Below are positions 1-64,000 of a stretch of DNA of 64,000 nucleotides, one piece after another (the stretch's first letter is position 1; each line of letters begins with the position of its first letter). The position numbers were made by a program, and so were the translations under genes. Under the pieces are notes generated by a model. That model had not been told where the DNA came from. It worked only from the letters and a program-made list of their open reading frames with translations, and made no database searches. Origin of the DNA: a virus (lineage: Duplodnaviria; Caudoviricetes); IMG/VR virus record IMGVR_UViG_2869891414_000007, positions 1 to 64,000 of that record; one strand, written 5' to 3'.

Positions 1-606
1 ATGTCCGGGCAAGATAACACCACCGGCTCCATGATATGGTGGGAAAAAACCGTTGAATACTACTTCGTGGCTAAATATTTAAGTAAAACCGCAGCTATAG
101 CCCCATTAGATGGCAACCACGAAAAAGCCGGTGACAATATATTTGCTCAGGGTAATAAGTGGGTATTAATTGAATTTAAAAGAAGTAAAGCCGATCTAGA
201 CTCTGAAAAAGAAAAATTTATAAATTATGACCAAGCTAAAAATACATTGTCCGCGTTTGATAGCCACCACTTCCTAATATACGGTGGTCTGCTTAATCCG
301 GGACAATTTGAACTCTGGGCACAAACCTACTTCTCCGGTAGAACCGGCATCGTCCTAGATGAAATTCTCAATAATGGTAAAGGCATAAGAGCTTTTATTC
401 TTTATGTCAAAGCATTTATTGCATTTAAAAAAGGCGGTAATCCTGGTGGTTCAGGAGGACTGGGGCTAACAGATTATGCTCAAGTGGCTTGCATCAATAA
501 GGATGGGGAGATATGCGCTTGTATGTCTCTTACTGATTTCCGTCGATCACTGGGTGTAAAACCGACACCTGAAGCCCAACATGAAAGTGCAGCACCGGGT
601 ATGTAA
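1..606 (+). CDS. Hypothetical protein, possible PD-(D/E)xK nuclease-like fold
   Basis: 201-aa ORF with GD...WVLIEFKR motif; lies outside the left att repeat; upstream context not visible. Confidence 0.35.
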   Translation: MSGQDNTTGSMIWWEKTVEYYFVAKYLSKTAAIAPLDGNHEKAGDNIFAQGNKWVLIEFKRSKADLDSEKEKFINYDQAKNTLSAFDSHHFLIYGGLLNPGQFELWAQTYFSGRTGIVLDEILNNGKGIRAFILYVKAFIAFKKGGNPGGSGGLGLTDYAQVACINKDGEICACMSLTDFRRSLGVKPTPEAQHESAAPGM

Positions 607-711
607 TTATCCACCTGTTGATATTAAGCGTGGTACTCATTACCTAATGAGTAATAGTGCCACCTTATCTTTGTGCCATCCCCAGATATTATGAAAGGTG
701 ATTTCAGGCAC

Positions 712-734
712 AAAAAAACCGCCTCACGGCGGTT
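712..734 (-). terminator. Rho-independent terminator downstream of the leuZ fragment
   Basis: AACCGCC-TCAC-GGCGGTT hairpin with A-tract (U-tract on the minus strand). Confidence 0.7.
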
Positions 735-778
735 AACGACATACTCATACTACTTTGTTTTACTTAGAATATTTTCCA

Positions 779-832
779 TGGTGCCCGGGGCGGGACTTGA
801 ACCCGCACAGCCATAAGCCGAGGGATTTTAAA
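779..832 (-). tRNA. leuZ: tRNA-Leu(TAA) 3' half only (anticodon loop to CCA); non-functional att copy
   Basis: Minus strand reads TTTAAAATCCCTCGG...GGTTCAAGTCCCGCCCCGGGCACCA; 5' half absent. Confidence 0.85.
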
Positions 833-852
833 AACTCTCACGGCATTATGGA

Positions 853-865
853 AATCAATCACTTA
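853..865 (+). promoter_or_regulatory. IHF-binding site in the att arm
   Basis: AATCAA-TCAC-TTA matches WATCAANNNNTTR, 20 bp inside the att; near-consensus copy at 871-883. Confidence 0.6.
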
Positions 866-945
866 CGTGAAATCAGTAAGTTACCAAACACGATGGCGGG
901 TTAGTTTGGGTTGCTGTGGGGGTGGTAGTCATGATTTTCCTTTCT

Positions 946-2202
946 TTACAACACTGATTTCAGTGCTGAAGGTGTTCCTAGGTGATGACTCTTATACTCT
1001 GTAACTTTATTGGGGTTATTGTTAAAAAACGAAATCAGGTCTTCTTTCAATTTGTCAGCAACATATGCATTATTAAAATTAAAATAAATTTTCCTTGCTA
1101 TAGAAAATGTAATCTCATGTTCATTAAAATACTTTATTAATTGGTTTCTTGCCCTATTCGCTTTATTGAAATCTTTCATGATATCATCTTCGACTATTGA
1201 CTTTAATACATGGGTTGAATAGCCAAAACTTTCCAACGTATGCATTTCTATAACAGATGGCTCAAAATAATTAATTCGGTCTAGCACAACTTTGAAGAAC
1301 TCATCATATTGAGCTTCAGGGATTAATTTACCATTTAGCATTGCACAAATTAATGGTATATCATTGTGGTCTATCAATAAATTGTCCATCCACATTTTTC
1401 TTATAACAGCAGGAACAATATCTAAAGAATAAACTAATTTAGTATCTTCTCTTATTAATGACAAAAGCAGCTTCTCATCTTTAAATACTATTTTCTTTAA
1501 AGATGATTGGATATCATGGTCTCCTTTTTTAAAAACGGACAGGCAGAAATTAATTTTATTTTTTGGTGCCATATTTATCATTTTTTCATAAGGCGTTTGC
1601 ATACCATCAAGAATTAAAACAACCTCTTCAAAAAAAACATCATATTCATTCTTTGATAGTCCATTTTGTAAGTCTTTAACAATATAATCTATTGGCTGAT
1701 TTGCTGGTGTTAATGATAAATCGTAGTGAGTCTTTATATTATTGATTATTTGATCTTTACTTCCATTAACTACAAATTTAGATAAATTAGACATTATGAA
1801 AGAATAATATGACTCTACATGTCCTCGCTCTATCTTATTCGGTTTGGAATGAGCACAATCATTCCGTCTATTCTTCCAGAATTCAAGTTGATTTCTTAAG
1901 TCGTCATTGTTTGTAAATACTGGTGCAGGGCTAATCTGTCGAATTGTATCATATGTTTTTGAGTCCCATGTTTCTGCATTAGTGACATCTCGTTTCTTTT
2001 GAGTCCACGCCTTTAAAGTAAAGCCTTTCGGTGTATCAGAATTAGTAATACGATCTCTTATTACATTCATAAAAGCTAGATAAGCAAATATTAATGCACC
2101 TTTATAGGCAGATGCAGAATAACATAGGAGAGATTCATTAAATAAATCATCAACCTCTGGGGTAAATGATTGCTGTGAGCGCCAAACTTCTAAACTTTTC
2201 AT
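946..2202 (-). CDS. HEPN-like domain protein, candidate defence RNase
   Basis: AT-rich 418-aa ORF; N-terminal ESLLCYSASAYKGAL helix and RRNDCAH (R-x4-H) motif; starts 10 bp after the int stop. Confidence 0.55.
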   Translation of the reverse strand: MKSLEVWRSQQSFTPEVDDLFNESLLCYSASAYKGALIFAYLAFMNVIRDRITNSDTPKGFTLKAWTQKKRDVTNAETWDSKTYDTIRQISPAPVFTNNDDLRNQLEFWKNRRNDCAHSKPNKIERGHVESYYSFIMSNLSKFVVNGSKDQIINNIKTHYDLSLTPANQPIDYIVKDLQNGLSKNEYDVFFEEVVLILDGMQTPYEKMINMAPKNKINFCLSVFKKGDHDIQSSLKKIVFKDEKLLLSLIREDTKLVYSLDIVPAVIRKMWMDNLLIDHNDIPLICAMLNGKLIPEAQYDEFFKVVLDRINYFEPSVIEMHTLESFGYSTHVLKSIVEDDIMKDFNKANRARNQLIKYFNEHEITFSIARKIYFNFNNAYVADKLKEDLISFFNNNPNKVTEYKSHHLGTPSALKSVL

Positions 2203-2212
2203 TTTTTATCCA

Positions 2213-3244
2213 CTAATGTTTAACTAATCTGTCATATGGATTCAAACTCACTGCCGCTTCTAAATGATCCGGTGCAAAGTGGCTATAGCGCATGGTCATT
2301 TGGATAGTGGAGTGCCCGAGGATTTGTTGCAGTACTAATATATTGCCGCCGTTCATCATAAAATGACTGGCGAAAGTATGCCGTAGAACGTGGGTTAACT
2401 GGCCGGTAGGTAGTACCAGTTTAGCCCGGTCAATGGCTTGGCCGAATGCGTCATAGGCATTGACGAATAAGCGCCCTTTCATCTTTGGAATCAGTTTATG
2501 CAGTTCCGCAGAAATAGGGACTGTTCGGTTCTTTTTACTCTTGGTGTTGATATAAGTAATTTTATTTGGCATCACCTGAGCTTGCCTTAGTTGCTCCGCT
2601 TCACTCCAACGCGCACCAGTAGCCAGACAGATACGAACGATGATGCCGAGATCTTTATTACTAGAATTGTCACACTCATGCAGCAGACGCTTAATATCGT
2701 CTTCATAAAGGAAAGTTAATTCGTTTTCGCTTTCACGAAATAATCTAACACCATCCAAGGGATTAGCATGATTCCAATGCCCTAGCCTTTTTAACTCATT
2801 AAATACGGCTCGTAGGTAGGCATGCTCGCGGTTAACCGTTGCCTCTTTTGGTGGCTTCACAGCTCCGTATTTTGGTTTAGGGCTAAACTCACCGGCTAAA
2901 CGTTTTTTACGGTAATTGGCAAATACTTCGCGGTTAAAATCAGCAACGGCAGGATCGCCCAAGTTATCACATAGGATATTGAGTTTATTTAATCTTGCTT
3001 CGCCGTCACTCAAAGAGCGCCCGTGGAGTTCATACCACTGACCGACCAATGTTTTTAACCTCTGCGCGGCAGTCTCTGCCGGTGTGTAGTCAATATCCAG
3101 ATCACCACGTTGCGCTAACTGCTCACGTTCAAAACGCAACGCCTCGCCGCGCGTAACAAAGGTTTTCCTAACCCGCTTACTGTCACGGCCATCTGAGTAA
3201 AAATCACAGACCCACTTCCCGTTGGGTAACTTCCGTACTGCCAT
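2213..3244 (-). CDS. int: Tyrosine integrase, 186/HP1-like
   Basis: TGARWSE, HVLRHTFASH, LGHS and RY catalytic motifs; adjacent to att. Confidence 0.95.
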   Translation of the reverse strand: MAVRKLPNGKWVCDFYSDGRDSKRVRKTFVTRGEALRFEREQLAQRGDLDIDYTPAETAAQRLKTLVGQWYELHGRSLSDGEARLNKLNILCDNLGDPAVADFNREVFANYRKKRLAGEFSPKPKYGAVKPPKEATVNREHAYLRAVFNELKRLGHWNHANPLDGVRLFRESENELTFLYEDDIKRLLHECDNSSNKDLGIIVRICLATGARWSEAEQLRQAQVMPNKITYINTKSKKNRTVPISAELHKLIPKMKGRLFVNAYDAFGQAIDRAKLVLPTGQLTHVLRHTFASHFMMNGGNILVLQQILGHSTIQMTMRYSHFAPDHLEAAVSLNPYDRLVKH

Positions 3245-3293
3245 AAATAAGTCCTCAAGAATAATCCCTTGGGCCTATTTACTGTATATAAAA

Positions 3294-4608
3294 GGGTCTT
3301 CCCCTGTTGTGGTGGCTGAGGGCATTATAGTGGCAGTCTTGATTTTCTGAGGAGCCTGCCATGGACGAAAAGTCCCTCTATGCACACATTCTCAACCTGT
3401 CCGCGCCGTGGCAGGTCAAATCAGTTTCTCTCGATGAAAATGCCGGTTCTGTGACAGTTACTGTCGGCATCGCTGAACATACTCAGTTAACCTGTCCGAC
3501 CTGTGGTAAATCCTGCCCTATACATGACCATCGACACCGTAAATGGCGTCACCTCGATACTTGCCAGTTCACCACGCTGGTTGAAGCTGATGTCCCACGC
3601 ATTGACTGCCCTGAACACGGTTGCCAGACACTGCCCGTCCCCTGGGCTGGACCCGGTAGCAGGTACACGTTGTTGTTCGAGTTTTTTGTCCTCTCATGGC
3701 TGAAAATCAGCACGGTAGATGCCGTCAGAAAGCAGCTTAAGCTGAGCTGGAATGCCGTAGACGGTATCATGGTGCGTGCCGTTAAACGGGGCCTGTCCCG
3801 GATAAAAAGGCCTTTATCGGCCCGCCACCTCTGCGTGGACGAAGTGGCCTTCAAAAAAGGCCATAAGTACGTCACCGTTATCTCTGACCGGCAAGGCCGG
3901 GCTCTGAAACTGACAGATGACCGCGGCGTTGAGAGCCTTGCTAGCTATCTGCGTAGCCTGAGCGATCACCAGTTGGATGAGATAAAAACGTTGTCGATGG
4001 ACATGAACATGGCCTATATCAGCGCAGCCCGGATCCATCTTCCCAATGCCGTGGATAAAATCGCCTTCGACCACTTCCATGTGGCAAAAACGCTCTGCGG
4101 CGTTGTTGATAAAACACGAATGACGGAAATGAAACGCATCTCGTCGTTAGACAGGAAAGGGGCTCATCGCTCGCGTTATCTGTGGTTTTACGGTAAACAA
4201 AATCGACACGGAGGCAGGGCGGAACGGTTGGAAGTAGCACGTCTGGTATTACCCGAAACTAGCCAGTGTTGGGTAATGAAAGAACTTGCCCGCGACCTTT
4301 GGCACAGGCGTTATGACAGGCATAGCCGCAGGCTGTGGCAAGAATGGATGTTAATGGCAAAGAATAGCGGGATCCCTCTCATGGCAAGCGTTGCCCGCAT
4401 GGTGGCAAAGCGTCTTTACGGGATCCTAAATGCAATGAAACACCGAGTATCGAACGGTAATGCGGAGTCTCTAAACAGCAAAATACGCCTGCTCAGGATC
4501 AAGTCACGAGGCTTTAGGAATAAAGAACGGTTCAAACTGGGTGTGCTGTTCCACTACGGAAAGCTGAACATGGCGTTCTGAGTCTCCCACCATGATCGGG
4601 GAAGACCC
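3294..4608 (+). mobile_element. ISL3-family insertion sequence, 1315 bp
   Basis: Terminal IRs GGGTCTTCCCC / GGGGAAGACCC; 8-bp target duplication ATATAAAA at 3286-3293 and 4609-4616. Confidence 0.92.
3361..4581 (+). CDS. ISL3-family DDE transposase
   Basis: 406 aa; N-terminal CPTCG zinc finger, WRHLD, VDE, SMDM, FDHFH and NAESLNSKI motifs. Confidence 0.92.
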   Translation: MDEKSLYAHILNLSAPWQVKSVSLDENAGSVTVTVGIAEHTQLTCPTCGKSCPIHDHRHRKWRHLDTCQFTTLVEADVPRIDCPEHGCQTLPVPWAGPGSRYTLLFEFFVLSWLKISTVDAVRKQLKLSWNAVDGIMVRAVKRGLSRIKRPLSARHLCVDEVAFKKGHKYVTVISDRQGRALKLTDDRGVESLASYLRSLSDHQLDEIKTLSMDMNMAYISAARIHLPNAVDKIAFDHFHVAKTLCGVVDKTRMTEMKRISSLDRKGAHRSRYLWFYGKQNRHGGRAERLEVARLVLPETSQCWVMKELARDLWHRRYDRHSRRLWQEWMLMAKNSGIPLMASVARMVAKRLYGILNAMKHRVSNGNAESLNSKIRLLRIKSRGFRNKERFKLGVLFHYGKLNMAF

Positions 4609-4664
4609 ATATAAAAACAGTAGTCAATGTTTGATATGCAACACGACAAACATCTGATTAAAAA

Positions 4665-4841
4665 CTAACGTGTACAGGTTTTCTTTGATTTACTGATAGA
4701 GCCATCATTACAGACAAATTTCCCATTTTCACAATGGGATACCCCTCCCTTTTTACCGGAACAGGGATAGTTTTTTGCCATAGTGATCGTAGGTAAAGAT
4801 AAAAGAAGAATACCGATTACAGCACTAGCTAAGAATTTCAT
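4665..4841 (-). CDS. Small secreted Cys-rich protein, YdcA-like, 58 aa (not in the ORF track)
   Basis: Translated by hand: MKFLASAVIGILLLSLPTITMAKNYPCSGKKGGVSHCENGKFVCNDGSISKSKKTCTR; signal peptide plus CSGKKGG.SHC...KFVCNDGS.S.SKK.C motif. Confidence 0.75.
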   Translation of the reverse strand: MKFLASAVIGILLLSLPTITMAKNYPCSGKKGGVSHCENGKFVCNDGSISKSKKTCTR

Positions 4842-4888
4842 TAGATTATTATTCCATTAGTGCGTCGATTACTTTTTAGCGCCGACTA

Positions 4889-5458
4889 TTAATAGCCAGT
4901 AATTTCACCAACAACTTTCGCCAATATGCTGACTTCACTAACCGGCCAATTGACATCATTGATACGCCATACATCACCCGGTAAACGGGTAAGCTCACTG
5001 ATAGATACAACTCCCGCTTTTTCAATAAGCCACAGGCCATCAGTGATTTTCTTGAATTGATGCTCAACCAGAAATGAACTCTTGGCATTAGGTGAAGAAA
5101 TTAACTCAGGTTCATCTATCTGTACTGGAAGTAATTCAGGATCAAGTAATACGGGGTTGGCATCGGTTAACAACCCATCAATCAACTTTCTGTGCTGAAT
5201 TAATTTAGCGTGTTCTTTTTCATTAGTAGCTTTGTTGGCTTCCCACGGTTCTCCTTCCCCAGTTGCTAACCATTGCAAAGATGCGCCCGTTTCAAGTGCG
5301 CACTGAACAATTTCTTTGCCGGGAAAATACCCACGTTTGATCCACGTGCTTACTGTTCCATGACCAACGCCTATTTTTCCCACAAGCTCACGTTGTGTTG
5401 AAAAACCGTAGGCTTTCAATAACCTATCAACAACAGCCTGTCCGCCACTAAAAATCAT
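4889..5458 (-). CDS. cI: 186-type CI immunity repressor
   Basis: N-terminal HTH (TQRELVGKIGVGHGTVSTW...SLQWLATG), divergent from apl. Confidence 0.88.
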   Translation of the reverse strand: MIFSGGQAVVDRLLKAYGFSTQRELVGKIGVGHGTVSTWIKRGYFPGKEIVQCALETGASLQWLATGEGEPWEANKATNEKEHAKLIQHRKLIDGLLTDANPVLLDPELLPVQIDEPELISSPNAKSSFLVEHQFKKITDGLWLIEKAGVVSISELTRLPGDVWRINDVNWPVSEVSILAKVVGEITGY

Positions 5459-5570
5459 TCAATATTCCCGCCAAAATAATATTGACTCGTACAACTTTGA
5501 GGATTAAATTCCTCATTATTGAACGAAGACACAAATTAACCCGCATTAACCACACATTACAGGATGCACC

Positions 5571-5768
5571 ATGATTCAAAACCTTGCAATCACAGTAACC
5601 TCGCCTTATTTATCCCTGCCAGAGTTCTCAAAATTGAGCGGAATCCCTTATGAAACCTGCCGTGGCATGGTGAAAGATGGTCGTCTACCTATCCGCCAGA
5701 AAGTTCGCAAAATGGAAAAGGTTCTCGTAAATATGATCGCTCTCACTAAAGAAGCGGCAAACCAGTAA
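5571..5768 (+). CDS. apl: Apl/Cox excisionase-repressor
   Basis: 65-aa winged-helix-like ORF facing cI across the switch region. Confidence 0.75.
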   Translation: MIQNLAITVTSPYLSLPEFSKLSGIPYETCRGMVKDGRLPIRQKVRKMEKVLVNMIALTKEAANQ

Positions 5769-5822
5769 TGTTCGACATTCAAATTTGCCAACTAATTGTC
5801 GGCATATGTGAGGGAGGAAGCC

Positions 5823-6332
5823 ATGTTTGATTTTTCAGTGTCCAAACATCCGCACTTTGATAACGCCTGCCGCCAGTTTGCGTTAAAGCACAACTTAGTC
5901 GAGCTGGCGGCAAACGCAGGGATTGCGGCGCAGGTTCTGCGCAATAAATTGAATCCTGACCAGCCGCACCGTTTAACCGTAGACGAGCTGTTACGCATCA
6001 CCGACCTGACCGAAGACCCAACGTTATTAGACGGTCTGCTATCACAAATCAATTGCATGCCATCTGTGCCCGTCAATGAAGCCTGCCCCGGCAATATCCC
6101 GACTTATGCGCTACATGCTACAGCCGCCGTGGGTTCTATTGCAGCCGCTGCGGTACAAGGCAACCATAAAACAGCATTCAGCAAATCAGCCCTTCTGGAT
6201 AGTGTCAATACTGCGATTCGCCACCTGTCTCTGATTGGTCTGACAGTGCAATGTCGCATTCAGTCAACCCCTGCGCTTGCTTCAACCGTTGATGTTATTA
6301 GCGGCTTGAGTGCTGTCGCTGGTTTGAGTTGA
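5823..6332 (+). CDS. cII: 186-type CII activator
   Basis: MFDFSVSKHPHFDNACRQFA...LRNKLNPDQPHRLT; GAGG RBS before ATG 5823. Confidence 0.85.
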   Translation: MFDFSVSKHPHFDNACRQFALKHNLVELAANAGIAAQVLRNKLNPDQPHRLTVDELLRITDLTEDPTLLDGLLSQINCMPSVPVNEACPGNIPTYALHATAAVGSIAAAAVQGNHKTAFSKSALLDSVNTAIRHLSLIGLTVQCRIQSTPALASTVDVISGLSAVAGLS

Positions 6333-6341
6333 AGTGTCTTT

Positions 6342-6527
6342 ATGATTATTTCTATTGCCCCACTGTTAAAACAGCAAAGCCCGGTAAATCTGCGCCATTT
6401 CGGCCACGGTATGCTGGAGTTGAAGAACGGCCAGCGCTGGAAGCCGGGAAGTAATCAAAAGGCGCTTTTACAAGAATTGTCCTCTGCAAAGAAGACACCA
6501 ATATTACGCCGTCTGTTCGGACGTTGA
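6342..6527 (+). CDS. Small P2-family early protein (DUF2724/Fil-like)
   Basis: HFGHG...G.RWKP motif; position after cII. Confidence 0.45.
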   Translation: MIISIAPLLKQQSPVNLRHFGHGMLELKNGQRWKPGSNQKALLQELSSAKKTPILRRLFGR

Positions 6528-6850
6528 TTGGGGGTTATATGCTGCAATTAACGGAATCTGAAAAATTAAGAATGACGGGTATTACTCGTATTGCTGAATT
6601 AAAAGAAACTCATTTCCGTAATAGAAAGAATGTTGCTCAAGAGGCTTTTGATAAGTCGCCTGCACATTTGCGTAAAACAATCTGTTTTCATGCCGGGTTA
6701 AAAAGCCGTCATGTGAATATGCAGTTTTCAGAATTAAGTCCGGCAGAAAGAGAAAGTGTAGTTGAAACGTTGAATTACTTAATTGAGTTTACTCGTTCAT
6801 TACCACCATTTATTAGTAATGATGACTGCACTCTGAATATTATTAACTAA
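6524..6850 (+). CDS. P2-family early protein (gpB/DUF5347-like)
   Basis: ICFHAGLKSRHV...FSELS motif; synteny. Confidence 0.55.
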   Translation: MIGGYMLQLTESEKLRMTGITRIAELKETHFRNRKNVAQEAFDKSPAHLRKTICFHAGLKSRHVNMQFSELSPAERESVVETLNYLIEFTRSLPPFISNDDCTLNIIN

Positions 6851-6915
6851 CCAAAGTCGCAATATATGGCGTTTTACTCGCCGGGTTTCGTATTGCCTAA
6901 AAACAGGGATTATCT

Positions 6916-7188
6916 ATGCAGAATACAGCACAAAATATATGGGTGTTCGTAGACCCAGCAAAGCCGGGCAGTGAGAGCACAATCACAATGACGTCAGTTG
7001 AATCAATGGAGCTAATGCTAAATGAAGCTCGAATAGATGAAAGAAAGAATCAGGCCGCGCTGGTTTCATTTCGTCTGGAAGAAGTTGCTAACCAAATTCT
7101 AAACCGTGAACTGAACGGTGTAGAGGCGGCGGAGTTGCTTAACCACATCGCCGAGGGGATCCTTAACCAAGCGCAGGCACAACACTGA
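6916..7188 (+). CDS. DUF2732-like P2 early protein
   Basis: LNEARIDERK...ELNGVEAAELL motif; synteny. Confidence 0.6.
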   Translation: MQNTAQNIWVFVDPAKPGSESTITMTSVESMELMLNEARIDERKNQAALVSFRLEEVANQILNRELNGVEAAELLNHIAEGILNQAQAQH

Positions 7189-7493
7189 TGGTTGACGAAA
7201 TTGTCATTGATGCTCGTTACGCAATTACTTTGTGTGAGCCAACCAAAACTCTAGGCCGCATTCCAAACCTCGTGCTTAACGAGATTAAATTCACCAAAGA
7301 AAATGAAAGGGTGTTAGCCGTAATTGCTCACTATCCGACAAGAGTTAGTTTGGTGAATGATTTAATTCATCATCGTATTTATCGCTCTGGCGTTAATTCT
7401 ATTTCGGCATTGGTTGAGGAAACTAAGCGCCTTGCTGAATTATGTGAGAAAGGATTTAAAGACTTTCACTCTCCTAACTTATTACCAAGGTGA
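7188..7493 (+). CDS. Hypothetical P2-family early protein
   Basis: Translationally coupled ORF in the early operon. Confidence 0.5.
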   Translation: MVDEIVIDARYAITLCEPTKTLGRIPNLVLNEIKFTKENERVLAVIAHYPTRVSLVNDLIHHRIYRSGVNSISALVEETKRLAELCEKGFKDFHSPNLLPR

Positions 7494-7601
7494 AGCAATG
7501 AAATTAAATATCTGGATTTTCTTTCATGTCTTGGTGCCAGCTATGTGTGCGGCATGCTTGGCGCTTTTGTGTCTCGCTTTAAAAGTTAATGGGCTGTAAT
7601 T

Positions 7602-8507
7602 ATGGCTACTGAATGCTTTGTATATAAAAACTTTAATGATGAACGAACGTTAATGATTAATACCATTGACGATATTGTGACGGAATATCAAGAGCAAGGG
7701 TATCGATTAACTACTCGTCAGGTTTATTACCAACTTGTGGCGCGTGGAATGATTGAGAACACACTACAGAGCTATAAACGCATTGCTTCTCTGATTAATG
7801 ACGCGAAGCTCGCGGGCTTGATTGATTGGTCTGGTCTTGAAGATAGGACGCGAGATTTTATTACCCGGAGTCACTGGAATAATCCTAGCGAGATTATTCG
7901 TGCCAGCGCTGAACAGTACCATGAGGATTTATGGAGCAATCAATCCCAGCGGCTATTTGTCATTATCGAAAAGGAGGCGTTAGTCGGCGTTCTGGAGTCG
8001 CTTTGCAATCGGTATGACGTGCCTTTACTTGCTGCGCGTGGTTATCCGTCAGGTTCTGTTTTGTATGATTTTGCCCAAAGTCATTTAATCCCTGCAACTA
8101 ATATGCGGCAACGTTGCCATATTTTGCACCTTGGCGACCATGACCCAAGTGGCATTGATATGACGCGAGATTTAACCGGTCGATTGGATATGTTTACTTA
8201 TACATCCGCTCTTGTTTCCCTTGAGCGAATCGCACTAAACATGGAACAGGTTGAAGAAATCAATCCGCCCGAAAACCCGGCAAAAACAACGGACTCTCGT
8301 TTCGCTCAATATATCAAAAGATATGGCCGCTCAAGTTGGGAGCTTGATGCTTTGCAGCCTCGCTATCTAAATCAACTTGTTGAGGAAAAAATATCCAGTC
8401 GAATTGATTGGGATGAGTGGGAGCAAAAGAAATCTGAGATTAAAGCTAGACGTACTGCTCTGGAAGATGTTGCTAATCGGTTCGAATATGATGCTGGTGA
8501 AGAGTGA
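7602..8507 (+). CDS. Spo11/Top6A-like protein (5Y-CAP plus TOPRIM)
   Basis: RQVYYQL (candidate catalytic Tyr), IIEKEAL (TOPRIM Glu), LGDHDPSG (DxD). Confidence 0.7.
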   Translation: MATECFVYKNFNDERTLMINTIDDIVTEYQEQGYRLTTRQVYYQLVARGMIENTLQSYKRIASLINDAKLAGLIDWSGLEDRTRDFITRSHWNNPSEIIRASAEQYHEDLWSNQSQRLFVIIEKEALVGVLESLCNRYDVPLLAARGYPSGSVLYDFAQSHLIPATNMRQRCHILHLGDHDPSGIDMTRDLTGRLDMFTYTSALVSLERIALNMEQVEEINPPENPAKTTDSRFAQYIKRYGRSSWELDALQPRYLNQLVEEKISSRIDWDEWEQKKSEIKARRTALEDVANRFEYDAGEE

Positions 8508-10789
8508 GCACCTCTATTCGTGGTCGTGTTGCCCCAACTCCGCCGTTGCCTTATCCGGGCAGCGGCGCTGCTGTTCCTGCCTATACCTACCCCGGCAGCA
8601 AACCGCGCGAAACCCTGCCCGGCATTCAAAGACCGCTTACCCGTGAACAACTGATTCAGGGGCAAGCCGTTTTAGCCAATATCCATAATCTGCCTCACTT
8701 CCTGCGTAGCCAGTTTATTTCTCGCTATGAATACCTGTTAGCCAATAAAGGGCTAAACGACGCTAATAAATGGCTGGTGTTTGTTTTTGACCAGCGTATC
8801 TGGCCGCGTATTCAGGTGGTCAATAGTAAAAATGTTATGCGCCTCAGTGCGTCAATGAGCTTTTCCACTGATGCCCCAACCTATGCCAGCCTCGCGGGTA
8901 TGCATGATAAAGAGCTGCGCCGCTTTGCCCGCAAAATCGGTGATGAGCTAATGGTGGCGTACAACCATCATTGTGATGAATGCATTAAGGCTAATCAGGG
9001 TGACAGGGCCGTTTTATTGCAGGCCGATACACAGGTACGGATATTCGGCGATCTTGCCAGAATGGCGCGCGCTTTTAATATCACCCCGATGCACTGGCGC
9101 AAATACCTGAAAGGCCGGTTAGATATCACGTCTGCTATCGCCAGCCTGTCACGGCTGGTTAATCCTGAATGGTGGGAGCGCAAACTCAAAGCACAGCGCA
9201 CCCGCTGGCGGGAAGCGTTATTGATTGCTGTCGGTAATGTCAGCCGTGATATGTCGGCCTCTTCTTATGCCAGTAAGCAGGCCATCCGTGAAGTGTTCGC
9301 CCGTCGCCAGTCTAATTTGGAATACCTCAAAAGCTGCCAGTTAGAAAACATTGAAACCGGTGAGCGTATCGACCTGATTGATAAAGTCATGGCAAGTATT
9401 TCCAATCCAGAAATTCGCCGTATGGAGTTAATGAGCACCATCGCCGGTATCGAAAAATATGCAGCTTCACAGAAGCACGTCGGCATGTTCCTGACCATCA
9501 CCACCCCGTCAAAATATCACCCGACCCGCCTTATCGGTAAAGGGGATAGCACAAAAATCCAGCTTAACCATAAGTGGGACGATGAAGCCTATTCCCCAAA
9601 AGACGGTCAGCAATATCTCTGTAACATTTGGAGCAAAATGCGCACCGCCTTTAAAGACAATAAATTAAGCGTCTACGGGATGCGGGTCGTTGAGCCGCAC
9701 CACGACGGCACCCCGCACTGGCACATGATGCTGTTTTGCGAGCGTCGCCAGCGCCAACAGATTATCAACATCATGCGCCGCTATGCGTTGAAAGAAGACA
9801 GTGACGAGCGCGGAGCCGCTAAATACCGCTTTGAATGCAAGCACCTGAACAAAGGCGGGGCCGCTGGCTACATTGCTAAATACATTGCCAAGAATATCGA
9901 CGGCTATGCGCTTGAGGGGGAACGCGACCATGAAACCGGTGAGTTGCTAACCGATTCTGCGGCGGCGGTTACAGCATGGGCGGCAACGTGGCGCATCCCT
10001 CAGTTTCGCCCAATGGGTATTCCCTCCATGGGAGCCTATCGCGAGTGCCGTAGTCACACCTTGCGTGGTATCAGCTTGGCCGAAAGTTTTGATGAGAGCG
10101 TCGAAGCTGTTCGCGCCGCCGCCGATACCGGTGATTTTGCCGCTTATATCGCTGCGCAGGGTGGAACCAATAGCGGCAATCAGACTGTGCGTGTAGCCAA
10201 ACGCATTGCCGATGAGCTGAACGCCTACGATGAGGAAGTGATGAAAGTCGTGGGTATCTATGCCCCTCACTTGGGCGCTGAGCATGTTCATGAAACCCGT
10301 ACAACCCAATGGCGCATCGTTTCTGGTGCCGTTGACGTTGAGCCTTTGACTTTGAAAAGCGCCTCTGGCGCGCCTCGGAGTCCTGTCAATAACTGTGGGT
10401 TAGGTGGAAACACCCAAGCGCCAAATGACCCCAACGGGCAGGATAAAACGCCTGTGGCGGTGATGGAATACCCACCGGACGCCGTTATTGACTGGTCGGA
10501 CACTGCCGCCGTGAGGGCGATTGTGGCCCGCGTTAAAGAGAAACAGCCAACGATAAGCAAGATGCAACGCAGTTATGACCCCACCAAGGGCCGACTTATT
10601 GCGCCATCGGCCCGTTTAACCCGCGAAGAACGCCAGCGTATCCCCCAAATCCGCCATGATTTACTGCTGAAAGATATCAGCGCCCAACGCTGGGAGCTGG
10701 AATCGTTAGCCCGTGGGGCAAAAATGGCTGTTGGTGATGCGGTGATCCATTACCCGGCACTGTCCGACTGGCCGGAATTCGATAATTAA
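8504..10789 (+). CDS. A: P2 rolling-circle replication initiator gpA
   Basis: 761 aa; EPHHDGTPHWH (HUH) and YIAKYIAKNI two-Tyr motif. Confidence 0.95.
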   Translation: MSTSIRGRVAPTPPLPYPGSGAAVPAYTYPGSKPRETLPGIQRPLTREQLIQGQAVLANIHNLPHFLRSQFISRYEYLLANKGLNDANKWLVFVFDQRIWPRIQVVNSKNVMRLSASMSFSTDAPTYASLAGMHDKELRRFARKIGDELMVAYNHHCDECIKANQGDRAVLLQADTQVRIFGDLARMARAFNITPMHWRKYLKGRLDITSAIASLSRLVNPEWWERKLKAQRTRWREALLIAVGNVSRDMSASSYASKQAIREVFARRQSNLEYLKSCQLENIETGERIDLIDKVMASISNPEIRRMELMSTIAGIEKYAASQKHVGMFLTITTPSKYHPTRLIGKGDSTKIQLNHKWDDEAYSPKDGQQYLCNIWSKMRTAFKDNKLSVYGMRVVEPHHDGTPHWHMMLFCERRQRQQIINIMRRYALKEDSDERGAAKYRFECKHLNKGGAAGYIAKYIAKNIDGYALEGERDHETGELLTDSAAAVTAWAATWRIPQFRPMGIPSMGAYRECRSHTLRGISLAESFDESVEAVRAAADTGDFAAYIAAQGGTNSGNQTVRVAKRIADELNAYDEEVMKVVGIYAPHLGAEHVHETRTTQWRIVSGAVDVEPLTLKSASGAPRSPVNNCGLGGNTQAPNDPNGQDKTPVAVMEYPPDAVIDWSDTAAVRAIVARVKEKQPTISKMQRSYDPTKGRLIAPSARLTREERQRIPQIRHDLLLKDISAQRWELESLARGAKMAVGDAVIHYPALSDWPEFDN
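10370..10396 (+). other. P2 replication origin (gpA nick site)
   Basis: GCGCCTCGGAGTCCTGTCAATAACTGT inside gene A, matching the P2 ori as recalled. Confidence 0.8.
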
Positions 10790-10808
10790 TCTACCTGAGA
10801 GAAAAACC

Positions 10809-11072
10809 ATGACTAAAACCGCTGCAACGACTCGCAAACAAGCACAGCGCCAGCGTGATAAATCTGCTGGTATCAATGAAATTCGCGCTCGGCTTGAACC
10901 AGAAGAATACGCCATGCTGACCGAGGGCATGGCCGCCCGGCGTCTGTTCCGGCCAGCTTACGATTTACCGGAATATATCGCGCTGCTGATTCGGCAAGAT
11001 AACCAGCGACTAAGAGATCGGTTGGCCGAACTGGGTATCTTCAAATTCATCAATATCTACGGAATACACTGA
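10809..11072 (+). CDS. P2-family protein downstream of A, possibly 3'-truncated
   Basis: MTKTAATTRKQAQRQRD...EYIALLIRQD; last codons run into AT-rich cargo. Confidence 0.5.
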   Translation: MTKTAATTRKQAQRQRDKSAGINEIRARLEPEEYAMLTEGMAARRLFRPAYDLPEYIALLIRQDNQRLRDRLAELGIFKFINIYGIH

Positions 11073-11245
11073 TAATTCTTCGACTTAACTACATTTATGT
11101 TCCCATTGATTAATAAGACTAAACAGACGGTGTATATGGCGGAAACCCTACACACGGACGGGCTTCTGCGATTGACTGTCGGGGGAACTATGCAGTTTTT
11201 TGTGCTGGGGTTGAGTTGGAGTATGTGTGTGACTTTGGCCTCATA

Positions 11246-12208
11246 CTATGGGGGGGTATTTCTGTTCAGAGCTAAGGCCGATATCACTTGTAGTTCTGCA
11301 GGTTTCCGATCTGAGGGTGATATATATCTATCGTCCTCTATCAATAACTCCTCCCATGCCTCGGCTATTTCATAAGTATAATCAATACCACCGAAAGTAA
11401 AAGCACACTTCCTATTTAATTTATAAGTAACAGCATTTTTATAACTGGCAGACTCGCCTCCTACCATTAATGCTGATTGAAATATACTCAATAATAGTTT
11501 GATTTTTTCTTGACGTTTATAATTGTGTAATCGATTTAATAGTCCATCATTGTTTGATACATGTTTTTTATTTATATCATCAAAGTATTTTATGCCATTT
11601 TTTCTTAGTTTAACTATCTCGACAAGAAATTTTAAATGTTTTTCATTATGATTATACAAAGGTGTTAAACTGTAGTAGCCAGTAAGCATCCATATCAACA
11701 CGAGAATAGCAATAGCTGCTTTCCAGCCAAAATCAAGTGCGTTATAATCAAAAGTTGAAGTTGAAGTTGAAGTTGAAGTTGAAGTTGAAGTTGAAGTTGA
11801 AGTTGAAGTTGAAGTTGAAGTTGAATTTAAATGTTTTAAAAACAAAATTAAGCTAGTTACCAGCACCGTGAAAATGGGAACGGCTGTTGTGGCAGTATTG
11901 GTATATGTATTTTCTTGAGTGATATTGTATCCTTTATAAAAATCTAAGACAGGAAAAGATAATATTGTTATCTTGGCATGAAGTTTTTCTACCAATTTTT
12001 TTGCGTCCTCATTTGCTGATGCACAGCTATTTAATTTAATGAATGCCATCTCTGAGTAACTTAGATACGTTGAGAATTCTTCTAAATCCCTTTCAGATAA
12101 TGAATTTACAAAATTAACTGCATTGTCAAAAAAAACAGAGTCCATGCTTCGGGACATCGTTTTAAGTGTGTTGTGGTTCACAGTTAGTGTATATCGGTTA
12201 TCTGTCAT
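11246..12208 (-). CDS. Cargo membrane protein with two TM helices and a Ser-Thr repeat loop
   Basis: AT-rich 320-aa ORF in the A-to-cos accessory slot; hydrophobic segments flank (ST)12. Confidence 0.65.
   Translation of the reverse strand: MTDNRYTLTVNHNTLKTMSRSMDSVFFDNAVNFVNSLSERDLEEFSTYLSYSEMAFIKLNSCASANEDAKKLVEKLHAKITILSFPVLDFYKGYNITQENTYTNTATTAVPIFTVLVTSLILFLKHLNSTSTSTSTSTSTSTSTSTSTSTSTFDYNALDFGWKAAIAILVLIWMLTGYYSLTPLYNHNEKHLKFLVEIVKLRKNGIKYFDDINKKHVSNNDGLLNRLHNYKRQEKIKLLLSIFQSALMVGGESASYKNAVTYKLNRKCAFTFGGIDYTYEIAEAWEELLIEDDRYISPSDRKPAELQVISALALNRNTPP
11752..11823. repeat. Hexanucleotide VNTR (AAGTTG)x12
   Basis: 12 perfect copies counted; in frame, encodes Ser-Thr on the minus strand. 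Confidence 0.95.
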
Positions 12209-12368
12209 AGTATTGTCCTTTCATTATGGATGAAAATAGTAATAATCTGCTACGCCATGGGCTCTCTGTTCCCCGATAACGCAGACTACCTCTCTATGTA
12301 TACAAATGAGAGTATTCAAAATACAACCCATATTTTACGTAATTCAAAACAGTTGCAGTAACCAATTT

Positions 12369-12670
12369 GGGGTTGTAAGCCGGAACCCGCCAAAATTTTG
12401 TGAGGCCGTTTACAGAGAACAGATGAATAGTTGGTGATACCACTGCTGGCAAGGCTTTCCACTCTGTGATTGTTATGAGTCACCAAGAATGAGAAACCAA
12501 GATAGATAGGGGGGCATTATTGAGAATTAAACCGGAACCACTCAAATGATACGGTGAATGTAGGCTCTCAGCCTATTTTTATATGGTATCGGCCTGTCCG
12601 ATAAGCCACCCTTTTACGGACAGATAAAATCTCGGCGGCAACTCTTCGAACGGTTCCAGCTTACAACCCC
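12369..12670. mobile_element. 302-bp non-autonomous element with Tn3-like GGGG-initiated inverted repeats (MITE-like)
   Basis: GGGGTTGTAAGCCGGAACC ... GGTTCCAGCTTACAACCCC (19 bp, 1 mismatch); no long ORF inside; flanks AATTT and AAAAT are not a perfect TSD. Confidence 0.5.
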
Positions 12671-12710
12671 AAAATAGTTTTAACGTGGGTTCCGACGGAT
12701 GGCCAAATTT

Positions 12711-12803
12711 GGCCGGAACAAATCGGAATTAGCGGTCGAATTAAATCGGAAAATGCGATCGGATTACATCGGAATCAATGGCCGGTTTGGGTCGGAATGC
12801 GCA
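12711..12803. repeat. Four degenerate 23-bp tandem repeats ending in TGCGCA, resembling an IS21-family end
   Basis: YCGGA half-sites alternating 10 and 13 bp apart; minus strand begins TGCGCATTCCGA. Confidence 0.55.
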
Positions 12804-12860
12804 TTACTCAAGTAAAACCATATATTTATATAGAAGTTTTCTTAAAAAGTGCATAGTATG

Positions 12861-12876
12861 CTGTATATAAACACAG
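12861..12876. promoter_or_regulatory. LexA box upstream of tum
   Basis: CTGTATATAAACACAG. Confidence 0.85.
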
Positions 12877-12903
12877 TATGCGTAAGTGCTGGGAGATTGT
12901 TAG

Positions 12904-13089
12904 GTGATGGATTTAGATGGGCTAGTTTTGCTTGAACGGATAGACCTCATAGCTAGAATGTCAGCCGGTGATGAGATGAAAAATAGAGATCGTGAAGTGG
13001 CGTTGGCGTGGATTGCTGAATTAGCAATGGCAGCTAAAAATATCTATTTAGACGGGGCAGGAGAGTCCGGTTTACATTCGTTGCGCTGA
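12904..13089 (+). CDS. tum: Tum-like SOS-inducible antirepressor, N-terminal domain only
   Basis: LERIDLIAR...DREVALAWIAELA resembles the 186 Tum N-terminus; LexA box upstream. Confidence 0.75.
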   Translation: MMDLDGLVLLERIDLIARMSAGDEMKNRDREVALAWIAELAMAAKNIYLDGAGESGLHSLR

Positions 13090-13223
13090 CTTTTAGCACT
13101 GCATGCATATAGTGCATGATTTTGCATGATGAACCTGAGCCAGAAACTCCCCCTTAGCACCAGTCCCGGCGCGGTTCTCTATACCTCATGCAAGTGCATG
13201 AAAAGCGACCTGCAAAGCGCGCA

Positions 13224-13242
13224 GGCGTGGCGGGGATAGCAT
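13224..13242 (+). other. P2-type cos site, 19-nt cohesive end
   Basis: GGCGTGGCGGGGATAGCAT versus P2 GGCGAGGCGGGGAAAGCAC; located next to the Q end. Confidence 0.85.
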
Positions 13243-13405
13243 TGCGCGCAAAGGGTTCTGATACCCTTATTTATCGATCTTGGGCGGGCCGTGGTGCTGC
13301 GTTCGGTTGGGTTGGGAATCAATGCGTGTTCATGAGGTGTGAGGGCGTGACGGGCGTCTGGTGGCGTATGGCGCGAGGTGTTGGAATTGCTACTTTTCGG
13401 GCATG

Positions 13406-13429
13406 AAAAAGCCGCCCGGTTCGGCGGCT
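13406..13429 (-). terminator. Terminator of the P-Q transcript
   Basis: AGCCGCC-CGGTTC-GGCGGCT hairpin plus A-tract. Confidence 0.65.
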
Positions 13430-13453
13430 ATGATATTCAAAAATATCAATTAA

Positions 13454-13732
13454 CTATTTGCAAACTTGAAACGCTGCCAGCTTGTTTTCATCTGTATACA
13501 GTGCAGCGACAAAGCCATCTGTAACCAGTGAGTTGATAACGCCAAGCGCGCCAGTCATGTATTTGTCTTTAGACATACCACACATCACCTCAGAGTCATG
13601 GGCTAACGTTGCGTTACACTCTATTCGATGCGATACCAGCGCAGTAATACAATCCGGGTCAAGTGACAACGCTTGATTAAGAATATCAACAGCCAGTTGC
13701 GCTGTGATTTTGTGGTTAGTTTGAGTTTCCAT
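13454..13732 (-). CDS. Hypothetical protein downstream of portal, about 92 aa
   Basis: AGGA RBS before ATG 13732; the track ORF extends upstream to 13843. Confidence 0.5.
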   Translation of the reverse strand: METQTNHKITAQLAVDILNQALSLDPDCITALVSHRIECNATLAHDSEVMCGMSKDKYMTGALGVINSLVTDGFVAALYTDENKLAAFQVCK

Positions 13733-13844
13733 AATTATTCCTTTTTTCGTTTTGTATTTTTGCGGTGGTTGAGGCGGTGGCGCGGGTCTCTTAACAATAT
13801 CGCCGGGGTTATATGGCGGTGGTGTTGGCGCTTTGCATCCCATA

Positions 13845-14882
13845 TTAATCCTCGCTTATCAGCTCATAAGGCTTGAACCGGATCACCTCTTCCCCTATCC
13901 AGTCATTCACCTCTTTCAATCGTTCTTGCAGCGGCGTTAACTCATTACGGACAAACACTTGTGAGGCTTTCGCCACGTCACCGAAACCGCCGGTATTGTT
14001 GGGAATAATCCCCATCATCTGCGGCGGCACCCGGTGAACACTAAGCAGGTCGTCGCGGGTGGCGTTCTTGATATTAAAAAAATCATCTTTGGTGGCGACT
14101 TCGCTCAACGGTAAAATCTGGATACCGTCTTTTTTGCCATTAGGTGCGTACATAAACAGGTTGCGGAAATTGCCTAACCCTTTGGTGTCGCGCATCGCTT
14201 TACGCATTGCCTCAATATCGCTGCTACTTTGCGCCGCATCCGTCATATACAAGATGTATCCCGCGTGAGCGCCATTCTGATAATACTTGCGGCGGAATAG
14301 CGTAGCCGCTTCATTGAGCCAAGCCGAATTTAAGCCACTGAGATATTCCGGCAGGCCGTAAAGCTCCTGATTGATATCCGGTTCTATCAGGTGGAAAATG
14401 CTACCAGCTTCAAACAGGTGTTCATTTTTCCAGTTCTGCACAAACCAATAGCAATCTTTTTCTAATCCACGGCGGGTGTACTTGGCCGGGCTGGGGTCGA
14501 GGCGCAGTGGCGCGCCAAGTTGATTGCGGCGAACCTCTAAAAACGCATTGCCAAACACCAGATAATCCAGTGCATAGCGGCTAAATGATTGCTGACTGAG
14601 CATCGAATGTGGAATAAAGGTACTCGCCAGAATATTGCGCTTCACATACAGCGGTGAGCTGTGATGCACCGCCGCCCGGAAGCTGCGCGCCAGTCCGTCA
14701 AAACTAATCGGCGGGTCATACCATTTTCCGTTGCCGGTGCATTCGATGTAATCCAGTATTTCCCGCTTGTCGAGCACGGCGGAAGGTTCGCCAAAGGTGA
14801 ACGCCTCCACCGGCTGCTGTTGACTGGCGGTGTGATTAGTTACCGGGCGACTTAATGCCTTGCGGCCTTTGCGCTTACTCAT
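13845..14882 (-). CDS. Q: Portal protein gpQ
   Basis: MSKRKGRK...EAFTFGEP, HHSSP, YGLPEY, HRVPPQ motifs. Confidence 0.95.
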   Translation of the reverse strand: MSKRKGRKALSRPVTNHTASQQQPVEAFTFGEPSAVLDKREILDYIECTGNGKWYDPPISFDGLARSFRAAVHHSSPLYVKRNILASTFIPHSMLSQQSFSRYALDYLVFGNAFLEVRRNQLGAPLRLDPSPAKYTRRGLEKDCYWFVQNWKNEHLFEAGSIFHLIEPDINQELYGLPEYLSGLNSAWLNEAATLFRRKYYQNGAHAGYILYMTDAAQSSSDIEAMRKAMRDTKGLGNFRNLFMYAPNGKKDGIQILPLSEVATKDDFFNIKNATRDDLLSVHRVPPQMMGIIPNNTGGFGDVAKASQVFVRNELTPLQERLKEVNDWIGEEVIRFKPYELISED

Positions 14883-15643
14883 TTCACTTCCTCTGCATTG
14901 TTTGCCGCTTGTGACCAGTCGCACAAATATAAGAGCCTAAAATCATCCGCTGTCATGTGATTTTCCAGCCAATCTTTACGCCAGTCTTTTTCCCATAACG
15001 TGCAGCCTTGCTGAATGGCATCATCCGCCGTAACCGATTGGCGAAATACACCATCAGCACAAAAAACGCCGTTATCGGTGTGTATCACCGGTGCGACTTT
15101 TCGTGGGCGGCGCAGTGAGCCATTCCAAATCTTGAACGTGGTATGTGAGCGGGAGGGCGTGGTGTAGAGTGTTAAGCGATGATTTTTGTGCATTGCCATC
15201 CCCTTAGCCATGTGCAGTACTGAACGTGGGTTTTTAGCCCATGCATATTCACCCAGGTACACATTCCCGGCGTGAGCAGCGGCGTGACTGTTTTCACCGT
15301 GAAAGGCGATAAGCGCGCCATTATCTAACAGCATGTTACTCGGCGAGGATGGGTTCACGTTCACCCCAACGACCCGGCAAAACTCGGCAATATAGGCGCG
15401 AGTATTCAGGGCGCTTGGTCTGGTGCAGGTTACAAAATGCTGATTGCGGCCGCTGGTGATGGCATCCAGCAACGCTTCAAAAGCAAAAAGCCAGTCGGCC
15501 CCAATCTGACGCGACTTGGTGATATTTCGGGCTACGCCGGTCTGCCCCACCCGATACCACGTCTTTTGATAGTCAAAGGCCGAGTTTTCGAAATGTTCGC
15601 GCAGGCCGTCAACTTGACCAGCAGTAAAAATCATTGATTTCAT
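14879..15643 (-). CDS. Degenerate terminase ATPase-domain paralog
   Basis: Aligns by eye to the central part of gpP: KSRQIGA retained, Walker B LDE changed to LGE. Confidence 0.75.
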   Translation of the reverse strand: MKSMIFTAGQVDGLREHFENSAFDYQKTWYRVGQTGVARNITKSRQIGADWLFAFEALLDAITSGRNQHFVTCTRPSALNTRAYIAEFCRVVGVNVNPSSPSNMLLDNGALIAFHGENSHAAAHAGNVYLGEYAWAKNPRSVLHMAKGMAMHKNHRLTLYTTPSRSHTTFKIWNGSLRRPRKVAPVIHTDNGVFCADGVFRQSVTADDAIQQGCTLWEKDWRKDWLENHMTADDFRLLYLCDWSQAANNAEEVK

Positions 15644-17412
15644 CCGTAAAACTCCAAGAAATTAGGGCTGTGACCGCCATATGTCGCGGTAAGGGGTTCA
15701 TTTAACAGGGCGTGCATAATCGCCCACGCCACATCGGCGTGGCTGGCTTCTTCGCTGCGGCTGGCAACATAAGTCGAACTCTTGCCGCTGGCGGTCATGG
15801 TTTTGCGAATGGCCATAAATGACTGGGTGATATCGGTGTGGCCAGTGTCATATTCCAGACGGCCGTTATTAATGGTGTGTTTGGCTTTCAGCACCATGGC
15901 GGTTTTGATTTCAGGGGTGTATTTGATTTCCCTTGCCGCCGGAAAGAACTGGCGCACCAACTGGAAAACGCCTTGGCCGACGGTAGTCGCATCAATACCG
16001 ATATATTCCACACAATACTTATGCGTCAGCTCTTCGATATGTTTGGCCTGCGCTTCAAAATCCATCCCTTTCCACTGGTGGCGCTCCAATACTCGGAACT
16101 TGCCGCCCGGCACCATCGGCGGGGCAATCACCGCACACCCGGCACTGTCGCCGCCGTTGGCCTCGGACGGGTCGTAACCAATCCATACCGGGCGATGTCC
16201 AAACGGGCGCAACGAATAGGGGTTGTAGTCTTCCCACTCTTCCAGACTGTCGACCATGCAAGCCTGCAACTCTGCGAACGGGAACACTGACGCCTGGTCA
16301 TCGACAAACTCGCACATCAACAGGTTTTGATATTCTGACGGGCCGTATTCCAGTGAGAGCTGGTTGAGGTCAAACAGGTTACAGCCGCCCGCCAGTGCAT
16401 CTTCAACCGTGACAATCTGCCGCCACTGACCATCAGCACACAGCGCACCACGGGCTAAATGGCTGTGGCTTAAATCCAGTTGAATATGGTCGGATTTATT
16501 GCGGCGGCCTTTATTGAACAACTCACCAGACCAGAACGGATAGGCGCTGTGCGCCAGACTCGACGGCGTGGAGAAATAGGTGGTACGCCATTTTTTGTGT
16601 AATGACATGCCGCTGGCGACTTTGCGCAGCTCCTGAAACTTGGGTATCCAGAAATATTCGTCAAGATAGAGATTGCCGGTGTAGCTCTGTGCGGTGCGCA
16701 CGTTAGTGCCGAGGAAGAACAGGCGCGCGCCATTCGGCAGCACCATCGGGTCGCCTTTCAGGTCAACGTCAACCATGCGGGCAAAGTCGATAATGTAGCT
16801 TTTGAACACATGTGCCTGTGCCTTACTGGCGGACAGGAATATCTGGTTACGTCCCGTGGTGATGGCATCCAGCAGCGCTTCGCGGGCAAAGAAGAAGGTG
16901 GCACCAATCTGGCGCGATTTCAGGATGTTGCGGATGCGGTGAGTGAGTCCGGCCTCAAACCAGTTGCGCTGATAATCAAAGATATTTTCGTGAAAAATAG
17001 ACTCCAGCTTTTCAATAGCGGATTCACCGAACAGGTTTTTATCCGGGGTCTTGCGCTCCCCTTTGTTGCGGTTCGCTACGTTCGGATTTAAATCAGCTTC
17101 GCTGCCGGTCTGGCTGTAGCGGTTCACCCGCGCCAGCCGTTCAATCTGGCGGCCTAACAGGTCAATCTCTTTAAAGTCCCGCCCCTCTTTGGCGTCTTTC
17201 ATGATGAGCTGAATCAACCGCGCTTCCATGCTGGTTTCCACGCGGGAAATGGGCGCAATCGCATCCCACCCATCGCGCTTCTTCCAGCTCTGCACAGTCG
17301 GCGATTTCAGGGCTAGCTGGTCTGCGATTTGGCGCACAGAGAAGCCCTGCCAGTAAAGCAAGGCCGCCTGTCGCCGTGGGTCGCTGATGATGGTGCTCGG
17401 TGTCGTATTCAT
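15640..17412 (-). CDS. P: Terminase ATPase subunit gpP
   Basis: LYWQG...KSRQIGAT, NLYLDEYFW, IGYDPS motifs. Confidence 0.95.
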   Translation of the reverse strand: MNTTPSTIISDPRRQAALLYWQGFSVRQIADQLALKSPTVQSWKKRDGWDAIAPISRVETSMEARLIQLIMKDAKEGRDFKEIDLLGRQIERLARVNRYSQTGSEADLNPNVANRNKGERKTPDKNLFGESAIEKLESIFHENIFDYQRNWFEAGLTHRIRNILKSRQIGATFFFAREALLDAITTGRNQIFLSASKAQAHVFKSYIIDFARMVDVDLKGDPMVLPNGARLFFLGTNVRTAQSYTGNLYLDEYFWIPKFQELRKVASGMSLHKKWRTTYFSTPSSLAHSAYPFWSGELFNKGRRNKSDHIQLDLSHSHLARGALCADGQWRQIVTVEDALAGGCNLFDLNQLSLEYGPSEYQNLLMCEFVDDQASVFPFAELQACMVDSLEEWEDYNPYSLRPFGHRPVWIGYDPSEANGGDSAGCAVIAPPMVPGGKFRVLERHQWKGMDFEAQAKHIEELTHKYCVEYIGIDATTVGQGVFQLVRQFFPAAREIKYTPEIKTAMVLKAKHTINNGRLEYDTGHTDITQSFMAIRKTMTASGKSSTYVASRSEEASHADVAWAIMHALLNEPLTATYGGHSPNFLEFYG

Positions 17413-17459
17413 GCCATTAGGCTACGCGACCAGCCCGACCCTCTGCGCGTCCTCGCTGT

Positions 17460-17477
17460 TGTGCCAGCCCCGTCACA
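17460..17477. promoter_or_regulatory. Ogr-type activator box at the divergent P/O late promoters
   Basis: TGT-N12-ACA. Confidence 0.7.
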
Positions 17478-17562
17478 ACTGGCTTTCGTTGTTGCCATCG
17501 CCATCCATCAGGAAACTAAGCCCCGAACCGAACAACCATAATCACATTGAATGGAGCCACTT

Positions 17563-18417
17563 ATGGCTAAGAAAGTTTCTAAGTATTTTCGTATCGGCGT
17601 TGAGGGGGATACCTGCGACGGGCGAGTGATTGACGCCGACGATATCAACCAGATGGCCGAATCCTTTGATCCGCGCGTCTACGGTTGCCGCATCAATCTG
17701 GAACATCTGAAAAGCTACTCCCCGGACAGCACTTTCCGCCGCTATGGCGATGTATCAGCCCTTAAAGCGGAAACCATTGAAGACGACTCCATCCTGAACG
17801 GTAAGCGTGCGTTGTTCGCCCAAATCAGCCCAACCGATGATTTGGTGCAGATGAACAAAGCCTTACAGAAAATCTATACCTCCATGGAAATTCGCCCGAA
17901 CTTTGCCAATACCGGTAAAGCCTATCTGGTCGGGCTGGCGGTGACCGATGATCCGGCCAGCCTCGGCACTGAAATGCTGGAATTCAGCGCCAAAGCCAAA
18001 CACAACCCATTAGCCGCCCGTAAATCTAACCCGGAAAACTTGTTCTCGGCAGCGGTTGAAGTGCAACTGGAATTTGAGGACGTGGCCGAGCCGGGCGTCA
18101 CCTTACTCAACATGGTGAAGTCAGTGTTCAGTCGCAAACAAGCCACCGACGACGCCCGTTTTAATGACGTGCATGAGGCGGTGAATGCCGTGGCAGTGCA
18201 TGTGCAGGAACAGGGGGAAACCATTGAAGCCCGCTTTACAACCATTGAGAAGCAATTTGCAGACCAAGTGGTTGAGTTGAAACAGAGCATCGAAAAGGGA
18301 AAACAAGGGGTTACGGCCATCGAAACCAAGCTTTCTATCACTGAAAACTTTAGCCAGACCAAGCGCCCGGAATCCACCGGCGGCAACAATCAAAAGGATG
18401 TATTGACCGACTGCTAG
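17563..18417 (+). CDS. O: Capsid scaffold/protease gpO
   Basis: FRIGVEGDTCDGR, NLEH, YTSMEI, LAVTDDPASLGTE. Confidence 0.93.
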   Translation: MAKKVSKYFRIGVEGDTCDGRVIDADDINQMAESFDPRVYGCRINLEHLKSYSPDSTFRRYGDVSALKAETIEDDSILNGKRALFAQISPTDDLVQMNKALQKIYTSMEIRPNFANTGKAYLVGLAVTDDPASLGTEMLEFSAKAKHNPLAARKSNPENLFSAAVEVQLEFEDVAEPGVTLLNMVKSVFSRKQATDDARFNDVHEAVNAVAVHVQEQGETIEARFTTIEKQFADQVVELKQSIEKGKQGVTAIETKLSITENFSQTKRPESTGGNNQKDVLTDC

Positions 18418-18493
18418 TTGGGGTCACTGGCCGCCGGTTGTGCGGCCCGCTTGCTATTTCATTAACACCTTATTTAACTGAATCAGGATTATT

Positions 18494-19714
18494 ATGCGCC
18501 CAGCAACCCGTTATAAATTTAATGCCTATCTGACCCGTCAAGCCGAGCTGAACGGAGTAGAAACTGGCGACCTGAATAAAAAATTCAGCGTTGAACCCTC
18601 CGTTACGCAAACCATCATGACCCGCGTCCAAGAGTCCTCAGAATTTCTGAGCAGCATCAATATCGTGCCAGTCGCCGAGCTGACCGCCGAAAAGGTCGGC
18701 CTTGGCGTCAATGGTTCGGTTGCCAGCACCACCGATACTGACGGCGGCGATGAGCGCGAAACCGCCGAGTTTGCCTCGCTGGACAGCGAGAAGTATTTCT
18801 GTGAACAGGTGAACTACGATTTCCACATTCGCTATAACACCCTCGACCTGTGGGCGCGTTATCAGGACTTCCAGACCCGTTTACGCGACGCCATTATCAA
18901 GCGTCAGGCACTTGACCGCATCATGGCAGGCTTCAATGGCACCCACCGCGCCAAGACATCCAACCGTGCACAAAATCCATTGTTGCAGGATATCGCGGTG
19001 GGCTGGTTACAGAAGTATCGCACCAATGCACCGGCGCGTGTGATGGATTCGTTTACGGCTAAGGACGGTACTGTCACCGATAAAATCACCGTGGGTGACG
19101 AGGGTAACTACGTCAATCTGGATGCACTGGTGATGGATGCTGCCAGCTCAATGATTGCCGAGTGGTATCAAGAAGACCCTGAGTTGGTGGTCATTACGGG
19201 TCGCCAGTTGATGCAGGATAAATACTTCCCGCTGGTCAACAAAGTGCAAGAGAACAGCGAAACCCTCGCCGCTGACCTAATTATCAGCCAGAAGCGTATC
19301 GGCAATTTGCCCGCTGTCCGTGCGCCCTATTTTCCGCCCAACGCATTCATGATCACCCGCCTTGATAACCTGTCTATCTACTGGCTGGAAGATTCGCACC
19401 GCCGCCATATTGATGAGAACGCTAAGCGTGACCGCATCGAAAACTACGAATCCATTAAGCAGGATTATGTAGTGGAAGATTACGCCTGCGGCTGTCTGGT
19501 GGAAAATATCGAGATTTTACCGGCGAAAAAAGACATCGCCTCGGCACCGGCTGCGGCCGCATTGATGGTATCGGAAGCCCCGAACTATGACGGTCTTGCC
19601 GCCGCGATCATGGCTGCGGTGAACGTTGCGGCTAACCCGAATGAAGTCAAACCGGAAGCGACTGCCGCGACGGAAAGCACTCCCGAAACACCGGCAACCA
19701 AAGGGAGCAAATAA
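18494..19714 (+). CDS. N: Major capsid protein gpN with C-terminal extension
   Basis: FSVEPSVTQT, ALDRIMAGFNG, YVVEDY motifs. Confidence 0.95.
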   Translation: MRPATRYKFNAYLTRQAELNGVETGDLNKKFSVEPSVTQTIMTRVQESSEFLSSINIVPVAELTAEKVGLGVNGSVASTTDTDGGDERETAEFASLDSEKYFCEQVNYDFHIRYNTLDLWARYQDFQTRLRDAIIKRQALDRIMAGFNGTHRAKTSNRAQNPLLQDIAVGWLQKYRTNAPARVMDSFTAKDGTVTDKITVGDEGNYVNLDALVMDAASSMIAEWYQEDPELVVITGRQLMQDKYFPLVNKVQENSETLAADLIISQKRIGNLPAVRAPYFPPNAFMITRLDNLSIYWLEDSHRRHIDENAKRDRIENYESIKQDYVVEDYACGCLVENIEILPAKKDIASAPAAAALMVSEAPNYDGLAAAIMAAVNVAANPNEVKPEATAATESTPETPATKGSK

Positions 19715-19717
19715 GCC

Positions 19718-20377
19718 ATGACCAGTCCTGCGCGCCGCCACTTTCTGAGACAGTCGGCTATTGCTGCCTCACAGCTGCGGGATAACCCGCTGCGCCACGC
19801 CACCGGCTACGAGCTGATGTTGCTCAAGCTCAATGAAGATAAACGCAAACTGAAACAGGTGCGTTCACAAGAGCGTAAAGCCGAGCTGAAGCGGCAGTTA
19901 TTGCCGGACTACCTGCCGTGGGTATCGGGTGTATTGAGTGAGGGGAAAGGCGCGCAGGACGCCATTGTAATGACGGTGATGATTTGGCGGCTGGATGCCG
20001 GGGATATTCCCGGCGCACTGGATATCGCCCGTTATGCCCTGCGTTATCAGTTAGTGCCAACTGACCGTTTTACCCGCTCGACCGCTTACCTGATTGCCGA
20101 GGAAGTCGCGGACGCTGCGGCGCGCGCCTATGCCACCGGTAAGCCGATTGATATTGAGCCTCTGCTGCAAACCATTGAGCTGATGGCAGATGAAGACATG
20201 CCCGACCAAGTGCGCGCCAAACTGCACAAAATCACCGGCTATGTGCTGCGTGACAGTGGCCGGGGCGAGTTGGCCCTGTCCCATCTTCACCGCGCACTCC
20301 AGCTTCATACCGGTTGTGGCGTCAAAAAAGACATTGAGCGACTGGCCGTGAAGTTAAAGAACGCCGCCAGCCGCTAA
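19718..20377 (+). CDS. M: Terminase small/endonuclease subunit gpM
   Basis: MTSPARRH...WRLDAGD...GVKKDIERL. Confidence 0.92.
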   Translation: MTSPARRHFLRQSAIAASQLRDNPLRHATGYELMLLKLNEDKRKLKQVRSQERKAELKRQLLPDYLPWVSGVLSEGKGAQDAIVMTVMIWRLDAGDIPGALDIARYALRYQLVPTDRFTRSTAYLIAEEVADAAARAYATGKPIDIEPLLQTIELMADEDMPDQVRAKLHKITGYVLRDSGRGELALSHLHRALQLHTGCGVKKDIERLAVKLKNAASR

Positions 20378-20476
20378 CCCGAACGCTCCCCGAGCCGGGC
20401 GGCACGATGGCCGCAACAGGGTTTACCTTGTTAACGCCGTCGTCCACCGCCCACCCATTCTGATATTGAGGTTGGC

Positions 20477-20956
20477 ATGACCACTACCACTGTTGTTATC
20501 CCCGCGCCACGGCCTGACAAAACGGCCGAGCCGGTGATTGAAAATACCTTTTTCTGGCCTGCGGTTGACCCGATAAAGCTGCGCGAGCTGTTGCGCCTTG
20601 AGGGAACCGTCACCGCCGAGCGCCTGCGCTTTACCATCAAAAGCGCTATTGCCGAGGTTAACGCCGAGCTGTTCGAGTACCGCCGTGACCAGATGGCGGC
20701 AGGCTTTAAAACACTGGCCGAGGTACAGGCCGAGCAACTGGACGGCGAGAGCATCCAGTTGGCCGAGTACCAGCGCGCGGTCTGTGCCATTACGGCCGCA
20801 CTGTTGGCCGAGCGTTATCGCGGCTATGACGCCAGCGCGCGTGGTGATAAACGCGCGGATGCCATTGAAAGTACGGTTGATGAGTTGTGGCGTGATGCGC
20901 GGATTAGTATTCGCAACATTGCCGGTAAGCCTCACAACATTATTGGCCTTATCTGA
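20477..20956 (+). CDS. L: Head completion protein gpL
   Basis: FFWPAVD, YQRAV, ARISIRNI; synteny. Confidence 0.9.
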   Translation: MTTTTVVIPAPRPDKTAEPVIENTFFWPAVDPIKLRELLRLEGTVTAERLRFTIKSAIAEVNAELFEYRRDQMAAGFKTLAEVQAEQLDGESIQLAEYQRAVCAITAALLAERYRGYDASARGDKRADAIESTVDELWRDARISIRNIAGKPHNIIGLI

Positions 20957-21159
20957 TGCAGGTCAACGCGTTGCAAGGCGACACGCTCGACGCATTGTGC
21001 TGGCGCTATTACGGGCGCACACAAGATGTGCTGGAGCAAGTCTATGACGCGAATCCGGGGCTGTCGGAACTGGGGGCCATTCTGCCCCATGGCTATCCGG
21101 TGCAGTTGCCCGATATGGCCCCGGCGGCCCAACGTGAAACCGTTCAATTATGGGATTGA
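20956..21159 (+). CDS. X: Tail protein gpX
   Basis: QGDTLDALCWRYYG...ANPGL. Confidence 0.92.
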   Translation: MQVNALQGDTLDALCWRYYGRTQDVLEQVYDANPGLSELGAILPHGYPVQLPDMAPAAQRETVQLWD

Positions 21160-21161
21160 AA

Positions 21162-21371
21162 ATGGAGAAATTCAGCTCTGCGGTAGCCTATGTTTTTGCG
21201 CTGCTGTTGGCGTTTATTGGCGCACTGAGTCCGCAAGATATCGCGTTTTATGTGGCAGCGGTGGCCGCTGCTGCCACCTGTCTTATCAACTGGTACTACC
21301 GGCGCAAGAGCTATTTCTTGCTGAAAGAAGTGGTTATCAGGCGGGAGGTGTTCGATGAACTCAATCGTTAA
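21162..21371 (+). CDS. Holin, HP1-like
   Basis: Two hydrophobic segments and a basic NWYYRRK tail; precedes the endolysin. Confidence 0.8.
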   Translation: MEKFSSAVAYVFALLLAFIGALSPQDIAFYVAAVAAAATCLINWYYRRKSYFLLKEVVIRREVFDELNR

Positions 21372-21861
21372 GCGCTGTCTGGTCGGGGTCATTCTGGCGC
21401 TGGCCGCCACCTTGCCAAATTACCAGACGCTCAAGACATCGCCCGCCGGGCTAAAACTGATCGCCGATTATGAGGGCTGCCAGCTCAACGCCTACCAGTG
21501 TAGCGCCAATGTCTGGACAAATGGCATCGGTCACACCGCCGGAGTGAAGCCGGGCAGCGTGATCAGTGAGCGACAGGTGGCGGTCAATCTGGTGGCTGAC
21601 GTGCAGCGGGTTGAGCGGGCAATAGCGGTGTGTATGCCGGTTGCCATGCCGCAACACGTCTATGACGCCGTGGTGTCTTTCGCCTTTAACGTGGGTACGG
21701 GGGCGGCCTGTCGCTCGACGCTGGCCTTTTTTGTCAATAAGGGGGACTGGCGCAGCGCCTGCAATCAGTTGCCGCGCTGGGTCTATGTTAACGGTGTGAA
21801 AACCAAAGGGTTAGAGCGTCGCCGCACCACCGAACAAACACACTGCCTGAGCGGGGTCTGA
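21355..21861 (+). CDS. Endolysin, lysozyme family
   Basis: EGC...Y.CSA.VWT.GIGHT; FNVG; hydrophobic N-terminus. Confidence 0.92.
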   Translation: MNSIVKRCLVGVILALAATLPNYQTLKTSPAGLKLIADYEGCQLNAYQCSANVWTNGIGHTAGVKPGSVISERQVAVNLVADVQRVERAIAVCMPVAMPQHVYDAVVSFAFNVGTGAACRSTLAFFVNKGDWRSACNQLPRWVYVNGVKTKGLERRRTTEQTHCLSGV

Positions 21862-21862
21862 T

Positions 21863-22267
21863 ATGCGCATAGTCATGATGGTGATAGTCGCGTTACTGGT
21901 TGCGCTGGGATGGTATGCCAACCGCCTGAGCCACGATATCGACAGTGCCAACCGGATTATTGGCACCTTATCAGCCGGGATTGAGAGCCGGGACAACGCG
22001 ATCACCCGCTTGCAAGATGAGGCCCGGCAACAGGCAGACAATGAGCGGGCATTACGGCAATCACTGAGCCACGCCAGCACCTTGTCATTATCTCGTGAAC
22101 AGAGAATTCAAAGGTTACTCAATGAAAATAAAGCCTTGCGTGATTGGTTTGCTGCTGCTTTGCCTGCTGACGTTATCCGGCTGCACCAGCGTCCCGCGTT
22201 CGCCAGCCCCAACGATTATTTACGTTGGCTGTCCGACAGTGAACAGTTGCCCGCTGCCGGGCAGTAG
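21863..22267 (+). CDS. lysB: i-spanin LysB
   Basis: N-terminal TM, coiled coil, W....LPADVIRL. Confidence 0.85.
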   Translation: MRIVMMVIVALLVALGWYANRLSHDIDSANRIIGTLSAGIESRDNAITRLQDEARQQADNERALRQSLSHASTLSLSREQRIQRLLNENKALRDWFAAALPADVIRLHQRPAFASPNDYLRWLSDSEQLPAAGQ

Positions 22268-22436
22268 TCCGGCGGTTAATGGTGATTTAAGTGCCGATAT
22301 CCGCCAGTTAGAAACCGCACTGGTGGCCTGCGGGCTGCAAGTGGAAGCCGTGAAACAGTGTCAGGAACAGCATCATGTTAAAACCCAAACTGCTACGCCA
22401 AGCCTTAACCGACAGTCTGCAACTGTTCCAGACTAA
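22122..22436 (+). CDS. lysC: o-spanin LysC lipoprotein
   Basis: Overlaps lysB; lipobox LSGC; CP...C.LP. Confidence 0.8.
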   Translation: MKIKPCVIGLLLLCLLTLSGCTSVPRSPAPTIIYVGCPTVNSCPLPGSSPAVNGDLSADIRQLETALVACGLQVEAVKQCQEQHHVKTQTATPSLNRQSATVPD

Positions 22437-22830
22437 CCCGGAACGGCTGAAAATGTTTGTTGATGGCGGGCGCATTGTCTCAACGTTAGCCCCGTCGCTC
22501 TCTTTTGAAAATCAATATACGCTGACGCTGTTTATTGAGGATTTTCCCAGTGATGTTGATTACCTCTTTGTGCCGATTCTGGCATGGCTGCGCGAGCATC
22601 AACCGGACATCATGGCAACAGAAGAGAAGCGCCGCACCGGCTTTATTCATAAGGTCGATGTGATTAGCGATGTGCTGAGTGATATCCGTATCGACCTGCA
22701 ACTGACTGAGCGGGCCATTGTGAAAGAGGTTGACGGTGCATTGCATGTTAACCACGCGCTGGAACCGGCGTGGCCGGGTACGCCAACACGACCAACAGCC
22801 ATCTACTTTAACGGCGAAGTGATCCCATGA
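22375..22830 (+). CDS. R: Tail completion protein gpR
   Basis: MLKPKLLR...SLSFENQYTL...WLREHQPD. Confidence 0.92.
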   Translation: MLKPKLLRQALTDSLQLFQTNPERLKMFVDGGRIVSTLAPSLSFENQYTLTLFIEDFPSDVDYLFVPILAWLREHQPDIMATEEKRRTGFIHKVDVISDVLSDIRIDLQLTERAIVKEVDGALHVNHALEPAWPGTPTRPTAIYFNGEVIP

Positions 22831-23276
22831 ATGAGCTGAAGCCCTTTGATGATGCATTGGCCGGGCTGATTGCCAGTCTCACGCCCAAGGCGCGCAAAGC
22901 GCTGGCGGTGACGGTTGCAAAGCGCCTGCGGGCCAGTCAGCAACAACGCATCAAACGCCAGCAAGCGCCCGACGGCACCCCGTATGCCGCGCGTAAATCT
23001 CAACCGCTGCGTAAACCCAAGGGTCGGATTAAGCGGGAAATGTTCGCCAAGTTGCGCACCGCGCGCTATATGAAAGCCAACAGTAGCTCTGATGAGGCGG
23101 TGGTTGAGTTTGCCGGGCGCGTGGAACGAATGGCGGCAGTGCATCATTTTGGCCTGCGTGACCGCCCAAACGTATACAGCAAAGATGTGCAGTATGATGA
23201 AAGGCCGTTGTTGGGGTTTGATAAGAAACTAATTGATAGTATAGAAAAAATTATTACATCCTCTTTTACAAAGTAA
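22827..23276 (+). CDS. S: Tail completion protein gpS
   Basis: QQRIKRQQAPDGTPYAARK; HHFGL; RPLLGF. Confidence 0.92.
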   Translation: MNELKPFDDALAGLIASLTPKARKALAVTVAKRLRASQQQRIKRQQAPDGTPYAARKSQPLRKPKGRIKREMFAKLRTARYMKANSSSDEAVVEFAGRVERMAAVHHFGLRDRPNVYSKDVQYDERPLLGFDKKLIDSIEKIITSSFTK

Positions 23277-23313
23277 TATTGTGACTTTTATTGTTCGCTA
23301 CCAGCGAATTTAG

Positions 23314-23342
23314 TTGACCATTTGCGAACTTTGCTCTATTCT
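23314..23342 (+). promoter_or_regulatory. Sigma70-like promoter of the retron locus
   Basis: TTGACC-N17-TATTCT. Confidence 0.55.
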
Positions 23343-23348
23343 AAATTT

Positions 23349-23625
23349 AACGTTACTGAAGAGAGAATCCGCCGGTTAGACCTGAGTAGTGATATTTACT
23401 ACTTGTGGAGGATTTAGATCCTCTGTTTTTTTGCGCTGCCCTTGTGCTGTCCACGGTGCTGCTACGAAGCTTCCCATGGCATGTTGTAGTGTATAGGCGT
23501 ACTGCGTACTGATCGTGTTGGCGACATCACGATCAGATTGAATAGGGTTCACTGCCAAAAACTCTCATTTCCTGATTATGGCGACCTAACAGCAATTCTG
23601 CTGTTAGTTATCAGGAATAAAATTT
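23349..23625 (+). ncRNA. Candidate retron ncRNA (msr-msd) / structured leader
   Basis: Hairpins AGTAGT/ACTACT, GAGGAT/ATCCTC, CTGATCGTG/CACGATCAG and CTAACAGCA/TGCTGTTAG upstream of a retron-type RT operon; boundaries approximate. Confidence 0.6.
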
Positions 23626-23790
23626 ATGAAAAATAGTAACGCGTTTTGGCAGGCACTTAAGAAGAATGACACTAAAAAGAAGAAGCGGAAGCAAAAGCAG
23701 AAGCTTTGGAATATTGTAAAAGTACTGGTGAGAGCCGGTCTGTGTGTTTACAAACTCCTTAACTTCTTCTTTGGTGATAATGATGCTTAA
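23626..23790 (+). CDS. Unannotated 54-aa basic/amphipathic small protein, candidate retron toxin
   Basis: MKNSNAFWQALKKNDTKKKKRKQKQKLWNIVKVLVRAGLCVYKLLNFFFGDNDA; AGGA SD upstream. Confidence 0.65.
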   Translation: MKNSNAFWQALKKNDTKKKKRKQKQKLWNIVKVLVRAGLCVYKLLNFFFGDNDA

Positions 23791-23821
23791 GTGTGCCCTA
23801 CCTTCAGTAAAGAGGTGATTT

Positions 23822-24139
23822 ATGATTAACCGAGCATTAAAAACCATCAGGCTATTCCATAACATAAAACAATCTGAACTTGCGGATAAGCTATGTATTT
23901 CAAAATCATACTTATCAGAGCTTGAATCAGGAAAAAAAACAGTCTCATTTGATATATTAGAAAAATATTCTAATAATTTTGACATTCCAGTTTCATCACT
24001 GGTTTTTTTTGCTGAACGAATTAATGAACCGGGTAAAGATACAATTCCTGAAAAATTCAAAACTGTTTTTGCAGATAAAATACTTAAGATAATGGAATGG
24101 AGCATAGCGAGAGATGGCGAAAAAGAAAGGGAGAATTAA
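23822..24139 (+). CDS. XRE-family HTH protein, retron accessory
   Basis: IKQSELADKLCISKSYLSELESGKK HTH; overlaps the RT start. Confidence 0.85.
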   Translation: MINRALKTIRLFHNIKQSELADKLCISKSYLSELESGKKTVSFDILEKYSNNFDIPVSSLVFFAERINEPGKDTIPEKFKTVFADKILKIMEWSIARDGEKEREN

Positions 24140-25046
24140 TACTAAAGGCAAGTCTTATAGTATTAATGATAGCGCTTTATTCAATATTCAGAGTAAAAAC
24201 AAGCTTGCGGAAGTATTACTGACAAACTTAGATAACATAAAAAGCTTATTATCTAATGACAATTATATTGTTTTTGATAATACTAATGAAGATGGTAAAA
24301 AGCGGACTATTCAAACCCCATCAGATAAACTTAATGTTGTGCATACAAGAATAGCGAGTTTACTATGCCGTATAACTCAACCAGAATATGTCCATTCAGG
24401 AATAAAAAATAAATCTAATGTATCCAATGCCAGAAAACATGTAGGTACACACCCTGTATTAACGTCTGATATACGCTCATTTTTTCCTTCGACATCTAAG
24501 CGCCAAGTCTTCAATTTTTTTAATAGGAAATTGAAGTGCGCTGCTGATGTATCAGACCTCATGGCGGAATTGTGTACGTATGCGAACCATATACCTACAG
24601 GCAGTCGAATAAGTATGCCTTTAGCATTCTGGGCAAACTATGACATGTTTAATGAAATGAACATAATTTCAAATAAATTAAATATAACAATGACTGTTTA
24701 TGTTGATGATATTACTTTTTCTGGCAATGCTGTTAATAGACTGTTTCTTCATAAATGCAAGAGAATAGTGGAAAAGAATGGCCATGTTTTACATCCAAAG
24801 AAAACAGCCCTCTACTCTGCTAAAGAGCCTAAGACCATTACAGGTGTTATTGTTCATGAAAATGAAATTAAAGTAAGAAATTTACATTACAAGAAAATTT
24901 ATTTTGATTTAGATGCGTGGAAGAAAACTGACGACGCCATAGAAAAAGAAAACTTAAAAAACAAGGTTCTTGGTCGAATGCATTCTCTTTCTACTATTAA
25001 TGAAAAATTCAAAGATAAAGCACGAAGCTTTCGGTCCATTGATTAG
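24114..25046 (+). CDS. Retron-type reverse transcriptase
   Basis: NARKH (NAxxH), SDIRSFFPS, PTGSRIS, YVDD and ITG (VTG-like) motifs. Confidence 0.9.
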   Translation: MAKKKGRINTKGKSYSINDSALFNIQSKNKLAEVLLTNLDNIKSLLSNDNYIVFDNTNEDGKKRTIQTPSDKLNVVHTRIASLLCRITQPEYVHSGIKNKSNVSNARKHVGTHPVLTSDIRSFFPSTSKRQVFNFFNRKLKCAADVSDLMAELCTYANHIPTGSRISMPLAFWANYDMFNEMNIISNKLNITMTVYVDDITFSGNAVNRLFLHKCKRIVEKNGHVLHPKKTALYSAKEPKTITGVIVHENEIKVRNLHYKKIYFDLDAWKKTDDAIEKENLKNKVLGRMHSLSTINEKFKDKARSFRSID

Positions 25047-25082
25047 CTGCAAAACTTTTCATAACAAAAGTCTTGTTGATGT

Positions 25083-25100
25083 TGTGTAGTACCTGATACA
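25083..25100. promoter_or_regulatory. Ogr box at the V late promoter
   Basis: TGT-N12-ACA, 46 bp upstream of V. Confidence 0.7.
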
Positions 25101-25146
25101 ACCCCTCATTATTGAAGCAAGTAACTATTAGTTACATGCTTCCCTC

Positions 25147-25788
25147 ATGAATACTCAAACCCAAATCACTGAAATTCTGCGCCTGCTGCGCAACCTTATC
25201 CGTATTGGTACGGTGGCTGAGGTCGATCTCGACCAAGCCCTGTGCCGTGTGGCGACAGGGGACAATACCACCGGCTGGTTAAACTGGCTGACGCTTCGCG
25301 CCGGTCAATCACGTTCATGGTGGGCACCGTCTGAGGGCGAACAGGTATTGATATTGTCCCTCGGTGGCGAACTCGACACCGGCTTTGTGTTGCCGGGCAT
25401 TTTCTCTGATGACTTTCCGCCACCGTCGGCCTCGGCCAATGGCTTGTATATCGCTTTTCCTGACGGTGCCACGTTGCACTATGAGCCGGAAAGCGGCGAG
25501 TTGCTGGCAGATGGAATCAAAACAGCGGTTATCAATGCCAGTGAATCGGTGAATGTTACCGCCCCCAATATCACCTGTACCGCCTCGGTGAAAATCCTTT
25601 TAGACACGCCCGAAGTTGAATGCACTAACAACCTGACCACCGCCACCTTGAATGTGATCCAAGGCGGCAAGATGAGTGGTGATATTGAGCACTCAGGCGG
25701 CCAGTTCTCATCCAATGGCGTGGTAGTCGATAAGCATGACCATGGCGGTGTGTTGCGCGGCGGGGATTATACGGAGGGGATTAAATGA
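25147..25788 (+). CDS. V: Baseplate spike gpV
   Basis: NLIRIGTV, WWAPSEGEQV, C-terminal HDHGGV. Confidence 0.93.
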   Translation: MNTQTQITEILRLLRNLIRIGTVAEVDLDQALCRVATGDNTTGWLNWLTLRAGQSRSWWAPSEGEQVLILSLGGELDTGFVLPGIFSDDFPPPSASANGLYIAFPDGATLHYEPESGELLADGIKTAVINASESVNVTAPNITCTASVKILLDTPEVECTNNLTTATLNVIQGGKMSGDIEHSGGQFSSNGVVVDKHDHGGVLRGGDYTEGIK

Positions 25789-26135
25789 CTACTGCCACCT
25801 ATCTCGGCATGAGCCGCAATACCGGGCGGGCCATTACCGACGCTGACCATATCAGCCAGTCCATCGCCGATATTCTGATTACGCCGGTGGGTTCGCGGGT
25901 GATGCGCCGCGCTTATGGTTCGCTGTTATCGGAGTTGATTGACCAGCCGCAAAATCCGGCCCTGCGCCTGCAAATTATGGCCGCCAGTTACAGTGCCATT
26001 TTACGCTGGGAGCCGAGGGTCAAGCTGACTGGCATCACCTTTGACACCACTTTTGACGGAAAAATGGTGGTTGATATCACCGGCACCCGCAGCGATAGCG
26101 CGGCCCCACTCTCTTTAACCATCCCTGTGAGCTGA
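25785..26135 (+). CDS. W: Baseplate wedge gpW
   Basis: TPVGSRVMRRAYGS, RWEPR. Confidence 0.92.
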   Translation: MTTATYLGMSRNTGRAITDADHISQSIADILITPVGSRVMRRAYGSLLSELIDQPQNPALRLQIMAASYSAILRWEPRVKLTGITFDTTFDGKMVVDITGTRSDSAAPLSLTIPVS

Positions 26136-26139
26136 ATCT

Positions 26140-27048
26140 ATGGCAACCATTGACCTGAGTCTGTTACCGCCGCCGTTTGTGGTGGAAGAACTGGACTATG
26201 AAACCCTGTTGGCCGAGCGCAAAGCCACGCTGATATCTCTTTACCCGGAAGAACAGCGCGCCGCCGTGGCCCGCACGTTGTCGCTGGGATCCGAGCCGCT
26301 AGTCAAGCTGTTGCAAGAAAATGCCTATCGCGAGGTGATATTGCGCCAGCGCGTCAATGATGCGGCCCGCGCGGTGATGGTGGCCTATGCCGTCGGCAGT
26401 GATTTAGACCAGCTCGGCGCAAATAACAACGTTGCGCGGCTGGTGATCACCCCGGCAAACCCCACGGCGATCCCACCGATTGAAGCAGTGATGGAGTCTG
26501 ATAGTGATTTCCGGGTGCGTATCCCGCAAGCCTTTGAGGGCTTGAGTGTCGCCGGGCCAACGGGTGCTTATGAATATCATGCCAAAAGTGCCGACGGCCG
26601 TGTAGCCGATGCCTCGGCAATCAGTCCGACACCCGCCTGTGTCACGGTCACGGTGTTATCGCGTGAGGGCAACGGCGCAGCCTCAGCCGAACTGCTGGCT
26701 GTGGTTGAGGCCGCGCTAAATGATGAGAACACGCGGCCAGTGGCTGACCGGGTGACGGTGCAATCCGCCCGCATTGAAGATTATGAGATTGACGCGGTGC
26801 TCTACCTGCATCCGGGGCCGGAGGCTGAACCGGTACGCATTGCGGCCGAGAAGAAACTGACCGCCTTTGTCACCACACAACGCCGCCTCGGTCGCGACAT
26901 TCGCCTGTCAGCACTGTATGCCGCGCTGCATGTTGAGGGGGTACAACGGGTGGTGATTAATGCCCCCCTGGCTGATGTGGTGTTGGATAAAACCCAGGCC
27001 GCATGGTGCACCGGCAGCAACATCACTGTCGGGGGTACGGATGACTGA
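26140..27048 (+). CDS. J: Baseplate gpJ
   Basis: LSVAGPTGAYEYHA, RPVADRV. Confidence 0.93.
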   Translation: MATIDLSLLPPPFVVEELDYETLLAERKATLISLYPEEQRAAVARTLSLGSEPLVKLLQENAYREVILRQRVNDAARAVMVAYAVGSDLDQLGANNNVARLVITPANPTAIPPIEAVMESDSDFRVRIPQAFEGLSVAGPTGAYEYHAKSADGRVADASAISPTPACVTVTVLSREGNGAASAELLAVVEAALNDENTRPVADRVTVQSARIEDYEIDAVLYLHPGPEAEPVRIAAEKKLTAFVTTQRRLGRDIRLSALYAALHVEGVQRVVINAPLADVVLDKTQAAWCTGSNITVGGTDD

Positions 27049-27649
27049 CCGTTTATTGCCTGTCGGTTCGTCGGTGCTGGAAGTGGCCGCTGCGCGCGCC
27101 TGTGCCGAACTGGAAAACACCCCGGTTCCGATTCGCCAGCTGTGGAACGCCGATACCTGCCCGCTGGAATTATTACCTTATTTGGCGTGGGCGTGGTCAG
27201 TGGATCGCTGGGATGAGAAGTGGCCGGAAGCCACTAAGCGCGCGGTGGTGAAGTCCTCGCAGTACGTGCACAAACACAAGGGTACCATTGGCGCAATCCG
27301 CCGGGTGGTTGAGCCGCTGGGCTATCTCATCAAAGTGATCGAGTGGTGGAAGACCAACGAAACCCCCGGCACCTTTCGCCTCGATGTGGGTGTGCTGGAA
27401 ACCGGCATTACCGAAGAAATGTATCAAGAGCTTGAGCGGCTGATAGACGACGCCAAGCCATGCAGCCGCCACTTAGTCGGCCTGTCTATCAATCTCGACA
27501 GTAGCGGCCCGCTGTTTGTGGCCGCTGCCAGTTACAGTGGTGATGAGCTGACCATTTACCCCTATTTACCTGAAACCATAACCGTGACCGGCGAGGATTA
27601 CGCCAGCGCCGCCGTCCATATTATTGATGACCTGAGAGTGAACCCATGA
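27041..27649 (+). CDS. I: Baseplate gpI
   Basis: LLPYLAWAWSVDRWD, HKHKGT. Confidence 0.93.
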   Translation: MTDRLLPVGSSVLEVAAARACAELENTPVPIRQLWNADTCPLELLPYLAWAWSVDRWDEKWPEATKRAVVKSSQYVHKHKGTIGAIRRVVEPLGYLIKVIEWWKTNETPGTFRLDVGVLETGITEEMYQELERLIDDAKPCSRHLVGLSINLDSSGPLFVAAASYSGDELTIYPYLPETITVTGEDYASAAVHIIDDLRVNP

Positions 27650-28800
27650 CCGCAAAATTCTTTGCTTTACTGACCAACATCGGCGCGGCCAAGCTGGCGA
27701 ACGCCACCGCCCTCGGCACCCGCTTAGAGATAACCCACATGGCGGTCGGGGATGGCAGCGGAACCCTGCCAACACCCAATCCAGCACAAACCCAACTGGT
27801 GAACGAACAGCGCCGCGCCGCCCTCAATACCTTGTCCATTGACCCTATTAACACCAGTCAGATTATTGCAGAGCAGGTTATCCCGGAGGCCGAGGGCGGG
27901 TGGTGGATTAGGGAGATTGGCTTGCTGGATAAAGACGGTGATTTGGTTGCCATTGCCAACTGTGCCGAAACCTATAAACCGCAACTGCAAGAGGGCAGCG
28001 GCCGCACCCAAACCATTCGGGTAATTTTAATTGTCAGCAGCACTGCCGCTGTCACGCTAAAAATCGACCCGTCGGTGGTGCTGGCAACGCGTAAGTACGT
28101 TGATGATAAAGTGATTGAGGTTAAAGCCTATGCAGATGACCTGATGGTTAAACATCTGGCCGCGACTAATCCCCATTCGCAATACGCACCGCTTGCCAGC
28201 CCCGCACTGACGGGTAAACCAACCGCCCCTACACCGGCTGCGGGAAATAATACCCAACAGTTGGCGAACACCGCTTTTATTCAGGCCGCTATTAACGCTT
28301 TGGGCTTGGGCAGTGCGGCTAAATTAAATTCTGGTGTCACCGGGGGTGTTGCACTCTTTAACGATACGCTCCGCGTAGTTAATGACTTAATCGAAATTAA
28401 AAACAAAGGGGAAACCGCCAAAAACAACGCAAGAATTAATCTCGGTTGTGGAACAGCGGCGGTAAAAGATGTCGGAACCGGCGCAGGACAAATACCCGAT
28501 ATGAGCGCGTTCACCTCTGGCAATGGCTGGGTGAAATATCCTGATGGCACCATTATTCAGCGCGGGCGGGCGAACAGCTCTGATGCAGGTTATGCACTGA
28601 TAAATTTCCCTATTCCATTTATAACCGGATTTACATTGGCTTTATTGCCAGTGAGTTCTGCAAACCCACCGGCTACGCGTTATTCAGCCAATATGGGGCC
28701 GTTGGGTGACGGTAGGACAAACTTTTCATTTGCCGTGTGGGTCTTAAACTCAAACACAATTAGCACTGTGGGTACCGATTGGATCGCGATAGGAAAATAA
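27646..28800 (+). CDS. H: Tail fibre gpH, 384 aa
   Basis: Conserved N-terminus (LTNIGAAKLA, GGWWIREIGL); C-terminal GWVKYPDGTIIQRG domain. Confidence 0.9.
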   Translation: MTAKFFALLTNIGAAKLANATALGTRLEITHMAVGDGSGTLPTPNPAQTQLVNEQRRAALNTLSIDPINTSQIIAEQVIPEAEGGWWIREIGLLDKDGDLVAIANCAETYKPQLQEGSGRTQTIRVILIVSSTAAVTLKIDPSVVLATRKYVDDKVIEVKAYADDLMVKHLAATNPHSQYAPLASPALTGKPTAPTPAAGNNTQQLANTAFIQAAINALGLGSAAKLNSGVTGGVALFNDTLRVVNDLIEIKNKGETAKNNARINLGCGTAAVKDVGTGAGQIPDMSAFTSGNGWVKYPDGTIIQRGRANSSDAGYALINFPIPFITGFTLALLPVSSANPPATRYSANMGPLGDGRTNFSFAVWVLNSNTISTVGTDWIAIGK

Positions 28801-28801
28801 A

Positions 28802-29284
28802 ATGAAATATTTATTCAGTGATATTAAAAATCTATTTTTCCCTTACTCAAGCATGGAAGATTATAAACAAGCAGGAATGTGGCCCGAGTCTGGTGTAGAT
28901 GTTGATGAGGATATATTTGCACTTTACACAGGGGAGCCGCCAACGGGTAAGGTGCGTGGTTCTGTTGATGGAATGCCAGCTTGGGTAGATGTTTCCCCAC
29001 AACAACCACTAACCGCCGATGAACTTGCCGCAAAAGCTCGCGCCCATCGTGATGATTTTATTATGGCGACTGACCCCATGATGGTCAGTGATTACTCGAT
29101 TGACGATATACCACTGACGGCCGCGCAACGCACTGAATTAACTACCGCGCGTGCACTTTATCGCGCATGGCCGACAATGGAAAACTGGCCGCTGATTGAG
29201 CTACCGGAGCTGCCGCAGTGGTTGTTAGTTGAGGCGGTGAATCAGGGCTACCGGGTGCCAGTTTGGCCGCCGCTGCCTGCTTAA
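28802..29284 (+). CDS. Tail fibre assembly chaperone, gpG-like
   Basis: WP..GVDV...G.PP.GKVRG..DGMPAWVD; follows the fibre gene. Confidence 0.75.
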   Translation: MKYLFSDIKNLFFPYSSMEDYKQAGMWPESGVDVDEDIFALYTGEPPTGKVRGSVDGMPAWVDVSPQQPLTADELAAKARAHRDDFIMATDPMMVSDYSIDDIPLTAAQRTELTTARALYRAWPTMENWPLIELPELPQWLLVEAVNQGYRVPVWPPLPA

Positions 29285-29320
29285 TATTTTATCTTGGCCC
29301 CCGATTGCGGGGCTTTTTGT

Positions 29321-29338
29321 TGTGCCATTTTCCACACA
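29321..29338. promoter_or_regulatory. Ogr box at the F late promoter
   Basis: TGT-N12-ACA, just after a terminator hairpin (29297-29319). Confidence 0.7.
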
Positions 29339-29410
29339 TCCCCTATCAATCGCCCCCCACACAGTAACCCGTCACCATACTCTCACCCTTAACCAACGGA
29401 GAGTTACCCC

Positions 29411-30580
29411 ATGGGTGATTACCATCACGGCGTCCGCATTCTCGAAATCAACGAGGGGACGCGCGTCATTTCCACTATTTCCACCGCCATTGTCGGCATG
29501 GTCTGCACCGCCGAGGATGCCGACGCGGCAACATTCCCCCTCAATACCCCGGTACTGATTACCAACGTACTGGCCGCCGCCGGTAAAGCCGGTAAAAAAG
29601 GCACACTGGCCGCGTCGTTACTGGCGATTGCTGAACAGGCCCGTCCGGTGACGATTGTTGTTCGCGTCGCTACCGGCAAAGATGAGGCTGAAACCACCTC
29701 TAATATTATCGGCGGCGCTGACGAGAACGGCCGTTACACCGGTATGAAAGCGTTGTTAGATGCGCAATCTGTCACCGGCGTTCGCCCGCGCATTCTCGGT
29801 GTGCCGGGGCTGGATAATCTGGCGGTATCGACGGCACTGGCGGATATTTGCCAGAAGCTGCGCGCCTTTGGTTATATCAGCGCCTACGGTTGCAAGACTA
29901 TTTCAGAAGCCATTTTGTACCGCGACAATTTCAGCCAGCGTGAGCTGATGTTGATTTGGCCGGATTTTCTGAGCTGGAACACCACCGCCAACAGCACTGA
30001 TATTGCTTATGCCACTGCCCGCGCACTGGGTCTGCGTGCCAAGATTGACCAAGAGACGGGATGGCATAAAACCCTGTCTAACGTCGGGGTGAATGGCGTG
30101 ACCGGTATCTCTGCCAGCGTCTACTGGGATTTACAGACCGTCGGCACTGACGCCGACCTGCTCAATAAAGCCTGTGTAACCACCCTTGTACGCAAAGATG
30201 GCTTCAAGTTTTGGGGTTCGCGCACCTGTTCTGATGACCCGCTATTTGCCTTTGAGAACTACACCCGCACCGCGCAGATTCTGGCTGACACTATGGCCGA
30301 GGCGCAGTTGTGGGCCATTGACCGCCCGATGCACCCGACGCTGGTCAAAGACATGATTGGCAGCATCAATGCCAAATTCCGCGAAATGAAATCCGCCGGG
30401 CTGATTATTGACGGCGCTTGCTGGTATGACGACAGCGCCAACGATAAAGACACCCTGAAAGCGGGCAAGCTGTTTATCGATTACGACTACACCCCAGTGC
30501 CGCCACTGGAAGACCTCACCCTGCGCCAGCGTATCACCGATAAATATCTGGTGAACTTTGCCGCTGCCGTCAACAGCTAA
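29411..30580 (+). CDS. FI: Tail sheath gpFI
   Basis: DYHHGVR, WHKTLSNV, FWGSRT, YDYTPVPP. Confidence 0.95.
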   Translation: MGDYHHGVRILEINEGTRVISTISTAIVGMVCTAEDADAATFPLNTPVLITNVLAAAGKAGKKGTLAASLLAIAEQARPVTIVVRVATGKDEAETTSNIIGGADENGRYTGMKALLDAQSVTGVRPRILGVPGLDNLAVSTALADICQKLRAFGYISAYGCKTISEAILYRDNFSQRELMLIWPDFLSWNTTANSTDIAYATARALGLRAKIDQETGWHKTLSNVGVNGVTGISASVYWDLQTVGTDADLLNKACVTTLVRKDGFKFWGSRTCSDDPLFAFENYTRTAQILADTMAEAQLWAIDRPMHPTLVKDMIGSINAKFREMKSAGLIIDGACWYDDSANDKDTLKAGKLFIDYDYTPVPPLEDLTLRQRITDKYLVNFAAAVNS

Positions 30581-30593
30581 GGAAACCTGACTT

Positions 30594-31109
30594 ATGGCAC
30601 TGCCACGTAAGCTGAAATTGATGAACCTGTTTAACGATGGCCGGGATTACATGGGGATCGTCTCGTCCATTACCCTGCCAAAACTCACCCGCAAGCTGGA
30701 GAACTACCGGGGCGGCGGGATGAATGGCGTTGCGCCAATTGATTTGGGTCTGGATGACGATGCGCTATCCATGGAGTGGTCGATGGGCGGCATTGACGAA
30801 CTGGTGTTGCAGCAATGGGGAACGCCCAAAGTTGACGCGGTTCCGCTGCGTTTTGCCGGAGCTTATCAGCGTGATGACACTGGCGAGGTCACCGCGGTAG
30901 AGGTCGAAATCCGTGGCCGTCATAAAGAGATTGATGGCGGCGAATCCAAACAAGGGGAAGACACCGAAACCAAGGTATCCACCCAGTGCACTTATTACAA
31001 GCTGACCATTGACGGCAAGGTGGTGATGGAAATTGACGTGGTTAACCTGATTGAAATTGTTAACGGCGTAGACCTGCTGGAAGCCCAACGCAAGGCCATT
31101 GGCCGCTAA
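30594..31109 (+). CDS. FII: Tail tube gpFII
   Basis: MALPRKLK...LPKLTRK.ENYRGGGM. Confidence 0.95.
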   Translation: MALPRKLKLMNLFNDGRDYMGIVSSITLPKLTRKLENYRGGGMNGVAPIDLGLDDDALSMEWSMGGIDELVLQQWGTPKVDAVPLRFAGAYQRDDTGEVTAVEVEIRGRHKEIDGGESKQGEDTETKVSTQCTYYKLTIDGKVVMEIDVVNLIEIVNGVDLLEAQRKAIGR

Positions 31110-31164
31110 CCCCTGACGGCCAGTGTTAGCTCGCTGGCCCTCCCTGACTGAATTGGAAAAAACC

Positions 31165-31476
31165 ATGAAAAAACTCACTGTTAAAACTGAAACCATCGCC
31201 GAGGTTAACGAGAATGTGGTGGTACTGGAAACCCCGCTAAAGCGTGGCGATACCCTGATTACTGAAATCGAAGTTTACCGCCCCAATGCCGGGGCGCTGC
31301 GCGGGGTACGGCTTTCAGATGTCGCTCATTCTGATGTGGATGCGCTGATTGTGGTGTTACCCCGTATCACCACCCCCACACTGACCGCCGCTGAATGTGG
31401 CCGCTTAGAACTGCCGGATTTAGTGGCACTGGCCGGCAAGGTGATTGGTTTTTTGTCGCCGAAACCGGCGGCGTAA
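31165..31476 (+). CDS. E: Tail assembly chaperone gpE
   Basis: VLETPLKRG, GALRGVRL; TTTTTTG slippery site at 31449-31455. Confidence 0.9.
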   Translation: MKKLTVKTETIAEVNENVVVLETPLKRGDTLITEIEVYRPNAGALRGVRLSDVAHSDVDALIVVLPRITTPTLTAAECGRLELPDLVALAGKVIGFLSPKPAA

Positions 31477-31631
31477 CGCTCGACCCGAAACTGGAAGTGG
31501 ATGACCTGATGGCGGATATTGCCGCCATTTTTCACTGGCCGCCGTCAGAGCTTTGGGCCTTGAGTCTCACCGAGCTGGTGCGCTGGCGTCATAAAGCCCT
31601 GCTAAGAAGTGGAGCCGTAAACCATGAGTAA
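31449..31631 (+). CDS. gpE' extension reached by a programmed -1 frameshift
   Basis: The -1 frame is open from the T6G site: MADIAAIFHWPPSEL...W, as in P2 E+E'. Confidence 0.8.
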   Translation, partial: FFVAETGGVTLDPKLEVDDLMADIAAIFHWPPSELWALSLTELVRWRHKALLRSGAVNHE

Positions 31632-34053
31632 GAGCTTACAGTTACAGGTATTGCTCAAAGCCGTAGACCAAGCCACCCGCCCGTTTAAAGCCATTCAAAC
31701 CGCCAGTAAATCCCTCACCGGGGATATTCGCAACACACAAAGCAGCATCAAATCCCTTGATGCGCAGGCGGCGAAGATTGACGGTTTCCGCAAGGCCAGC
31801 GCCCAACTGGCGGTCACCGGGCAGGCATTAAAAAAAGCCAAAGAAGACGCGGCGGCGCTGGCTATTGCCTTTAAAAACACCGAGAAACCCACCGCCCAAC
31901 AAGCCCGGCTGATGGAGGGAGCCAAGCGTGCGGCGGCTGAACTGCAAACCAAATATAGCGGGCTGCGCCAGTCAGTGCAGCGCCAGCGCGACGCCCTCAA
32001 TGCTGACGGTATCGCGACCAAAAACCTGAGCAGTGAACAACGCCGGTTACGCAGCAGTGCCGCCGAGGCGACGGTTGCCCTGAGCCGCCAGCGCCAAGAG
32101 CTGCAACGCCTGAGCTTGAAACAGGAACAACTCAACCGTATCAGCAATCGTTACCAGAAAGGCAAAGCAGCCACCAGTGCCGTACGTAATACCAGCGCGG
32201 CGAGTCTTGGCGTAGCAACCGCTGGGCTGTACGGCGCGGCGAAACTGATTGCGCCGGGTATGGAGTTTGACAGCCAGATGTCCGGCACACAGGCGATTTT
32301 AGGGCTGGATAAGAACGACACCAAACTGGCGGCCATACGCCAACAGGCGCGGGATATCGGCGGATCAACCGCCTTTTCCCCGACCGATGTGGCACGAACC
32401 CAAGACACACTGGCCCGTTCCGGCTATGACGCTAACGCCATTCTCGCCGCCACTGAACCGACGGTTAACCTGTCGCTGGCGTCCGGGGTGGATATTGCCG
32501 AGGCGGCGGATATTGTCACTAACATGCAGTCGGCGTTTAACCTGCCGCTAGACCAGATTAAACGTGTGTCGGACGTGATGGCGAAAGGCTTTACCAGCTC
32601 AAACACCAACTTGCTAGAGCTGGGCGAGGCGATGAAATACGTCGCTCCGATTGCCGAGGCCGCCGGGGCCAGCATCGAAGACACCACCGCGTTACTCGGT
32701 GTGCTGGCCGATAATGGCATTAAAGGCAGTATGGCAGGCACTAGTACCAGCGCGGTGTTTAGCCGGTTGCAGGCCCCTATCGGCAAAGCGCCGGAAGCCT
32801 TGCGCGAACTGGGAATAATCACCCGCGACGGCAAAGGCAATATGTTGCCGGTGGAGAAAATTCTCAAAGACATCAACAACTCATTTAAAAAGAACAAGTT
32901 AGGCACCGCGCAGCAAGCCGAATACCTGAAAGTGATCTTCGGTGAGGAAGCCATGAAAGGCGCGGTGAAACTGGTGGCTGCTGCCGGTAACGGCAAGTTG
33001 GCGGAGAAACAAAACAAGCTGAAAAATGCCGATGGCACCGCGCAATCTATTGCCACGGTCAGAATGGACAACCTCGACGGCGACCTGAAAAACCTGAGTT
33101 CGGCATGGGAAGACTTAGAAATTGAAGTCTTTGAAAAGCAAGATTCCGCCCTGCGTAAGCTGACCGTCACCACTACCGACTGGCTAGTTAAGGTGGCGGC
33201 ATGGGCTAAGAAAAATCCCGAGTTGGTCGCCACGCTGACCAAGGTCACTGGCGCAGCGTTGGCGCTGGTCGCTGGGCTGGGTGCGCTGGGACTGATTGCA
33301 TGGCCGGTCATGGCTGGGTTTAACCTGTTGTTGGCGGGGGCCGGTCTGCTCAGTACCGGTTTTTCGCTGATGGCTGGCACCATTGCCACCGCGCTCACCG
33401 CGCTGACATGGCCGATAGTCGCCGTGGTCGCGGCCATTGTGGCCGGTGGGCTGCTTATCCGTAAATATTGGGAGCCTATCAGCGCCTTTATTGCGGGCGT
33501 GGCCGAGGGTTTTGCTGCTGCCATGGGGCCAATCAGTGCCGCCTTTGAGCCGCTTAAACCGGTGTTTAACTGGTTTAGCGACAAGGTGAAACAGCTTTCG
33601 AACTGGTTCGCTGACTTGATTAAGCCGGTCAAAGCCACACAGGAAACCTTAGACGCGGCCACTAACGCGGGCAAGTTATTTGGCGAAGGGCTGGCGGCGG
33701 CGCTCAGTCTGCCGATGGATGCGCTAAACACTCTGCGCAGTGGCATTGATTGGGTGCTGGAAAAGCTCGGCGTTATTGATAGCAAATCTGCGGGGCTGGC
33801 CGATAACGTCCCGAAAGATAACCCTTACGCGGGCGGATACTCACCCAGTGGCGGCGTGTTATATGGCGGTTATCAGCCGGTGACTGCCAATACTGGCACC
33901 ACTATCGTTGACAGTAGTGTCACCACCAACGATATCAAGGTGACTATTCCGCCGGGTATGAGCCGACAGGATGCCGAGCGAATGATGACCGATGCCCTAG
34001 CCAAAAATGAACGCGATAAACGCGCCCGCCAGCGCGGCCAGATGGAGAATTAA
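31624..34053 (+). CDS. T: Tape measure gpT
   Basis: 809 aa, Ala-rich coiled coil with a TP901-like core. Confidence 0.93.
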   Translation: MSKSLQLQVLLKAVDQATRPFKAIQTASKSLTGDIRNTQSSIKSLDAQAAKIDGFRKASAQLAVTGQALKKAKEDAAALAIAFKNTEKPTAQQARLMEGAKRAAAELQTKYSGLRQSVQRQRDALNADGIATKNLSSEQRRLRSSAAEATVALSRQRQELQRLSLKQEQLNRISNRYQKGKAATSAVRNTSAASLGVATAGLYGAAKLIAPGMEFDSQMSGTQAILGLDKNDTKLAAIRQQARDIGGSTAFSPTDVARTQDTLARSGYDANAILAATEPTVNLSLASGVDIAEAADIVTNMQSAFNLPLDQIKRVSDVMAKGFTSSNTNLLELGEAMKYVAPIAEAAGASIEDTTALLGVLADNGIKGSMAGTSTSAVFSRLQAPIGKAPEALRELGIITRDGKGNMLPVEKILKDINNSFKKNKLGTAQQAEYLKVIFGEEAMKGAVKLVAAAGNGKLAEKQNKLKNADGTAQSIATVRMDNLDGDLKNLSSAWEDLEIEVFEKQDSALRKLTVTTTDWLVKVAAWAKKNPELVATLTKVTGAALALVAGLGALGLIAWPVMAGFNLLLAGAGLLSTGFSLMAGTIATALTALTWPIVAVVAAIVAGGLLIRKYWEPISAFIAGVAEGFAAAMGPISAAFEPLKPVFNWFSDKVKQLSNWFADLIKPVKATQETLDAATNAGKLFGEGLAAALSLPMDALNTLRSGIDWVLEKLGVIDSKSAGLADNVPKDNPYAGGYSPSGGVLYGGYQPVTANTGTTIVDSSVTTNDIKVTIPPGMSRQDAERMMTDALAKNERDKRARQRGQMEN

Positions 34054-34055
34054 TC

Positions 34056-34541
34056 ATGATGTTATCACTGGGTTTATTTGTCTTTATGCTACAAACCACC
34101 CCTTATCAAAGCATGGGACGCAATATTGATTATCGTTGGCCCACTAACAGCCGGGTAGGCTTGCGCCCGGCGGCGCAATTTCTTGGCGTAGATAGCGAAA
34201 AAATGACGCTATCCGGGGTATTACTACCGGAACTGACAGGCGGCCGCCTGTCGTTGCTGGCTCTAGAGGTTATGGCTAACCAAGGCAAAGCATGGCCGCT
34301 GATTGAGGGGAGCGGCATGATATACGGTATGTTTGTGGTTGAAAGCCTGAACCTGACCCGCAGTCTGTTTTTTGCAGATGGCTGCGCCCGGCGCATTGAG
34401 TTCACCCTCAATCTGTTGCGGGTCGATGAGTCGTTAACCGCCATGTTCGGCGACCTGCAACAACAGGCTGACGAGTTGCTGGGTAAAGCGACGGCCATGA
34501 CCGGTAAAGCGCAGACAGCTATCGGGGGGTTATTCTCATGA
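34056..34541 (+). CDS. U: Tail protein gpU
   Basis: MMLSLGLFVF...RVG.RPAAQFLG. Confidence 0.92.
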   Translation: MMLSLGLFVFMLQTTPYQSMGRNIDYRWPTNSRVGLRPAAQFLGVDSEKMTLSGVLLPELTGGRLSLLALEVMANQGKAWPLIEGSGMIYGMFVVESLNLTRSLFFADGCARRIEFTLNLLRVDESLTAMFGDLQQQADELLGKATAMTGKAQTAIGGLFS

Positions 34542-35704
34542 TGACCGGCATGTCTCTACCGGCCGGGGCGGATATGGCCCCGGATTTTATGCTGAACATT
34601 AACCAGAAAGACATCACGCAGAATATCCGTGACCGGCTGTTGTCGCTTAGTCTGACTGATAACCGGGGCTTTGAAGCTGACCAGCTCGATATTGAGCTGG
34701 ATGACGCCGACGGCCAGCTTGCCATGCCGGAACGCGGCGCAGTGTTGTCGGTGTTCTTGGGCTGGAAAGGGTCGGCGCTGATTGGTAAAGGTGACTTTAC
34801 CGTGGATGAGGTCGAGCACCACGGCGCGCCGGATACGCTGACCATTCGCGCCCGCAGTGCGGATTTTCGCGGCTCACTCAATGCGCGGCGGGAAGTCTCT
34901 TATCATGAAACCACGCTGGGTAAAGTGGTGGCGCAAGTGGCCGAGCGCAACAACCTGAAAGCGATGCTGGCTGACGGTCTGGCGGATATCGCTATTTCTC
35001 ATATCGACCAGACCCAAGAAACTGACGCCAAATTTATCACCCGGTTAGCTTCACTGAATGGCGCGGTGGCTGCCGTCAAAGCCGGGCGATTGTTATTTAT
35101 CAAGCCGGGCAGCGGTGTTACTGCCAGCGGGAAACCCATTCCGCAGATGACGATCACCCGGCAGGATGGCGACCAGCACAGCTTTAGTATTGCTGACCGG
35201 GGCGCGTATACCGGTGTCAGTGCCAGTTGGTTACACACCAAAGACCCCAAACCGGCCAAGCCGAAAAAGGTTAAGTTGCAGCGTAAGCCAAAGTTTAAGC
35301 AGCTCCGCGCACTGGAACACCCCAAAGCCAAACCGACCCGCACCAAAGCGGCCGCAGTGAAAAAGCCGGTGGAGGAAAAACAAGGGGATTATCTGGTGGG
35401 GTCAGAAGATAACGTTTTTGCTATCACGACAGTTTACGCCACGCAAAAAGCCGCTATGCGCGCCGCTCAATCTAAATGGGAGAAGTTACAACGCGGTGTT
35501 GCTGAGTTCTCTATCACCTTAGCCATGGGGCGCGCTGATTTATTTCCTGAAACCCCTGTCGAGGTCAATGGTTTTAAATCGGTGATAGACCAACAGAACT
35601 GGATAATCAGCAAGGTAACGCACAACCTGAGTAACAACGGCTACACCACCCAGTTATCTCTAGAAGTGTTGTTGTCGGATGTCACTTATGAGGCCACTGA
35701 GTAG
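34538..35704 (+). CDS. D: Baseplate hub gpD
   Basis: LTDNRGFEADQL, HIDQTQETD. Confidence 0.93.
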   Translation: MMTGMSLPAGADMAPDFMLNINQKDITQNIRDRLLSLSLTDNRGFEADQLDIELDDADGQLAMPERGAVLSVFLGWKGSALIGKGDFTVDEVEHHGAPDTLTIRARSADFRGSLNARREVSYHETTLGKVVAQVAERNNLKAMLADGLADIAISHIDQTQETDAKFITRLASLNGAVAAVKAGRLLFIKPGSGVTASGKPIPQMTITRQDGDQHSFSIADRGAYTGVSASWLHTKDPKPAKPKKVKLQRKPKFKQLRALEHPKAKPTRTKAAAVKKPVEEKQGDYLVGSEDNVFAITTVYATQKAAMRAAQSKWEKLQRGVAEFSITLAMGRADLFPETPVEVNGFKSVIDQQNWIISKVTHNLSNNGYTTQLSLEVLLSDVTYEATE

Positions 35705-35795
35705 TAATATTCAACTAATTGATATTTATTTCACAAATGCGAATGCTGGTGATAAGATCAGCATAATTACTGAATATGCAGTTTCGGAGGTAAAT

Positions 35796-36011
35796 ATGAT
35801 GCATTGCCCACGCTGTAAATTTGCAGCACACGCGAGATCCAGTCGTTACCTTAGTGATGAAACTAAAGAACGCTATCACCAGTGCACGAATATTAATTGC
35901 GGCAAAACCTTTAAGACCCATGAAACAATCGTTGATACGATAATGGAGCCGGGAATAATTAATGCTGTACCGCCCCACCCTAAAGGGAATCAAGGCGTGT
36001 TGTGGATGTAA
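35796..36011 (+). CDS. ogr: Ogr late-gene activator
   Basis: CPRC...ERYHQCTNINCG C4 zinc finger; GGAGG RBS. Confidence 0.92.
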   Translation: MMHCPRCKFAAHARSSRYLSDETKERYHQCTNINCGKTFKTHETIVDTIMEPGIINAVPPHPKGNQGVLWM

Positions 36012-36018
36012 TTGAAGA

Positions 36019-36042
36019 AGCCTGCAAATTGCAGGTTTTTTT
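36019..36042 (+). terminator. ogr terminator
   Basis: CCTGCAAATTGCAGG hairpin followed by a T-run. Confidence 0.7.
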
Positions 36043-36137
36043 ATTATTAAAATTTGGCGTAATTAATATCTTATTGGGGATAATTGGCGGTTTATCGTGC
36101 TTGCTACTGGATGCAGCCTTGAGGGTGTGAAAAGTGC

Positions 36138-36167
36138 CGTAGACACAATGTAGTCATTTTGTAGTCA
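36138..36167. repeat. Candidate integrase arm-type sites, three copies at 11-bp spacing
   Basis: CGTAGACA, TGTAGTCA, TGTAGTCA; GTAGTCA also at 925-931 inside the left att. Confidence 0.5.
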
Positions 36168-36188
36168 CTCTGCTGCCATTTTCAAATC

Positions 36189-36317
36189 TCAGACACAAAA
36201 AAACCGCCTCACGGCGGCTAACGACATACTCATACTACTTTGTTTTACTTATACTATTTTCCATGGTGCCCGGGGCGGGACTTGAACCCGCACAGCCATA
36301 AGCCGAGGGATTTTAAA
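36189..36317. repeat. Shared att junction: right end of the P2-like prophage and left end of the second prophage
   Basis: Direct repeat of 704-832. Confidence 0.9.
36264..36317 (-). tRNA. leuZ: tRNA-Leu(TAA) 3' half only, second att copy
   Basis: Identical 54 bp to 779-832; the 5' half of the tRNA is absent here too. Confidence 0.85.
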
Positions 36318-36459
36318 TTGCCATTGGTTTTAAGTTAAAACAATGAGTTAGATATTATATTCATAATATATTAACTTTTTTATGATCTTTATAATCAGCG
36401 GGTTATGTCAGGCAGTGGCCCGCTATTATGAATCCCTATTGATAATCACCAACACTTTA

Positions 36460-36475
36460 CTGTATAAAAACACAG
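36460..36475. promoter_or_regulatory. LexA box upstream of the dinI pair
   Basis: CTGTATAAAAACACAG. Confidence 0.85.
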
Positions 36476-36497
36476 TTACCTAATGGGGTGTGAAATC

Positions 36498-36740
36498 ATG
36501 AAAGTTGAACTGGTTTACGATAAGCGAAACGTGAAAGAGATACCGGGTGCCAATGAGCTGATCCTGGCTGAACTAACCAAACGTGTGCATCGCGTCTTCC
36601 CTAAGGCTGAGGTCAAGGTTAAGCCTATGCAGGCGAACGGCATCAACACAGACGCCAGCAAAGGTGATAAAGCAATCCTAAGCCGTCTGCTTGAAGAGAT
36701 GTTTGACGAAGCAGATCAGTGGCTGGTTATCGATATTTAA
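36498..36740 (+). CDS. DinI-like family protein
   Basis: ELTKRVHRVFP...V.V..M..NGI...EEMFDEADQWL. Confidence 0.7.
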   Translation: MKVELVYDKRNVKEIPGANELILAELTKRVHRVFPKAEVKVKPMQANGINTDASKGDKAILSRLLEEMFDEADQWLVIDI

Positions 36741-36753
36741 TTGAGGGGGATTT

Positions 36754-36999
36754 ATGCTGCGTGTCGAAGTGACGATAGATAAGCTGAACGCCAAGAGTTT
36801 TCCACCTGGCTACACCAACGCACTGACGGAAGAGTTAACTAATCGCCTCAGCCGTAAATTTAGCGAGGTTGATGTGAAGGTGAGATTTGCAGGCGCTGAT
36901 GGATTAACAGTGCTAGGCGGGGCTAGCGATGATAAAAAGACAGTCGAAGAGATTTTGCAGGAGACGTGGGAAAGTGCGGATGATTGGTTTCAGGCTTAA
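36754..36999 (+). CDS. dinI: DinI family protein
   Basis: MLRVEVTIDK...V.VR.A.ADGLTVLGG...EEILQETWESADDWF. Confidence 0.88.
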   Translation: MLRVEVTIDKLNAKSFPPGYTNALTEELTNRLSRKFSEVDVKVRFAGADGLTVLGGASDDKKTVEEILQETWESADDWFQA

Positions 37000-37054
37000 A
37001 TTCATGGCCGAGAACACCGGGGATTGATCGGAAAATTAAGCTCGGTTTTGTGTT

Positions 37055-37305
37055 TGTAGTGGTCAACTAAAATTGGCCACAGCTTCAGCATTTTCCCAAT
37101 ACAATCGCTCCGGTTCAGTAGGTGTTAATACATCGTTATATTGGTGGACTCTGAATTGACTGTAATAACCGATGATATAATTCATTATAACTCTATTTGC
37201 TTCGCTAAAATTATCATATTCACAGTTGGGTGCCCACTCCAGCTTCAGACTGCGAAAAAAGCACTCCACATGATTATTATCCCAGCGATTTCCATGCCGA
37301 CTCAT
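37055..37305 (-). pseudogene. IS3-family remnant: terminal IR plus transposase C-terminal fragment
   Basis: TGTAGTGGTCAACTAAAATTGGCCAC end; WDNNHVECFFRSLK.EW and YY...R.HQYN integrase-core fragment. Confidence 0.75.
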
Positions 37306-37661
37306 ACTCTGTTTGAGCTGGAATTACCATACTAACTGACTGAATTAACCATCAATACAGTTACTTCCTTGGACTCATTTCTAAGAGTCAAGTCGTTATT
37401 TGAGTGCTGTTGTTCAGCCTATTCATATTTTCAAACAACATGCAGTTATCAACTGAACACTTTATTTCATTGGCCTCTCCAAACTACACCACCTATCCTC
37501 ATAACATGTATACATTGCTGGAGTGCTAACATCATTTTGGGTCGTTCCATTTATAAGCAAGGTCTGGTTTTTCGAACAAACGGCGCCAGCCTTATTTCGA
37601 GAGAATGACTATTACCATAAATGCATATCTAAAATAGCTTTTTAAATAAAAGGGGAAATAT

Positions 37662-38096
37662 ATGGGAGCCAGCTATTCCATTGAGGATTGTGATCTTCAG
37701 ATACTTATCCTTGTTGACGAAAAAACTGCGCTGCAAGGGGAATCAACGGGGATTTTCGCGATGGATAATCACCTGGGGTCTGGAAGTGATATTCAAGGTA
37801 GCACACAACTAGTAACTTATGCCGGAAGAGGCGACAAAATTTATTGGCGAGCTATGTTTATCAACCCTAACACAGTTGATGCGCAGTCCATCGCCTCAAT
37901 AGGGATCTCGTCGGTGGGAAACTCTCCTGCATGGGGATATAGCGGTCAACCAGAAATCGCCTTTGATAGTGACTCAAATTTTAGTGGCGAGGCGCAAGTG
38001 GCAGGGCGTTATACTTATGAGTTATTGATTAATATTGTAAAGAGTAATGGCGAGGGTGCAATTTTAAAAACAACTCTTGGTCTAACAGTAACTTGA
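37662..38096 (+). CDS. AidA/PixA-like beta-rich protein 1
   Basis: QILILVD...IFAMDN...G..QL.T....GDKIYW...YTYELLI pattern, judged by eye. Confidence 0.5.
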   Translation: MGASYSIEDCDLQILILVDEKTALQGESTGIFAMDNHLGSGSDIQGSTQLVTYAGRGDKIYWRAMFINPNTVDAQSIASIGISSVGNSPAWGYSGQPEIAFDSDSNFSGEAQVAGRYTYELLINIVKSNGEGAILKTTLGLTVT

Positions 38097-38134
38097 TTTT
38101 ATTCTTTTCAATAATTTCATAGGAATAAAATAAT

Positions 38135-38647
38135 ATGAACGATAATAACTTACAACAGCACCCCGAATTAATACCAGGTGATTTTCGTGGTATTAATAAT
38201 CCCGAGACGATCATACGTATTTTTGTTGATACAGCTTACGTTGCCGCAAGCGGCGGTGGTGCAATCACTGGACCAACAAGTAAGGGTATTTATGTGATCG
38301 ATAATAGAGGGAGTATCGGTAGCCCGCTCGAAGCTCGCATACCTGTAAAAACATATGTTCATCGTGAGGACTACATCGGCTTTTATATCTCAGCAATAGA
38401 CCCAACCTTAACAGATCCTGATTTAGAAGAGACCCTTACAATTGAAGGGTTCACGATATTGGGCGGTAATTTATTTGGCAGTGCAGGTTATCCTGTTCGT
38501 CGGGAAAGAGATGATAATTATTGGATTGCGCAAGCCGTAAATGCCTCACCGGCTACAACCTATGAGGTCCATTGCAAACTATTGACACAAGGGCTCACTC
38601 CTCAAACAATTTACTTTTCATTCAATTCCATTATTAGCACAACATGA
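38135..38647 (+). CDS. AidA/PixA-like beta-rich protein 2
   Basis: IRIFVD...IYVIDN...NYWIAQAV...TTYEV...YFSF pattern; looks paralogous to the upstream ORF. Confidence 0.5.
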   Translation: MNDNNLQQHPELIPGDFRGINNPETIIRIFVDTAYVAASGGGAITGPTSKGIYVIDNRGSIGSPLEARIPVKTYVHREDYIGFYISAIDPTLTDPDLEETLTIEGFTILGGNLFGSAGYPVRRERDDNYWIAQAVNASPATTYEVHCKLLTQGLTPQTIYFSFNSIISTT

Positions 38648-38665
38648 TAATCACTGGAAGGAAAA

Positions 38666-39253
38666 ATGGAAGATACTATTGATTTATCAGCACGCCCACC
38701 AGAGAAGTTTAAAATTGACGAATTCGAAAAATACTTTGAGATGCAGAAGCAAAGCCAGTGGTGTTGGATAGCAACTGCAGTCGCCGTGGGTAATTTTTAT
38801 GAGTCATATACAGTAAGGCCCAATGACAAAACAACAAAGTGGGATCAAATAGACACATATAAAAAACTAAAGTCGACTTGTCATACGGTAACAACGGCGA
38901 CTCCTCTTATGTCATTAGGAACTAAAGATTTATGCAACGAGACCGGAAATCCACAAACTTCGTTGCAGCACGTTTTTTGCTTCGTAAATAAATATGCTAA
39001 TTCTACGATTGAGCTTCCCGAAATAAAGAGAATAATAGCTACAGGTAAACCGGTTATAGTTGGTTTAAAAAAAATGAAACAGGATGGGACCCTATCTTAT
39101 CAGGGGCATGTTATAACTCTATATGGATATGATGGGCCAAATACGTGGTATGTAGGTGACCCACTAGAAGGTATCAAAACATTATTACTTAACAAGGTAA
39201 CTGCTGCAAATCTTGCTGCCTCGGAATTTTTCATAACAAAGAAACCTGGTTAA
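38666..39253 (+). CDS. Papain-like cysteine protease, C39/C70-like
   Basis: Q..SQWCWIA (Gln/Cys), GHVITLYGYD (His), VGDP (Asp). Confidence 0.8.
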   Translation: MEDTIDLSARPPEKFKIDEFEKYFEMQKQSQWCWIATAVAVGNFYESYTVRPNDKTTKWDQIDTYKKLKSTCHTVTTATPLMSLGTKDLCNETGNPQTSLQHVFCFVNKYANSTIELPEIKRIIATGKPVIVGLKKMKQDGTLSYQGHVITLYGYDGPNTWYVGDPLEGIKTLLLNKVTAANLAASEFFITKKPG

Positions 39254-39487
39254 CCTCTATTTTCAGCTAACGGCATACGCGAAAGAACTCACATAAATAG
39301 ACCGGGCAATCAAGCCCGGTTTTGTATTTATGCTTCAGCTCAATAAACATCCCTGCCCACCCATCACTCTATTTTCAGAACATTCGGAGCTTAAATCATT
39401 AGGAGTAGCCAGATAAAACACCATATGCTTGAACGGAAAACAATGCCGTATTATCGGATGAGTTAATAAACATAGGGAGATAAAGAA

Positions 39488-40306
39488 ATGGATGCGACGT
39501 TGCTTTCAAGGATGCGGTCAGGTGGAAGGATTACAAGCTGGTCAGAAACGATGGTGAACCTGGAGGCCCATAAGCTGATTAATATCGCGAACACGCTGTC
39601 CGCCTCCCACCTTAGTGATAGTCTGACCCAAATGAATTTTATCCAAGAAATAAAGGAAGTTGTTGAGCAACAGTTCGCTGCCGCGCGGCGTGCTAAATCG
39701 GACGAAGAGTGTATGACCTGCATACAAAGTCTGAGAGCGGAGACGGAAAGCCTTCAGGCGCAGGACAGGATGTTGCGGATGGAAACCGCGAAACTTTACG
39801 CCAAAGTGGAGTTCGTCCGGGAAAATAATAAAATTGTTGGGTATGTCATTTCGGCTGTAAATGTGGTGTTGTCAGGACTTGAAATGGCGGTCGGTTTCAC
39901 ACTTATAAGTTCAATGACCCCCTTGGGGGTTCTGGCTGGAGCTGTACTTGTGATCGACAGTGCCAATGGCATAAGCAAGGAAATAGCACATTACGCAATG
40001 GATAATAAAAGCTCTGAAGGGCTGGTTGCTGATGTGTCCATGTCGGTTGCCGAGTTTATGGGATTTAGTCGTAATAATGGGCTGGGTGTATACAAATCAG
40101 TATCACTTGCGGCAAATGCATATAGCATCTTCGGCCTACTTAAGCGCCCAGAAACATGGCGGTTATTTCGTTATATTCCCACTGATTATTATCGGAAAAT
40201 CAGCACCATGAGTCGCCCAAAGTTAACAATGAAAATAGTAGGATATGGCGTTAAAGCTAAAGTCATATTTGATTTAATGTCTATCACTGATTCAGTACAA
40301 CGTTAG
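39488..40306 (+). CDS. DUF4225-like protein
   Basis: Helical N-terminus, hydrophobic glycine-zipper-like centre, W.LFRY...DY C-terminus. Confidence 0.6.
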   Translation: MDATLLSRMRSGGRITSWSETMVNLEAHKLINIANTLSASHLSDSLTQMNFIQEIKEVVEQQFAAARRAKSDEECMTCIQSLRAETESLQAQDRMLRMETAKLYAKVEFVRENNKIVGYVISAVNVVLSGLEMAVGFTLISSMTPLGVLAGAVLVIDSANGISKEIAHYAMDNKSSEGLVADVSMSVAEFMGFSRNNGLGVYKSVSLAANAYSIFGLLKRPETWRLFRYIPTDYYRKISTMSRPKLTMKIVGYGVKAKVIFDLMSITDSVQR

Positions 40307-40625
40307 TAATCATTTTTCGATATCGCCAGGATTTGTATGCAAGCCTGGCTGGGGCTAAATACCAGATAAAAGGCAGCGCAATAGCAAGTGTTGCAGCCAG
40401 CGTAATACTGGTATTTTTTGATGCCAGTGCTAACGTAAGAGCTAAGATGGTTAATGCAACTATGGTGATCCATTTTGATGCTTTAAAACGGTTAGCAAGG
40501 TCGTGAGTGACCGAATCCAGTGAACCTCCATAATTAGCAATGTTATTTTTCAGTTTTTGTAAGTCACTATGTGTAAATCCAGATCTTAGCAGTGTCTCTT
40601 CGCTTGTTCTCATTTGCCTTTTCAT
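40284..40625 (-). CDS. Small two-TM membrane protein
   Basis: Two hydrophobic helices; convergent with and overlapping the upstream gene. Confidence 0.6.
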   Translation of the reverse strand: MKRQMRTSEETLLRSGFTHSDLQKLKNNIANYGGSLDSVTHDLANRFKASKWITIVALTILALTLALASKNTSITLAATLAIALPFIWYLAPARLAYKSWRYRKMITNVVLNQ

Positions 40626-40823
40626 CCTTAAAAACGATTGACATTCCTTAGTCTATATACCAGAAAATAAACCGTTGGTCGATGAATATCAATTTTAATG
40701 TTAAGTAACATATAGTTATATTCTTATCGTGTTTTTTTGTACGGCCATCCCCATCAAATACAGGTGTAAGGATTTATAAACACGGGTTATTACAGTTAGG
40801 GAGTTATACCCGTAGACTGACTG

Positions 40824-40854
40824 AATAGGCCGGGCAATTAAGCCCGGCTTTTGT
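40824..40854. terminator. Terminator after the tail-fibre assembly gene; near-identical copy at 39296-39325
   Basis: CCGGGC-AATTAA-GCCCGG hairpin with T-tract. Confidence 0.7.
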
Positions 40855-41478
40855 TTACACTTTAGGCACTACAGGCCATTCAATATCCGGCGCTTTTGAT
40901 GTATCAATACGGTTCAGTAAGACGCGGTAAGTTTTCCAAGCCGTAAGCTGCTCTTTATCGTCATCCGTTGCCATGCCGGTATCTACCGCATCTTGTAACG
41001 GTGCAATTTTCGCTGCGGCTGCATTCAATAATCGGGTTTTCTTTTCTTCCGCTTCCTGCACTGCTGCGGCCTTTTGCAAGACTTTATCCGTTACCCACTT
41101 TGCGCCGCTCCACTTATCGTAATGGGTCTGCGGAGCCAGTAATGTCAACGTATCGGGTAGATCACCAATAAAGCCGATTTCTTCTGGTTGACCGGTTTCC
41201 GTGCTGTAAGCCACCTTGCCGCGCAAGTCAGTAACGATTTCCCATGCGTTGCCAGCATCATTCCGGCGCACGGCCTTATCTGGTTCTGTGGGTAATACAG
41301 GCGAGTCAGCATAACCGCTAGCGGGCAAGCTAACGCCCAACGGTAGGTACTCATTATTGACGCCGATAAACTCTTGCGATTGGGTGTCTGCACTATAAAC
41401 GGCAATCCAGCCAGCACGAATAGCGAGACCATTTGCTCCAATCTGCGCGGTTGGGATATCTAGTGAATATTTAGTCAT
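40855..41478 (-). CDS. Tail fibre assembly protein
   Basis: DLRGKVAY, W.G.KWV, IAPLQDAVD, WKTYRVLLNRID. Confidence 0.92.
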   Translation of the reverse strand: MTKYSLDIPTAQIGANGLAIRAGWIAVYSADTQSQEFIGVNNEYLPLGVSLPASGYADSPVLPTEPDKAVRRNDAGNAWEIVTDLRGKVAYSTETGQPEEIGFIGDLPDTLTLLAPQTHYDKWSGAKWVTDKVLQKAAAVQEAEEKKTRLLNAAAAKIAPLQDAVDTGMATDDDKEQLTAWKTYRVLLNRIDTSKAPDIEWPVVPKV

Positions 41479-42671
41479 TATATGGCTCTCACGATGTAGT
41501 TAAATGCAATATTTTTCATGCGGTTTTCATTTGCAGTGGGAACAACAAGTGATGCATCAAACTTAGCTCCCTGCACAGTGCTCCCGCCAACGACTTGCCC
41601 ACCTTGAGGTACTGAAACATCCAGCCGCGTGAAAGCACCTGAGAAGTAACTTGCCTCCGCGGCTTTCCCGCCTGCGGGGGCGTAGATACCCGTAATGTTT
41701 CTAATGGCATCATCCTGAAACGACAGCAATACTCGTCCCGCGTCTACCCCTCGTCCGTCGTCCCAGCCTCTAATGGCATTCCCGCGCATGTCGGGGAGTA
41801 CACCAGATGGGTATCTCAGGGCTAACCGCGGGTAAGTTGATGTGCTAAAGGCAGCGCCGTTACACTTCAACCAGCCAGCGGGGACACTGGACAGGGGGTT
41901 AGGCATTGGGATACCAATCAGTTGTTCTGTCAGGAAAGTGTAAAGAGTGGAACCCCACAACGTACCGTGGATATTACCGTCCACTGTCAATGTTGCATGG
42001 CCTTCTGCGCGGCCTTCACCTGCAACAACATCACTTTTTGATATAATCCGCCCGCCTCTTACATCACCAACAATATCGCAGCGGCCATCTGCGGCAATGT
42101 TGGTTTTTGCAATGAGACTGCCTTGTGCGGTAAGGTTGCCTGCCAATTGAACATTGGCGTCGGTGGTATTAATAAATGGCAAGGTAATATCTTTGGTACC
42201 ATCAAAATCTACCCCACCGATTTTTCTCGCTGTGGCCAGTTTTGTGGCGGATGCTGCTATGCCATCGATTGGCAATGAAGCATCAAGCGCGGCCTTGACA
42301 GCTTTCGGTGTAGCCGCTAACACTTCGCTGGTGCTACCAGTCGAACTACTTAACTGAACAACCCCTTTTTGGGTGGTAGAGGCTGAGGGTAGGTTACTAT
42401 TGGCGTAGCTCTTAATCGCTAATTCCAGACTGTTCAACAGCGTTGCCATCTCGCCATTATCGAGGACATCATTGTCAGAATGGTTAGCGATGAACTCAGC
42501 CAGCACAGATGCAACAAAGGATGACTGACGCCAGACTTTATTTAGCTGCTCAGACTTAGCGACCCCTGACGAGAACCCGCCTGCACGTGCCGCAAGTACC
42601 TCATATTGTTCTTGCGTCATTACGTTAGATTCAACGCCGATCCCAAAAGGGAGAATTTCATTCTTAGCCAT
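41478..42671 (-). CDS. Tail fibre protein
   Basis: MAKNEILPF...LNKVWRQ N-terminus, KGVVQLSS repeat, collar domain (GWLKCNG, PDMRG..IRGWD), NIAFNYIVRA. Confidence 0.9.
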   Translation of the reverse strand: MAKNEILPFGIGVESNVMTQEQYEVLAARAGGFSSGVAKSEQLNKVWRQSSFVASVLAEFIANHSDNDVLDNGEMATLLNSLELAIKSYANSNLPSASTTQKGVVQLSSSTGSTSEVLAATPKAVKAALDASLPIDGIAASATKLATARKIGGVDFDGTKDITLPFINTTDANVQLAGNLTAQGSLIAKTNIAADGRCDIVGDVRGGRIISKSDVVAGEGRAEGHATLTVDGNIHGTLWGSTLYTFLTEQLIGIPMPNPLSSVPAGWLKCNGAAFSTSTYPRLALRYPSGVLPDMRGNAIRGWDDGRGVDAGRVLLSFQDDAIRNITGIYAPAGGKAAEASYFSGAFTRLDVSVPQGGQVVGGSTVQGAKFDASLVVPTANENRMKNIAFNYIVRAI

Positions 42672-43338
42672 GTGCTTTCCTTAATGATAAACCCCATGAC
42701 GAACGGTCAAATCCTGAGGAGTATTCGTTATCTAAATCGAAGCCGAACAACGCACCGACCTCAGTTGAAATGATGTAATTCGTGACGCCGACACCTGCCG
42801 GTTTAACGTCTAAATATCCCTGAGCAATGACCGCTCGCATCACTGATGAGATTTGCTCACCGGCAATGTAAATAGTCATGGTCATGTCGAAGTTATCGAC
42901 GGCAAATATCTTGGTGCGCCCGTCAGGGAAAATACCCTGGTAGATATCACTGAGTGTTTCGACGGTACCGTCCCAATGGTTAGCCTGGATCTTTGCCCGA
43001 AGTATCGTGCGGTAAGTCTCATCGTCCAATCGAGTGAAGCCTGTTAGCGAATCATACGGCCCCTTCCAGCTCCCCAGATCAAAGCCCAACCCCTCGGTAT
43101 CTAGTGAGAAATAGACATCCGTGATTGGTGTTCTGATGTTTCGCCCAATACCTACCCATAGCCCGACAGCATCCTCTTGATTGCCTATTGAGCTATCGAG
43201 GTCAAAGTCGTTTGTGAGTTGATTTGTCGTCTGCTGGATACCGAGGAACGGTGCGGTGATTAGGGATATATGATCGTAAAACTTGGGCTTATTTTTGTGA
43301 TAGGACGTGATGAGACGTTGATATTTAGTCTCACTCAT
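42664..43338 (-). CDS. Baseplate wedge protein, DUF2612-like
   Basis: FDLDSSIGNQED.VG.WVG, LDDETYR.ILRAKI..NHWDG. Confidence 0.8.
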   Translation of the reverse strand: MSETKYQRLITSYHKNKPKFYDHISLITAPFLGIQQTTNQLTNDFDLDSSIGNQEDAVGLWVGIGRNIRTPITDVYFSLDTEGLGFDLGSWKGPYDSLTGFTRLDDETYRTILRAKIQANHWDGTVETLSDIYQGIFPDGRTKIFAVDNFDMTMTIYIAGEQISSVMRAVIAQGYLDVKPAGVGVTNYIISTEVGALFGFDLDNEYSSGFDRSSWGLSLRKAHG

Positions 43339-44525
43339 TAGGTCACCACTAAGGTTATATTCTCCGGCACACAAGCGGCTGCATTGTTAAATGCTATCTC
43401 GATATTGTTTTCAGATAGCGCCACAGGAGAAATGCCGATTTCTAACAAAGTAATATCGTAAGTCAGCCGTTCAATGCTGCCATTTAATTGCGCAGGTAGA
43501 TCAAGTCGCTTAATACGAACCGGCTCACCAATTTCTATTTTATTAATATATTCCGCTATTGAGTTTTTGATCTCGACGCCAATTGATGAGGTATAACCCT
43601 GGAGTGCTTTGATTGCTAACCGGACATAAATCTGTACGGTACCTTTGCGGAAAAAATGAATCGGGTGAACAATGCCATACTTATCCGTAATCGGAATGGT
43701 GGTGGTGCCATACGTCCCAGAACCCGGTCCCTTTTTCAGGGCGATGGCTTGAGCGATTTGTGTCGCGTCACCGCCATCAACAACAATAGAGATCGAGTGG
43801 CTGGGTATGCCGTTTGCGTCGGTAATGCTGGTATCATTCTCATAGCCGCGATAGCGCTCAACACCACTAATGCCCGCAATAGCCCCTAAGATACCATCCA
43901 GCACCGTGCGCGACGGAAGCGCCACTGAGTCCGTTTGTCTGACGCGCAATTCTGCATCCATTTCTACAGGCTTGCCTGGAGTCGCCCCTATTGGGTTATT
44001 GACGCTTAGCCAACCTCGCGTTGGTGTTGCTATTTCGTTTACGGTATTGGCCAGGGCGACAATGGCACCCGGTACCGAACAGATCGCCGTCGCGGTTGCC
44101 GTGCCATCCAGACCAATAATCACACTGGCGGGCAGATCCCAACGGACACCATCGGCATCACGCGCGGCCCCATTGGTGATCTCCAGCCCGACATTGCCGG
44201 TGAGCAATACATCGACGGTTGAATTAGTTTCCTTGTCCCGTTTAATGCCGTTAATTTTCACATTACTGGAAAGTCCATTGCCGACTGCGGTTGCCGGAGA
44301 GAATGAGTTATAAACAGCAATGGCGCTATTGTTCGCGTCGTGGATTGCCAGCGCGTAAATACTGACCATTTGCCCATCCTTACTATCAGCATCCAAATAA
44401 CTGTCAGTGCCGTAAATCTCCTGAAAATAACTCACTAACGTGCTGCGAATAGTCTCAAAATCGGGCGCAGTTATCCCCGTCGCGCTGACAATTACATTCA
44501 GCCCTAACGTATCAAGGTTTAACAT
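43338..44525 (-). CDS. Baseplate J-like protein
   Basis: DSKDGQ, E.DAELRVRQ, YENDT, PSHSISIVVDGG. Confidence 0.85.
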   Translation of the reverse strand: MLNLDTLGLNVIVSATGITAPDFETIRSTLVSYFQEIYGTDSYLDADSKDGQMVSIYALAIHDANNSAIAVYNSFSPATAVGNGLSSNVKINGIKRDKETNSTVDVLLTGNVGLEITNGAARDADGVRWDLPASVIIGLDGTATATAICSVPGAIVALANTVNEIATPTRGWLSVNNPIGATPGKPVEMDAELRVRQTDSVALPSRTVLDGILGAIAGISGVERYRGYENDTSITDANGIPSHSISIVVDGGDATQIAQAIALKKGPGSGTYGTTTIPITDKYGIVHPIHFFRKGTVQIYVRLAIKALQGYTSSIGVEIKNSIAEYINKIEIGEPVRIKRLDLPAQLNGSIERLTYDITLLEIGISPVALSENNIEIAFNNAAACVPENITLVVT

Positions 44526-44879
44526 TTATGCCTCGCTGGTCACGGTGGTAGTGCCGTAGATGGTGTCTATTGTTGCGGTAAAAGTGACGCGACGATTTTC
44601 GCCGGTATAGCTGGCTTCAAATTCCAGAATTGCGCTAACGCCCTGCGTATCAAGAATACGCTCACGGATAGCCAGGATATAAACATCAGAGCGTTGCTTA
44701 CCAAGTACCGACTGAATATAAGGCGTACCCTCAGTTAAATCCAAAAACCACTGGCCGCGCCATAATTCAAAGCGGGTTTTTACCGCCTGAGCGACCGCCT
44801 CCGGTGAGTTGATAAGGAATGTGTTATCACCCTGGCCGAATGTGTAATCGCCGTTCTCGTCCTCTCTGCGATACCTCAT
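44526..44879 (-). CDS. Baseplate wedge, gp25/W-like
   Basis: MRYRREDENGDYTFG, GQWFLD..EGTPY. Confidence 0.75.
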   Translation of the reverse strand: MRYRREDENGDYTFGQGDNTFLINSPEAVAQAVKTRFELWRGQWFLDLTEGTPYIQSVLGKQRSDVYILAIRERILDTQGVSAILEFEASYTGENRRVTFTATIDTIYGTTTVTSEA

Positions 44880-45619
44880 ATCGGCCCCCCAGTTTCGCCG
44901 CCACCCGTTTCTACACCGCCGTGCTTGTGAGATTTGAGACTGACACCACCAGCAGTGACATCATTGGTAACAGTAATAGGGCCAAGCATACTGGCGTTAC
45001 CGCCGCTTTCTCCCATCCCTTGGGTGAGGGAACCGTTTATCGTCACCGCTCCATTTAACACGATAGTTGGCGATGTGATTTCAGTACCACCCTGCGCATT
45101 TGCTATCAGCCTGCCTGATGTCTGCACGGTGACGGTGTGATCTGCGGGGTTGATTTCAACATACGCGCCGCCATCATCACTACGGAACTGCGCGGCGCTG
45201 GTGCTGATACCGCTGATTTTCTTTGCCTGCGACTGAGGACCAATAATGGCGAATGCATCCGATAAATCATGCTGACGTTCGTCAACTGTCTCTTGTATGT
45301 CGCCTGACTGGTGCCAGAAATCGATACACCGATCACCAAAAACCAATAAGCACTCATCCCCGGACTTAATGGGGAATGTCATGGTGACGCCACCGCCGCG
45401 CGGGAATATAACGGGCACATTGGTCAGTACCGATAGATTGGTTGATTCCCCGCCCGACTCGCCCTTAATACCGATCTGAATATCGCAAGTTACGCTGTCA
45501 GCATCAAATGACTGAACAATCCCCGGCATTGATACGCGCAATTGAGACGATACAGATGATTGCAACGTTCGCAGTGTTTCGGCTAATTCTCCCGAACGGG
45601 AGTCTGTTGATACCGTCAT
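44876..45619 (-). CDS. Baseplate spike, gp138-like
   Basis: VPVIFPRGGG..MTFPIK.GDEC, R.HDLSD, C-terminal HKHGGV. Confidence 0.85.
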   Translation of the reverse strand: MTVSTDSRSGELAETLRTLQSSVSSQLRVSMPGIVQSFDADSVTCDIQIGIKGESGGESTNLSVLTNVPVIFPRGGGVTMTFPIKSGDECLLVFGDRCIDFWHQSGDIQETVDERQHDLSDAFAIIGPQSQAKKISGISTSAAQFRSDDGGAYVEINPADHTVTVQTSGRLIANAQGGTEITSPTIVLNGAVTINGSLTQGMGESGGNASMLGPITVTNDVTAGGVSLKSHKHGGVETGGGETGGPI

Positions 45620-45679
45620 GGAAAAACTCCAATAAAAAACCCGCACATTGGCGGGTTCAGATGAGGCTAAGCGACTTAG

Positions 45680-46027
45680 CTAACTTACTTTCTTGCAGGG
45701 GAATGAACCTATAATTTTCGGCGCATCCATACTGTTTTGTAGGAGTTGAACGTTAAGCCATGATTTGCCATTACGCTTAAAATATTCAAATCCGTACATG
45801 TTTCCATCACTGGCTGGCATAAGCGTCATGCTGATTTTTACGTTTTCATAATCACCGTTTTGTTTCAGAAAGTTGATTTTCTGAGTACCTACAGTGTCAC
45901 CATTCACTTTCAATAAACCGTCATTTCCGCCTGTAAGTTCGAAATTCCCGCAATGAGTAACCGCAAACGAAGAAAAAGAAAGCAGAGATAGCGAAATTCC
46001 TATCAAGGAATTTTTTAGTAAATTCAT
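45680..46027 (-). CDS. Secreted hypothetical protein, moron-like
   Basis: Signal peptide (LSLLSFSSFA), two Cys, AT-rich. Confidence 0.6.
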   Translation of the reverse strand: MNLLKNSLIGISLSLLSFSSFAVTHCGNFELTGGNDGLLKVNGDTVGTQKINFLKQNGDYENVKISMTLMPASDGNMYGFEYFKRNGKSWLNVQLLQNSMDAPKIIGSFPCKKVS

Positions 46028-46038
46028 TATTTTCCCCT

Positions 46039-47052
46039 TTAAACAAGTCTTGTCATTGCTGAGCTATTAACCAAATCCTTAGCCCCACGCGCTTCACACA
46101 TCATGTCCATATACCACGGGTTACCGCGCGTATCGCCAGTATAACTAATGCCTCTGACGATATACACACCATCGGTCGCAATGCTGGATGGTTGACTTAA
46201 TGCCCCGCTAACGGTCACATTGCCATTACTATTTTGTTCTTCAAGCCTGCTGCCTGCCATTTGTACTTCTTGACTAGAAAGCGTCGTACGATAGACCGAT
46301 TCTTGATTTAATTGGATAAGTCCATTTAACCGAATATTAGGATTAATCAAGCAACGTACGTTAACACCCGACCCAATAGTTTGTTGTGGCATGCCAATCA
46401 AACCAGTGTTGCTGTTTAGCACAATGGCTTCATGCACATACTTATCGTTCGGCACCATATCAACCTTACCGTTCACAAACTGCCAGGTGGCCTTGCATTG
46501 CTTGGCGACGTTATCCAGATAATCCCGTGTCATGCCGTACATGGTTTTACCACGTGGGAATACCGTGGGTGGCATTTCCGGCATGATGCCCTGAGTGATG
46601 CCGAACGGGGCAAGGTTACGCATAAGCAGATTGTTAATATCGGCCACGGTATAACCCGCCGCTACCGTCTGGTTTATTGTGGCGTTAATAAATGCGTTAT
46701 GACCATCGATAGCCTGAATCAGAATAAAGGTATCCGTGGGGTTATCTCTGCCGGTGATGGTGTACCGGATATCACCCGAGAAGATTTCACCGAAGTTAGC
46801 CTCTTCATTTTGTCCGTCCGGAGAGGTCGAGCCATCGTAACCGGCAATTAATCGCAGCTTTGAAAACTCGGTACCGGTGATCCGGTTAATGGTATTTTGT
46901 GACAGGTTATAAATCTTGAAAATAGCGGCGCGTGGGAATGAAGTGTTGTACCACTCAATATTAAACGTCACTTTAAAATCAGTGAAATTAATCCCCTTAC
47001 CTTCGTTATCTAATAGCATCAACTCAAAGTGGCGTATCCAGTTCTTACTCAT
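46039..47052 (-). CDS. Baseplate hub protein
   Basis: KIYNLS, PRGK...G..RD, TGLIGMP; synteny. Confidence 0.78.
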   Translation of the reverse strand: MSKNWIRHFELMLLDNEGKGINFTDFKVTFNIEWYNTSFPRAAIFKIYNLSQNTINRITGTEFSKLRLIAGYDGSTSPDGQNEEANFGEIFSGDIRYTITGRDNPTDTFILIQAIDGHNAFINATINQTVAAGYTVADINNLLMRNLAPFGITQGIMPEMPPTVFPRGKTMYGMTRDYLDNVAKQCKATWQFVNGKVDMVPNDKYVHEAIVLNSNTGLIGMPQQTIGSGVNVRCLINPNIRLNGLIQLNQESVYRTTLSSQEVQMAGSRLEEQNSNGNVTVSGALSQPSSIATDGVYIVRGISYTGDTRGNPWYMDMMCEARGAKDLVNSSAMTRLV

Positions 47053-47105
47053 GAAAACCTCATAAAAAAACCCGCTCAGTGGCGGGTTAAATTGCATGGA
47101 TTGAT

Positions 47106-47414
47106 TTAGCTATTCTGCACAAAATATAAATGGCTACCGGTGCCAAGGTTGGTTTTTGTCGGGTATTCCTCTCGGCTATCATCACTGAGCACCGCAAAAA
47201 TACCATTGATACCCAGATCAGGATATTGCTCAATCAGGTCAACACCGACCACCAGTGGAACGCCGCAAAGCATGTCAGCGCCGCCGCTATCTCTCACGTC
47301 CATTATCCAGCCTGCGACATCACGATAGACCAGGCGCAGGTTAAGTGAGATTTCTCCAAGGGCGATATTGAAAAACTGATTATTGGCCGTTAACGGGATT
47401 TCTTGAACATTCAT
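47106..47414 (-). CDS. Baseplate/tail protein
   Basis: EIPL..NQ.F.I.LG...GW..D...G.PLV.G.DL; synteny. Confidence 0.6.
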   Translation of the reverse strand: MNVQEIPLTANNQFFNIALGEISLNLRLVYRDVAGWIMDVRDSGGADMLCGVPLVVGVDLIEQYPDLGINGIFAVLSDDSREEYPTKTNLGTGSHLYFVQNS

Positions 47415-47992
47415 GCAAGTTTTTCCTTTACCCAGCCAAGACTAGATTGCAACAACGATTTATTGGCCGGTGCTGGTGCCTTGGTGCCGGTGTTTTGCAT
47501 CGCTGAGGTGCTTACTCCATCCCGCATATTCTCTTTATCGGCTACCGTGACAGACTCAGTTTGAGACAGGATGACTTCACGCAGAGTGAGAACGCACATC
47601 AACACATTCTCACTGGTTTTATCGGTCGTCACTTCAATAGCGCGGATCAGCATATTGCTGTATTTTCGCTTACCGGTAATAACGTCTATCGGCTCCCTGC
47701 TTTCCTGTAGTTCGCGAAGTTCTTGATAAACTTCCTCCGGGCTTTTACCCAGACTCAAGCCTATGGTTGAGGTATCCACAAAATCCAGCAAGGAACCGCC
47801 ACCAGCAAAACCGACCTCCATTGTCACTTCAGCGGCACGTTTGTATGCGTGATCGTTTACTGCCGCACCCACCTCGACGGGATGCTCTGTAATTTCCAAT
47901 GCGTCTTGATGCTTTTCAGAGATAATCACACTGGGTACCAGCAACCCAATTTTTCGCGTTTGCTGCCGGAAGATGGCAGAAAGAATATCCAT
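47411..47992 (-). CDS. Tail tube initiator / baseplate protein
   Basis: ITEHPVEVGA.VNDHAY, V.TGKRKY.NMLI. Confidence 0.75.
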   Translation of the reverse strand: MDILSAIFRQQTRKIGLLVPSVIISEKHQDALEITEHPVEVGAAVNDHAYKRAAEVTMEVGFAGGGSLLDFVDTSTIGLSLGKSPEEVYQELRELQESREPIDVITGKRKYSNMLIRAIEVTTDKTSENVLMCVLTLREVILSQTESVTVADKENMRDGVSTSAMQNTGTKAPAPANKSLLQSSLGWVKEKLA

Positions 47993-48000
47993 TCACCCTC

Positions 48001-50007
48001 CTATCGGGTTGGTGTATTTAATTGCTGAGTGAGTCTTGCATTGACGTTAGTCTGTCTGCCTGCAACTTCATTACCTGCGGATACCGGATCAGAGACACCC
48101 GTGATATAGATATTGGTTTCCTGCTGCAACCCTCCACCCGGCATATTGCTATGCACCTTCGGAATGTAATTGCGGGTTTCTCGGGGCATCAGGTCTAAGC
48201 CGTGCTTCTGAACATTGCCGATCCCCCAGTTATAGGAGGCTAGAGCTTTATCCAGATCGCCGCCATTCATCTTAAGAAGCATGCTGAGATATTTCGCGGC
48301 GGCGGCGGCTGATTTCTCTGGGTCGAAAACGTCATTACCCTTAAGTCCCATATCTTTTGCTGTCGCGTCCATGAACTGGAATAACCCTTTGGCGCCCGCG
48401 CCAGAGATAGCGAACTGATTACCGCCAGATTCCGTTATCGCCACACTCCGCAATAAACCCGCTGGTAGGTTGTTTAATGCTTCTAACTTAGTGAGGGTAG
48501 GTTGCAGCCAGCCTAAAAGGGCTGCGCCTGACGCTGACGCGGTTGGCCTTTTTACCGACTGTGCATACTGGTCCGGCTCTGTGGTATCACTTTCACCGCG
48601 CAACCACCGTCCAACACTTCTCGGATCAAAGCCGGTTTTATCTTTGACCCAATCGGCGGCACTATTTGCGCTATCGGTTACCGCAGGCATGGCGTCCGGC
48701 TGATCGCTGCCCTGACTTAACAGCGCCTTTCCTATCCTGGCCACCTCAACCCAATTGCCCTCTTTCAGCGCATTAATCAGGTCACCGATCATCGATAACA
48801 TCTTGCCGAACTCGCCGAATTGCTTCGTTAGGTTCTCGATGTCACCTTTTAGCGTCCAGTTTTTCAGATTAATGTTGAGTAGACGGGCAATCTCAACGCC
48901 AACGCCTTTAATCGATTTCGTTAACTCATCGATCCCCTCGAGCGCGGCGTTTATTTCTTGTTCCCACTGGCCCCAATCAATCAGGCTTTCCCCGCCCTCT
49001 TTCCACGTCTTATAGTCGTCATACAGAGCAAAGAGAGCCGCACCCAGTGAGAGAATAATACCCACTGGTGACGTGAGGAACGCTGTGTTAAGTAAGCGCC
49101 ATGCCAACAGCAACCCACCAGACAACATAATGAGCTGCTGTGTGACCGGATCTAGCTTTTTAAACCAGTTGATGACATCACCGACAGCCTGACCAGTGCG
49201 CCATAATACGCGCGTAACCGCATCCCCCGCCCAGAGAATGCCCTTGATAACCTTCATCAACACAGCTTCAATCTTCGGCCAGTTGTCTAGAAGCTGCTTG
49301 CGCAGAGCATCGATATCCCCCGCCAGCCCATTAGCCAGATTTGCGCCAATCTTGTCCCGCGCCTGACCAAGTGTCATCGTGAGGTTACGCATGGACGTCA
49401 TAAAGCGGTTAGATTGCTTGGCCGCGGTATCCGCATTAAAACCGATTTTCTTAGCGGTTAATGCATATTCGGAGCCAAAGCCCCCCAGCCCCTTACGCAT
49501 TGCCATTAGCGTATTTTCATCAATACCCAGCATCTGCGCGTATTGGTTGGCGCGGTAATACGGCATGCTGCTTAGTTTGGCACTAAGGCCGGTAAAGATG
49601 GCCGAGGTATCGCGCATGTTACCGTTAGCGCTACGGGTCTGAATACCCAACCGATTGAGAAAGCCCTCAGCCCCCGGACTGTTACGGATAAATCGAGCAA
49701 GGCTTTCGAGTGAGCCTTGTGCTGATGCGGCATCTACGCCAAGTTGCGAAGCGGCATAACCTAACGCCTTGATACCCGCCACCGATGCGCCCGTACGCTG
49801 GGAGGCGAAATAAACCTTATCCAGACCGTCAGCAATCTTGGTGGTAAAACCAACAACGGCCAACGCTGCCCCTTCGACCACTGCGCCCATTTTCAGTACA
49901 TTGGCCGTGACGCCGGCGACCACAGCGGAAAATTTCTTTTCTCCTGCCTCGTCCAATTCAAAGCCAAGACTGACCAGAAAGTCCTTAATGGTTTCAGCGT
50001 TGCTCAT
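48001..50007 (-). CDS. Tape measure with a C-terminal lytic transglycosylase domain
   Basis: TESGG...AGAKGLFQFM..TA, ALASYNWG, ETRNYI SLT motifs. Confidence 0.88.
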   Translation of the reverse strand: MSNAETIKDFLVSLGFELDEAGEKKFSAVVAGVTANVLKMGAVVEGAALAVVGFTTKIADGLDKVYFASQRTGASVAGIKALGYAASQLGVDAASAQGSLESLARFIRNSPGAEGFLNRLGIQTRSANGNMRDTSAIFTGLSAKLSSMPYYRANQYAQMLGIDENTLMAMRKGLGGFGSEYALTAKKIGFNADTAAKQSNRFMTSMRNLTMTLGQARDKIGANLANGLAGDIDALRKQLLDNWPKIEAVLMKVIKGILWAGDAVTRVLWRTGQAVGDVINWFKKLDPVTQQLIMLSGGLLLAWRLLNTAFLTSPVGIILSLGAALFALYDDYKTWKEGGESLIDWGQWEQEINAALEGIDELTKSIKGVGVEIARLLNINLKNWTLKGDIENLTKQFGEFGKMLSMIGDLINALKEGNWVEVARIGKALLSQGSDQPDAMPAVTDSANSAADWVKDKTGFDPRSVGRWLRGESDTTEPDQYAQSVKRPTASASGAALLGWLQPTLTKLEALNNLPAGLLRSVAITESGGNQFAISGAGAKGLFQFMDATAKDMGLKGNDVFDPEKSAAAAAKYLSMLLKMNGGDLDKALASYNWGIGNVQKHGLDLMPRETRNYIPKVHSNMPGGGLQQETNIYITGVSDPVSAGNEVAGRQTNVNARLTQQLNTPTR

Positions 50008-50242
50008 TGTCGGCTCTCCATTTGTCTATTTTCGCCTGATTCTCAGCCTCCAGATCGAGATAATCATTTAGCAGTGCAATGTCGAGTAGGTCTAGATTGC
50101 CGCTTTTGATTTCACCCATGGTCGTGAGTTGGTGCTTTACCGGGCGCAAGATAAAATCCTCCCCACCTGGCAAGGTATCCAGCATTAAGCCGCTGGCGGT
50201 TCCGCTGGTGCGCTCTCTTGGAGTTCGTGCAAAAAATTTCCC
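49994..50242 (-). CDS. Tail chaperone extension via a probable -1 frameshift
   Basis: G GGA AAT TTT TTG slippery sequence (50231-50242); the -1 frame is open into MLDTLPGGEDFILRPV. Confidence 0.7.
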   Translation of the reverse strand, partial: GKFFARTPRERTSGTASGLMLDTLPGGEDFILRPVKHQLTTMGEIKSGNLDLLDIALLNDYLDLEAENQAKIDKWRADNEQR

Positions 50243-50583
50243 ATCGAGTTGCCTACCACCCGACCAACAATTTGCAACATTGCCATCAGATCAATGTCAT
50301 CAAACATCAGTTCACCGCCGCTAAATATCGGGTTATAGGCTTTGCCGTGCTTGCGTGTCACTATCGCCAAGCAGGGGTGAATAATGGCATTGCAGTCCTC
50401 GTCGCTGATATCGGAAAGTGACTGGGCGATACTGGGTAACGCCGTTTCAATCGTCACCGTGCCGCTTCGCAGGTCTTTGAGAATACCCGCCAGTAGGGGC
50501 AACAACTTACGCGACACTTTCAACTGCGCGAACACGTCGAGTTTCTTAGAGCGGTACTCGATACCTTTAATCGTAAATTCCAT
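50185..50583 (-). CDS. Tail assembly chaperone
   Basis: Lies between tube and tape measure; KLDVFAQLKVSRKLLP. Confidence 0.8.
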   Translation of the reverse strand: MEFTIKGIEYRSKKLDVFAQLKVSRKLLPLLAGILKDLRSGTVTIETALPSIAQSLSDISDEDCNAIIHPCLAIVTRKHGKAYNPIFSGGELMFDDIDLMAMLQIVGRVVGNSMGNFLHELQESAPAEPPAA

Positions 50584-50593
50584 TAATTACTCC

Positions 50594-51034
50594 TTAAAAA
50601 GTACCCAGCAGTTGGTCAACCTTGATGCAGTCAAATACCCATGCCACCAGCGCACCGTCTTTGGCGTTATTGAAATCGGGCTGCTTTTGGAATGCACAGC
50701 CACGTGCGGCAAAGGTGTCACCGCTGGCGGTGTTGCGGATCAGAATGATGTTGTTGCCCCAGGTGGCACTCGACTGCGCCTGCGCGTTATACATAACCGA
50801 TAACTTGCGATTAGTCGGGCTGGTTTTCAGTAGATTTACCGTCACCGTGCCACCTTTGCCTGCATGTAGGCTGTGCATCCCCTCACCGTCAGCACCAATG
50901 GTCATGGTGTTCTTATTCTCGATCATTGAGGTGGTGATCCCCTCATCGGTGACGGCGGCGCCATAACCTAGATCGAATGAACCGCCTACACCCACGATAG
51001 AGGCGGTAACGTCCATAAAGCTATAAGTTGACAT
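50594..51034 (-). CDS. Tail tube, DUF3277-like
   Basis: MSTYSF.DV, TIGADGEGMHS. Confidence 0.82.
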   Translation of the reverse strand: MSTYSFMDVTASIVGVGGSFDLGYGAAVTDEGITTSMIENKNTMTIGADGEGMHSLHAGKGGTVTVNLLKTSPTNRKLSVMYNAQAQSSATWGNNIILIRNTASGDTFAARGCAFQKQPDFNNAKDGALVAWVFDCIKVDQLLGTF

Positions 51035-51045
51035 TTATCAGCTCC

Positions 51046-52521
51046 TTAGCGGTTAACATTGATGATGACATCGGCGTAGTGAACCGCACCGGCCAACTTG
51101 ATTGCAGACTGCATCACCGGTGCTTTACGTCCCTCGCGGTCGGCCTGTGCCTGTGATGCCACTGGCGGCGCGTAAACGTAGTAGCCTTTGGTCAGGGTGT
51201 CGCCGGTTGCCAACACGCCGAAACTATCACCACCCCAGACACCCGGTGCTACCAGCCCGTTAATGACCGATTGATCCAGTGACTTCTCTACATTGGCTAG
51301 CAAACGGGTTACACCCGCGTCTGTCTGTGGAATTTTGGTGGGGCTGGTAAACAGTAGGTTGTAGAGGTTGTTCTGTACGTAGTTCTGCAACCAGTCGAGG
51401 CCGTGGCGCTCATCAAAGAAATCACCGTTGCACATCACGCCCTCTTGAATAATCGCCGTGTCGTTGTCGTAATTGACGAACACATTGCAATTCTTCGCTT
51501 TCAGCGCGTTAGCTTGAGACTGCTCAAGTGATTCGGCGGTAATACCTGGCTGTTGTTTGAATTTAAGCGTGATGGTGGTGTTATTGCCGTTGAAATTCAC
51601 AGTAAACGCACGACCAAAGATAGAGGCGGCGGCATACGGGCTGGCGCTGGAATACTGCACCAGGGTACGGGCATATTTCGCCGCTTTCAGCTTGCTGGCG
51701 ATATCGGTATCAATATCCGCATCCAGCGCAGTAGTTACCTGTGTGGTATGGCCGTAAACCCGAGAAACATCATCACTCTGGATAAACGAGGCAATACTGA
51801 TCACGTCTGTATCGCTTAATGATGGGTCGGCAATAACCAGCCCATACCAGCGCGTAGACATGTCAGCTAATTTATAAATGCATGCCTGAATAGTTTCATT
51901 CGCCAGACCTTGAACCGGCAGCGCGCCGGCGCTCTCAACCAATCCCAGCAGTACAGAAATATCGGTACCGGTCGCATTAGCCGAACCGTAGCCGACTGAT
52001 GATGCTGCGCCTGTCGTTTTGGATGTGATGATGAAGCGGCTACCATTCCAGATAACGGTTGCGATAAGCAGTGATTCCTCTACTCGGGCCGCAACACCAT
52101 TCAGGTTTAGTTCATCAGTCCAATCAACATCACTGACAACGGTTTCAACACCATCTACCGTGATTTTCATGGAGCCATCAGCAATAGCGGTAAAGTTAGC
52201 CATAAGCTGTTGAGTTGGGTTTAAAATCGCACCGCGCAATAGTCCGGCTGCATCCTCTTTCACCCAGCGGCCGACATAGGAATCAATCGGTTGTGGGGAT
52301 TGCTGATAATACAAATTAGCGGCCTGATACTCAGGTGCTGTCAGACCAAAGTCAGATGCGATATCTGTCGCGCTTGAATAGTTGCGCAGACGTTCGTGAG
52401 CATCGATAACAGGCGACGGGCCAACCACCAGCAGGGAACCAAAGTTCCGCGCCATGGCAGCACGCACAGCCATATTCACCGTCACATTGACGATGTTAGA
52501 AACAGGTAATCCCTGCGACAT
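51046..52521 (-). CDS. Tail sheath, DUF3383-like
   Basis: [38 protein letters not shown]. Confidence 0.88.
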
Positions 52522-52523
52522 GG

Positions 52524-53072
52524 TTATTCTCCGAAGAATTTAACGGGGGCGGAGGTCAGCGATTTAATGCCGTACTCGCGTATTACTTTGCGGCGTAGCT
52601 TGATGGTGATATCGAAGCGACGAACCCATTTGTTATTGATGAGTTCAGGAAAGGGATTAATGCGACTGCAACGGGCCAGAGAAAGGCCCATTCTCACCAG
52701 TTCGTCATTGTTTTGAGTGATAGTCAGACCGTCACGGAATTGAGTTGCATACCGTTGCCCGTTGGGACCGTAGAAACTCGCCATACATTCGACTTCTTCG
52801 TGTCGCCATAACTCGGTGCTGTTTTCAGTTTGGTTCTCAAAGGCGGGGCTGGCATCATCAGGAATATCGATTACCCCAAAGCCGCACCAGTTAACATCAG
52901 CCTCCATAATGGGTGACTGCACGGCTGTCCAGCGTGGGCGAACGTGACCATCGGGTAGCCCGGACACCCCTCTCACCCACTGACTCAGTAAGCGCTCCAG
53001 CGTCTCATCGTAAGCGGGACCGTCAGCAATGGGTGTTAGCCAGCCTGCCTCATCACTGCTGTTGTTGCTCAA
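52524..53072 (-). CDS. Tail terminator / neck protein
   Basis: Probable TTG start at 53072; [17 protein letters not shown]. Confidence 0.65.
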
Positions 53073-53451
53073 TGGGAATTCCTCCATCGAACGGCAGGAG
53101 TTCACAGTGCGCTTGAACGAATCCCGCACCATATGCCGTGTAGGGGTCAACAAAGGTCACGCGATAATCGCGATTCTGATAGGTAACAATATCGGCATCA
53201 CGCCCCGTCTGCCCCTGGGTAAGCCGCTCGACAGTCACAATAAGAATTGCGCCACCAATGACATTCCCTGACATCATCCGGCGCGACTCAAGCGAGCGAT
53301 CAACCGTAACCACTCCCGCAAAACCTTTTTCAATGACGGTGTTGGTGGCGAATCCGTCTGCATCAACCGTCTGCATGTTTCGTTTAACCACCAGTGACAT
53401 GTCACAGAAGTCCGGGTCAAACAGCACGTCGGTTACATCAAGATTTGGCAT
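53053..53451 (-). CDS. Head closure / head-tail adaptor
   Basis: [14 protein letters not shown]; synteny. Confidence 0.6.
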   Translation of the reverse strand: MPNLDVTDVLFDPDFCDMSLVVKRNMQTVDADGFATNTVIEKGFAGVVTVDRSLESRRMMSGNVIGGAILIVTVERLTQGQTGRDADIVTYQNRDYRVTFVDPYTAYGAGFVQAHCELLPFDGGIPIEQQQQ

Positions 53452-53932
53452 ATTTGTCCCTTACGATAGAGGTTATCGTCCGTCGATATTGCCCGGTGTC
53501 AATGAGTGGCTTATCCCCGCTGCGACCGCGCCGCAAACGAGCGCTGATAGTGCTGTCAGCTAAAGGGGTAAAGCCGGTAATAGTGATATAGCGTTTCACC
53601 GCATTGCTAGCGATGATACCCGCCTGCTCTAACGCCCGATCTGCGGCGGCCTGATTGCCCGCCAAAACCGCCTGCGCCGCCTGTTTCAGCTTTTGGGTGG
53701 TTTCGTCCTGTACCGACCTGACGCCAGGCTGTAGGTGGGGTCGTGGGGGGATATTTTGCGCCGGTGAACCAAATTCGTTGATATAACCGATCCCGGCGTT
53801 ACCGAAAGGGATATCCTCCCGTTCACTTTTCTCCTCAGGGATACCAATCAACACATCTTTCCTGCCGATGGCCTTAAGTGCCGCCAGCACATCATTTGTT
53901 TTATCTACCCGTACCTTTAAGCCGCTTTTCAT
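53438..53932 (-). CDS. Neck protein, HK97 gp10-like
   Basis: EFG.P...IPPRP.L, PLADSTI, PLIDTGQ. Confidence 0.75.
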
Positions 53933-54333
53933 AGCTGCCGCCCTCCAGCGCCAAACATGAGGATGATCTGGTAGAACTCGGCACCGTAGCGGGTGAAATT
54001 CCAGAATCCGGCATCAGGGTTCAGCGTGGCGCTATTGTCATAGCTCACCGAAACCTTATCGACACTCTTAGAAGCCGCTACACCATTCGTTGCCCCACTA
54101 GCACCTCCCAGCGCCGCCGATTGCATGTCTTTCGCTTGCAATGTTATGTAATGAGCGACAAATAACTCAACCAGATAGGGAAACATATTATCCAGTAGGT
54201 TCTCATCTAACAGGTTGTCAGCGAGTGATAGTCGAAACTGAATGGCGGCGGTAGGGTATCGGGCTTCATTCTCGAACTGGGGGAAATCAGTCCTGAACTG
54301 TGCCGCTGTCGGTAGGTTTCTGTTCCTTGGCAT
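53929..54333 (-). CDS. Head-tail connector, DUF4054-like
   Basis: [34 protein letters not shown]. Confidence 0.8.
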
Positions 54334-54631
54334 TGGCTTTTACCTTCGGTTTAGTTAGCTCATCGATTTGCTTCTGCATCTCAAGGATGGAGTTATCACG
54401 ATCAGCCAGCGCTTGCGTCTGTTCATCGATTTGCTTCTGCATCTCAAGGATGGAGGCTTGCAGGTCGGTGTTATTTTGCTCAACCTCTCCGTCAATCACC
54501 TCGGCGTGTGCCAGAGTGAACCAATGCTCCGCAACGTCTTTCGTCACCGTGTGAGTGCCAACGAGAAAGGCGATATCTTGCTGACCAGGCAGGGACAATT
54601 TAAAGGGGGTATGTACTGCAATTTTCATCAT
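54287..54631 (-). CDS. Small head-region protein with an internal duplication
   Basis: [11 protein letters not shown] repeated at 21-aa spacing. Confidence 0.55.
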
Positions 54632-54668
54632 TTCACCTTACAGGCCTCCTGCGAGGCCATCAGAGTTA

Positions 54669-55613
54669 TTAAATGCCGTCGAAGTAAGCCAGTGTTTCAA
54701 TGTACGGGGCTTCAACCACACCCAGCTTTCCGTAATAGGTCACCAACTGCCACAGCCCACGATACTGGATCGGGATGCTGGTCAGTGGCACTAGTGGGAA
54801 GCGCACATACTTACGGTCATTGGTGTAGGCCACCATCCGATCTTTACCCGCCACACCCGCACCTTTCAGCCATTTCACCGCGCGGATATTCAGAGGAATA
54901 CCGTTTTGATGGAAAGAGATAGTGTTAGTAGTCAGGTAGGTCAGCAAAGATTGGTTACCCGCATCAGACACAATAACCTGCGCCAGATAGGCGTACTGCT
55001 CAGGAGGTAACAGCAGGTCTTTCGGTACCACGGTATAACCAGATGCAGCCCAGGCATCGGAAAGCACCTTGTTAATGGAATCGCGAATCTCCGCAACGGT
55101 CGAGGTCAGCCACGATTTCACCGCGTTGCCGATCGCTACGCCGGTGTAGTTAGCCAGACCTTTTACGCCCAAATCGGTATCACCGAGATAGACCTGTTCG
55201 TCGGCATCCATGTGCCATTTCAACACCATGCCGTCATATTTCTGCGTATCAATTGGACGGCCCATCTGTTGAGCGGCGGCTAATTCAATCACCGTCCAAC
55301 CCAGTTCCATCCCCCACAGTGTCAGCGGGAAACCCTTTTTATCGATATCTAAGTTAATGCCTGCCAGTGCGGTCGACTCCTGGCTAACCCAGTTTTTACC
55401 CTTTGGATTGGCACCGGTACCGGCTGCAGCAAAGCCGGTTTTAGTGAATGAGCTGATTTCATCGGCGATATTCACGTCTTCACGGAATTGAATGTCGCGG
55501 GTGTAGGTCGTCCCCACCAACGGCAGGTTAATCTCTGGATCTAATCGCTCCAGCTCTCCAATGAGGAATGCGCCGCTGGCATCAATGGTGCGCTGGCTGT
55601 CGTATGTGATCAT
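54669..55613 (-). CDS. Major capsid protein, DUF2184-like
   Basis: GAFLIGELERLD, follows the decoration gene, 314 aa. Confidence 0.85.
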   Translation of the reverse strand: MITYDSQRTIDASGAFLIGELERLDPEINLPLVGTTYTRDIQFREDVNIADEISSFTKTGFAAAGTGANPKGKNWVSQESTALAGINLDIDKKGFPLTLWGMELGWTVIELAAAQQMGRPIDTQKYDGMVLKWHMDADEQVYLGDTDLGVKGLANYTGVAIGNAVKSWLTSTVAEIRDSINKVLSDAWAASGYTVVPKDLLLPPEQYAYLAQVIVSDAGNQSLLTYLTTNTISFHQNGIPLNIRAVKWLKGAGVAGKDRMVAYTNDRKYVRFPLVPLTSIPIQYRGLWQLVTYYGKLGVVEAPYIETLAYFDGI

Positions 55614-55625
55614 ATTGATTGTTCC

Positions 55626-56117
55626 TTAAATCTTGTAAGAGATTTCAGTGTTACCAGCGGCATCACCGGCACCGGTGAAATAAGCGTTAGGCAGCACCAC
55701 GGTAGTGTCAGCAATCGCAGTGGCCAGCACCGAACCTAGCGGGCTATCGTCAGTAGCACCGGCAATACGGATATAGACCGGCGCACCTTTAGTCACACCC
55801 GCTGCCGTAGCCCCAATATTGACCGACAGGTAACCGCGCTTTAGCGCATCACCGGCAAAGTTGTTGCTGGTACCAATTTGGCGCACTTTGTCTGGCGTTG
55901 ATGTGGTGGGGAATGGTCGGACAAAGATACCGACGATTTTGTCTGCGGTATCATCTTCTTCCAACGGTACAAAGAAATTGCCGCTGAACTTTCCGGCCAG
56001 ACCGTATTGGCTAAATGGGTTGGCCGTATTAATCAGTACCGGCTCAATAGTCAGATCCTGCGGGCGCGAGACGGCCCCGGCAATGCCCGCAGGCATCCGG
56101 AATAAATATGCTGTCAT
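55626..56117 (-). CDS. Capsid decoration/cement protein
   Basis: RMPAGIAG.VSR, LKRGY..V; synteny. Confidence 0.7.
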   Translation of the reverse strand: MTAYLFRMPAGIAGAVSRPQDLTIEPVLINTANPFSQYGLAGKFSGNFFVPLEEDDTADKIVGIFVRPFPTTSTPDKVRQIGTSNNFAGDALKRGYLSVNIGATAAGVTKGAPVYIRIAGATDDSPLGSVLATAIADTTVVLPNAYFTGAGDAAGNTEISYKI

Positions 56118-56120
56118 GAA

Positions 56121-57347
56121 TTAGTTTCCTTTTTTAGCCCAGAACGCGGCGTTCTGTTTATTGAGGTCGGCGGCGGTAGGTCGGCGATTTGGAATAGCAG
56201 AATCGATAGTTCGGCGGTTCAACTGAAGGTTATTGCGGCCCTTGGCAATCTCGCTGGCGGCAATGAATGCCGCATCAAGGGAGAGTTTCGGCATCTTGGC
56301 AAAGTCTGGTTTGTCGCCAACAATGCCTTTCAGCAATTTCTCGCCCTCGGTGGTTTTAAACGCCGCATCCAATACAGTTCGTTTAAAGGATGCCAGCTTT
56401 CCACCCTCTGGCAATTTAATGCCCGGTACAATCCATTCCGCGCGGGAAACAACATCCTGATGATAAGCCGCATCGCTGGTAATACGTCGCCCCTCTTCCT
56501 CCTCATCGGGATCGGCGTCCGTAGTGGAACCCAATTTCTCCAGAATCGCGGCTAAGGTCGTCTCCATTGCAGCAACTCGGGTTTCGATGTCACCACTATC
56601 ATTAGTGGCGATGGCATCTAATTCAGGTTCCTGTTTCGGTAACGGCTGTTGCGGGTTAATGGTGATATTGATGGCCTTTGGCAATTCGCCAGCACCCTCA
56701 TCACTGGTTAACTCTGATGGAACGCTTTCCATTGCTTCCTCCATCGCGGCGGCATCTTTGGTTTTGATTGCTCGGCGTAGCTTTGCGAGCCAAGTGTTAT
56801 TGGTTGTCATACGTTTACTATCTCCAATTGAACAGCGTTTCCCTGCGCGGCCCGTGGGAACGAGAGCGACATGGTTAGCTATGATGTCGTACTGACGGGC
56901 TTTGCCTCTGGCGGTCTGCTGATATTCGGCATCGTAGCCAGCCGAAATTTGATCAACACCATCTTCAAGAATCACCTTTATGGCTTCGGCTTTCTTCACC
57001 ACGATGTCGGCGATCATGAGATCTGATTGGTCACCTGTACCCCGCCTGACGTTTTGAATGTGTCCAGCGGCGTAGCGGCCCCAGTTATCAGGTGTGACAT
57101 CTTCGATGGGGTGAGATACGGTGAACGTCATTCCCTCAAAGCTGGCGAGCGTCTCGGGGCGGAAAACATCCTCCTCAGACCTTTCAACGAGAATTTCTCC
57201 GTCACTGTCGGGTTCGATATCGTCCAGCTCTTCACCGCCATAAAGCTGTACTCCGGTTCGGCCTATTGGCACGTCTTTGCACAATAGCCCACCATCGCTC
57301 ATGGTGAAGCGCGTCTCCCCTAGACGGGAGTTATAGAAATATTGCAT
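56121..57347 (-). CDS. Prohead protease/scaffold, DUF2213-like
   Basis: VPIGRTG.Q.Y, ASFEG...T..HP, SAGYDA, NHVALV..GRAG. Confidence 0.85.
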   Translation of the reverse strand: MQYFYNSRLGETRFTMSDGGLLCKDVPIGRTGVQLYGGEELDDIEPDSDGEILVERSEEDVFRPETLASFEGMTFTVSHPIEDVTPDNWGRYAAGHIQNVRRGTGDQSDLMIADIVVKKAEAIKVILEDGVDQISAGYDAEYQQTARGKARQYDIIANHVALVPTGRAGKRCSIGDSKRMTTNNTWLAKLRRAIKTKDAAAMEEAMESVPSELTSDEGAGELPKAINITINPQQPLPKQEPELDAIATNDSGDIETRVAAMETTLAAILEKLGSTTDADPDEEEEGRRITSDAAYHQDVVSRAEWIVPGIKLPEGGKLASFKRTVLDAAFKTTEGEKLLKGIVGDKPDFAKMPKLSLDAAFIAASEIAKGRNNLQLNRRTIDSAIPNRRPTAADLNKQNAAFWAKKGN

Positions 57348-57350
57348 GGG

Positions 57351-58115
57351 TTATCTTTCCGGAATGATGACTTCGCAGTAACAACGACAGTTAGGTAATG
57401 CGCCCGCATGCCCCGTCATGCCGTCAAGAGTTGGTGGGTTATCCCAGCGAACAAACTTACCCTCCATTTTCTGATGCGAGTGGCGAACATCACTATCTTC
57501 GGCTGTGCGCCAGATGTAACCACTGGAACCGATAGAAAGCGAACGGGCCTGAGTGAGTGCCGTAGATGCCCGTCCTATTTCTGTACGGGCGATCATATTG
57601 GCGCGGGATATTGCCACATCGCCGGATTTGGCTATTTCCTTAGCGAATGGCCCGGCACGTCCGCCAGTGATGACCGCCTCTATCGCCTGATTATGGATAT
57701 CCTGCACCCGGTCAGCGGCCTGTAAGGGCAGTGACTTGATGAGTTTTACCTGATCTTCAACGATACTGCGGGCCACTTGTCCCACGGCGGTGTTTTCCAC
57801 TATCTGGCGCAAACCCACGGATATTTCCTGCGAATTGCTGCGCCACATCGCGACATCTTTTGCGTTAACGGCATCAAACATCTTGCTGGCGGTGGTTCTG
57901 GCCCAGCCGTCAATCAAATCTGAATAACGGTTAAGACTATCCATAACGTTGTAAACGGAATCGTTAGAACCATCGTAAGTACCATTTACGATGTCGCCGA
58001 CCATTCGCGCTATCTTGCGTAGCTGAGTTTGATATTGGATCTCCGCGCGGCGCGACTTCAGGCGGGTTGAGATCTGCGTTTTCGCCGAGGTTCGGCGGGT
58101 CGATGTCTTTCGCAC
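57351..58115 (-). CDS. Head morphogenesis protein, SPP1 gp7/Mu F-like
   Basis: IARTE, YIWRT.ED.DVR.SH, PNCRC. Confidence 0.88.
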   Translation of the reverse strand: MRKTSTRRTSAKTQISTRLKSRRAEIQYQTQLRKIARMVGDIVNGTYDGSNDSVYNVMDSLNRYSDLIDGWARTTASKMFDAVNAKDVAMWRSNSQEISVGLRQIVENTAVGQVARSIVEDQVKLIKSLPLQAADRVQDIHNQAIEAVITGGRAGPFAKEIAKSGDVAISRANMIARTEIGRASTALTQARSLSIGSSGYIWRTAEDSDVRHSHQKMEGKFVRWDNPPTLDGMTGHAGALPNCRCYCEVIIPER

Positions 58116-59436
58116 TCTCTATATCCTCATCGCTGATGCTAGAGCCGATACCGGTGATACCTGCTTTGTCCCTGAGTTCAGTCATGCCACCCTGTAACGT
58201 CAGCAAACCTGAGTCCATTGCGGCGTTGATGGTATTAACGGTTTTCTCTGCCACCGTTGCCCGGTCAGGTTCCGACATTTGCCACAGCGGGTTGAAGTCA
58301 AAGGAGAAGCCGTCGGGCAGTGGCGAACTAAACTCGGAATAGTGGATCACTTCGAATAATCGACGCAGTGGACGACGTAAACGGCGCTCTTGTTGAGTAC
58401 CGATATTGTCGTAGTAGTTAGCCAGGTCAGCATCACCGGTTGAGAACCCCGCAGGGGACTGACCAAACAAACGCACCAACGGGATACCAATGGCACCGGC
58501 TATCTGTTGAGCAAACTGCGCCATCACATCAGACAGACCGCCGAATGCGTAACTGTGGGTTTCAAACGTATCGGTAGCATCCATCAGTGTAAGACCTTCA
58601 GTGCTTTGAAATTGCCGGATCATATCCATGCTTTTCATTAGCCCATCAAATGCCTTGCCCCCCATTGCGACCAGCTCACGAAATTTATTGATTTTGTAGG
58701 TGCGTAAGTGCGCCTTAAAAATCAACTGAGCCGCGCCAGTCGAGGTGCTATCGAATGCTAGCAACCTGTCAAACAGCCGCTCTATAACCGACATGCCCCA
58801 TTCATTTTCTGTGCGTTTCTGCTGGTACGGCAGACCCACGCCATCAAGGCGAATTACTCTGCTGTGGTGTATCTTCATACTCGGAATACCGCTGCCAGTC
58901 GTGACGACCTGATAATATTTAGGCATGCCGAGATCTGGCCCCATCTCTGTCACTCTATCGCTAATGGATGGGGTAACCATCCATCGATCGAGCACCAGCA
59001 AACCTTTAAACGCATCTTTACCAATGGTCTCTACCCGTAGTGGTGTTTCAGGCGCTTGACCGTCGATCATGATGAAGCCAATTGCACCACCGTACAGTCG
59101 CGACCATTTGATCGTGTCATTGATAGCATCCCAGAGTGATAATTCCTCCCAGCGCCCCTCTATCCGCATCTTGGCATCGGGTGCCATCTTAGAGGTTATG
59201 TTAATCCCCTTGCGGGTCATATCATCCGCGATGGTATCTACCGCTGCGCCCACCAGCCACGACGACCGGTAAGCGTTTTCTATCAGTTGGCGGTTGCGGG
59301 ATGTCCAGTTCGGTTGGTAGCTATAATCCGCGCTTTGGTTCTCGGTGCGCAGCCCATAGCGAGCGGTGAGGTTTTGATAGGTATCGGTGGTTCTCTGCGG
59401 TGATGACGCCTTACCTGTTTTACGTTTTCTCGACAT
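57964..59436 (-). CDS. Portal protein, DUF1073-like
   Basis: YRSSW...AAVD..ADDMTR, RLYGG, IPLVRLFGQSPAG; follows terL. Confidence 0.85.
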   Translation of the reverse strand: MSRKRKTGKASSPQRTTDTYQNLTARYGLRTENQSADYSYQPNWTSRNRQLIENAYRSSWLVGAAVDTIADDMTRKGINITSKMAPDAKMRIEGRWEELSLWDAINDTIKWSRLYGGAIGFIMIDGQAPETPLRVETIGKDAFKGLLVLDRWMVTPSISDRVTEMGPDLGMPKYYQVVTTGSGIPSMKIHHSRVIRLDGVGLPYQQKRTENEWGMSVIERLFDRLLAFDSTSTGAAQLIFKAHLRTYKINKFRELVAMGGKAFDGLMKSMDMIRQFQSTEGLTLMDATDTFETHSYAFGGLSDVMAQFAQQIAGAIGIPLVRLFGQSPAGFSTGDADLANYYDNIGTQQERRLRRPLRRLFEVIHYSEFSSPLPDGFSFDFNPLWQMSEPDRATVAEKTVNTINAAMDSGLLTLQGGMTELRDKAGITGIGSSISDEDIESAKDIDPPNLGENADLNPPEVAPRGDPISNSATQDSANGRRHRKWYLRWF

Positions 59437-61052
59437 TACGCCCCCCCGAGCCGTAGCCAGATATCCAGCGCGTTATCCATTGGTGCATATAAAATCATTG
59501 CTGAATCCGCCAGGTTAGGTGACTTGGTGCCGTCAGGTTTTTTATCCACCACAATTTTCCCTACGCCATTAACTGAGTAGGTAGGTTGCGATAATTCAGA
59601 GGTTAATTTGGTCAGATTTTTGAGGTCTTTCGGGATGGAAATAATCTCATCGGGATCGAACTCCATATTTTCTTTAACTGCCCGATAAGTTTTCTGGAAC
59701 CGGGTGCGCAGACTCCACCAACCTTGTGCTTTGGCGTTAGCAAAGAAATCTTTGTTAAGCCGCCCTTGCTGTCCGTTATCGCCGGGGACCGCCTCATCAT
59801 CTGGGTCGGTTACGCCACCGCTACCACGGAACGGCGTGGCGACGATATGCCGTCTGCGCTGTTCTTCTCGTTGTTCATTGATAACCCGAGCATCACCGCG
59901 TGCACCAGCTCCCAATCCATCGGTATCAAAGCGGAAAGTTTCGAGGTTTTGTGCATCACAAATATCAAAGGCTTTCTGTACGGTACCGAAAATATCATCA
60001 CCTTTGCCTGACCACTCTTCGATGCTTTCGAGTAAGAAGCCATGACGACCAGCAAAGGCGTTGGTGTCCTTACCTTCGTCGGCGATATCGAGAGCACCTA
60101 AGCGCTGGCCGGTTGGTACAATACCCAATACCTCATGTGCGTTGATTGCCGCCTGCACCCATGCGGACGGGATCAAGACACCCTCAACTGACGCGCTATA
60201 GTTGATATCGATTTCTTGCGCCACCGTTACCGGATCAAGCTCTTCAACTTGTTTAGCGTACCAAGCGTCGTCTTTGCGCGGGTCGTCGCGCCAATGGAAC
60301 GTAAACACATCTACCTTGCCGCTGTGTCGGCGCTCGGCAAAGGAATTCGCCATACCATTAGGTGTCGAGATGTCTTGACGGCAGTTTGTCGTTGCTGAAA
60401 GTGAAGCATCAACCAGGTACGGTCGTTCCAAGTGGGAAGATTCATCGACGATGTAGAATGATGTTCGGTCACCGCGCCCTATACCGTCCCCCGCTTCCCC
60501 TGTCATTGCCGACTCAGTTTCAGGGAACAGGATTCTCATGTGTGGAGCATGAGCCTTCGGATTCCAGCCGCCTCTAAACTCAAAAGGAAGTAACCCTACA
60601 AAGTTTCGTGCTTTATCAAATAAGGATTTCGGCGATCCGATCTTGTCTACGTATTCTTCTTTACGTGAACCGAATCCCGCAATTATCCCTTTATTGAAAA
60701 GACACAATGATGCAGCCATTCCCACAGTCAGCCACGACATTCCCATATCGCGGGTTTTTTCAGTAATGCCGGGCCTCGATGTGCGCCAATGTTCTGTAAA
60801 CCACTCGATCCACTCTTCCTGCTTTGGGAATAAGAGGAACGGGATACGGGCAGGCAATCCACGCTCAACGTTGCGTGGGTCAACTGTCATACCCCAATCA
60901 ATGATGAACTGAGCCGGGTTATCTTTGTAGAACGCTTTCATAACCGGCAGTAATTCAGGCTGCTGACGAATGCGCTGCAGTCGCTCCATTCGCCACTCAA
61001 AAACCTGCATGTAATCCGGGTTCTTAAAGTCAAAAGGGAACGGAATAGGCAT
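59436..61052 (-). CDS. terL: Terminase large subunit
   Basis: [10 protein letters not shown] Walker A, IVDES Walker B, LDIADEG nuclease motif, SPNLAD. Confidence 0.92.
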
Positions 61053-61280
61053 TTGGGTTTTACTCGATAAATGAGTGAATTTTAGGACTTTTTAACATAA
61101 TGGACGTTACCCGCACCGAGCGCATAGCACTCACCGAACAAGCAGCATGAGAGGCTTATTTATCAGGGTTAACGTGTCAGAGTGTTAGATAATTGAGTGC
61201 ATAAAGCATGCATAAAACACCCTCTATTTTGCATAGAGGATTTATCAATCTAACGGGCTATTTCTGGATGTTTACTATAA

Positions 61281-62303
61281 TCAGCCCATAAGTTTACGAT
61301 ACGCCTCGGCGGCTTCGTCTGGTGTCATATTCACCGTCTCAGTTTTAACCGGGCCACCATCAGGGCCACTAATTTCTGTTTTGTTTCTCAGCATACCTAA
61401 ATGTTGGGCAACCATCTTTAAAGCCTCATCCTGATTGCGGGTAATGGCCTCAATACCAAATTTACCCTCTTTCACTCCAGAGAACAGGCGACGAGCTGCA
61501 CCGCGCAGATCCCGAGTATCGTGAAAGTGAGTGCGCCCAACACCCTCACCATTACAACGCGGGCAGTCAGGGTTAGGATCTAACGTGGCATCAAAACCGT
61601 AGCCGCCAACGTCTAAAGGCTCCCGTTTTTTGCTTTCTACCGCTTTTAGCCGGGCCTCGTCAAACTCGACAGCATCGCGCCACTGGTACTGGTAACCAAA
61701 CCCCCAGCAATGGCGGCAACACAAACGGCGTAGCTCAGTAATTTGGCTAGCATCGGCTGTGGCAATATCCCACCACCATTTCAATACGGCATCTTGAGTG
61801 ATTCGGGTTCGTCGTTCTCTGGCATCTAAAGCATCGCGAATGGCCCGGCTAACCTTAGCATTCCTGTACATGCGTGAAGCGTTAACGTAAGCCGTATTGC
61901 CCTCTCCTTTGCCGCCAGACCTTTTATATGCCGCCGTGCTATTCAAGTCGATCAGGTATTCACTCACGAAACGAGCCTGCATATCATTAAGCCCGTACTC
62001 GTCAGGGTTTAATATGAATTCTGGTTCGTCACTTCCATTTGCCAGGTATTCTGAATCAATCTCTCTTTCAACGTGAACCGCTGGTTTTCTATATTTGGTT
62101 CGCGACTTCTTGTTTTGGTTCGCACTAATGGTCTGCGAACCTACATTATTGCGAACCTGTTCGTGTTTAGGCCACTCCTCAGCCTTTGCCCTCTTTCTTA
62201 CCGCTGTATCACTTACACCGTATTTCTTGGCAAGCTCCCTGATGGAAAGAGCGCCGGAACGGTAGTCACGCTCTATGCCTCTCCAGTCAGTGTCTTTTGC
62301 CAT
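61281..62303 (-). CDS. terS: Terminase small subunit
   Basis: N-terminal HTH, FVSEYLIDLNST.AY, CxxC pairs. Confidence 0.85.
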   Translation of the reverse strand: MAKDTDWRGIERDYRSGALSIRELAKKYGVSDTAVRKRAKAEEWPKHEQVRNNVGSQTISANQNKKSRTKYRKPAVHVEREIDSEYLANGSDEPEFILNPDEYGLNDMQARFVSEYLIDLNSTAAYKRSGGKGEGNTAYVNASRMYRNAKVSRAIRDALDARERRTRITQDAVLKWWWDIATADASQITELRRLCCRHCWGFGYQYQWRDAVEFDEARLKAVESKKREPLDVGGYGFDATLDPNPDCPRCNGEGVGRTHFHDTRDLRGAARRLFSGVKEGKFGIEAITRNQDEALKMVAQHLGMLRNKTEISGPDGGPVKTETVNMTPDEAAEAYRKLMG

Positions 62304-62461
62304 GATGTTCCCTTAGTGTCATTACGCAGTAACCTTGTTAGGTTGCTCTGTGATGATATTTAAGTACTCATATACTAATTGAGAGGCTGACTATAAATCG
62401 CTCTGGTGAATTATCTATTTCTATATATATTGGTATTACTTAACTTTTAGCAGAGATAAAC

Positions 62462-62809
62462 ATGGGACTGATAATTAAAGATTGCTTCATTTCAGAATGT
62501 AACAAAGGGGTAGTTGCACCTGACAGTTTAGATATAAACATCTCTGGTACAGTGTTTGAAAAAACAGGTATAGCTATCGATATTTATCCAAGTAACCAAG
62601 AGTTACTCCAAGTTGGCCTGCCAGAAAACACACCTAAAGAACTCCTTGCTGAAGCTGTTGAAACCCTTAAAAAGTTACAATCAAGTACTATGGAAGAAAA
62701 GCAAGCTGCAATAAGTAAATCGAAACTATTTGGTTGGCTCAATAATGGAGCTTCCATAGCGACCGTTACTACGGCAGTTATGGAAATGATTAAATTTTTT
62801 AGCCAGTAA
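62462..62809 (+). CDS. Hypothetical moron protein
   Basis: AT-rich 115-aa ORF opposite the late operon, between spanins and terS. Confidence 0.55.
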   Translation: MGLIIKDCFISECNKGVVAPDSLDINISGTVFEKTGIAIDIYPSNQELLQVGLPENTPKELLAEAVETLKKLQSSTMEEKQAAISKSKLFGWLNNGASIATVTTAVMEMIKFFSQ

Positions 62810-62843
62810 CCGATGTTATGGGGGAATTACTCCCCCTCTCTTT

Positions 62844-63104
62844 TTAATAATATTTTATTAAGTTTTGCCGCCAGCCAATAACCTCATCAAGCCGACCTTT
62901 GCAGATTCGCAGTTCCCGCTTTAATTCCATCGCATACAATCCGCCATCCCCCCACGTAATACCGGTAAATTCTGGAACTTCACAGGGGATAAGTGCTGAC
63001 TCAGGCGGCAACAATAGGGCGGGTTCGGTAATGGGCGGTTTAATGGGCTTATTCACGCATGACGCTAATGACATCACCAGGCATAGGCTTGATAGAACAA
63101 TCAT
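62844..63104 (-). CDS. o-spanin lipoprotein, Rz1-like
   Basis: Lipobox LASC, Pro-rich, overlaps the i-spanin. Confidence 0.75.
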   Translation of the reverse strand: MIVLSSLCLVMSLASCVNKPIKPPITEPALLLPPESALIPCEVPEFTGITWGDGGLYAMELKRELRICKGRLDEVIGWRQNLIKYY

Positions 63105-63381
63105 CACTCGCCGCTGCTGCTTTAAACCGTGCAACCTGTAATTCACTGGCATTGCGTAACTTCCTCTCGTTTTCTAGCTGGCGGGCTGTGGCGGCACGGT
63201 TGGCGGCATCATTCACCTGATAGGCATCGATGATGTTACCGAGGGCTGTATTTGTGGCTTGCTCGACCACCAGCTCCGCTTCTGTTTTTTCGACCTGATT
63301 TGCGAGGCGGTAACTGTTAAAAAACAGCGCTGACACAATCACCACCAGCGCAGCAATGACGATCCCCATGGCTTTATTCAT
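63049..63381 (-). CDS. i-spanin, Rz-like
   Basis: N-terminal TM, coiled coil, C-terminal CS..PMP. Confidence 0.75.
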   Translation of the reverse strand: MNKAMGIVIAALVVIVSALFFNSYRLANQVEKTEAELVVEQATNTALGNIIDAYQVNDAANRAATARQLENERKLRNASELQVARFKAAAASDDCSIKPMPGDVISVMRE

Positions 63382-63904
63382 CCAGCCCCCAGCAGGTCAG
63401 TTCGCTTTCCTGTGCGCGGCGTTCTATCTGCCCGTAACAGTTATTTGAGCGAATATTGCAATCCTTGCCGCCGTCGTGAACCCAGCGTTTGATCTCAGCG
63501 CAAGCACCTTTGCGATCACCTGCATTGAGTTTTTTATAGAACGTGGCGGTGAAACATTTACTCGGGCCGATGTTATAGGGGCAAAATGACGCGATGCCGG
63601 CAATCTGTGGTTCCGTCAGCGGGACGCGGACATTTTTCTTCACCCAACTTATGGCCTTGTCAGCCTCTAGCTGATTCACCGCAGCACACTTCTCCGCTGA
63701 CAGCTTCATCCCTTTCACTACCGGTTTGCCATCAACCATTGTGGCGCCACGGCAGATAGTCCAAAGCCCCTTACCATCGGGATAAGCTGAAAGCCGGTTA
63801 CCCTCTTTCTCATCCAGAAATTGACTGAGAATAATTGATGCTGGCGCACCTGCTAAAACCAAGCCAAGAACCGCAGCGCTGAGTTTGCTTTTTGTCGAGG
63901 CCAT
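63374..63904 (-). CDS. SAR endolysin, lysozyme family
   Basis: N-terminal SAR helix then EKEG...Y.DG.G.WTIC.G; CPYNIG. Confidence 0.9.
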   Translation of the reverse strand: MASTKSKLSAAVLGLVLAGAPASIILSQFLDEKEGNRLSAYPDGKGLWTICRGATMVDGKPVVKGMKLSAEKCAAVNQLEADKAISWVKKNVRVPLTEPQIAGIASFCPYNIGPSKCFTATFYKKLNAGDRKGACAEIKRWVHDGGKDCNIRSNNCYGQIERRAQESELTCWGLDE

Positions 63905-64000
63905 CACTCACCATCCGGTTTATAGCCATGGCGACGATCCCAAATCTTCACACCTGCATTGAGTAAAAAAGTTAGCGCCATAAAAAATAGCGAACCCAGC
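63904..64000 (-). CDS. Holin C-terminus, phage 21 S-like, truncated by the window edge
   Basis: Translated by hand: LGSLFFMALTFLLNAGVKIWDRRHGYKPDGE*. Confidence 0.7.
   Translation of the reverse strand, partial: LGSLFFMALTFLLNAGVKIWDRRHGYKPDGE

Follow-up and report, generated by a model that had tools for sequence, protein, structure and literature searches.

A P2-like Yersinia prophage carries an intact type VI retron, related to Retron-Vpa2, between its tail genes gpS and gpV

Gene content and insertion site of the cassette

In the window analyzed here (64,000 nucleotides, positions 1 to 64,000 of IMG/VR record IMGVR_UViG_2869891414_000007), an AT-rich retron cassette is placed between two tail genes of a P2-like Yersinia prophage, gpS (matched by Phage_tail_S, E 1.7e-33) and gpV (matched by Phage_base_V and Phage_spike). 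Three genes are encoded on the plus strand, all with intact open reading frames: a conserved small protein of 54 aa (SP, 23626..23790), which has syntenic homologues, an XRE-type HTH protein of 105 aa (23822..24139) and a retron reverse transcriptase (RT) of 310 aa with an intact catalytic YVDD motif (24114..25046). The HTH gene overlaps the RT gene by 26 nt. A sigma-70-type promoter and a structured leader precede the genes, and the GC content is 30-40% over 23200-25150 versus 55-62% in the structural genes on either side. The first-pass annotation, made from the sequence alone, had reported an own promoter, about 280 nt of structured leader, a 54-aa ORF, an XRE HTH gene overlapping an RT with the motifs NAxxH, YVDD and ITG, and AT-rich DNA among GC-richer structural genes in the S-V slot of the tail operon; every one of these features was recovered.

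The homology breaks and the drop in GC content mark an imported segment at ~23218..25075 (plus strand). Homology to the sister phage vB_YenM_201.16, which carries an empty site with an S-V gap of 73 nt, stops at ~23218 and restarts at ~25075. Besides the retron itself, the segment holds the final ~19 codons of gpS and a short remnant similar to the old gpS end. Its position is the Orf30 slot of P2, with the gpS stop on one side and the pV activator site on the other. In the P2 record this interval is occupied by a terminator and the non-essential Orf30, and in other Peduoviridae unrelated genes are found in the slot. Outside the retron, in the flank, a TGT-N12-ACA sequence (25083..25100, plus strand) probably serves as activator site for the late promoter of V. 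It is centred 55.5 nt upstream of the V start (25147), and this geometry agrees with that annotated for the pV activator site and the transcription start of V in the P2 record. Sequence homologous to this activator region is kept in the empty-site phage vB_YenM_201.16. In contrast to P2, no terminator lies between the cassette and the late O operon.

None of the type VI loci retrieved for comparison is located between gpS and gpV homologues. The defence hotspot of P2-like phages described by Rousset et al. (2022; PMC9122126) adjoins cos and not the Orf30 slot, and the text of that paper does not mention gpS, gpV or Orf30. The 81-kb provirus record carries, outside the window, also a type IV retron (Ec48/Eco6-like), which shares with the type VI cassette the retron RT clade 3 and the carriage by a prophage. 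It differs in its RT of 415 aa and its two-TM effector partner, and it has neither an HTH gene nor an SP within the RNA.

The proteins group with type VI retrons

The RT matched the PADLOC profile RT_VI over profile positions 1-278 of 279 (E 3.4e-104, 346 bits). The next-best profile, RT_III-A, scored 137 bits and thus more than 200 bits lower, and the top matches are all retron RTs. The motifs general to retrons (YxDD, NAxxH, VTG) are present as Y196-V-D-D199, N105-A-R-K-H109 and I242-T-G244. No variation was found across 30 homologues at N105, A106, H109, V197, D198, D199, T243 and G244; residue 242 is I here and V in most of them. The HTH protein, of the Cro/C1 type, was matched by PADLOC HTH_VI (E 6e-36) and Pfam HTH_3 (E 1.9e-12) and is strongly conserved (58% mean column identity).

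SP has a Lys/Arg-rich N-terminal half (net charge +10), an amphipathic hydrophobic helix at residues 27-49 and an acidic tail, and was modelled as a single long helix (residues 3-50, pLDDT 77). Syntenic homologues of 47-56 aa are encoded upstream of the HTH gene in ~30 related loci, among them homologues with 33-45% identity; the family alignment comprises 29 loci including Vpa2. Because the SPs of Vpa2 and Sen3 are toxic, SP is predicted to be a toxic effector.

The gene order SP-HTH-RT is kept in ~30 loci with an RT identity of 40-55%. In a quick RT tree rooted with one type IV RT, the window RT and the landmark for Vpa2 (locus L086) fell into a 32-row clade with an SH-aLRT support of 98. 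L086 bears the residues named for Retron-Vpa2 (SP K15, I39, F43 and F45, HTH R7) and an SP of 55 aa; its RT motif is YVDD versus YADD as written in the Vpa2 paper. Both the PADLOC result and the clustering with the Vpa2 landmark place the RT within retron clade 3, on its type VI branch. The longest SP frame in the window has 54 aa, so that the SP of ~79 aa with a ~25-residue N-terminal extension that characterizes the cl2075 (Sen3) lineage is not found here.

Since RT_VI is the best profile, HTH_VI is matched, SP is conserved and a covarying ncRNA is located upstream, the sequence data support membership in type VI of the Mestre et al. 2020 classification, and the tree puts the RT with Retron-Vpa2; the element is intact and lies in a prophage. 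On first inspection a type VI-like retron had been proposed and read as an intact, prophage-encoded defence system; the tree and the PADLOC profiles bear out the retron assignment. The accompanying view of the class as little studied is outdated, as mechanistic preprints on Retron-Vpa2 (Zhang et al., 2025, bioRxiv 10.1101/2025.10.22.683967) and on Retron-Sen3 from Salmonella enterica, cl2075 (Garcia-Rodriguez et al., 2026, bioRxiv 10.64898/2026.04.27.721009) exist. The element was also announced as a new member: it is new to its class, but the cassette as such is already in GenBank, annotated as retron-type RT in Yersinia phage vB_YenM_56.17. It is a new member of a class whose mechanism was solved in 2025-2026 and not a new kind of system.

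A conserved promoter and a candidate operator

The promoter (23314..23342, plus strand) consists of TTGACC (23314-23319), a 17-nt spacer and TATTCT (23337-23342). In 26 of the 31 related loci compared, a promoter with at least 8 of 12 matches keeps this spacing to the RNA. Transcription would start near 23349.

Directly upstream of the -35 box lies the palindrome GTTCGC-TACCA-GCGAA (23293..23308, plus strand), and a third half-site, GCGAAC, is found at 23324-23329 within the -35/-10 spacer. This palindrome occurs at the equivalent position in 19 of 31 aligned loci. Among the 29 loci scorable for both traits, presence of this palindrome and the HTH helix SKS[YF]LSE agree in all 29: it is present in 17 loci, exactly those with SKS[YF]LSE, and loci with other HTH helices, Vpa2 included, have different palindromes or none. 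Palindrome and helix each change five times on the tree, and an independent-pairs test yields one pair on well-supported branches and five on all branches, too few for significance. From this pattern we infer that the palindrome is a candidate operator for the HTH protein, which may have a second role as DNA-binding autorepressor acting at GTTCGC-N5-GCGAAC. At the RNA level the palindrome forms a short hairpin with a U-rich stretch behind it and could alternatively be an insulating terminator rather than an operator.

Architecture of the hybrid RNA

The predicted hybrid RNA (hyRNA; 23349..23812, plus strand, ~460 nt, putative ends) is supported by fold and covariation and comprises msr-msd, a riboregulator and the SP coding sequence. 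Its leader of ~277 nt, from ~23349 to the SP start, folds better than shuffled sequences (z -3.6 to -3.9), as does the hyRNA as a whole (z -3.9). Covariation, scored on a single alignment that takes in Vpa2, amounted to 0.421 versus 0.212 in shuffles (0 of 500 reach the observed score), and did not exceed 0.227 when the partners were slid. In this alignment 89-99% of cells are paired in helices F, E, I, SL1, SL2 and GAGAG/CUCUC.

At the 5' end, the terminal arm UUACUGAAG (23353..23361, plus strand) can pair with CUUCAGUAA at 23802-23810 in an a1/a2-like wrap-around of nine perfect pairs (-11.7 kcal/mol). As a family feature this helix was dropped, since the pairing is not cognate-specific (permutation p 0.24); when partners for the tail behind SP were sought by unconstrained duplex formation, z was near 0 in most loci. 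The adjacent GAGAG box (23361..23365, plus strand) pairs with CUCUC at 23562-23566, with 89% of cells paired and two-sided changes in four of the five pairs. This helix crosses helices E and F and would thus form a pseudoknot or belong to an alternative conformer. The GAGAG box is followed by a 5' box, CCGCC (23369..23373, plus strand; UCGCC in most relatives), with complementarity to a 7-nt direct repeat, UGGCGAC, in each of its two copies. Complementarity between box and repeat extends over at least four of five positions in all 31 loci and is full in 20 of them, and box variants match their repeats: UCACC occurs with GGUGA, and UCGUC with GACGA in Vpa2.

Two msr-like stem-loops are located at 23383..23424 (plus strand), SL1 (23383-89/23399-405; 92.5% of cells paired) and SL2 (23407-12/23419-24; 98.7%), both with many compensatory changes. 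The putative msd, the template for the msDNA, spans 23432..23537 (plus strand) according to the fold and the alignment with the Vpa2 hairpin; its boundaries, drawn by analogy, are provisional. It consists of a variable long hairpin (23432-23508) and hairpin D (23509-17/23528-36), both seen in the fold, and the loop of hairpin D carries repeat 1 at 23519-23525. Hairpin D aligns with the repeat-bearing hairpin of Vpa2, and 29 of the 31 loci have the repeat core in the region of hairpin D.

The central node and riboregulator (23544..23660, plus strand) are supported by covariation and by pairing of the SP Shine-Dalgarno sequence (SD). Helix E (23544-47 with 23796-99), helix F (23552-60 with 23644-52, within SP codons 7-9) and helix I (23653-58 with 23789-94) are 92-95% paired and show compensatory changes. 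The RBS hairpin (23569-76 with 23610-17) buries the SD of SP, AGGA at 23613-16, and the riboregulator contains repeat 2 (23579-85) and an apical hairpin (23586-94/23599-607). Pairing probability of the SP SD is 0.99 in the window element; over 29 loci the mean is 0.84 for SP versus 0.61 for the HTH gene (p 0.0006). For hairpins D, G and H, alignment pairing is 37-57%, the variable stems being misaligned, and they are supported by single-sequence folds and the SD-pairing test. An Rfam scan of 22800-25400 with E up to 10 returned no retron msr family and no intron or DGR RNA; snoRNA-like and thermometer matches in this interval were at chance level and were rejected.

The 5' box, with the sequence that the msDNA would later present, may serve to hold the riboregulator or to close the msd arm. 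Such a three-partner switch of 5' box, repeats and msDNA is not spelled out in the available parts of the Vpa2 and Sen3 preprints. The joint reading, with the HTH protein as autorepressor and the 5' box as third partner of the repeat/msDNA switch, is plausible but somewhat doubtful.

A Vpa2-type switch is the favoured mechanism

Retron-Vpa2 of Vibrio parahaemolyticus shares with the window element the gene order hyRNA (msr-msd and SP)-HTH-RT. The msr-msd joined to SP, the sequestered RBS and the two 7-nt repeats of Vpa2-type hyRNAs are all found in the predicted transcript. In both systems the hyRNA has ~460-470 nt with node helices and buries the RBS and start of SP, and of the two 7-nt direct repeats one is placed in an msd loop and the other in the riboregulator. 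The SPs, 54 aa here and 55 aa in Vpa2, are both basic at the N-terminus and contain a hydrophobic helix in their C-terminal part. Identity to Vpa2 is modest (RT 48%, HTH 40%, SP 25%), HTH R7 of Vpa2 is aligned to K7, the repeat is UGGCGAC here and GGACGAA in Vpa2, and the promoter palindrome and the HTH recognition helix are different. Whereas Vpa2 adjoins hipA and rpoD on the chromosome, the window element resides on a P2-like phage. The U-run that most relatives have after the CCCC box is missing here, which counts against a Vpa2-like reading, as do the modest identities, the terminal pairing that lacks cognate specificity across the family, the weak alignment support for hairpins D, G and H and the YVDD of the landmark RT where the paper has YADD.

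We consider it probable, with real room for doubt, that the element is a Vpa2-type retron moron in the P2 Orf30 slot, in which a riboregulator opened by msDNA would release the SP toxin. The RNA architecture, RBS sequestration, repeats, family, intactness and insertion site are read directly from the window and its relatives, whereas complex formation, triggering, switching by msDNA and toxicity are carried over from Vpa2. The element's own sigma-70 promoter would drive the ~460-nt hybrid RNA with the msr-msd template and the SP gene, whose Shine-Dalgarno sequence and first codons would be buried in the conserved helices. In the resting cell RT, HTH protein and hybrid RNA would be complexed, reverse transcription held down and SP left untranslated. 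Recombination functions of an incoming phage, an SSAP with exonuclease and/or a RecBCD inhibitor, would act as trigger, upon which msDNA copied from ~23432-23537 would build up. The loop at its 5' end, carrying the complement of UGGCGAC, would pair with repeat 2 in the riboregulator, open the RBS hairpin and allow SP to be made, so that growth of the infected cell would stop (abortive infection). No RecT, ERF or YqaJ genes were found in the 81-kb provirus record, consistent with a phage that leaves its own retron untriggered.

Sen3 follows another logic, and the mechanism therefore varies within type VI, which also counts against a Vpa2-like reading. According to the available part of the preprint, msDNA and SP are made constitutively in Sen3, control is post-translational via RecBCD surveillance and the HTH protein is the antitoxin (bioRxiv 10.64898/2026.04.27.721009). 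A type VI retron working in this way, with loss of RecBCD freeing the toxin post-translationally, is an unlikely alternative for the window element; in its favour, Sen3 is a type VI retron of an enterobacterial host with identical gene order. As described there, the SP of Sen3 is likewise preceded by a structured ncRNA of ~280 nt, its RBS is sequestered and long-range pairing extends beyond its stop. In the available parts of both preprints, loss of HTH is toxic in Sen3 and in Vpa2 (bioRxiv 10.64898/2026.04.27.721009; 10.1101/2025.10.22.683967), and the strong conservation of the window HTH fits an antitoxin. The described Sen3 SP, however, has 79 aa with the ~25-residue extension typical of cl2075, whereas the SP of the window falls among the Vpa2-clade SPs of 47-56 aa, and the buried RBS and two repeats, the basis of a translational switch, are conserved here.

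Less probable still is a retron by descent without an anti-phage role in this host, be it silenced cargo (e.g. by H-NS), a prophage addiction module or a decaying element. The AT-rich foreign DNA and the toxin-antitoxin character of HTH and SP in Sen3 would suit it, and with no terminator between it and the late O operon, unlike in P2, its expression may depend on the cycle of the phage. Against this, every part is intact and under visible constraint, several Yersinia species and an inducible phage retain the cassette at 99.8-100% identity, and both studied type VI relatives as well as Retron-Eco12 defend against phages. Eco12, a type VI retron of E. coli said in the available part of the Vpa2 preprint to be phylogenetically near Vpa2, protects against lambda vir without detectable msDNA (bioRxiv 10.1101/2025.10.22.683967). 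In type VI, msDNA may be visible only once triggered. An RT of another class (group II intron, DGR, Abi/UG or CRISPR-associated), to which the weak generic Pfam RVT_1 match (31 bits) might point, is highly improbable given the RT_VI score, the NAxxH and (V/I)TG motifs, the HTH_VI partner, the covarying msr-like stem-loops and the failure to detect any intron, DGR or other RNA family.

Distribution and significance

In Yersinia phage vB_YenM_56.17 the cassette is 99.8% identical, versus 95.8% over the whole R-W stretch; the paper on this phage does not discuss the retron cassette. The cassette is present in many Yersinia genomes. A total of 311 contigs contain exactly this SP sequence, and the RT cluster comprises 39 Yersinia members. 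A megablast search across 5,426 complete E. coli genomes gave no near-identical DNA. Persistence of the cassette and its higher conservation than the flanks fit selection or recent spread. The Mestre 2020 catalogue reportedly contains 158 type VI entries.

Knowledge of the class itself is unchanged by the find. With vB_YenM_56.17 it offers a cultured and inducible temperate phage that naturally carries a type VI retron and that, together with the empty-site phage vB_YenM_201.16, forms a ready pair for studying the effect of the retron on its carrier phage. The comparison of 31 loci leads to predictions on an operator, on the pairing of msDNA with the riboregulator and on a third complementary box. 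The hybrid-RNA design of the Vpa2 type is extended to phages of Enterobacterales, and the P2 Orf30 slot, a seam of two late operons, is predicted to be able to house a defence system.

The AT-rich cassette is almost certainly a type VI retron

In the P2-like prophage of the window, the tail genes gpS (22827-23276, Pfam Phage_tail_S) and gpV (25147-25788, Phage_base_V and Phage_spike) flank a stretch with a GC content of 30-40%, compared to 55-62% in the surroundings. Encoded here on the plus strand are a sigma-70-like promoter (TTGACC-17-TATTCT, 23314-23342), a leader of ~277 nt without a long ORF, a 54-aa ORF (small protein, SP; 23626-23790), an XRE-type HTH gene (105 aa, 23822-24139) and a reverse transcriptase (RT) gene (310 aa, 24114-25046), whose first 26 nt are shared with the HTH gene. 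The RT motifs NARKH, YVDD and ITG are invariant in 30 homologues except for V/I at residue 242. Since these features and motifs were found in the window, the first-pass annotation, which had listed promoter, leader, small ORF, HTH-RT overlap, motifs and AT-richness, was correct in every item.

In comparison with PADLOC profiles the RT matched RT_VI over its full length (E 3.4e-104, 346 bits; second-best profile 137 bits) and the HTH protein matched HTH_VI (E 6e-36), bearing out the type VI retron that had been proposed for 23314-25046. The small ORF had no matching profile in the PADLOC search, and the Rfam scan of the leader returned nothing. We are nearly certain that the cassette is an intact type VI retron.

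The same cassette (1870 nt, 99.8%) is present at the same S-V position in vB_YenM_56.17, a Yersinia phage of the Peduoviridae that was induced from Y. enterocolitica, and its annotation there reads hypothetical protein, transcriptional regulator and retron-type RNA-directed DNA polymerase; the paper describing this phage does not mention it. Y. aldovae ATCC 35236 carries the cassette with an RT identity of 100%, 39 members make up the RT cluster, one of them from Y. mollaretii, and 311 contigs contain the exact SP sequence. The closest RTs beyond this cluster show merely 53-55% identity, and an RT_VI match (E up to 1e-70) was obtained in five of 151 species genomes sampled from the family. A quick maximum-likelihood tree of 69 RTs placed the window RT in a 32-row clade (SH-aLRT 98) together with Retron-Vpa2 and all short-SP loci, nearest to rows from Rahnella and Hafnia; the sister clade has SPs of 54-65 aa. 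In another fetched locus (L091 1216-2397, genome G085) a small ORF of 67 aa stands directly before a type VI RT (RT_VI E 2e-85) and an intervening HTH gene is absent, a variant architecture.

The predicted hybrid RNA has the architecture of Retron-Vpa2

In Retron-Vpa2, a hybrid RNA (hyRNA) of ~470 nt combines msr-msd with a translationally repressed 55-aa toxic SP, and RT, HTH and hyRNA assemble into a complex; msDNA cannot be detected before phage recombination proteins (lambda Beta+Exo) cause it to accumulate, and the msDNA then derepresses SP translation, probably via a 7-nt repeat common to msd loop and riboregulator (Zhang et al., 2025; 10.1101/2025.10.22.683967). In V. parahaemolyticus, one locus (L086 2001-2960) has an SP of 55 aa with K15, I39, F43 and F45 and an HTH protein with R7. 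Since the Vpa2 paper mutated these residues, the locus is, judged by sequence, Vpa2 or a near-identical copy; its RT motif is YVDD versus YADD as written in the preprint, though all named SP and HTH residues match. Identity to the window is 48% for the RT, 40% for the HTH protein and 25% for the SP.

We aligned 31 upstream regions, Vpa2 included, and counted pairs for the structure defined on the window. The covariation score was 0.421 versus 0.212 in shuffles (0/500 reached 0.421) and at most 0.227 with partners slid; 74.8% of cells were paired versus 44-50% with partners slid. The alignment supports well, all on the plus strand, SL1 (23383-89/23399-405), SL2 (23407-12/23419-24), helix E (AGGG 23544-47 with CCCU 23796-99), helix F (CUGCCAAAA 23552-60 with UUUUGGCAG 23644-52, which are SP codons 7-9) and helix I (23653-58 with 23789-94), which encloses the remainder of the SP gene together with its stop. 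Also well supported is GAGAG (23361-65) with CUCUC (23562-66), which crosses E and F and is therefore a pseudoknot or alternative conformer. The RBS hairpin of UUCCUGAU (23569-76) and AUCAGGAA (23610-17) buries the SP Shine-Dalgarno (SD) sequence, whose pairing probability is 0.99 in the window and on average 0.84 over 29 loci; that of the HTH SD in the same transcripts is lower (0.61, p 0.0006).

There are two copies of UGGCGAC, the first in the hairpin-D loop (23519-25), the second within the riboregulator (23579-85). The core of the latter recurs in the hairpin-D region in 29 of the 31 loci and changes in step, with GGUGA in six loci and GACGA in Vpa2. By analogy, a putative msd would span ~23432-23537, its 3' hairpin D giving the essential 5' stem-loop of the msDNA. 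A 5' box (23369-73), which reads UCGCC in most loci, shows complementarity to both repeats and varies with them; its sequence is identical to that of the msDNA segment by which the riboregulator is proposed to be opened. With its three arms around a node, its repeats and its sequestered RBS and start, the window RNA matches the Vpa2 architecture.

In the window, the RNA as a whole is closed by a perfect 9-bp pairing (23353-61 with 23802-10); across loci this pairing was not cognate-specific (p 0.24). The pairing stands in place of a U-run which follows the CCCC box at the hyRNA 3' end in most relatives (alignment columns 725-745) and is missing from the window (23796-23812); this run could be a hyRNA terminator or a pairing partner for an A-rich 5' arm. 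SL2 of the msr and the U7 that follows it in the window (together in 23405-23432) were flagged as terminator-like in our scan, and relatives have only ~4 U at this point; transcription may be attenuated here, inside the hyRNA.

The small ORF is a gene

About 30 loci (RT identity 40-55%) contain a 47-56-aa ORF ending 30-60 nt before the HTH start. The encoded proteins share a short polar start, often with W/Q-Q, a Lys/Arg-rich stretch, a W, an amphipathic hydrophobic helix and an acidic tail. On this sequence pattern, the 54-aa ORF is a real gene. The window SP was modelled as a single long helix (residues 3-50, pLDDT 77), with a net charge of +10 in residues 1-26 and a hydrophobic, amphipathic segment in residues 27-49.

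A candidate operator abuts the promoter

The palindrome GTTCGC-N5-GCGAA(C) (23293-23308) abuts the -35 box, and GCGAAC lies between -35 and -10 (23324-29). The palindrome occupies this position in 19 of 31 aligned loci. Among the 29 loci scored for both traits it is present in 17, exactly those with the HTH recognition helix SKS[YF]LSE; the remaining 12 have other helices and other palindromes or none, and Vpa2 carries AAGTTGCA-N6-TGCAACTT over its own promoter. This concordance (29/29, with five changes of each trait on the tree) makes an HTH operator suggestive but not proven, because only one independent pair falls on well-supported branches. The palindrome could also be a small terminator hairpin. 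The words operator, palindrome and autoregulation are absent from the text of the Vpa2 and Sen3 preprints.

The retron lies between two late operons

In the sister phage vB_YenM_201.16 the S-V gap is only 73 nt, and homology to the window stops within gpS at ~23218 and restarts at ~25075; the cassette therefore supplies a new AT-rich gpS end. The same interval of the P2 record comprises the terminator of the O operon, the pV activator site and Orf30, which is non-essential, with V transcription starting at the V start codon. The window retains TGT-N12-ACA (25083-25100) with its centre 55.5 nt upstream of the V ATG, as it is in P2, and the retron thus sits at the seam between two late operons. 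Unlike P2, with its annotated O-operon terminator after S, the window showed no terminator-like site after gpS (23277-23313) or the RT gene (25047-25082) in our scan, so that late transcription of the carrier may read into and through the retron.

Unrelated cargo occupies this slot in other Peduoviridae: a 246-aa hypothetical protein in phage R18C (L095 974-1714) and a protein of 347 aa that weakly matches LmuA (E 2e-6) in Klebsiella phage ST147-VIM1phi7.1 (L088 1275-2318), whose genome includes an RT gene at another position. The P2 hotspot reported by Rousset et al. (2022; PMC9122126) is a different locus, adjoining cos. Among the other type VI loci that we fetched, none is flanked by homologues of gpS and gpV. 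Between the window phage and vB_YenM_56.17 the cassette is 99.8% identical versus 95.8% for the R-W stretch including it; the flanks are therefore less alike, which points, at the sequence level, to recent exchange or strong constraint.

Beyond the window end, the same 81-kb provirus record contains a second retron (G000:C1:66760-68732; L003 524-2496) whose 415-aa RT (PADLOC RT_IV E 3.5e-91) precedes a protein of 242 aa (2TM_IV E 9.6e-18). The system is of type IV (Ec48/Eco6-like), and the record thus holds two clade-3 retrons on neighbouring prophages. A third, weak RT-like match (G000:C1:74602-74832; RT_VI profile positions 141-218, E 2.5e-7) falls within a minus-strand open frame of 452 aa.

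Control of the small protein

Derepression of SP translation by msDNA, as in Vpa2, is the reading we favour for the window retron, with some reserve. Retron-Sen3, of the cl2075 lineage with a 79-aa SP, makes msDNA and SP constitutively, has the HTH protein as antitoxin and responds to loss of RecBCD function (Garcia-Rodriguez et al., 2026; 10.64898/2026.04.27.721009). Such constitutive toxin-antitoxin control is unlikely here, and the 54-aa frame excludes the Sen3 form of the SP. That the retron has no defence role in this host seems improbable. A search of the provirus record for RecT, ERF and YqaJ genes found none, which fits a carrier without the trigger class. Taken together, the retron of the first-pass annotation was correctly found and well read, and the element is an ordinary though attractive member of a known, now mechanistically described class.

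Follow-up and report, generated by a model that had tools for sequence, protein, structure and literature searches.

A type VI retron in a P2-like Yersinia prophage with a covarying hairpin that buries the Shine-Dalgarno sequence of a small protein gene

Genes of the locus and their prophage setting

The window, by which we mean the whole stretch of viral DNA that was analysed (64,000 nucleotides), contains three consecutive genes that are preceded by a structured leader, and all features described below lie on the plus (+) strand unless they are called antisense. The first gene (23626..23790) is translated into a small protein (SP) of 54 amino acids, a probable toxic effector. It is followed by a gene for an HTH protein of the Cro/C1 type with 105 amino acids (23822..24139), which is recognised by both Pfam HTH_3 (2e-12) and PADLOC HTH_VI (6e-36), and this in turn overlaps by 26 nt with the gene for a retron reverse transcriptase (RT) of 310 amino acids (24114..25046). 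The RT carries YVDD and matches PADLOC RT_VI at 3.4e-104 (346 bits), while the next best PADLOC retron RT model reaches 1e-40. With agreement in both the RT clade and the upstream, overlapping Cro/C1 HTH gene, the locus classifies as a type VI retron in the scheme of Mestre et al. 2020. Two antisense open reading frames, at 23611-24105 and 23376-23558, were rejected as spurious, as they match no family and overlap the HTH gene and the leader. Public RNA runs provided two single contigs on this stretch at a depth below 3, and two raw-read runs from the same species had no reads on it, which together is too little to judge expression. Among these contigs is one of 151 nt from a freshwater metatranscriptome, which agrees exactly with the SP coding sequence (23620-23770) at a depth of 2.6, too low for expression to be judged.

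The host element is a P2-like Yersinia prophage, and the retron occupies its gpS/gpV cargo slot. The cassette is 99.8% identical to one in Yersinia phage vB_YenM_56.17, which is flanked there by gpS, a gene for tail completion, and gpV, a baseplate gene. The paper that describes these Yersinia phages makes no mention of a retron. Related Yersinia P2-like phages have the flanks in common, with a slot that is near-empty in vB_YenM_201.16 and that holds other hypothetical genes in phages 06.16-2 and 31.17. The interval from gpS to gpV, at 22827-25788 of the window, is a variable cargo site of these phages. With the flanks included, identity to phage 56.17 over 3.7 kb averages 95.8%, against 99.8% for the cassette, and because of this difference the cassette looks to have been shared more recently than the neighbouring DNA. 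A homologous SP-HTH-RT locus, with an RT that is 53% identical, was found in the same slot (Phage_tail_S/Phage_base_V) of a P2-like prophage of Serratia fonticola (L053 2025-3448), while the Hafnia and Morganella relatives adjoin integrase or other genes instead.

A search of genome contigs with the window RT returned a single identical locus, in Yersinia aldovae. The nearest distinct relatives of this RT are ~53% identical and come from Serratia, Hafnia, Morganella and metagenomic sequences, followed by Vibrio RTs at 48-49% identity. No near-identical DNA turned up in the complete genomes of E. coli that were searched. In two metagenomic contigs (L050 and L051, 2981-4158) the SP and HTH genes are intact and the RT region is made up of two open reading frames of 167 and 202 amino acids, so that the RT may be broken or frameshifted there while the SP-HTH pair has been kept.

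The SP open reading frame had been called cryptic in a preliminary description of this DNA; it is, however, already annotated as a hypothetical protein in GenBank OM046627. The same description gave the peptide as Lys-rich and then amphipathic, and the 54-residue translation, in which a Lys/Arg-rich half precedes one that is hydrophobic/amphipathic, bears this out. The peptide matches no Pfam, PHROG or PADLOC family, and a word-index homologue search with it recovered near-identical proteins only. Using a full phmmer search we identified relatives that are 40-54% identical, and all of those with fetched DNA reside in SP-HTH-RT loci. They form a family of 48-55 amino acid proteins at the same position in the locus, and every usable homologous locus has an open reading frame of this length with a good Shine-Dalgarno (SD) sequence, ending 27-47 nt before an HTH gene that always comes directly after it. 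Pairwise dN/dS values within three subgroups range from 0.10 to 0.68 and are mostly ~0.2, and judged by these sequences the SP gene is a real gene under purifying selection.

Members of the SP family, including the SP of Retron-Vpa2, are all built of a polar N-terminus, then a basic linker, a hydrophobic helix led by Trp and an acidic tail. AlphaFold2 (AF2), supplied with a 22-sequence alignment, modelled the SP as a single helix over residues 5-49 with a mean pLDDT of 73, rising to 81-91 across residues 31-50. The protein is therefore predicted to be helical, with confidence in its hydrophobic C-terminal half.

A conserved hairpin at the start of the SP gene

The start of the SP gene lies within a riboregulator hairpin of four helices (23552..23652), which was defined from its fold, complementarity, two covariance models (R1 and R2) and pair counts. 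It had been described as one long hairpin that locks the SD sequence, the AUG and the first codons of the gene, and a check of the sequence located every one of the pairings listed for it. The outer stem (P1) joins CTGCCAAAA (23552-60) to TTTTGGCAG (23644-52) over 9 bp, the AUG helix (P1b) is formed of 4 bp with TCAT (23565-68) opposite ATGA (23626-29), which includes the start codon, and the anti-SD/SD stem (P2) joins TTCCTGAT (23569-76) to ATCAGGAA (23610-17) over 8 bp. Above these the apical arms, CTAACAGCA (23586-94) and TGCTGTTAG (23599-607), face each other, and in the fold the apical stem (P3) takes up 23586-93/23600-07. Complementarity is 100% in P1, in P2 and between the apical arms. 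The SD sequence of the SP gene, AGGA (23613..23616), is positioned 9 nt upstream of the AUG and, by both sequence and fold, is wholly contained in P2.

Folding of the 116 nt from 23545 to 23660 gave an MFE of -31.9 kcal/mol, compared with -20.4 +/- 3.3 kcal/mol for shuffled sequences (z -3.5), and the stability of this fold was matched by none of 200 dinucleotide-preserving shuffles. This structure exceeds chance. An Rfam scan of 22500-25500 gave a sub-threshold snoRNA match only, and no curated family covers the leader RNA.

Single-sequence folds of 25 homologues displayed a common plan in all, consisting of an outer stem with its 3' strand at about SP codons 7-9, an anti-SD/SD stem, a GGCGA internal loop and a variable apical stem. 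Covariance model R1, which was seeded on five close sequences with the structure of the preliminary description, gave matches in 24 loci, with the element located where the SP gene starts. R2, built from the R1 matches, then identified exactly one element, once more at the start of the SP gene, in each of 27 distinct homologous loci; these make up our comparative set of 27 distinct elements, with RTs down to ~30% identity, and in the 64-kb window the covariance models likewise count one element. Five of the R2 matches lie beyond its training set (L058, L059, L035, L031 and L018), and one of these is Retron-Vpa2 (L058), which was matched at its SP start (1912-2045) with an E-value of 8.8e-7. 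When MAFFT and RNAalifold were applied to the hairpin region the anti-SD/SD stem was missed on account of indels, and this was resolved by the covariance models.

In the alignment of the 27 loci, which was fitted to the model structure and so inflates the paired fraction, 94.6% of cells pair, compared with 66.8% when partners were shuffled and 34-49% when partners were slid by one to three columns. Because of the slid controls and the single-sequence folds we judge this signal to be real despite the fitted alignment. Covariation in homologous loci, by which the preliminary description proposed to check its hairpin, is present, with changes on both sides in 26 of the 29 pairs, and the open reading frame and the stem are both kept across the homologous loci. 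P1, P2 and P3 are each 95-97% paired and all of their pairs covary; for the SD strand in P2 this amounts to pairing in 96.4% of cells and covariation in 8/8 pairs. The outer, anti-SD/SD and apical stems are therefore well supported. The start-codon pairing is the weakest part of the hairpin: P1b is 86% paired and almost invariant, so covariation speaks neither for nor against it, and at 23565-66 it competes for two bases with a long-range helix that covaries (23361-65/23562-66).

These data also bear on whether a chance hairpin has been paired with a spurious open reading frame in AT-rich cargo DNA. The region is indeed AT-rich, short open reading frames and hairpins are common, and the peptide lacks a Pfam, PHROG or PADLOC match, but with a z-score of -3.5, covariation across 27 loci, conserved position and length of the open reading frame, dN/dS below 1 and phmmer relatives of 40-54% identity in SP-HTH-RT loci, this explanation is effectively refuted.

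The 3' strand of P1 (23644-23652) is at the same time coding sequence, namely SP codons 7-9 (F-W-Q). Other subfamilies have NEQQ or RDQQ in place of this conserved N-terminal FWQ motif, and the peptide motif changes together with the leader strand; since the two vary jointly, the peptide motif and the RNA stem constrain each other. We also observed the octamer ATTTATGA at both 23622-23629 and 23818-23825, spanning the start codons of the SP and HTH genes, although this may be chance.

Predicted architecture of the whole leader RNA

The hairpin forms part of a larger predicted RNA structure that runs from upstream of the SP gene to just before the HTH gene. A promoter-like site, TTGACC-17 nt-TATTCT (23314..23342), was found upstream of it in a consensus scan only, with 9/12 matches. 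The structured region is bounded by a terminal inverted repeat, with a 5' arm TTACTGAAG at 23353..23361 and a 3' arm CTTCAGTAA at 23802..23810, just upstream of the HTH SD sequence; the arms are 9/9 complementary and pair in the MFE fold of 23345-23825, in which three arms are closed by this 9-bp terminal repeat (z -4.25). Exact terminal repeats occur at equivalent places in a few homologues only, and an RNAduplex scan for them did not discriminate.

Within these boundaries, two short conserved hairpins that are msr-like (23384..23424, comprising 23384-23404 and 23407-23424) were predicted by folding, and both have double-sided changes in a 10-sequence consensus fold. They are followed by a long hairpin (23432..23493) that varies in length and sequence among homologues and, by analogy with Vpa2, is the probable body of the msd template, and then by an 11-bp hairpin (23509..23536) that was located by its inverted repeat and a direct repeat, carries the first copy of TGGCGAC in its loop and has a stem that covaries. 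Downstream of the riboregulator hairpin, the remaining SP coding sequence folds as the third arm (23653..23794), which is closed by GCACUUAAG (23653-61) and CUUAAGUGU (23786-94). The SP stop codon is located within this closing stem, which is nearly invariant among close relatives.

A further, long-range helix covaries between a GAGAG box (23361..23365) and a CUCUC box (23562..23566), the latter beginning one base past the 5' strand of P1 and the former lying ~200 nt upstream. Across 24 loci the boxes occur in four combinations, GAGAG/CUCUC, GGGAG/CUCCC, GAGAU/AUCUC and GGGAU/AUCCY, and forcing the helix in the window sequence costs 2.7 kcal/mol. As the helix crosses P1 and the CUCUC box shares two bases with the AUG-masking P1b, it would either make a pseudoknot in the hybrid RNA core or represent an alternative state that is exclusive of the P1/AUG pairing. 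The leader might then be more than a simple hairpin switch, with a 'priming' fold, akin to a1/a2, and a 'toxin-off' fold that compete in cis, although we regard this as rather unlikely. If such alternative states did exist, a mechanical link within one molecule would join the initiation of reverse transcription to the exposure of the toxin start site, on top of whatever msDNA does in trans.

Relation to Retron-Vpa2 and Retron-Sen3 and control of the SP

The preliminary description had cautioned that its design may not be wholly new, and rightly so, as the same design has been published for Retron-Vpa2 (Zhang et al., doi 10.1101/2025.10.22.683967). In the Vpa2 hybrid RNA (hyRNA) of ~470 nt, msr-msd is fused with the reading frame for a toxic SP, whose RBS and AUG lie in stem-loops. 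In experiments from the same study, the Vpa2 SP alone was toxic and its translation was repressed, and translation needed an active RT and full-length msDNA, which could even be supplied in trans. Such msDNA expressed from an engineered Retron-Eco1 induced the SP, for which the repeat-bearing 5' stem-loop was needed. Furthermore, the RT, HTH and hyRNA co-purified, and the toxicity of an HTH mutant depended on active RT (doi 10.1101/2025.10.22.683967). Zhang et al. (doi 10.1101/2025.10.22.683967) also report that Retron-Eco12, a type VI retron of E. coli and hence, like the one described here, enterobacterial, defends against lambda-vir without detectable basal msDNA. Both this study, from 2025, and the Sen3 study considered below are preprints.

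Among our homologous loci, the one with V. parahaemolyticus RT P0101 (L058) has a small open reading frame that is exactly the Vpa2 SP of Table S3 in the Sen3 preprint, and it carries K15, I39, F43 and F45, the residues mutated by Zhang et al. On account of this exact match and of these residues, L058 can be taken to be Retron-Vpa2 or an identical allele. When compared with it, the window locus has the same SP-HTH-RT operon, in which a structured leader precedes the SP gene, an SD sequence inside a stem, and a short repeat in the msd loop and in the riboregulator loop, ~60 nt apart. The three-arm fold predicted for 23345-23825 also has the shape reported for the Vpa2 hyRNA, and its perfect terminal repeat may correspond to the terminal inverted repeats that close the latter. 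Likewise, both SPs are ~55 amino acids long, begin with a basic half, continue with a hydrophobic helix and end in an acidic G/D tail, and the covariance model made from relatives of the window detects the Vpa2 element (E 9e-7). The two nevertheless differ in sequence, with identities to the window proteins of 48% for the RT, ~41% for the HTH and ~20% for the SP. The outer stem of Vpa2 uses RDQQ codons whereas that of the window uses FWQ codons (UUUUGGCAG), the repeat core is GACGA in Vpa2 and GGCGA in the window, and the window copy is cargo of a P2-like prophage, inserted between gpS and gpV. From this comparison it is close to certain that the window hairpin is a homologue of the Vpa2 riboregulator arm.

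The hairpin-gated toxin design, in which a toxin mRNA with a buried RBS is fused with the RT template in one RNA, is thus already described for this family, and the window locus extends it. For retron biology this is confirmation and extension, not discovery. What is added is the presence of the Vpa2-type design in the cargo of temperate P2-like phages, both in Yersinia and in Serratia, and a set of 27 elements whose covariation independently backs the riboregulator and its paired repeat boxes. Two features stand out, namely the outer stem built from SP codons 7-9 and the crossing GAGAG/CUCUC helix.

The repeat boxes are formed in the window by a direct repeat of TGGCGAC, with one copy at 23519-25 in the loop of the 11-bp hairpin of the predicted msd and a second at 23579..23585 in the internal loop of the riboregulator, between P2 and P3. 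Of the 24 loci compared, 22 have a G[G/A]CGA pair, Vpa2 included, at a spacing of 56-68 nt (mostly 57-61), and the upstream copy always lies in a hairpin loop, on a stem whose sequence differs from locus to locus. In three lineages (L049, L039 and L058) the GACGA variant appears in both copies, while L009 is an exception. For Vpa2, 7-nt repeats have been proposed as the site at which msDNA docks on the riboregulator, a step that is a hypothesis even for that retron (Zhang et al., doi 10.1101/2025.10.22.683967), and the repeat pair observed here fits the idea. RNAduplex calculations of pairing between msDNA and riboregulator produced whole-length duplexes without discrimination. The core of the box, however, is 5-7 nt and largely invariant, and it could equally be a protein-binding motif.

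This raises an alternative in which the hairpin and the G[G/A]CGA boxes bind the RT and/or HTH, and remodelling of that complex frees translation with no pairing of msDNA. It would agree with the co-purification of RT, HTH and hyRNA in Vpa2, with box sequences that are kept and do not drift, as expected of a recognition motif, and with an apical loop, AAUUC(C/U), whose sequence is likewise conserved in many homologous loci. It does not sit well with the induction of the Vpa2 SP by trans msDNA from the engineered Retron-Eco1 and its need for the repeat-bearing 5' stem-loop, and the G-to-A change in both copies in three lineages fits pairing and co-evolving protein recognition equally. We consider such a protein-gated arrangement to be improbable.

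Our preferred reading is that translation of the toxin at the window locus is derepressed in an msDNA-dependent manner, which we think is likely. The hairpin structure, its covariation, the repeat pair, the coding status of the SP gene and the homology with Vpa2 are observed here, and onto these we place, by homology only, the ideas that there is one transcript, that msDNA is made from it, that the SP is toxic, that its translation is silenced and that docking occurs. One transcript of ~460 nt (roughly 23353-23810) would serve both as RT template, with msr-msd at ~23370-23540, and as mRNA for the toxic SP of 54 amino acids. At rest, the SP SD sequence would be locked with the upstream anti-SD in the 8-bp stem, and the 9-bp outer stem would tie codons 7-9 to the leader, so that little or no toxin is made. 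On phage infection msDNA would accumulate, the triggers in relatives being phage recombination proteins or inhibition of RecBCD. The 5' hairpin loop of the msDNA, bearing the complement of TGGCGAC, could then dock on the internal-loop TGGCGAC next to the anti-SD, upon which the hairpin would open, the SP would be translated and the infected cell would stop growing. A toxin that is kept silent until reverse transcription or msDNA opens the stem had been suggested in the preliminary description, and this proposal is for the most part supported through Vpa2 homology and covariation, with nothing found to contradict it; its AUG pairing is weakly supported.

Such an arrangement has a parallel in the type I toxin mRNAs of hok/Sok, which encode a small helical toxin and hide the RBS by a long-range fold-back within their own mRNA. 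Activation of hok/Sok occurs by 3' processing and its control is by antisense RNA, whereas the proposed trigger here would be ssDNA that is reverse-transcribed from the same transcript.

A buried SD sequence does not in itself prove silence, because in Retron-Sen3 the RBS is sequestered and yet the SP is detected without phage. Sen3, a cl2075 retron, has its RBS buried in a basal stem, yet its ssDNA and SP are constitutive (doi 10.64898/2026.04.27.721009), with SP-FLAG detected in the absence of phage and the HTH acting as a post-translational antitoxin (Garcia-Rodriguez et al., doi 10.64898/2026.04.27.721009). The main rival to msDNA-dependent derepression is therefore post-translational control of this kind, in which the hairpin would only damp or tune translation, a low constitutive level of SP would be neutralised by the HTH after translation, and the system would fire upon an imbalance between HTH and SP, for example during RecBCD inhibition. 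In Sen3, neither ncRNA nor RT is needed for the HTH to suppress the toxicity of the SP, and infection leaves ssDNA levels unchanged, and the window HTH is a clear type VI HTH whose gene always lies directly after that of the SP, all of which would suit such control. However, the window SP does not resemble the 79-amino acid cl2075 SPs that Sen3 and its Yersinia relative encode and aligns instead with the Vpa2-type family, the riboregulator and the repeat pair both have their homologues in Vpa2, and toxicity in the Vpa2 HTH mutant required an active RT. Sen3-like control of the window locus is on this evidence unlikely, if less so than the protein-gated arrangement.

Sen3 and the window locus have in common a type VI SP-HTH-RT organisation, an SP encoded in a conserved structured RNA, an RBS in a stem and an inverted repeat flanking the SP. 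They differ in that the cl2075 SPs, that of Sen3 among them, have 79 amino acids, with a polar, net-acidic N-terminal extension (MKYETLRN...) and an amphipathic C-terminal helix ending in DWMK, and in that ssDNA and SP of Sen3 are constitutive and control by the HTH is post-translational. The window SP, with 54 amino acids and a basic character, has no similarity to the Sen3, Yersinia and Xenorhabdus SPs of Table S3. As the window SP aligns with the Vpa2 SP family and is unlike the cl2075 SPs, we assign the locus to the Vpa2-type lineage and not to that of Sen3.

The cl2075 retron of Y. enterocolitica (Toro laboratory) was considered as the identity of the locus and ruled out by the cl2075 SP sequences, and 401 sampled genomes of Y. 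aldovae's order yielded seven RT matches and no clear cl2075 locus. Two genomes of this order have more distant type VI-like loci (L065 and L066), with an RT 33% and an HTH 47% identical to those of the window. Their small open reading frame, of ~67 amino acids from an internal Met, has an N-terminus (MKNNTSHNLWYSLIK) that resembles that of the window SP (MKNSNAFWQALKK) together with a long amphipathic C-terminal helix, and may represent an intermediate type of SP.
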